This document shows, piece by piece, positions 1 to 42,789 of a stretch of 42,789 bases of DNA; positions within the stretch are counted from its first letter, which is position 1; every line of letters begins with the position of its first letter. Both the position numbers and the translations under genes were made by a program. The notes beneath the pieces were generated by a model. That model did no database searches, was not told the DNA's origin, and saw only the letters and a list, made by a program, of their open reading frames with translations. The DNA lies in assembly GCA_009103225.1 (NCBI GenBank), contig RHPI01000385.1, positions 511,810 through 554,598 of the forward strand, in the 5' to 3' direction. The DNA comes from Chlorokybus atmophyticus (taxonomy: Eukaryota > Plantae > Mesostigma and Chlorokybus algae).

Positions 1-30
<30 letters not shown>
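1..30. repeat. (TA)15 microsatellite at the window start
   Basis: Read directly. The window also ends in (TA)n, consistent with an assembly break at both ends. Confidence 0.98.
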
Positions 31-31
<1 letters not shown>

Positions 32-1863
32 GTATATCATACCACTTGATGCTCTCCCGACCTAGTACGACATATCCAAGACCACAAACCTTACCATACG
101 TGTAGACATTAAGAGTGCCCCCGCGGTAACCCCGCCAAGAGCATGACATGGCAGGATAAATGGTATCTTCTTAGCAAGGGTACCCTGTATCAAGGGAGGC
201 ATGCAATAAATAGAATAGAGCATTTCTACGCAATCATGGCAGGCGAAGCCTGTGCATTCGGGTCTGGCTCTAACGTCAGACAGTTGCAAATCTGGTACCT
301 GCGGACAGCGCCACAACCGCGCAAACAACGCGCTTGCCGCGGCCTCAGGAGGGGCTCGTCGTTTGCGGTGCACTGCAGCGCAAGCTCCTGATACGCGGCT
401 GCGGTTGTTCTTTGAAACCGTTACGGTACGGTCAGTAGCAACTGTCGAAGGATTGCGTCGTCGTAGCCGCGCATTCTCCAGTACGAACACGGTACCCACG
501 CTCTGCTGCACAGTATTGAGCCGTCATTCGTGGGCAGTCTGACACTGAGGGCACTTCGTACAATGGGATGCGCTTTGCGAGGCTACCTGCGGCCTGTATT
601 ATAAGCAATGAGTAATGTGACCGCCACGTGCAGCGCTGTCATCGTGGCACTGTCACGTGATGCCGAGCAGCGCCATGACGTAGGCAAGCCACAATACCGT
701 ACAGGTTTAGTCGGGCGCTGGAATGCCGACCACCCAGTAGCACATGTTCACTCTGTACTTGTGGACATGTGGGGTACCAGCTACACTTTGTTTGTACAAC
801 CTTTTATCCGGGTACATCAAACCGCATCGAACAGACGCGACTAGCGCGTTCCTCAGCCTGAGGGCCTCAGGGCGCCGGAAGGGTAGACACGAATTGTGCA
901 GGCAACTTGCATTGCATGATGTCTACATAGAGTGTTGTTACATTCCACAATGGTAAGCGCACGTTCACCTAAAAATCTAGCACGTTCGCGCCCAGTTGGC
1001 AGATTGCGCGTGAAGCGGTTGCAATACTAACGTTACGATATGTAACCCCCACAAGCGTGCAGGGTACGTGAGAGCGTACCCAGCGTCTGTCACAATGACG
1101 CGGCAATGTGTCTCACAGTATCGTAATATTCAGACACGTGCTATGACATCGGTAATTTACGCGGTATCACCAATGCATATTAGAGTTGAGAGCCAGCACA
1201 CCATTGTAACGCACCGAAACCGTCCGGCTTAGCGCCGGTGTGTGCTCGGGGACACCAACTGTCGTACTTTTATAACGGAGTTGCCGCGGTAGGGGACACA
1301 GGCCGCGGTAAGCAGCGACAGAACCTCTGGTGTCGGGGACGCTCTAGTTACATGACATTTCAACTGGAACCTTTGCCCTAAGCAACACCTAACCAAAGCC
1401 CCATTTAGAAACCCCAGATAAGTTTCGGCTAGGAGCTGCGACAAAATATCCCTATCCCCATCTTCCCCTATCCGCAATGGATCGCACTCTGTCAGCGCGC
1501 ACAACGCATAGAGAGCATTGCTTGTCACAAGGCCAATGGATTTCTGCATCCAGCATTTCCCCCAGGAATCCGGCAACAAGGCTGCGGGTTCATCCAGAAT
1601 TCGGCAAATTTTCCCCACGTGTTGGATCATCAGCAGCAAGCAAATAGCTCACAACAGTAGGCGGGGAAAGAGCCTTGCCGAGCGGCGGTGGCGGCGGCGG
1701 CGAGGGGGCCGACGGTGGCCGCACGGATATCCGCGGTTACAAAGCCGTGCTGTAGGGTTGAAACTGTCAGAGGACAGGTCTAGTGCAGCACAGGGATCGT
1801 GTCCCCCCCTGCCTGTAGGTGGGGCGCGTGTGTGGTGTGAGCGCACACGGTTTGGTAGAGCTT

Positions 1864-2074
1864 GGGGGGGGGGGGGGGGGGGGGNNNNNNNNNNNNNNNN
1901 NNNNNNNNNNNNNNNNNNNNNNNNNNNNNNNNNNNNNNNNNNNNNNNNNNNNNNNNNNNNNNNNNNNNNNNNNNNNNNNNNNNNNNNNNNNNNNNNNNNN
2001 NNNNNNNNNNNNNNNNNNNNNNNNNNNNNNNNNNNNNNNNNNNNNNNNNNNNNNNNNNNNNNNNNNGGGGGGGG
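1864..2074. other. Poly-G tract interrupted by an assembly gap (182 N, 1885-2066)
   Basis: 21 G before the N-run and 8 G after it. Confidence 0.95.
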
Positions 2075-2084
2075 CGGGGTTGGG

Positions 2085-2091
2085 TATATAA
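2085..2091 (+). promoter_or_regulatory. TATA box (TATATAA) of the Ole e 1/propeller gene
   Basis: Lies about 65 nt upstream of a strong 5'UTR intron donor (CAG|GTAAGC at 2158; acceptor TTGCAG at 2276), which precedes the ATG at 2283. Confidence 0.6.
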
Positions 2092-2282
2092 GCAGCTGTG
2101 ACTGCATTTGCCGCAGCAGTGTACAAACAGCTTGCACATAGGGGCGCGCTTGTGCAGGTAAGCTGAGAGAGTGGCAAGCAGCCAGGCATTCTTTACTGCT
2201 TGCGTGCAACGATTAGCTCAAGCTTAAGTGACGCACGAAAGCAGTGAGCTCCAACATTTGTGTTGCTTTCTTGCAGATCAAG

Positions 2283-5200
2283 ATGAGGCGAGTATTGTGC
2301 GCACTGGTTCTGCTGAGCTGCGCTTTAGCCGCAGAAGCATGCACTGCCACCATCAAGGGAAGTGTCTTCTGCGACAAATGCAATGACGGTAAGCTAGCTT
2401 TTTCAATGTTGCATCACACACAGCACCTGCTCGCTTTGAGTCACTAACCTTCTGTATGTTTATACTGCCAGCAGCATATCTGACCAGTACATTACTGTCT
2501 TTACAGGAGACAAGAACGGAGCAGATTACCCAATAGCAAATGTGCCAGTGAAGCTAACATGCTATGGCAAAAGGGCGGGCCAGTCCAGCTTGGTGCCCTT
2601 CTTTCACGGCGCGACAACCAATGCTGCCGGCGGGTTCACCTTCACCGGGGTTGAGACAGTTGAGAGCATGCAAGCTGCCGGCTTGACATTCAACCACTGC
2701 CTGCTGACCGTTCTCAAGCACAAAGCGAACCCCTGCAACGGCACAAGCACACTCCCCTGCGGCCAAAACCAAAGATTCCAGAACCTCCGCAAGAACCAAG
2801 TGCGCACAACAAGCGATGTATGCTACCTGCCCCGCGCTGCTCCGCCACCCGGCGCGTGCACTAGCACCAACCCAGACAACGGCCCCGCACGTGAGTTCCT
2901 TTGTTGGTTGAAGCGTTGTTACCTGCCTGTTGGTTGAAGCGTTGTTACCTGCCTTGCCTTTTTGAACTCATGAGAAGCAACAAGTGCTGGTGGTTGCGTT
3001 GACACTGACCATCGCTCTCAATCTCGCAGCCTGCGCATCCAGCATATACTTTGTGTCCGGTGATGGCATGTCTGTCAACCGCGTCAACATTGTCCCGCGC
3101 CCCGGCCCCCTTCCCACCGCCGGCATCACTGTCTGGACAAGCACACAAGCCAACTCAGAGATCAGGGGTGTTGCAGTCAATGAAGGTAAAGAAGTTGGGT
3201 GTGACAATGACTTTGTTTCGTGCGCCCTGTGTCATTGCCCACTGGCATGCTCGAGTGCAGTGCTGTTGATGGTTGGAGTAACCAGTCTGGTTCCTTTCGC
3301 AGTGAACGGCGATGTGTATGCTCTCGTGCAACAGACAGTGTACCCATACATGATGACCATCTACAAGATCAATGTTGCCGTGAGTCCTGCTGTGGCTGTG
3401 AGCGTCACCAGCCCCGAGAGTTTCATCAACTACAATGCGTACGGATCCGGATACGGCCTCCAACTTACCATTGAGAACAGTGGTGAGTGGCTTACAATAT
3501 GCAAGTTGCATGGTGCCAGCTTGCGAGCTGAGCTTGTTGCACAACCTAGCGCGCTGTGCTCACGACTCTCTTGCTAATCATGTGTGATGTTTGACAGATC
3601 AAGCCGCTGGCCCCACGCTGATCTACGGCTATCGCTTCAGCCAGGACCCGCATTACGGCTCTTACACCGTGATAAGGAGGGTGGTGTTGGCTACAGAGCA
3701 AACAATGACCATACTCCAGTCCAGCACATACTACGATATCAGCGGCATCAAAGTGGACAGCACAGTCAGCCCTGCACAGATCTACGTCAAGATTGGAAAC
3801 ACTGTCAAGAAAGCCAACCTGCCCGCTATCGGCAGCACACTGTCGCAGAACGACCTCGACAATGGCGTTGTGGCTTCCAATATTGTGGACTACTCCACCT
3901 TCGCAGCTGACTTTGGTACGCATGCTTGCTCTGTTACACTGTCTTCTGGCATTATTCTTCCTAGCTCGCACAATCTGAACGCCCCGCTCATCCTCCTCAA
4001 ACGCTGCAGTTGCAAGGAAGATATACTTCATACCCCTGGCTGCTGCCGGGGCTCAAACCGGCATTGCCGTTGCGGACCTGAGCACCACACCCGCTACAGT
4101 TGTCTCAGCCAACATCTTGGGCAGCAACTTTCCTCTGACTGTCGCTGACCACTTCCCCATCCTGGTTGATGGCGTGTCCAGTAAGTTCCTCACATGCCAA
4201 TAGCGTTTTTCTGTCTGGCCTAGATGGTAGTTGATGCTGACCGCTGGCCTGCCTGCCTGCTTGACAGACCCCAAGCGTCTCTTCTTCGCGGATGTGAGCA
4301 CCTCGCAGTACCGCAGCAATCTGTATGACGCATACAGCACTTCGCTGAGCGGAGCTCAGGCGGTGGGTGTCGTTGACCACATCATCAACTACTCGCCGTT
4401 CGACTTCTTGGATGTTATGGGCGCTGTTGACAACCAGGCGGGTCGCAAACAAGTGACCAAGGTTCCCGCCCTCGCCATCACAACAGTCTGCACAGCCCCG
4501 CTCTCTCTATGTATGTGCCAACTTGCATGTGACATTCTGATTAGTCTTCATTGCACTTTTTGTTCCATGTCAGTGCTCGATGTAGCTCATCCTTTACTGA
4601 ACGCCTTCCATTGCAGATTCGCCCACGGTGTACGTGAGCACGCAATCCCCGGCGGGCGTGTTGCGCTCACAAGCGGGTGCCCCCATGACCACTCTGACAA
4701 CACCGGCCACAACAACACAAACCCGCGCAGGACCATCGGTGTTGAACGCTGAGAAGAAGCAGATTTACTATTTCGGACAGGTCGGCAACACTTGGACTCT
4801 TTATGTGGCACCAACATCAACGGCTACCTCAACCTCCGTCCCTGTCACAACTGGCACGGGCTTTGTTGCTGGCGCAGACATCGATGTGACGGACCCTGAG
4901 AACCCTATCATATTCTACAGCGTGGTTGTTGGCACGACCTCGACAATATACCAGCTGACGGTGTCCACAGGCGCACAAGTGGCACTGTACACCGGCGTAA
5001 AAGAGACAATTCCTTCGCTAATATCTGATCCTGCCCCTCGCTATGGCGGCATCACCGATCCGATGATATGGTTCCTGAGTGTGGATGTCTCCGGCTCATC
5101 TCCAGTGTACTCAATCAAGTATGGTGCTGTCGCCAGCTTGGGCTCCCTGGAGGTGGCTTACACGGAGGAGGACCCCAGCCTGATTCTGTCATCCATTGCG

Positions 5201-5731
5201 ATGGACAGCCAAGTCACTGGCGTGGGCATATACGTGCTGAAGACGGCTTCCAGTGCTCCAACCACACCGCTCGTCATGCGTCTGCGCCTTGCGGGATTCA
5301 TGGAGGTGTTCAACTACAACGTTGTCCAAGCAGGCTTCACCACCTCCACCACAGCAACATCCATCGCTGTGGATGAACGCTCAGGTAAGAGCTTGTTGAC
5401 ACTTAATTGCTCTGTTGCGTGCACAAGCAAGTGTGGGATTGCTGAAGCTGACTCGTGCATCCGTTGTGCAGTGCCAAAGAAGGTGTACATCTCTGATACC
5501 AGCGCCGTCTACGTTGCGAACATCGTGGAGGCCAACTTCTCACCCAGGAGCAAGTTCACATTTGCAACTGCTCTGCAGGCACCTGCTGGTGCTGGCTCTT
5601 TCACACAAATGTCCATTGGCCAAGGTATGTGAAGCCAAGTTGCCTGCATATTGTGTGGAGTGTTGCAAGCGCAGCATGGTATGTTGGTGTGCCAAAACCA
5701 ATCCGTTTGGTGTCTCGCAGAGCTGAAGTAA
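2283..5731 (+). CDS. Secreted protein of about 806 aa: signal peptide, Pollen Ole e 1-like domain, then about 12 YWTD/NHL-like beta-propeller repeats
   Basis: 10 coding exons: 2283-2388, 2507-2890, 3030-3185, 3303-3482, 3598-3915, 4010-4180, 4268-4441, 4617-5384, 5472-5624, 5721-5731. All introns are GT-AG and the join is one open frame of 2421 nt. N-terminus MRRVLCALVLLSCALAAEA is signal-peptide-like. IKGSVFCDKCNDGDKNGADYPIANVPVKLTC...TTNAAGGF matches the Ole e 1 pattern (G-x-V-x-C-D-x-C...C...T-x-x-x-G-x-F). The propeller is inferred from recurring (I/V)AVD...(K/R)(I/V)Y(F/V/I)(S/T)D-like motifs. Confidence 0.85.
2902..2953. repeat. 26-bp perfect tandem duplication inside an intron
   Basis: TGTTGGTTGAAGCGTTGTTACCTGCC x2. 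Confidence 0.95.
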
Positions 5732-6971
5732 ACACCATCCGCTTCAAGTTACACAGTGCAGCATGCACAGTACTGCAGTGCACCCAACCTGGAAGGGTAC
5801 ACATTGAATAGCGACCCTCTGCCCCTTCAATAAGCGACCGGCAAACGCAGCACCAGTCTACTGTATGTACCTTTTTGCGGCACAGACTGCGCAACGTTTG
5901 TCCCTGGCGAAAGTTCATGCCATTCCTGTGCTGAACTGTCAATAAAGCGTGCCACTGCGCGCCCCGTACATAGTTTCCACTTAACAGCTGGTGGCTATTT
6001 TGATCATAAGGCCCAAGTATACATATACTTCCCCTGAAGTACATAGCCAGCCATATGTAGTATTTGTTACAGTTGTGTGAATAGTGCGTAGCTGTACACG
6101 CACGCGACTCATCAGTGCGTTTTTGAACCAATAATGCAATATCCATTGCCTGTGTGCAGCTTGGAGTGGAAATGCTGGACAAACAACGTGTTGGCATAAG
6201 ATGCATATACATAGGCATGCTGCAGGTGACTGCAGGTGTATGCATGCTTGCATGGCTAAAGGGGTGTTGGCAGTAGTGTAGGTAGTGAATTGGATAAGGT
6301 GAAGTAGGCGGTGGCGAAGTATGTGAAAGTGTTGATTGCTCGTTGTGAACATTGGCTGGTTGTGATTGTCATTATGCATGAGCATATCCCTCGCGCATTG
6401 TCTGTACACCTCGCAGTGTACCAAAGAATGGCGAGGGGATTGCCTGCATGCAACGCATGCCACACATGCGTACTTGAAGTAATTCGACGAACAGGTTGAG
6501 AGAAAGTCTTTCGCAGAAGTCGTAAAGTAAGTAAACAACAAAAGACACACGACAAGCAGAAGCACACTCAGCAGGCACAATGCATGCGAGATCACTTGGG
6601 GCTATTACCTTTTGGCAATATATGTATATGCACAATCAACAGAGCATAGATTGAGTGAGAGTTGCATCATCCCATGGTGCGCAGTGAGACTAAAGAAGGC
6701 ATGAACGAGGCAGGTTGTTCATCAAGGTCACTTGATGTTGGCTGCAGTGACGGTCTTGGTACCACATGCAGGTGTAAATGCTGTGGTAGGCCGACCATCA
6801 GACTATTCTGGTTAGACGAGATTCACGGCACAGATTGGTCAAATGAATGAAGCAGATAACCTGCATACCAGGAACAAAACTGGTGGCCAGATCAATGAAT
6901 GGTGAAGTAGAGCCATGCAGCGCCAGCTGACAGAGCATGGCCCTAGGTTTCTAACATTGTAGATGGTCAGA

Positions 6972-9926
<2,955 letters not shown>

Positions 9927-10274
9927 GGGCACAAGCAGCAAAGCTTCGGAAGCTTGTAGTTAACACTGCTGTGTGCAATCTGCACAGCAGCTTTTTGACA
10001 CATGCAAACCACCGCAGACTGTCATCAACATCAAGGCGCCGATATCACGACTACTGCCGGGGTATGAGGTGCGCTGGCCTGCGGAAAAGGCAAGGATATC
10101 AAGTACAGCATGTGATAACCGAGTTGTCGACAACAAACGGCCGTTGGAACGCAACGACGGTGTACCTTGTCTATTGCAAAAAGCGCAGACAGCATTGTCA
10201 ATTGACAAAGCTGTCGTGGCAATAGCGACGCACGCTGCGATGCTCAGGGAGATGGCGCTGTAGGGCATCCATTG

Positions 10275-10283
10275 TTAGGGTTT
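10275..10283 (-). promoter_or_regulatory. Telo-box (AAACCCTAA) in the AACT/LPD divergent promoter
   Basis: TTAGGGTTT on the + strand, between the two divergent start codons. The telo-box is an established plant promoter element. Confidence 0.45.
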
Positions 10284-10363
10284 CAGGAGAAAGTTTCGCA
10301 TTATGGGATGGGTTGTGCAGTCCGTGCAGCTGCTGGTGGCGGTGGTGGGGGTCGTGGACAGTG

Positions 10364-13443
<3,080 letters not shown>

Positions 13444-14496
13444 GGCTAGCTTGACCTTGCTGTTGCTGTGTATAGTACCACTAGTTGTGTGCTGCGAACA
13501 CAAGTTGTATGCTTTATAGTGCTCTACTAGACAACCAGTTGCACAACCTATTGTCACAAGTGAAGCGGCTTCTATACGTGCCTCTTGTGCCGATCTTATC
13601 TTACAATGCATTGTAGTCTTGAATGCCTCGTGTTCTCATGCAGTGCTGTGCCTCATAAGGTATGGGTGCGAATGTAAGGTGGCAGCCTGGTCGGTTGCGA
13701 GTTTCAACTGACCAAGCTGTTCATACTTGCCAAAGCAGGTGATGTGGAGTGCACATCACGTTCTCCTCAGGCTCCTTGTATAGATTTGGACCAACTTCGG
13801 CTCGTGTCACCTGCAGATTGGTAGCGTAGTGACGTGTGGTTATATGTGTGCGGTTAGGCATGGTGCAGCAATAACACCAGACATATACATGTCCGTTATA
13901 GTAGAGGTTGCTTGCAGTGGACCCTCACCTTGGGATTGCCGGAGCGCAAAGAGACAATAGTGCTGTGCACAAATATACCAGTGTAGCCACCGCGTGTCCA
14001 GCTCACTGGCACCATACCACAGCACGCAACACACTCCGACACATGACGCACATGATTGCACGACTACCAGCCCGCAGCCACCACACCACCTCCGTCCCAG
14101 CGGGCATCCTTGCATAAAGCTCTGAGACACTCAAGAGCGGCGCCACTGAGCCATAGAGACAACAGCCATGAAACAGCCTTGCCCACCGCTTAAAGGTCAC
14201 TGCCGCGTGTAACTGAAATACTAATAGTAATACGACAAGTTCCTTCTTGCATCTTCTGTACATACATCACTTGGATTTTCTGTACGCTATGCTGCACGAA
14301 TGCAAGGGGTCCCCTAGACTACGTGTGCTGCATTGCCATTGGGCTGTCACCTGCAATGCAGTGTAGAGCTACAGACGTGCTCACATGTGTGTTGCTCTCA
14401 AGCTAGCACGAGAGTACATCGCACAGGTGGATGGACTCCTCACAAAACAATGTTCCAGATAACCATTACACTCCACGATCGTGTGTAGCATTGTTG

Positions 14497-15856
14497 TCAT
14501 GCACACGGCAGCATCAACGCCGCAACGCGGCGCCCTTCTTGATTCAGTATGTTGAATGTAGCGGATGCGTTGGCCTGCCAAAAGGACGTGATAATCAACA
14601 CTCTCGGAAAAGACAACGCAATGCTGTTGTGTTGGACTCACAGTGTCCATGAGTTCGACGGCGATCCCGCGCTCTTTGAGGAAAGCACGCACTTCCGTGC
14701 TCAGCGGGTTTGGCACGAGCTTTCGACCCATTCCAACCACAGCCAACTCTACAGTTACCCCGCACACAAGTCAACATTGCGCGTGCGTGTGTCATGCGCG
14801 CATGTAGTTGTTTGTGTTCTGCCCGTTGCATTACAGCAGCGTGTGCACATGAGACAGAAAAAGCACGCGATGCATGTGAACAACACGCTTGCCTGGTGTG
14901 GGCTTTACGAGATCCAAAATGGCCAACCTGCAATGAATACAGCACGTGTCAGATTTTTCCAACCATACCATCAACTCGCTCGCAATGCATGCAGTGTGCA
15001 AGCAACATGTCGGGACGAGTCACACATTCTCCTCTCATAATCCGTTGGTTACTCACTTTTCGGGTGTGATGTCGGCAGGGGTGTGCACGCCCCGCCACAG
15101 CAGGAACACATCACGCAGGCACAGCACGGAGCCTTTGCACGACACGTCATTCACAACGAAGCCGTCCGTGTCATACCTGTGCGAGGGCGTTAGTGGACGC
15201 ATGCTTCTTCCCCTTGTGTGTATCACTCGCGTGTTCCTGTGTCAGGACATGTCCCACCCACGCATGGGGCACTCACGCAGCAATGCGGGTGAGCTGGAGG
15301 CCCACACCGCTCAGCACGTCCTCATCGGTGAAAGCACCTCCCGTTGCAGCAGCAACATACTGCCTGCACCCGAGACGAGAAAAGCACACAACCACATGGA
15401 GCCAGTTGTGTGCGCGCGCGCACACACGCGCATGCAAACGTGCATGTGCATGTGCGTGTGCGCGTGCGTGTTTGATAATGTATTGTCTTCGCGTTCATCG
15501 CCACATAGCATCTCTGCTTGGTTGGCATGCCAAACCAAACGATGCTAAGGCATGCTTGCACAAATCCACGCTTGAAACTATTGCATCAACAAGCGAATCA
15601 AAGCTCGAAGGACCGCATGCACTACTACTGAGCAGCGGAGGTGTCAAAGCAGGAAAGAAGGCATGACTGCATGAAGGAGAACAACTTCATAGATTGGAAC
15701 GTCGTTGGACCTGAAGGCGGCGGAGGCGCGGTGGGTGTCTGCCGGCGGCGTCGGTGGGCGGCGACAGGCTGACCGCGGTGGCAGCGACTCCCGCCACGCC
15801 CTGCCCACCGCCGCCGCCGCCGCTGCCGCCACCCCTGTCCGCCCCGCCGCCTGCAT
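14497..15856 (-). CDS. NDUFAF3: NDUFAF3 / Mth938-like (DUF498) complex I assembly factor
   Basis: 6 exons giving ...YDTDGFVVNDVSCKGSVLCL...LAILDLVKPTPELAVVGMG...RAFLKERGIAVELMDTANASATFNILNQEGRRVAALMLP. The AxxTFNILxxEGRxVAA motif is diagnostic. Ala/Arg-rich N-terminus. Confidence 0.92.
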
Positions 15857-15969
15857 GTGGAGGTGGACACACTCAACCTCCACTTCTCTGCGGTACAAGT
15901 GCACACACGGGCTGGTTGATTGAAGAAGTAGTGATTGATTGACTGTCATTGAGTTGAGGCTGCAGCTGA

Positions 15970-16014
15970 ACTGTGAGAGTAAAGCCACAGACTGTGAGAG
16001 TAAAGCCACAGACT
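15970..16014. repeat. 21-bp tandem repeat in the NDUFAF3/SETD9 intergenic spacer
   Basis: ACTGTGAGAGTAAAGCCACAG x2 plus a partial third copy. Confidence 0.95.
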
Positions 16015-16037
16015 CTGTCCAACAGCATCCTGGCGCA

Positions 16038-18101
16038 ATGCTGCGAAAGGTGAGGTGAATCTGCTTGACTACTTCACTTTCTCGCCATTTAAGCAGCATC
16101 AAAGTTGAGACCTGCCAGTATACACTAACCATCAAGTTGTACACAAAAACCAAGCAGCACTGAGCTGTGCATGACACTGAGTTGTATTCCATGCCCAGTC
16201 CTGGTATCTCAGGCTGTGATCTCTCCTGCAGTTTTTAGATGCGGTGAGTTTGCGCGCCATCCGGCGTCGCCTCGTTTCGCGCAATCTTCAGAAGGACATT
16301 GACACGCATCGTCTCTACCTGCTCACAGGGTGCGTGTCTTTGTGATTATCTCTTACCGTTGTACATCAAGACCACCCTGCATCAGCACCGTTGGGACTGC
16401 ATTATCTCATGTGCACATATGCGCGCTTGTGTCAAAGTGTATATTTACGCGCTCGCCAACTAGCGCGCTGATGACGGATTCTGTTGCATGTTGCGGATGA
16501 GCAGTAAGTGCGAATGCGCTGATGGTGTGTCTCATCACAACCATACTTAGAATGCGCGAACTGCGCGCAACCTATGTATGCAGTGATCGTTGGGTAGAGT
16601 GTGTATAGACACACTTTCACGCATGCAGATATCATGCATTGAACCAACAGGGAGCCGTTGCGGCCCCGAAAGCAGCAGCTGAGGCTCTGAGCGCAGAGGC
16701 CAGAAGCCTCACCAGCGAGGAGCAAGAGCACCGCGTGCAGGCCAATGTACACACACAGGTGGAAACCATACAGAATAATATACACACAACTTACCAGTGA
16801 ACTCCAGCACGTGCATGCTTGATCGCTTTGTCATTGTCCAACAGCAGGCGCACATCCGTGTCTGTCTTCCTGTGTGCGCAAGTGATGGTATAATACTTGT
16901 ACGTTTCACAGGTGTTGCAAGTACTGCGGGCCCTGCGACATATCGACGGTGGGGCTGCTGCTTCTGCCCCAGTCTCAGGGCTACTCTTTGCTGCCGGTGC
17001 AGAGCGGATATCTCCGTCTCCGGCCGATATCTCTGCGGCTTTGAAGAAGGACATCGGCTACTCTGTAAGACTCCAGCCCTCAACTATCGTACACGCAGAA
17101 GCAGGCAACGGTACAGACCGCAAAGAATGCTGTGCACTCTCAATAGTGTGTATGCGTGTGTGCGTGTGCGCGCGTGGATACAGGCAACTGATTTGGAAGT
17201 TGTGTTGTGAAGGACTGTTCATTGATGGTGAAGCGCTACCGGGCGCTGTGGTGGGCGTGTACCCGGGAGTTGTGTACACGCCAAGCCAAGTGCGCAAAGT
17301 GAGTGTTAAAATTGCCGTCTTGGAGTGTTTCTTTCTTTCTCACATGTTCAAACTATGTAAATGCAACATATCTATCAGCTCTGCTTCCAACTGCAAACGC
17401 AGATACCTGGTTTCCCAAAGTTTGATGACGGGAACCCGTACCTAATGTCGCGCTATGATGCACACGTGCTTGATGGCAAGCCTTTCAGCAAAGGGACATG
17501 CATATCGGTGGCAGAAGCGGTAAGATAGCGGCAACATCATATGTAATCAAGAACCACACCTGACATGCCATGAGTATCCAAGCAACACAAGTACCTGGTG
17601 TGTGTGAGCTGTTATACATAGTCGTGCTCATAATAATTTGTGCCATACTTGTGTGCTCAAGATGTGTGTATATAGTAGGTGTTGTCCAAAGAAGCCAGAG
17701 AGAAAGCGTCGAGAACTACAAATGAGGTGAAGCAGCAGGAGGATGCCATCCCGCTCTCGGAGCTCACTGGTTGCAACCCGTTGATGCTCGCGCACTACGC
17801 CAACCACCCGCCGCATGGGACGGAGCCCAACGTAATGGCGTGCACGTACAACTTCTCTGTCATGAATAATGATAGAGAGCTCACATTGCGGCGGTATCTA
17901 CCCAACATCAAGTATGACGAGCTGGTGGCTCGCGAGGTCACACTCGAGTCGAGCAAAGACGTATCGTGTCTCGTGCTCGTGTCCACACTTGCGCTGCGGG
18001 ATGAAGAGCTGTTCCTCAACTACAGGCTCAACCCCAAAAGCGAGCGGCCCGCGTGGTACCACCCTGTTTGTGAGGAAGAGGACAGAAGACGTTGGGCTTG
18101 A
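16038..18101 (+). CDS. SETD9: SET-domain protein of the SETD9 (C5orf35)-like family
   Basis: Exons give MLRK|FLDAVSL...RNLQKDIDTHRLYLLT...VQANVHTQ...GYSVRLQPSTIVHAEAGNGLFIDG...GAVVGVYPGVVY...NPYLMSRYD...NPLMLAHYANHP...PNV...YLPNIKY...LVLVSTLALRDEELFLNY. GxGxF, YPGxVY, NPLxxxxYxNH and EELFxNY fit SETD9. The junction between about 16330 and 16660 is not fully resolved. Confidence 0.8.
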
Positions 18102-18917
18102 GTAATGTTGCACCATCACGAGCATGCGACCGCAATGTTGTGCAGGTGTACTGCATAGCTCGATTCTGGCAAAGGGTGCTTAGGCAAGTATGCCTATGCC
18201 TGCAGTTTGGTACCCACAAGCTGGTAATTAAGCAACATCATGCCTGCTTAAACAAGATTGACTGTGGTGACCGCTAGTGGTGACAGGGAAGCGCAGGTTT
18301 GCATCTGATCATGTTGCACCACACGTACTTGCATTGTTGCAAAGCGTCCAACCACATCTGTGTCACCTGTCAACTCACGTTGCCAAGTCAGTTCGCAATC
18401 GCACCATCTACAACATGGACCTGTTAAGCTAACGACTGTGCTCCAGGACTACACGCCAGTCAGAGATACCACCAATGCTGTTTTACTAACAGAAACCACC
18501 ACATCCCAGTATTGTCATGGACATCAGTCTCAACACAACAACGTCAACTGGCTATAGCGACAGAATAGACACACGCAGTCTCAGCAGTGTGTCTCACTCG
18601 CCGCCATTTCTTGGACAGCTTGAGTTCCTTGAGGTGGAGATGCCCGCAGCATGCAACTTGTGCTGCCTACTGCCAACAGAATAGCACAGACCCCGTAGGT
18701 GAGGTGCTGCCCTTGAGCAGAACCTCTTGCAAACTGGCACTGGTTGGCGTTGCACATTCCTTGTAACCAGTCAATGGAAGCCCTTCATCTAGAAGCACTT
18801 TGCAGAATGCCGTACAATGTGGTGGTTGCCAAGTGAACACGTCAGTTGCAACCATGTGCTGCCTTTCAACGAGTGCGCTGTCTTTGCACTGCTCCTAGCA
18901 CAATGCCCACAGCCGGC

Positions 18918-21900
18918 TCAATCTTTCGTCAACTCTTCGTGGAGCATGTCGATGAACCGATCATCCTGGACACAAGGCCACTGTCATGAACAAGTGACCG
19001 GCAATTGCTAGCATCTGCCCGGGAGCGATGGTGCAATTGAGAGGACGCAAGCTTGGTGGGTTCCCGGTTGAGATGGGTCATGAAGCAACCGCACCTGGAC
19101 AAGCCGCAGCATGGCGGTCCGCAATCGTTCTCTGGTCATCGGTGCTGTGGCAGCGGCTGCTGGAAGTGTTTGTGAAGCGCTTGTGGACAGCAGCTGCAAA
19201 ACAGGGATTGATGCCGGAGACGGCCTGGGCTTGCTGGGTGGAGAATCCAGCTGCTTGAACAAGCGCAGCAAAGCTTCTGAATTGGACTTTGTTGCTTCCG
19301 CCTGCGCCATGTGCGACAGCATTCAATAAGTCTGAGCAGCAGACTTGTGCGCATCTCAGGACGTGTTGAAGTGGACAAATGACGGCACGCATGTCCATGC
19401 ACACCCAACATACACACAAGCAGAAAAATCAGCGCTGCGCACGATGTGTAACTGCATAGCCAACGTAAGGGCACATTATCTTTGGTGACCTGAGGTATCG
19501 GTGAGGCGAAAAACGATGATGGTGTGAGCAGCTTCTTTTCGGATGCTGCGGGAGTGATGGGTGTGGGGAGGCTGAGCGCCGAGGAGGGTGCCCAGTGTGG
19601 CGGGCGCATGGGTGGAGTTGGCGGCACACTCGCTTGCTGCGACTGCAGCGGCTGAGACAGCAGCTTCAGAATGGACAACTGCGAACCACCGGGAGGCTGC
19701 TGCTGCTGCAGGAGCGGCAGTGGCCGAGACACTTCGCTCAATGGCCTGATTGTTGCTTCCTGCCAGCACATGCACAATACATAATGTGCTAAAAGTAGAG
19801 CGTTGCTGGCGCTGAGCAGTCAAGAAGCACCCAACATGCTCTTACGCTGAAAAGCCGTGCAATGGCGTCTGCACCGTTCATGGCTATTGCGGGTGTTGTT
19901 GTGGCCTCTGAGGCCCTTGACTCGGATGCAGCTTCACTTGTGGCTGGCAGCCGTGAAGCTGCTGTGTCTCTGAGCAAAATACAAGCTATGATTCCTAATC
20001 AAAGCCGCAAAGCATTGTACCAACTGCAGGCGTACGCCTCATGCGTACTGGTGCGCTGGTGCCGCGGATGAGGCTTGCATCTGCATGTGTTGTGGTTGTG
20101 TACTGCCCTCTGCCATGAGGCTGCGCAGAGCAAATTAAGTAACCAACCAGTTATGGACTGACTTGGAATTTTCGCTCACACAAACACGCAAGCACTTTTA
20201 ACACATAATCACCAATACTTGGTGATAATGGCCGCAATGGCTTCGAGCTCCGTGATGTTGTACAGCCACAACCCGAATACTTCCTGCGCGGAGTTTCTAT
20301 AGAACAGAAAGTTTCCTGTCACCTCGAAGGTGAAGTCTTTGATCAAATCCGCAACATGGTTTTCTGCACAGCAAAGCATTCAAATCCAAGAAGTGTCATC
20401 ACAAAGGGAAATCAGAAGCAAGGGTACATGCAGGACACATTTGTGAATGAATGCCACAATGCGTACTTATCCCAAACATATCGCGCATGCGTGCATGCAT
20501 ACGGCGATGGCAGCTTGGCTAGTACGTCACTCGGCAACAAAGGCGATATGGGGAGGTCTCACACCATGCAAACGAATGCACGCGGTGTACAATCCATGTT
20601 ACCTGTGGTTCGACGGTTCATCACAAACAACTTGTAGTAAGGCTGCGTCCGCCTGCGTTGATGAGCCAGCTCTGGCAATGTCGGCTCTCATGGTGGCAAC
20701 CAACAGCACACAATCAGTTACATTCAAGGCTTCCGTCAGCAACGCACAGTACCTCTTTACAATAAACAAGGGGCCTTCAACATTTTTGTCCTTGCTCTGC
20801 CAAGCGCAAGCACGAGTCAACACCGAATGAAGTCACACATAAATGGCCTGTTGTGCAGCCTGTTCCATTAAACAAATCTGAACTGGTACATGCACAACTG
20901 CTGGATGCAAGTTCAAACAACATATAGGCAGTGGCATTTGCAGATTTCCACGCAGACAAGCAAGAGGGAACACTCGTATACTCACCCACTGCAATGAGGC
21001 ATCCAGCTGGTACAGAGTGGCGGAAGCCGCTTTGCCCAGTATTTCCTCTATGTTAGGGTCGTGCCGTTGCAACACCTGCATACGGGGCGCAGTTGAGCAT
21101 AACTGCAGCACACTCCAGCTTTGGGTGATCGACACCATGTCAGAGTAAATTGCAGGGTAGTTGCCCTCAGACTCGTGCTAGCGTTATGCATATGCTATAA
21201 GCACATGATAACTCACACGTAAACACCACAGATATTCTGACATATAGTTCTGCGCCAATGATGGTAGTGGTTGCTCGTATAGGCTGAGTGCATGAGTGCG
21301 GAATAAGCGCATTGATAAGCAGTTTGCAAAGCAAACACAAAGCCATATTCTTACAACTGCAATCTTCGGTGTACAACAACGGGCTTGCAGATTATAAGTT
21401 GAGGCAAGTGCTAGCACTGCTAGGCAAGCCTAGAAGACTATCTTCAGGGAAGCCAAAAATTGCAATTCGTGTACTCAACAACAAGTGACTACAGTATGCT
21501 GTCTTAGCCTCGGTCACCAGGTAATGTTATGCATGCTCATGTTGCACTTCAGCATGCATGCAATGCAAGACACAACCAGGTTGCCGTATTGCCAATAACA
21601 TGCCGCAACACTGTCTAATATGTCCCTGAAAGCACAAGCAAACTGCCATTCAGAAAATAACCTAGAACTTGCCTGCCATTGCTACACACATGCATACCTT
21701 ACTGACACTGCTGCCGATTGGCATGCGCTGTGTGGTATGCGAAACACACGTGCTCCTCAGCTATGCTCCCCGCATAGCAAACAACCGGACGACAATACCA
21801 ACCTGGAGGTTGTGGGCGCGCGTGTGGCTCTCGTCCAGGCGAGGACCAACGGGTGACACCTCCGCTGCCATCGCCCCAGCCACCGCCGCCACCGCCGCCG

Positions 21901-21919
21901 CCGCAGGCTTTCCCATCAT
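18918..21919 (-). CDS. DCP1: mRNA decapping activator DCP1 (EVH1 domain, low-complexity linker, C-terminal trimerisation helix)
   Basis: NLQVLQRHDPNIEEIL...TLYQL...W...VEGPLFIVKRRTQPYYKLFVMNRR...NHVADLIKDFTFEVTGNFLFYRN...VFGLWLYN. C-terminus RERLRTAMLRLVQDDRFIDMLHEEL. Middle exons are less certain. Confidence 0.92.
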
Positions 21920-22410
21920 CGCAGCAGAAATTATTGGCCACTGCGTTGGTTTCTGTGTGTGTTGCTGTGCGGGGGAGCGCAAGTTGACTTGGCACATGTG
22001 AAGCTGTGTATGTCTGTCATAGCTAGCCGCTGGTTTGGTAGCTGTGACAGCCAGTCAGCGTTGCAGCACAGCAGCACTAGCAATGTTTGGGTCTCAGCGA
22101 AGGATGGCATCGTGTTGTTGCGGTTGAGCTTGTTGGCAATCTTTGGCAACTCCTTCCAACCATTTGGCGAGCATTGCAGCCCCTTTGCTTACCTTTCTCA
22201 GCTGCGGTGATGGCAAGCGCTGTTGGTGAACAGTAGATCAAGGCGCAGTGCTGAAGCCAGCCAAGAAGCAGCGTGTTGAGTGCGGCTACCATATTCAAAC
22301 AGAAGTTATACATAATTGGGCTGTTCAGCATGGGGCTAAAGTCGGGTTGAACAGTTGGGGGCGGACGCCCAGTCATTAAAGGGTAACTGTACAGCTGCTG
22401 CGTAGCGGTG

Positions 22411-24808
<2,398 letters not shown>

Positions 24809-25497
24809 CTGTGGCTATGCTTGTTTGTTTTCTGTAACGCATGGTGCACTGCTCATGCTGCAGTTGGCTCTGCGAGAGAGATGTGACTATACAAACAATT
24901 ATGCATGTGTTTGTGAGCAAAGACCTTGCTGCGTTGGTCCTGTAATCTTTTGCAAACTCGAATTTTGACAGAACCAAAGCAAGCACCACCACAGTAACAG
25001 TCATCAAATAAACTAATAATACCTTCCTCTGTTCATGCACACATCACAGGGCACATTGTACACATGCGCCGGACATAACTGTGCTAATTGTAATGCTGCG
25101 GCCTGACAGTAGTACCCTGTGATACAAATGTTTGCTGGGCTGTGCATGTGTACTGCATGTGTACTATTGCAGTTGCCCCATCTACGCACATTGCTCACTG
25201 TTGCATGCACAGTTGTATCAGATCAGCGGCAAACACTACTTGAAGTACACATCCGAGTGACATACGCATGCCATCTTACACCCGCAATGCTGTTGTTGAA
25301 CAATCAATGTTTGCATTACCACATCGCCAATGGTGAAATATCATGTCTACCCCATGCACAGCATCCGACTGCTGCTTACACCACTGCAATCGCTAACCGC
25401 TGCAGCTATGCCACAAAGCATGTCACAGCAAGCTGTTCACTTCAGGCACACTAGGTCACTACATATGTACATACCGTAACAGTTGCAACACTCTCCA

Positions 25498-26323
25498 TCA
25501 TAGCGAAATGCCAGGATGCCACCTGCCTTGTATGCTCTCCTGGCGTGTAACCTGTCTGGACCGCAACTTGAGCACCTTCCGCCCCAAACTGTCACGCAGC
25601 AGGGTGGCGTGCTGGAGGATTTCGTCCGGGGATTGGTTTTTCACATCCACCACTCGCTCGCGCCCAATCACTGTGTGCATGCACAGTGCGCAACTGAGAC
25701 TGGGTTGACATGTTGGCTAGGGCTTACTCACAACACATGCACAACGCGCAGCACCATTGCCAAGCCGCAGACTTCACTATGCAACGTAGTGCACGAGTGC
25801 AAACATACCGCGAGCTCGATTGGACAACAATTACTATCATGTCACACGTATACGCTGCGCATGCCCGTACGCAGGTCGCTAATGCATACTGCACGTTGAC
25901 CATATGGATGAATCCAATCTAGCTATGATACGATACGATCACACCATCGATGCATGCATCATGTATGCAAGTGTACAAAGGCAAAGCGACTGAGTGAAGA
26001 ATCATGCACAATGCGCGTACCGTAAGAAGCCACCAAGTGCGGATGCCTCCCGCTCAGTACGTTGGTGGATACTTCCAGCTGCGGGTTGGCTTCGACAAAC
26101 GCCGGAAGCAGGTCACGCACAAAGACCCTGTTGTTTCACCAAAAAACATAAAGCCATTCGTATGCAGAAGTAACTTTAATTGCTGCTCTGACCAAACGCA
26201 TAGACACCCAATCGGCTAGGGCTAGCACGACACCTCGTCTAACCTTGCACCCTTGCTGGATCCCGAATGCGAGCAGTAGTTCACGGCCAGGCTGCGAAGC
26301 TGCCACACCCCACGCAAAGCCAT
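25498..26323 (-). CDS. MRPL43: Mitochondrial ribosomal protein mL43 (L51/S25/CI-B8 family)
   Basis: 3 exons: MALRGVWQLRSLAVNYCSHSGSSKGAR, FVRDLLPAFVEANPQLEV...GRHPHLVASY, RERVVDVKNQSPDEILQHATLLRDSLGRKVLKLRSRQVTRQESIQGRW. 5'UTR intron donor (GTAAGT) near 26430. Confidence 0.92.
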
Positions 26324-26749
26324 GTAGAAGAGGGAAAGCTGAGCTGCCAATCCAGCGCACCACCACGTTAGATGCACCACGCCGCCGCCGCCGCCGCTGC
26401 TGACGGAACCAGCGCCAAAGGCACTGACTTACCCTGTAGCCTACCGTTGTAGCCAACGTTGCGGTGGGCGTTGTCGACGGCGTTTGCGGCCGCAACGTTA
26501 CAAACTAGTTGCAAAGCTAAGTTTTCATGAGCCGTACTACGGTAGGGGGTACCTACGAGCGCTAATGATGTCATTGACCATCATTGCATCGTTCCCCTGT
26601 TGCTCAACCGTGACGGAAGGCCGGCGCGCAATTTCCGGTATGCGACCGGCCGAATTTTTGCTGCCGGCAGATCTCGAAACTTATCCCGGCTGGCAGAGTC
26701 TCGAAGAGGCGACCAGTTGCTGTGCACGGCGCAGGCAGCGGCGGCGGCG

Positions 26750-26782
26750 GAGGAGGAGGAGGAGGAGGAAGAGGAGGAGGAG
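26750..26782. repeat. (GAG)n trinucleotide tract, probably in the PP2C leader
   Basis: About 11 GAG/GAA units. It explains the poly-E, poly-R, poly-S and poly-P ORFs in the track. Confidence 0.85.
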
Positions 26783-26979
26783 GTGCAGCAGGTGGTGGTG
26801 TCTGTGGTGGTGCAGTATTTTTCGAGCGAAGTCGTGGACGTGACTGTTGTGGAGAAGCGCCGGCGGGTTTTGCAAGTAGTCTGCACATGCGGCGGAGCGG
26901 GGCTTAAGTGGGGCAGCGAGCAAAGGCTGTGCTTGCCGTACTTGAACCAGCCAGCGAAGTGGCGCGACAGCCGTGGTCG

Positions 26980-29399
26980 ATGCCGCCTGAATCGGTACAT
27001 GCGGAGTCGCTGGACTACACCACAACCGCAGGCACTAAGCCTTCTGCGCCAACTGCTCATTTCGCCGTTTCCACGCCTCCAGAGTTCAAGTACGCCGTCG
27101 CCTCCGCCTCCCTCAAAGGCGAGGACAAGTTTCTTGCTGACCCGCAGCGCCGCCACCCCGACTCCCACAATGCACGCCTCCCTGTTTTCGGCGTCTTTGA
27201 CGGTAATTGGCTTGTGCGTGACATTTACCAGGTAGAGGTTTGTCCCGTCCAACCATCGTCAATGTGCATCATGCATTGAATGCCTACGGCGGACCGTTGA
27301 AACCATGCACGCAAGCACAAATGAAGTCAACAACCTCGCTGTCACAGCCTTGCACATGTTGCCACCATGCAGAGCGCTGCGCTCAAGCCACACTGAAACT
27401 CATTCAATGTTTGAACGCAGTGTACAGTCAACTGCATAACAACCACACACATTGACAAAGTTTCATTAGATGCACAGAGATAGTTCTATGGTTTACTGGC
27501 ATTTCTTAGTCAGCTGCAGTTATTGACATGATGGCAATTGAGTGCTTTGAAACCTGTGTTATGGTAGCATCCTTGCTTGTCCTTACACGTTGCTGAGTTG
27601 TTTTTGGCAGTTGCAACCAACAACCACAACTCAGCAACATGCAGTTTTGTGGCCGTCCCGCCTGAGTCATTCAAGTGTCTGCTGCGCTGCTCAGTGTGTT
27701 GTTGAGCAGCCAGATGAATGTCACAGGTCATGGCGGAGGCGAATGTGCAGAGTACTGCGTTGGCAACTTGGCGGACAATGTACTCAATTGCATGAAGGTT
27801 GGCACAGAGTTCAGCACGGATTTGGCACTGGCTGTGATCAATGGGTTTGTCAACACCAATGCGACTTTCAATGCATCAGGTCAGTGCCTGCTCTATACTT
27901 TTCTGAACCCTTTCTGCTGTAAGTTGCGAGGGCCAGAACTTGAAGTGAAGCGATAAATGTTGCAAGTAATTTGGCGCACATTGATTGCATGGTTTTGGTC
28001 ATGATGGTCATGTACTGCTTTGTCTCTGGCAACTAACTAGGCTTATCCAATTGCATGGTTTGGGTCATGATGTTCTTGTATGGCCTTGCAGGTGCAACAG
28101 CCGGGACGACGGCAACGTTGATGTTGCTAGATCACTGGAAGTTGGTTGTTGGCTGGGTTGGGGACTCGAGAGCTCTGTTTATCAGTAATGATGGGTCCTG
28201 GGAGGCTCTGACCAGGGACCATCGCTTTGAGGACTCGCAGGAAGAGTGAGTTGCAGAGATTTGCGCATGCATGCCTGGAAACCATCCAGTGTGCAGTATC
28301 CTTACTGAGTGCTGCCTGTACGGTCAGGTGTGACAGGGTGATGGCTGCAGGAGGACGATTGGGGCGTTTGCATGACACCTATGGCTCAGAGGTGCGTTCA
28401 ATCCGGCAGGGAGTGTTCCTGTGTTTGGTAGGAAACCAGTCTCAAGCTGCTTACCATGAGTGCAACATGTATGTAACAGGTTGGCCCGTTGAGGTGTTGG
28501 CCAGGAGGGTTGTGTTTGTCGCGGAGTATAGGGGACGCTGATGTTGGAGCATGCGTAACTGCTGTACCGGATGTTCGGCTATTTCAGGTAACTTCTGGCG
28601 TGTTGCTGTGGTAGTAGTTCACCTATGCCAACAGTTGGCGTTTCTACAAGTTGGTGGCATTATGCCTAATAAGAATACATGACTGCAGTTGCCTCTTATC
28701 GGAGGACGAATCATCTGCGCATCAGATGGGGTTTGGGATGCGCTCAGCAATAAGCATGTAGTGAAGTTGTCCAAAGGCAGGTCGGTAGACGATCTTTGCC
28801 GCAAAGTTGTAAAGGTGAGTGACCTTGCGGTATACCTGGGCTTTCTCAAGCTGTTAGCTTCGCCACAGCTGTCAATGTATCGTTTACCTAATGCAATCAT
28901 GATGCCTTCTGCAGGATACATTGAAAGCACGAGGCTTGCGAGATGACACTACGGTGCTGGTCATTGACATTCTGCCGCATGCCAGTGTATTGGACAGCTT
29001 TGCTGCGCTTGCACTCAATGACAAGAGTACTAGCAAGAAAAACAGCGTAATCAAGCTTTTTGGAAGGAAAAAGAAGGCGGTAGCTACGGTAAGTGAACAA
29101 GTAATGCTGCTGCATGATAGAGCGCGTCGTATGCACATTCGCAGTCACACCACAGTATTGCTGGCTAATTCACCAGCAGCAAGAGTCACCAAATGACTGT
29201 TGGTTTGCAGGTGACAGTCCCTTCTGGCCCAATGGATCCATCTGTCAGAGGGCTTCATTCTGGCATGGAGTGGTGTACAACATGTGCAAGCTGGACAGTA
29301 TGCACAGAGGCTTCCACGCGAGCAGGGGCGTTTTACTGCATCAACCACCAAGGCCCTGCGAGGCACCATGCTGCGCCGCTCGCCGCAAGCACAGAATGA
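26980..29399 (+). CDS. Protein phosphatase 2C of the plant clade carrying VGPLRCWPGGLCLSRSIGD, with a Cys-rich tail
   Basis: 9 exons. KGED, VFGVFDGHGG, GTTAT, VGWVGDSRA, LTRDHR, VGPLRCWPGGLCLSRSIGDADVG, IICASDGVWD, RGLRDDTTVLVIDI. The start codon is uncertain; 26980 is the first in-frame ATG. Confidence 0.92.
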
Positions 29400-30917
29400 G
29401 TGGGAGGTCACAGCATGGAGCACTGCGGAGTTGTACAGAAGTTGTCGTTGGGCGATATATACGATACCCATTTGGGGGACAGCGCAGCTACGAGTGTAGT
29501 TAGTGCGTCTGGTTGAGCTGGTTGGGGTGGCACGAGCTTGGGGGCTGCTGTTTGTACAGGAGTGTGGTTTTGAGCAAGCTCCCTGCCTATACTGGTATGT
29601 GCGGGCAGTGAACGGCGTTGGCTTCATTGGCTGGCTAGTGGCAGCAAATGCTGATCCTTACACAACTCGACCGCCTGTGTAAGGGTTGCGTGCAAGGTGG
29701 GCAAGGCTGGATCAAAGTCTTCAATACAGTGATGCAGGAATCTCTAGCGTTTGTCTTGTGCTAGTGCTGCGATAGCCATAGTAAGGCCGGTACAAGTTGC
29801 TGTACAGTATGAACAGCTATTGCTTTTTTGGTGTTGCGGCAATGTAGAACTGCTGTAAGCAACTGCACAGTCACTGTACTGTTATGTCATCTTCAACAAT
29901 GCAATAGTGGTACCTGGTGAAGTAGTTGTGATGCCGACAGTCAAATATTAGTGTAGGTGCACAAAGTATGCAGTGAGGGGTATGCCATGCAGAACACATG
30001 CATTACAGATAGCATGCATTCACACCAAGCTCACCTCAAACATGACCATGTAGATAAATGACTGCTTTCACGGAGGGATGTAGTTGTGTGCAGTATAATG
30101 TGACATGCAAGTTGACTAATAGCAATAGCAATACTTAGCACAATGTAATGACAAGGCCGGTTGGCTGATGCTTACATAACTTGGTCGCGGGACTCCGCTT
30201 ACACCACTTCTTATGCAACCTTATATGCATGCATATGTGTTCGCGCGTGCACAAGTGGTGGGCAAAGTTGGTAGGGGATGTACAGGCACTGCGCGGGGCA
30301 ACTTGCAGCTGAGGGGCGAGTCTAGCTCTCGCGCTCATTGTGGGCATTGAAAGGCGGCAATGGTCTACAATGACGTGACATGGCGTTATGTGCTTGTCTG
30401 GTGAAACTGCAGAATCGCAAATGTTTTGACCCATTTCATATTTTGTCATTGATAGTGCGCACAAAGCATGAGGTCCTTTGTATTAAAGGTATATTAATGT
30501 ACCACAATCATATCGTGGTAGTCAAGTAAACGCATCGGCGGTCATCAAGGCCACTTCGCTCCACATGGTCAAGCAACCACATCAGATGGGCTCGTAAAGA
30601 GCATGCAGCTCGCAGTCGGTGCTAGCAATTGAAAACCTTGGCTCACCCAGTCAATCGCATGTCGTCATGGCTAGTGGTAAAAAGTCACGGTCTTATTGGC
30701 ATACTTGCGCCTTTGAACTTTCTTGGACATGCGTGTCCAGTTGCTAGAATTACACGGCATGAAACTATTTGGACAGTAATAGGTCTACATGCTTGTAAAT
30801 CCCAATCCCTGGGGTCGGAGCAATAATGCTCATACTCATACCATGTGTATGGGTCAGCAAGAAGGGCATCATGTTATTTTGCTCGCATGAAACAAAGCAA
30901 CCCACCTTGCGCATCGA

Positions 30918-32548
30918 TCAGATCACCGTATTGCACACATTAATTAATTGCCCTGGTACTTTTGGCTTTGGTTCTGAAGTTACTACAGCATTGGGTGATG
31001 TGTGTACTGCATGTAGCATACAAGATACGTCTTGATTTGAACTTTATTATTATCGCCTCGGTATTATTGAATTATCATCGCTACTTGCATTCCATGTTAA
31101 CATATATTGTGCACCAAAATATTGTAAAAATATTATATAATATTATATAATTTTCTTACATTGCTTACTTGCTGGCGCGAGGGAAGCTGGGTCTAACCTC
31201 CGGCGCTGTTGGCTACTTGCCGATGCTATCGACTGTGCGCTACTGCCTGCTTCTCCGCCCCACTGCATGCACATAGTTAGCGCACTTAGTCGGGTCATGC
31301 CCCTGCCTTAATGAAAATGCCTTGTCATGTGAGTGTGTTGGCAAGCATTTGTGCATGTTTTGCATTCGTATCATCAGAAAGCCTGTACACAGACCCTCTT
31401 GTGATAAGCCCCTCCATTGGAACAGAGGCCTCCATCCTTGATGTAACGTGTAGTAATAAAAAGGCATTTGAAACAGTGGGAGGACCTGTTCAAGGGACTC
31501 TGTTGGCGCGAACACGGTAGTATGGCTCATGTATTGGTCTGTAATGAGGACTCCTTATCAACTATGCCGAAGCATAAACTTCCACGATCACGCGTCAGGC
31601 CTAACTGAGTTCGGCGACGCCACCCTGTACAATTACGGACGACGAGCGCCTAATCCGCCAAAATCACAGATTCCATAATTAACGTCGCATAACGTTGCAT
31701 TCCGGTCCAGGAATTCGCCCCGACCGACAACGTGCCCCTACTTTTAGGCCTGCCGCTAAAACGACCGGGATGACACTGTCCGTGAGCATCATTACATGCA
31801 TTAGGTTTTAGCAGCGGCTGGCTGGACAGTGTGGACGGATGGAAGTCCCGACTGTTGGTTTCACAGTCAAGTTAGCCTTCGCGCAGCCGGCTTGACTCGG
31901 GTGAGGGTTAGCGTCCTAAGTTAGGACTTTATGGCACACCGCTGTCACGTCGTCGCGCAGTTAGACCTGCTCAGTGCCCTCAAAAACACAACATGTCAAA
32001 AAAGGGGCGAACCTCGTGCCCTTTTGCGGCTGTTTCGACACTTTTGTGTACTGCAGGGTTGGAAGGGTCAGTTAGGTGGGAGTCGCAATGGCTCCGGACC
32101 GTTTCGGTTCTGGCTACGGCCGACCAGGTCAGTCGAACCAACTGACTTACCTAGGTAGTCCACTGATGGACACTTATGACTTCACCTTCGTACAGCTGGT
32201 TATTTACAGCCTGGTATTATGAAGCTGCTGCAACCAGGGAGTCACACTTCTTGTACAGGGGGCTTGTTACTCATGAACTCCGTACTCACGTATGATGAGT
32301 TGTAATTTGCAACACCGTTTTTGTAACCCCGCCTTGGTTAGGCTTAGGTAACTGTGATGTTTCCGTCCACAAAACTTTGGACCGCGCTCTAACGGCGGCG
32401 GCGGCAGCGGCGACGGCGTTGGTGCCGGCGGCGGCGTCGGTTCCGACGGGGAGGGGGCAGGGGCCAGGGGCGGCGGCGGGGGCAATCCTGGCGCTCCGGG
32501 TGTTGCTGGTGGCGGCGGGCGTGGGGGAGACGCAGCCCTGCGTTGCAT
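30918..32548 (-). CDS. Candidate orphan gene with a proline-rich N-terminus (about 133-164 aa)
   Basis: Phase-compatible chain: 32548-32290 (or -32383), 31538-31486, 31262-31169, 31006-30918. All introns are GT-AG. No homology recognised and no expression data. Confidence 0.3.
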
Positions 32549-32718
32549 TGCTCTGATCGTGCGAGCCAGCGGCGGGCTTCACGCCGCCCCCGTGCACCCG
32601 CGCGGCTGCCGCGCACCTCCCCGCCTTGCCGCCGGCCAGGCCGTCTCTCCGGAGGAAGCGGAGTTGAGCTTGGCCGGCTAGCTTGAAACAAAGCGGAGCG
32701 CAACTCGCAGGCTTGACA

Positions 32719-35700
32719 ATGGTGAGTCAGTCAGTTTACTGAACAGTCGCCGTCGTTGAGTTTAGCAGTGTGGAATTGATTGTAATGACGACACTGGCGA
32801 GTCAGCGCCTACGTGACTGGACTCACAACGATTTGTTACCCTGAAGTCTTGTCTGTTTTATCTTCTCCGTCATCTGTAACTGGTTGTTTGAAACCCTCGG
32901 TCATGCCCTCGCAGTCTCAAAACCTTCTGCTCGCAATACTTGTTGTTGGCTCCATTTTGTGGTATTCGTTTGTATGTATGGCACGGTGGGTCCGTTGGGT
33001 GTCATGTTAGGTCAAGGGTAGTTTACGGTTCTAGTTGGAGGCTTAGTGTCCAGTCAGTTTGCACTGGGCGTTCGTTGAATTTCTACAGCATGGCAGACGT
33101 CCAGTTTGCTTGAAACGGTTGTACTGCTGTGACATGGTCAGCTACCTATTAGGTGACACCTGATTTCAAGTGGCACTTTGCATTCACTTGAACCAAAGTA
33201 TTCACTTTGTGTGCGGGCTTGTCGTCAGACCATATCAGGGCATCACGTGGGACATGACCCCAAATTTTACCATGTGTCTGCAGACGGACGCCAAGGCTAC
33301 TGCAAATGGCACGACTCCGGGCTCAAAGACGAACACAAAGGAGGCTGGTTCAGAGCAGGCAGCTTCAGAGATTGCGAAGGCTTCAATCGAGGATGTGCTC
33401 TCTCGGCTTGGAGTGACTGATAAGGGTCTGAGCTCAGCACAAGTTGAGGAGCGTCTCGCCCGGTTTGGTCCGAATGCACTGGAAGAGAAGTCCGTTCACC
33501 CCGTTATTCAGTACTTGTTGTTCCTCTGGAACCCTATGTCCTGGACCATGGAGATTGCAGCGCTGTTGGCTATCATTCTTGGTGATTGGCTCGATGCTGT
33601 TCTTGTTGCATCTCTTCTTCTGATCAATGCAACCATTGGCTACTGGGAGGAGCACACCAGTGGCGAGGCGATTGCTGCTCTGAAGGCGGGTCTGGCACCA
33701 AACTCGCGCGCGCTACGAAACGGGGAATGGGTGTCGGTTCCAGCCAAGGATCTTGTGCCCGGAGACATCATCAAGATGAGGCTTGGCGATGTTATCCCTG
33801 CAGACTCCAAGTTGTTGGAATTTCATGGCGTGTGTAAGGTGGACCAAGCTTCCTTGACAGGAGAGAGCTTACCCGTCACCAAGTATCCCAGCAACACAGT
33901 CTTTGCAGGAGCAGTTCTGAAGCAGGGTGAGGTTGAGGCCGTCGTTTATGCTACTGGTGTCAACACTTTCTTTGGCAAGGCAGCAGATCTGGTGCAGTCT
34001 ACAGTGGTGCGCGGGCATTTTCAAACGGTGCTTACCAACATTGGTTACTTCTGCATCATCTTCATCGTCATCTGGGTGTTTGTCATCCTGATGGTGCAGT
34101 TTGTCGGCCGCAACAAGCTCTGCAATGGGCTTGGGTGGGGAGGCTCTGCTACAAAGAACTGCTACGCTTTGACAAATTCACTCGTGCTAATCGTTGGAGG
34201 CATTCCCATCGCCATGCCTACTGTGATGTCCGTGACCATGGCCGTCGGTGCTGGTCAGCTCGCCAAGCATGAGGCAATTGTTGCTCGGTTGACAGCTGTG
34301 GAGGAGATGGCTGGCATGGACCTCCTGTGCTCAGACAAGACGGGTACCCTGACGCTGAACAAGCTGACTGTGAAGGATCCTGAGTGCTTCGAAGGTGCCA
34401 CTGGACGGGAGGTCATCCTGATGGCAGCTTTGGCAGCTGGACGTGTGGACCCTGATGCAATTGATGGCGCCATCTTGGGTGTCTGTGAAGACAAGGACAA
34501 GTTCGACAACTTTGAGCTGCTGAAGTTTGAGCCATTTGACCCTGTCGGCAAGCGCGTCATTGGCATCTACAAAGACAAGACCACTGGCCAGTCCTTTGCC
34601 GCTTGCAAGGGTGCACCACAGATTGCTCTTGGCATGGCCCACAACAAGGGTGCGCTTGCTGCAGAGGTTGAAGCAAGGATTAACAACCTTGCGTCTCGTG
34701 GCTATCGAACTCTTGGAGTTTGCAAAGCTGAGGATGAGCCTAACTTTGAGCATTGGAGGTTCATTGGCCTCATTCCACTGTTTGATCCACCGCGGCATGA
34801 CACTGCAGAGACTGTGGAGAAAGCTCAGCAACTCGGCATTGGTGTCAAGATGATTACTGGTGATCAGGCGGCTATTGCCAAGGAGACATGCCGACAACTG
34901 AAGATGGGCGACGACATCCAGAGCCCGGATGAACTTTTGGAGTACGACGATGGTGATGCGGCCGTGAAGCTGCGTATTGGCAAGGCTGTTGAGCTGGCAG
35001 ATGGCTTCGCTGGAGTGTACCCTGAGCACAAGTACAAGATTGTGGAGATCTTGCAGAAGCGGGGTCACTTTGTTGGCATGACTGGCGATGGTGTCAACGA
35101 CGCCCCTGCACTTAAGAAAGCGGACATTGGCATTGCTGTGGCGGATGCAACGGACGCGGCGCGCGCAGCAGCTGACATTGTGCTGATGTCGCCTGGTCTT
35201 GGTGTCATCATTCATGCCATCATTGGTGCCAGAAAGATCTTCCAGCGCATGCGGAACTATGCGATGTACAGTGTCAGCACCACCATCCGTAACGTCACCA
35301 CGTTTGCCATTCTTACCATTGCTTGGGACTGGTATTTTCCCACATTCATGATGGCCTTGATTGCTATCTTGAATGACGGCACGATCCTCACTGTCTCCAC
35401 TGATCGCGTGCTGCCTTCCGACCTTCCGGATCACTGGCATCTGGACAGGATCTTTTTGCTGTCGGTTGTTCTGGGTGGGTACTTGGTGATCTCCACTCTG
35501 TTGCTGTTCGCTTTTGCAAAGAACACGACGTGGCCGTCAGATTGGTTTGGCTTGCGAGATATCAAGAACTCTCCAACTGGGCCCCAAGTGGGTGAGTCTC
35601 AGGAATATGTGCATCGCCTCGGCCTGGACTATCTTCGTTCCATTGTCTACCTCAACATCTCCATATCTGGCCAGCTTATTATCTTCTCCACTCGCTCCAC

Positions 35701-36328
35701 CAAATTCTGGTTCTCCTCGCGGCCTTCGTACCCGCTGATGGGGGCCTTTGTGATTGCCCAAATTGTGAGCACATTCATCGCAGTTTATGGGTTTGGCGGC
35801 TATCCCAACGACGGGTTTACAGATTTCCGGGGCTGCGGCTGGGGTTGGGCACTGTTCGTGTGGATCTGGTCCTTCCTCTGGTTCCTGCCTCTGGACTTCT
35901 TCAAGCTTGCGGTGCAGGGCTTCTACCACCGTTTGGATAAGAAGCGTTCTCTCGTGGCGCGAGAGAACGTGCCGGAGACGCAGCAGGGGCATCCCGTCTA
36001 CGGCAAGATGGAGACATTCCAGGCTGGCTGGACAGTTACGGGCAAGACCATTCTGACCGTGCCGGATGCGCAGACAGTGCACTCCCTTGGCAACTCGGAC
36101 TCGCGAACGGTTACGTCCCTCAATGAGATCACATACGACGGGGCGGGCGCGACTGCTACCGGCGGTGGCCGCCGTCTGAAGGATGTCACGTGGCCCAAGT
36201 TGGAGACGACAGAGCAGAAACCTCGTGGCCTCAAGTCCATCTTCAACGAGACACCAACGGACGGGCCTGCATCGGCGGGGCCGCCAGACCAGGGCATTGA
36301 GATCACTCCTCAGGCCGGAACTAAGTAG
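32719..36328 (+). CDS. PMA: P3A-type plasma-membrane H+-ATPase (about 1015 aa)
   Basis: Exon 1 contributes only ATG (32719-32721, followed by GTGAGT); intron to TCTGCAG at 33283; a single exon 33284-36328. Motifs TGES, GGIPIAMPTV, CSDKTGTLT (phospho-Asp), KGAP, DPPRHD, MITGD, TGDGVNDAPALKKADIG, and ILNDGT (proton-acceptor Asp of TM6). Confidence 0.97.
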
Positions 36329-37397
36329 GGGAGGCGTATTAGTAGTGCAAGTGCGTGACTACCGGATTTGCCCACGTCTGTGTCGCAGGGGGTGTGGTGG
36401 GGTCTGCTGTGATTCAGAGCATTTCCTAACCTCAGCTGAGTGGACACCTGCTGTGCTTCTCTTTTAGAACACACAGGCAGCGTTGAAGGCAACACACAAC
36501 CCCGGCTGCTTGATTGCATCGCGTAGTAGCTTTGGCGGGCTGTACAGTTCCGGGTGGTTGCGGTAGGGTTTTGCACTTACAGTAACTTGGTTGTTCATAT
36601 CAATGGTTATTGGATTGACTTGATTTTAGGCAATTATATTTGTGAGCCTCGTGTTCTGTAGATGGATGCCCGCATTACATACTTGTGCACTGTCACACAT
36701 GTGTGTGTATTATTGTGTCAATCGATGTGCAGGACGTAGTCATCATTGTCTCACACCTTGCCTGGCTGGTAGCTGATTGTCACGCATACGAATGTGAGTT
36801 CACCAAGTGTTTGTCATGCAAATCATAGCCTCTGCAGCATAGCAATCAATGTGCATGATGCCAACTCTAGGCTACATGACCACATGCATATGATGTGCCA
36901 TATGTGTTTTGTATGCACAAGTGCTGTTGTGCATTCGCTTCTTGGCATCACAAACCCAAACTTGTGTGTATCATGGCACACACACCCCACACGGTAGCAT
37001 TATGCCACATACAATACACAGACTATGATCTACTGTCACCAGTGCAAAGCCGCACTGTTCAGCACTGTTCAGCAAATAGTGCGTGTGCATCATATGCAGG
37101 TTTCAACTCCTGGAGCTTGATTCCCGCCCCTGCAGCGCTCCAGCAGTGCTGGTGCAGCACAGTACTGGACCGGCACAAGGTCTGGACCTAATCAGCGTCT
37201 CATGAGACCCGCACTATCGCACTCTTCAGCGTTATGAGACCCGGGATCCATCTACACGTGTACGCGTAGAGGCAGCGCCTTCCTGGAAGTTCCCAGCCAC
37301 TGTGCCTTGGCCAAAATCAGGCTTGTGATCATTGGCAGTGGCTCGCGCGGCAATTCAGTCGTGGCCGGACGGTGTAGCCTGGACACATACAGAGGGC

Positions 37398-40184
37398 ATG
37401 GAGGCCGCCGCCGCCGCCGACCAGGCGGCTGGCTGCCGCGCTAACGGCAATGCGGGCGCAGCTGTGGCCCACCAGCACGACGACGCCCAGCCGGCGGTGC
37501 TAGCCAACGGGATGGGCAAGGCGCGCGTCGGCGTCGGCGTCGGCGACGCTGAGGCAATGGCTGTGGCCACCGAGAACATTGCGCAGGCAGTGAAAGGTGC
37601 ATGGCAAACCAGCTAGCTTGCCTGCTAGCCTGCTTACTGGGTGGATCATCAAGCTTGCTTCTGTCTAAGCGTATAGCAATTTCTATCAAGTGACCCTTTG
37701 CAGACCTTCATAGACTATGGGTAATTGCACCAGCCAGGATGGTGCTATGTCATGCAATATACGTAGGTGGAGACTTTTCCTTATGCCTTGCTGACTCATG
37801 CAGCGTTGGGCTTGGCAACCAGCGACGGCAATGAAGAGGACGACAGGGCGAAGCAGCGGGCGTACTGGGCGGAGCACAGTGCAACTGTCTCAGTGGAAGC
37901 CATGATGCTCGACTCGCAAGTAAGCAACCAAGCAGAAGAAAAGCAGTGTGCACACACAATGTCTCTCTGTGTGTGCTCAATTGCCAGTGCTCACAGCCCA
38001 GCTCTCAATTTCTGTCTCGTTAGGCGCTGCTTCTCGACCGGGCGGAAAGACCCGAAGTGCTTGGCATGCTGCCGGATTTCAGCGGCAGGGGCGTCATTGA
38101 GCTGGGCGCTGGCATGGGCCGCTTCACCGGCGACCTGGCCAAGCACGCCAAGCTCGTTGTCGCAGTTGACTTTATGGAAAACTTTATCCAGAAGGTTAGC
38201 AACATTTTTCTGTATCAGTTTAGATGTATGAGCCAACGGTCACGCTATCAACACGGAATGTCGCAATGTCGTAATGTGCATGTGTGTGTGTGCAGAATAA
38301 GCAGGAGCACGGGCACTTGGGCAATATAGACTTCCGTTGCGCCGACGTGACGTCGGCTGAGTTCGTTCAGTCTATGACACCGCACAAGAACTCTGCAGCG
38401 CTTGTATTCACAAATTGGTTGATGATGTACCTTGCTGACAGCGAGGTACCAGTGCATAATGGTGCGAGACAGGAAAGACTGTGCAAGCAGAGTGGCTGAA
38501 CGAGTGCATGCTTGCATGCAGGTGCAAGAGCTGGCGGGAAACATGCTTTCGTGGCTAGAAGAAGGCGGGTGTTTGTTCTTTAGAGAGTCCTGTTTTCACC
38601 AGTCCGGGGACGCAAAGAGAAAGAACAACCCCACGCACTACAGGGACCCGGACTTCTACACTCAGATCTTCGACAGCGTGAGACTGGTTGAAGAAGATGG
38701 GCGTACATATGGCCTGGAGCTCGTCACTTGTCGCTGCCTCTCCGCTTACGTGCTGCTGAAGAAGAACCAAAATCAGGTCCGCAGAGGCTGTGTGCAAGCA
38801 ACTGTTCTGGCAACGAATTACTTAACACCCACCCTCCGCATTGCCACAGGTATGTTGGGTTTGGAAGAAGGTGCGCGAGTTCGACTCCTTCCAGCGGTTT
38901 TTGGACGGCGTGCAGTACACGAATAAGAACATCAGGCGCTACGAGCGCATATACGGCAGGGGCTTTGTCAGTGCAGGAGGCCCGGGTGAGCGGTCTTGGA
39001 GTGCAAGCTGTTGCCTTTGTCTTACTAACTATTGCTTATCATCACTTTTGTAGAGACAACAACGGAATTCTCCTCGTTGCTGAATCTGCAAAAGGACGAG
39101 TATGTGTTGGATGTGGGCTGCGGTGTTGGGGGTGGGGCTGTGTACATGGCTGAGACGTACGGGGTCCATGTGTATGCCATTGATTTGTCATTGAACATGG
39201 TGAGTTGGGACACAGTTGTGAGTAGAGCATGGTCGTGTTGTCTGTTGTCTCATGTGTATGATAACTATAATCCGCTGATACAGCATGCGTGGTACAGATT
39301 GCGGTGGCGCTCGAGCACGCAGTTGGGCGACACTGCAGCGTAGAGTTTGAAGTGGCCGATTGCACCAGGAAACAGTTTGCAGAGAACACATTTGATGTCA
39401 TATTCAGCCGAGACACAATACTGCACATACAGGTCAGAGCATAGTTGTGAGTCCATCTTAAGCTGATTGTGACATGCCATTGACACCTTTGTCATCATCC
39501 GCTGCTGCAGGATAAGCCCGCGCTTTTCAGGAATCTCTTCAAGTGGTTGAAACCCGGTGGCCGCTTCCTTGCAACGGACTACTGCAAGGCGCCGGACGCA
39601 TGCTCTGCAGACTTCACTGCCTACATCCGGCAACGCGGCTACGACCTGCATGACATTGACTCGTATGGGAAGGTGAGAGCTATGGAGTGCAATTGCTTGC
39701 ATTGCTTACTGGGTTGCATGAGGCAATGCGGCTCACTATTGCTTGCATTCGGGTCAGTTTCTCGAAGACGCGGGTTTTGTGGATGTCAAGGCAGAAGACC
39801 GCACAGAGCAGGTGACGAGTTGACCTGCGCCGCTCTCATGTACCCACACCCTGCCCGCAGTGGTTGCATCACATGTGCATTATCTGACAGCCATTACGTT
39901 CTGTTGCAGTTTCAGCTCTTGCTGGAAACAGAGCTTGCAAGGGTGAAGGCTGGTAGAAGCGCATTTGTACAGGACTTTTCTGAGGTGAGTGCACTGTCAA
40001 ATACCTGCATGCGTAATTGTTACATTCAATGCCCTTGCTGGAGTACGTGACTCACACTCTGTCATGGCTGTACCTCTATCAGACGGACTACAATGAAGTT
40101 GTAGATAGTTGGGAGGCCAAGTTAGACCGCTGCAAACGTGGGGAGCAGCGTTGGGGTTTGTTCATGGCTAGCAAACCAGCGTAG
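37398..40184 (+). CDS. PEAMT: Phosphoethanolamine N-methyltransferase, plant two-domain type
   Basis: 12 exons. YWAEHS...[43 protein letters not shown]...[16 protein letters not shown]...[46 protein letters not shown]...TDYC, QRGYDLH, EQRWGLF. Confidence 0.97.
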
Positions 40185-42757
40185 ATTGTCACATGTGTAC
40201 GATATTAGTACTAGCCTGCTGCCCTTCTGTCTGGCATATTGTGATGCCAAACTGAAAGGGAGGCATGTTGTCACTCTTTGCTGTTTTTGATTCTAATCTG
40301 TCATGTTTGGCAGCTGTACGCTGCTAGGTACAGGTGACAGCATGTCTTGCCATATGGGCCGTTCTCTTCTGTGCACCCTTCAAAACATACGATCCCTCAT
40401 GTGCATAGTGGGTGAGTGATTGTTGCCCAGTCAGGCAACAAGATGCCCAACGTGGCGGAGCTTCATTTGCATGCAGTTTGACCCAATAGCAGCTGAGTGC
40501 ACACTTTTGTTGCGAGTGTTGTCTCAACAATGGTGTGCATCATTCTGTCTGTTACGCTGTATAATGTTCACAATTTTTGCCTGGTGGTGCGTGCTACATT
40601 AGCGCTGCTGTCTTCAAAACAATCCTCTAGCACCAATGCAAATTGTTGCAACGCAACAAATCAATCACAGCATTCCCTATGTACTCTAATGACACTATAT
40701 CAACTCACCTTCATTCAAGAGGGCAGTGTTATGAATTGGTAGACGGTTTGCATACAATCATCATATTATTATGCATTGACATGTACGTATCGGGTGTTAG
40801 TGCTGCACCATGCCTAATAATAATAGCACAATGTTGCTTACGGTGCATGCTAAACATGTTGTCATGGGTGTGACACCTTGCATGCATTGATCATAACTTA
40901 CCCTTGATGTACACACAACCACACGTCACAACACTACCCAGCTACACAAGCGACGCGTCCACCTTAAACGTTGGAGGGCCTTAGGCCACATGACCCATCC
41001 AAGCACCGCTGACACCGCCGCCGCTCCCCGCTCCAAGATCGCCGCACCTGCGCTCGCTGAAAGGCGCATGCCACGAGCTGCCGGCATGTGCGGATGAAGC
41101 CCTCAAAGCGCCGTGGCTCTGCTCTTCGAATTGTGGCGATGTGGCGAGCACACAGGCATTGAACCTTCATGGACAACAATGATGCCGTCGATGCCAAATG
41201 ATGCATCAGCTGCATTTTCAATTATAGGTAGCTAACGTCGTGCAAAAATTGCCCAAATGTCCATTGCAAATCTATTGTACGCATGGATTGAAATACAGCA
41301 TTTACTCAGACTTCCCTTAACACAACAACTTGTTGCTAAACAGAAGCTTATGTGCACGTGGATATGGATAAACATTTTCTTTTAAATGATCATGTTGTTA
41401 TAATCATTGAGCTGTTACGGATACATTTGTACTCATGATATCTTACAATAAAATATGAGATCTTGGCAACTTATGTAGCATTAGCAATGTCATCTACAGG
41501 TCATAGTATGACCCACTTGCGTTCCCAATAATCCAGTTATTTACATAAATAACTTGTATACCCTCACAGCTGCAGAGTGGCCGTTGCCTTGCCATTGAAC
41601 AGCACTGCAACGGCAAATGGTGACAGCAAAGCTTTAATTAAATCAACTTTGATAACATGTTTTTATCATGGCTAATCTCTAACAGCCTACTGATTAGCCA
41701 CAGGTAATAATTTGTTACTTATTGCTACGCACGCAACTCCATGATTTCGCAAGCATAATGTTTATGTACGCATTCCTGAAATAACCCGGCAGTGTCTCCA
41801 ACATCATTTTACCGGAGCATATCATAAAATATTTGTTCTTGAGATTGAGTACTCTCACATTATTGAGTATTTTAGCAAAAGCACTTAAACGCCACACGAA
41901 TTGGATTTGATAATCCAACAACTACCAATATTTATACTTCAAGTGAATACAAAATCGCGGAATATACATATGCAGCATGGTTGTAATAACAAAAAGAGTA
42001 AACGTGCCAGTTTACACAAAGCGCAAAGTGCCAGCGCTTGCCATGCATGGCGACCACCGCATCGTAATCCCCCTCTTCAAGCACATTTATGACATTCAAC
42101 ATGTGCAGGCTCTCATGGTTGGTAGCCTGGAAGGCATAATCGTGCTCATGGCATATGCGGAACGCAACAGCGTTTGGGTGACAGTGGCAGCGTCGGCGAA
42201 CATGGGCATGAGGCGGCAAATATAGGCAGATTCAGCGCGCGTCGCAACCAGCATCAACTCACAGCATGCACGATGTCTCAACTATCAGCAAGCTCATGAG
42301 AATGCGTGAGAGCAATCAATGGCAATCATATACAAGGTTATGCATTATTGATTGTAAGTTGCGATGCTTGTATGTAAGTTCTTCAGTTCTAAACATCATC
42401 ATTCTTTGAATTATTATAAAAGTAAGTTGTGACTTCAACTTAATGTTGATTCACATTTTGCATACAATTGTAGAGCAATGTAAATCTAATTGGCAAAAGC
42501 CAATCACAACTACACGACGAGATGGTATTATTGCTTCATGCTGGCAAGTTCATATTGGCAAAATCATCAGAACATGTGCCGGAACACGAGGCTTGCTCGT
42601 GACCTACTTAAACAGACTGTTACAATGAACTTTAAGCGACATGCTACATTAAATGCGAAGATCATCCATACATCACACCCCGTCTACAAGAGCATTCATT
42701 ATCATGTACATGTATTTCGAAATATACTCGCCAACATCCCTAGTGTTAAGTTGATTA

Positions 42758-42758
<1 letters not shown>

Positions 42759-42789
<31 letters not shown>
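42759..42789. repeat. (CA)n(TA)n microsatellite at the window end
   Basis: Read directly. Confidence 0.95.

Follow-up and report, generated by a model that had tools for sequence, protein, structure and literature searches.

Phase-1 introns at the unit borders of a diverged twelve-unit repeat in a Chlorokybus gene: a probable record of tandem exon copying

How does a gene come to carry nine coding introns of one and the same phase, and to place them at the borders of a repeated protein unit? The question is raised by a gene of Chlorokybus atmophyticus lying in a stretch of 42,789 nt (GCA_009103225.1, contig RHPI01000385.1, forward strand, 511,810-554,598; hereafter the window, in whose numbering all positions are given). 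The ab initio model has a coding sequence at 2283-5731 on the plus strand, with the ATG at 2283 and the stop at 5729-5731; its ten exons add up to 2421 nt, that is 806 codons devoid of internal stops (Table 1). An earlier note on this DNA, made from the letters alone, had read the gene as a propeller built from exon modules. The observation of phase-1 exon modules is confirmed, and the interpretation as a whole is partly supported. Arithmetic on the ten-exon model reproduces the claim that all nine coding introns, each of the GT..AG type, are phase 1, and the claim that the internal exons (eight of eight) are multiples of 3, with exactly the lengths that had been given; likewise, every peptide quoted as preceding introns 3-9 is found in the translation. 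The further proposal that blade number might vary through exon skipping is unsupported, the 3n arithmetic being its sole argument. Upstream of the gene, the TATA-like box stands closely 3' of an assembly gap of 182 N (1885-2066), and the putative 5'-UTR intron, as read from the sequence, would end 6 nt before the ATG. The predicted signal peptide, delimited by eye from its n, h and c regions, ends in ...AAEA.

Table 1. Parts of the Chlorokybus gene, 5' to 3', in window coordinates.
Feature	Position	Strand	Length (nt)	Content and basis
TATA-like box	2085..2091	+		TATATAA, read from the sequence; putative promoter element
Putative 5'-UTR intron	2158..2276	+		Donor cag|GTAAGC, acceptor TTTCTTGCAG; predicted from the sequence
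Exon 1	2283..2388	+	106	Start codon, signal peptide, first strand (with Cys) of the Ole e 1-like domain
Intron 1	2389..2506	+	118	Phase 1; GTAAGC...TTTACAG; rank 1 of 80 frame-preserving candidates
Exon 2	2507..2890	+	384	Remainder of the Ole e 1-like domain, then Cys/Pro-rich linker; coding log-odds +0.26/codon
Intron 2	2891..3029	+	139	Phase 1; rank 1 of 65
Exon 3	3030..3185	+	156	Unit 1; translation, coding score, motif
Intron 3	3186..3302	+	117	Phase 1; open in frame; rank 2; coding score below zero in all frames
Exon 4	3303..3482	+	180	Unit 2; translation, coding score, motif
Intron 4	3483..3597	+	115	Phase 1; rank 3
Exon 5	3598..3915	+	318	Units 3 and 4, border near 3773/3774; motif at residues 8 and 61
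Intron 5	3916..4009	+	94	Phase 1; rank 1 of 28
Exon 6	4010..4180	+	171	Unit 5; translation, coding score, motif
Intron 6	4181..4267	+	87	Phase 1; rank 1 of 34
Exon 7	4268..4441	+	174	Unit 6; possible end at 4510 with donor 4511
Intron 7	4442..4616	+		Phase 1; donor 4442 (GTCGCA) or better-scoring 4511 (GTATGT)
Exon 8	4617..5384	+	768	Units 7-11; motif at residues 4, 49, 98, 150 and 204
Intron 8	5385..5471	+	87	Phase 1; open in frame; rank 1 of 520
Exon 9	5472..5624	+	153	Unit 12; translation, coding score, motif
Intron 9	5625..5720	+		Phase 1 if spliced; GTATGT...TCTCGCAG
Exon 10	5721..5731	+	11	Three C-terminal residues, beginning with that of the codon interrupted by intron 9; stop codon TAA

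That neighbouring genes are mixed in phase holds for the thiolase gene of the window, the introns of which are of phases 1, 0, 1, 0, 2, 0, 0, 0, 0 and 0 (seven of phase 0, two of phase 1 and one of phase 2); the locus at large is thus not uniformly phase 1. If about 0.3 of introns are taken to be phase 1, the probability that all nine are so by chance is about 2e-5.

The uniformity is only as good as the junctions. Codon log-odds were trained outside this gene, on the ORF of the P-type ATPase and the exons of the thiolase gene in the window; in the predicted frame, exons 2-9 score between +0.26 and +0.49 per codon and the other frames are negative, while the introns fall below zero in 26 of 27 intron-frame combinations, the exception being one frame of intron 5 (+0.03). 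The junctions of introns 1-8 were ranked by a splice matrix derived from the introns of the thiolase gene combined with this codon score, which superseded the matrix by itself (10 thiolase introns), too weak for ranking and prone to cut away coding sequence. The junction originally proposed comes first for introns 1, 2, 5, 6 and 8. For intron 3 it is second in a near tie (a phase-0 pair scores 47.6 to its 47.3), and for intron 4 it is third, the two better pairs (donor 3483 or 3480, acceptor 3696) being likewise phase 1. The frame-2 ORF at 4601-5629 reads through intron 8.

A case in point concerns intron 7, the donor of which (GTCGCA at 4442) had been flagged beforehand as the weakest, with the caveat that the real junctions may differ. 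The caveat was probably justified as to position, for the donor at 4511 (GTATGT) outscores it by 5.8 bits and is the more likely start of the intron, but not as to phase: the alternative adds 23 residues and is still phase 1. The acceptor ending at 4616 is obligatory, since the frame downstream is not open before 4601, and all donors pairing with this sole usable acceptor are phase 1. Incidentally, two GTCGGT donors occur in the thiolase gene. As for intron 9, it need not be spliced; a read-through coding sequence would gain two codons and end at a TGA (5630-5632).

It might accordingly be asked whether the whole pattern is an artefact of gene modelling, with wrong junctions and neither the uniform phase nor the register real. 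Every junction is ab initio, three of them (introns 3, 4 and 7) are not top-ranked, and intron 9 may remain unspliced; yet long, open and positively scoring segments fix the frames on either side of every intron, the introns themselves score as non-coding with the one marginal exception given above, and the near-best alternatives are mostly phase 1, without exception so for the donors of intron 7. An artefact is thus regarded as highly improbable.

The second half of the question concerns where the introns fall. Exons 3-9 (633 residues) contain the motif [ILVM][YFW][ILVFAYG] just 14 times, and seven of these copies stand at residues 4-8 of the seven repeat exons, one in each, in keeping with the claim that the introns sit at equivalent points of the repeat. 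A position chosen at random would do so with a probability of 0.108, which gives about 2e-7 for seven out of seven, a figure to be read with the fact that the motif was picked after the data were seen. Additional copies lie at residue 61 of exon 5 and at residues 49, 98, 150 and 204 of exon 8, at a spacing of about 50 residues. Exons 3-9 would thus hold 1, 1, 2, 1, 1, 5 and 1 units, the same count of 12 that had been put forward from exon sizes, and these sizes are compatible with it. Within exon 8, the unit borders are near 4756/4757, 4903/4904, 5059/5060 and 5221/5222; unit 7, Thr/Pro/Ala-rich and partly of low complexity, is the weakest of the 12.

A weak signal of homology among the units, though one above controls, comes from a profile made of the exon starts only, which recurs in that part of exon 8 on which it was not trained: its third and fourth best matches there are significant at P <= 0.0005, and none of 2000 shuffles attained the summed score of its four best. 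In global alignments of unit against unit, the mean Z is 0.82 (66 pairs), pieces of exon 2 used as controls giving 0.07. Units are 46-59 residues long and share roughly 20% protein identity. Taken together, these results support a gene of symmetric phase 1-1 exons, bounded where the units of a genuine but strongly diverged repeat (about 50 residues) begin and end. Coarser methods do not reach this depth: blastp and tblastn of the exons against each other and against the window returned no significant exon pair and no paralogue in the window, an HMM from a MAFFT alignment of the five single-unit exons did not detect the units within exons 5 and 8, and MAFFT aligned all 12 units poorly. No DNA similarity was found between exons or between introns, so the duplications would be old. 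Intron 2 contains a perfect 26-nt tandem duplication (2902-2953).

Most likely, one exon was duplicated in tandem within the gene and five introns were subsequently lost. The ancestor would have had a one-unit exon, 3n in length and with phase-1 introns on both sides, which unequal recombination may have copied in tandem. The copies would then have drifted beyond DNA similarity, down to the protein identity seen now, and five inter-unit introns would have been lost later, one within exon 5 and four adjacent ones within exon 8, the latter block being compatible with a single cDNA-mediated event. On this account, the phase-1 introns at the unit borders may be regarded as a fossil of array growth.

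The reverse order of events has also to be weighed, namely an intron-poor gene of 12 units in which phase-1 introns were inserted independently at one loop, the five bare borders having always been intronless. The loop would have to offer a phase-1 proto-splice site repeatedly, and there are hints in that direction: G is the last base of seven of nine exons, and in seven cases out of nine the next exon starts with a purine, loosely resembling the MAG|R proto-splice site, and the introns show no sequence similarity to one another. Moreover, proto-splice sites in Gly-rich linkers or near the signal-peptide cleavage site have been argued to favour phase 1 (Patthy, PMC8001218). However, the codons interrupted by the introns specify P, V, D, V, N, D, V and E, with no conserved Gly, phase 0 predominates among the ordinary introns of the neighbouring gene, and eight independent insertions in the same residue register and the same phase would be required. 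Parallel gain is therefore distinctly unlikely.

The 5' part of the gene bears on another possibility. Exon 2, searched on its own, matches Pollen_Ole_e_1 (PF01190) in Pfam with 22.1 bits, slightly under the cut-off of 23, over profile positions 20-93 of 99; exon 1 would carry the absent start of the profile (positions 1-19), so that intron 1 would split the domain. A PDB sequence search with exon 2 gave no match. The earlier note had invoked the exon shuffling known from animal extracellular proteins, in which phase 1-1 modules, here the blade exons along with the Ole e 1 portion, are moved between genes by recombination within introns. The protein is predicted to be secreted, a phase-1 intron lies close to the signal peptide, and the phase-1 intron 2 falls where the Ole e 1/linker part gives way to the repeat array, all of which would suit such a history. 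The claim is overstated nonetheless: intron 1 cuts through the Ole e 1-like domain, the repeat exons are parts of a fold rather than autonomous domains, and an exhaustive HMMER search of 1.84 billion representative proteins with exon 8, like the search of the window, disclosed no unrelated gene with these modules. As tandem duplication suffices, shuffling between genes is considered very unlikely.

What the units fold into is a separate matter. They are free of Cys and rich in Val, Ser, Thr and Ala; each starts with a hydrophobic-aromatic-hydrophobic strand, ends with a hydrophobic-x-hydrophobic-Asp/Asn/Glu strand, and comprises about four strand-like segments. Blades of the YWTD/NHL type are typically units of about 50 residues and about four strands, in which a hydrophobic-x-hydrophobic-Asp strand is followed by a hydrophobic-aromatic-hydrophobic one. 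A Chou-Fasman strand count was too crude for use. All searches were done exon by exon, residue counts alone being pooled over exons. Scans of every exon against Pfam and NCBIfam gave only the near-threshold Ole e 1 match, the repeat exons being without a propeller-family match at E <= 10; a PDB sequence search with exon 8 gave one unrelated match only; and the unit profile had as its best PDB match a designed six-bladed propeller, at a non-significant E of 0.13. The HMMER search of the 1.84 billion proteins with exon 8 returned three matches and no convincing relative, the three being Cys-rich or cadherin-like tandem-repeat proteins judged spurious and unrelated. There was no match of the sequence to itself, so that the proteins of this genome are absent from that library.

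Protein language-model searches point weakly towards propellers. Among named clusters, the neighbours are DUF4784, DUF4394, Ldl_recept_b, DUF5050 and XusB, with nine of the ten best common to one family or clan, at a recognition value (1660) below the level of reliable matches. Nearly all of these are beta-propeller families. AlphaFold returned strands only, with no usable fold and no closed ring, both for exon 8 alone (pLDDT 32.5) and for the ORF 4619-5623, which runs through intron 8 (pLDDT 38.2; the other exons served as a thin alignment). Of the propeller from exon modules, then, the modules stand; the fold, with no significant Pfam, NCBIfam or PDB match and such low pLDDT values, is plausible but unproven. 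Most likely the units correspond to blades, with an offset of one strand, and form one or two YWTD/TolB-like propellers (2 x 6). A real repeat with another fold, either a beta-solenoid or a string of small beta-sandwiches in a cell-wall glycoprotein, is possible though unlikely: the lack of a significant match to any propeller family or structure, the missing ring and the resemblance of unit 7 to a glycosylated linker speak for it, whereas unit size and strand number, the company of the language-model neighbours and the identity of the best, if non-significant, PDB match speak for blades.

A secreted protein with a Cys-rich Ole e 1-like domain and 12 probably propeller-forming units, the array having arisen by tandem exon copying and subsequent intron loss, is thus the reading that I hold to be rather likely. 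A role as a binding or scaffold protein at the cell surface or wall would fit it. A broader proposal, that the gene belongs to a lineage-specific Chlorokybus family of secreted Ole e 1-plus-propeller proteins built from class 1-1 exon modules, is doubtful; were it true, phase-1 modular extracellular proteins, regarded as an animal hallmark, would have arisen independently in an early-diverging streptophyte alga, and the intron positions would be a blade-by-blade record of the amplification of a fully diverged double propeller.

The candidate fold invites comparison with the six-bladed propellers of the YWTD (LDL-receptor class B, PF00058) and TolB-like kinds, which share with the Chlorokybus units a repeat of about 45-55 residues and an Asp-ending strand followed by a short loop and an aromatic strand. 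They belong to extracellular proteins, as is predicted for the Chlorokybus product, and clusters bearing PF00058 are among the nearest language-model neighbours; they differ in that the Chlorokybus units lack a significant profile match, the YWTD consensus and flanking EGF modules.

Growth by single blades has precedents: in Bombyx DPPY a blade was gained by duplication of one exon, and propellers are known to have been amplified from single blades (PMC9218822). Likewise, the copied unit in the Chlorokybus array would be blade-sized and coincide with an exon, yet here the fold is predicted, and the amplification would be ancient and recorded in intron positions rather than in sequence identity. 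For old and fully diverged repeat folds, single-unit growth is usually deduced from structure alone; the introns would provide a second, independent record, dating the growth of the array to a period when the unit had introns already.

Class 1-1 exon shuffling in extracellular proteins is treated in Patthy's review, cited above, as essentially restricted to Metazoa. Chlorokybus resembles the animal modules in predicted secretion, in having a phase-1 intron shortly downstream of the signal peptide, and in symmetric 1-1 exons, but its modules are not autonomous domains, and intron 1 lies within the Ole e 1-like domain.

The closest parallels are found elsewhere. In the brown alga Ectocarpus, ROCO LRR genes (72-nt exons) and NB-ARC-TPR genes have one repeat per exon (PMC3341825), and Tetrahymena LRR genes consist of 90-bp exons with more than 96% phase-2 introns (PMC6564038). 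These cases, one of uniform phase and one from an alga, show that calling the Chlorokybus pattern unexpected in an alga was an overstatement. In all three organisms, none of them an animal, 3n exons hold one structural repeat each and introns fall at one point of the repeat; uniform phase is common to Tetrahymena and Chlorokybus, being phase 2 in the former and phase 1 in the latter. The Chlorokybus gene stands apart in that its repeat is all-beta and of about 50 residues, its repeat exons are unequal (153-180 nt), five borders are intronless, and the copies are old, with DNA similarity gone and protein similarity almost gone. It is a tidy example of a known mechanism, not a new principle, and adds to the few non-animal genes with one repeat per exon a case that is phase 1, predicted to be secreted and from a streptophyte alga.

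Between positions 2000 and 6200, a three-frame translation of the plus strand gives a chain of open segments that can be joined only through the GT..AG junctions proposed in the earlier note or through close variants of them. Joined, the exons of this ten-exon gene, which encodes a predicted secreted protein, form a stop-free sequence of 2421 nt. Each of the nine introns is in phase 1, splitting a codon behind its first base, and the internal exons measure 384, 156, 180, 318, 171, 174, 768 and 153 nt, exactly as had been claimed.

Coordinates of the ten-exon gene, its upstream elements and the adjacent gene
Feature	Position	Strand	Basis or remark
TATATAA box	2085-2091	+	Read from sequence; downstream of a 182-N gap
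Probable 5'-UTR intron	2158-2276	+	Read from sequence; upstream of the ATG
Start codon ATG	2283	+	Three-frame translation
Exons 1-5	2283-2388, 2507-2890, 3030-3185, 3303-3482, 3598-3915	+	Gene model
Exons 6-10	4010-4180, 4268-4441, 4617-5384, 5472-5624, 5721-5731	+	Gene model
Acetoacetyl-CoA-thiolase-like gene	6975-9232	-	Pfam tiling; directly downstream of the ten-exon gene

The assembly gap (1885-2066) is separated from the TATATAA box by 18 nt, so the upstream regulatory sequence of the gene is missing. In intron 2, a 26-nt unit is duplicated perfectly in tandem (2902-2953), a third copy with 65% identity lying at 2985-3010. Introns 3 (3186-3302, 117 nt) and 8 (5385-5471, 87 nt) are multiples of 3, lack in-frame stops and have negative coding scores; if retained, they would add 39 and 29 residues, respectively, with five cysteines each, to a repeat region that is otherwise Cys-free.

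Support for the model was drawn from other genes of the window, a codon model being trained on a P-type ATPase ORF together with the thiolase exons. The ATPase ORF (33170-36325, plus strand; E1-E2_ATPase, 152 bits) comprises 1052 uninterrupted codons, and its being intron-free is unusual beside intron-dense neighbours. Elsewhere, a plus-strand ORF piece (22698-23174) aligns with positions 1-52 of Pfam Pkinase (E = 2e-4), where the kinase domain begins; it probably represents the exon with which the kinase domain of an intron-rich kinase gene opens. In the thiolase gene the exon pieces tile Pfam Thiolase_N and then Thiolase_C consecutively, the tiling fixing ten junctions that join 394 codons without a stop. 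The ten introns fixed in this way are 69-182 nt long and, in keeping with the mixed phases reported for the neighbourhood, fall in phases 1, 0, 1, 0, 2, 0, 0, 0, 0 and 0; the uniform phase 1 is therefore specific to the ten-exon gene. Donor sites are loose after GT in this genome, for the thiolase gene uses GTCGGT twice and GTGCAG once.

In the predicted frame, exons 2-9 of the ten-exon gene score between +0.26 and +0.49 per codon; their other frames score negatively, as do the minus-strand ORFs overlapping the gene. For its nine introns, 26 of the 27 frame combinations fall below zero, the exception being a frame of intron 5 at +0.03. All frame-preserving GT-AG pairs of introns 1-8 were ranked by the thiolase splice matrix plus codon score, intron 9 being outside the ranking and the last exon just 11 nt long. 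The proposed junction came first for introns 1, 2, 5, 6 and 8, second for intron 3 (tied with a phase-0 pair, 47.3 vs 47.6), third for intron 4, where both better pairs are likewise phase 1, and second for intron 7.

The units of about 50 residues that make up exons 3-9 are too diverged to be detected by BLAST, a simple HMM, Pfam or NCBIfam; three tests (motif spacing, an exon-start profile and global alignments) nevertheless point to a real repeat, with a signal that is weak but exceeds that of controls. Exons 3-9 (633 residues) hold 14 occurrences of the aromatic motif [ILVM][YFW][ILVFAYG]. In each of the seven exons one of them falls at residues 4-8, so that the introns do precede the aromatic strand, and another five follow within exons 5 and 8 at intervals of 45-54 residues; motif positions thereby reproduce the earlier count of 1, 1, 2, 1, 1, 5 and 1 units per exon, 12 in all. 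The chance of the motif at a random position is 0.108, and the nominal 2e-7 is optimistic because the motif was defined after inspection of the data. A profile built from the seven exon starts alone finds further matches in the part of exon 8 on which it was not trained, more than in 2000 shuffles; they fall on strand 1 or 2 of units 8-11. When the 12 units are aligned globally with one another, the 66 pairs reach a mean Z of 0.82, and pieces of exon 2 taken as controls reach 0.07. The exons preceding introns 3-9 end in a hydrophobic-x-hydrophobic-D/N/E/G strand; the AVD-like strand described earlier is found in strict form at five of the seven ends, and the remaining two require a looser pattern.

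Two introns deserve separate treatment. The intron 7 donor at 4442 (GTCGCA), already regarded as the weakest, is outscored by 5.8 bits by GTATGT at 4511, which would lengthen the protein by 23 residues placed precisely at the junction of units 6 and 7; a GTC donor may still be used, given the GTCGGT sites of the thiolase gene. The frame downstream opens at 4601, which leaves 4616 as the sole usable acceptor, and every donor pairing with it is phase 1, so the phase holds with either donor. The 23 codons of 4442-4510 score slightly above zero as coding sequence (+0.15 per codon) and lie where a linker joining two six-unit halves would be expected. Intron 9 has a strong donor at the usual point of the repeat but may be left unspliced; the CDS would then run on for two more codons to a TGA (5630-5632).

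That the repeat region folds as a beta-propeller, as first proposed, is rather probable, though not proven. When a profile covering strands 1 and 2 of the 12 units is searched against the PDB, the best match is a designed six-bladed propeller, short of significance (E = 0.13). Language-model neighbours of exon 8 include clusters with DUF4784, DUF4394, Ldl_recept_b, DUF5050 and XusB (scores 0.86-0.91), which are beta-propeller families; nine of the ten best belong to a common family or clan, with a recognition value below the reliable range. AlphaFold models are of low confidence and contain strands only, both for exon 8 as a single sequence (pLDDT 32.5) and, when the remaining exons serve as a thin alignment (pLDDT 38.2), for the uninterrupted ORF 4619-5623, which reads through intron 8 in frame and thus contains units 7-12. 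The order of motifs in the unit (Asp-ending strand, short loop, aromatic strand) resembles that of YWTD/NHL-type blades, in which the repeat of the sequence and the blade of the structure are one strand out of register.

Searched with HMMER against 1.84 billion representative proteins, exon 8 gave three matches, dismissed as unrelated tandem-repeat proteins, and no self match; by this sequence search, the family is absent from the library and has no detectable relative outside Chlorokybus. No paralogue was found within the 42,789-nt window. As neither the exons nor the introns of the gene show DNA similarity among themselves, and the units are ~20% identical to one another, the copying of units is old.

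The simplest and most likely account of the phase-1 array is a three-step history, in which an ancestral exon would have held one unit with phase-1 introns on either side, would have been duplicated in tandem via unequal recombination, and five introns would have been lost later; four of these, adjacent and inside exon 8, would fit a single cDNA-mediated event. Its main rival is independent intron gain at the same loop of the units. Shuffling of modules between genes, suggested earlier on the strength of the symmetric phase 1-1 exons, is not supported: the symmetry stands, but intron 1 cuts through the Ole e 1-like domain of exons 1-2, the repeat exons are pieces of a fold rather than domains, and no unrelated gene with these modules turned up in the HMMER search of exon 8 or in the window. 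In-frame skipping of any exon is arithmetically possible and nothing suggests that it occurs; a closed propeller would presumably be disrupted if one blade were lost.

To conclude, the original observation is confirmed and its interpretation partly supported. Patthy's review (PMC8001218) treats class 1-1 modules in secreted proteins as characteristic of animals, and the gene resembles the animal cases superficially in its phase and secreted context. Propellers grown from single blades, with blade gain by exon duplication, have been described by Pereira and Lupas (PMC9218822), and one repeat per exon in uniform phase is found on a massive scale in the 90-bp phase-2 LRR exons of Tetrahymena (PMC6564038). 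Nor is such a case unexpected in an alga, as had been thought, since in the brown alga Ectocarpus one repeat per exon is already known from LRR and TPR genes (PMC3341825); among genes of this kind, the present one is a new, old and tidy example.
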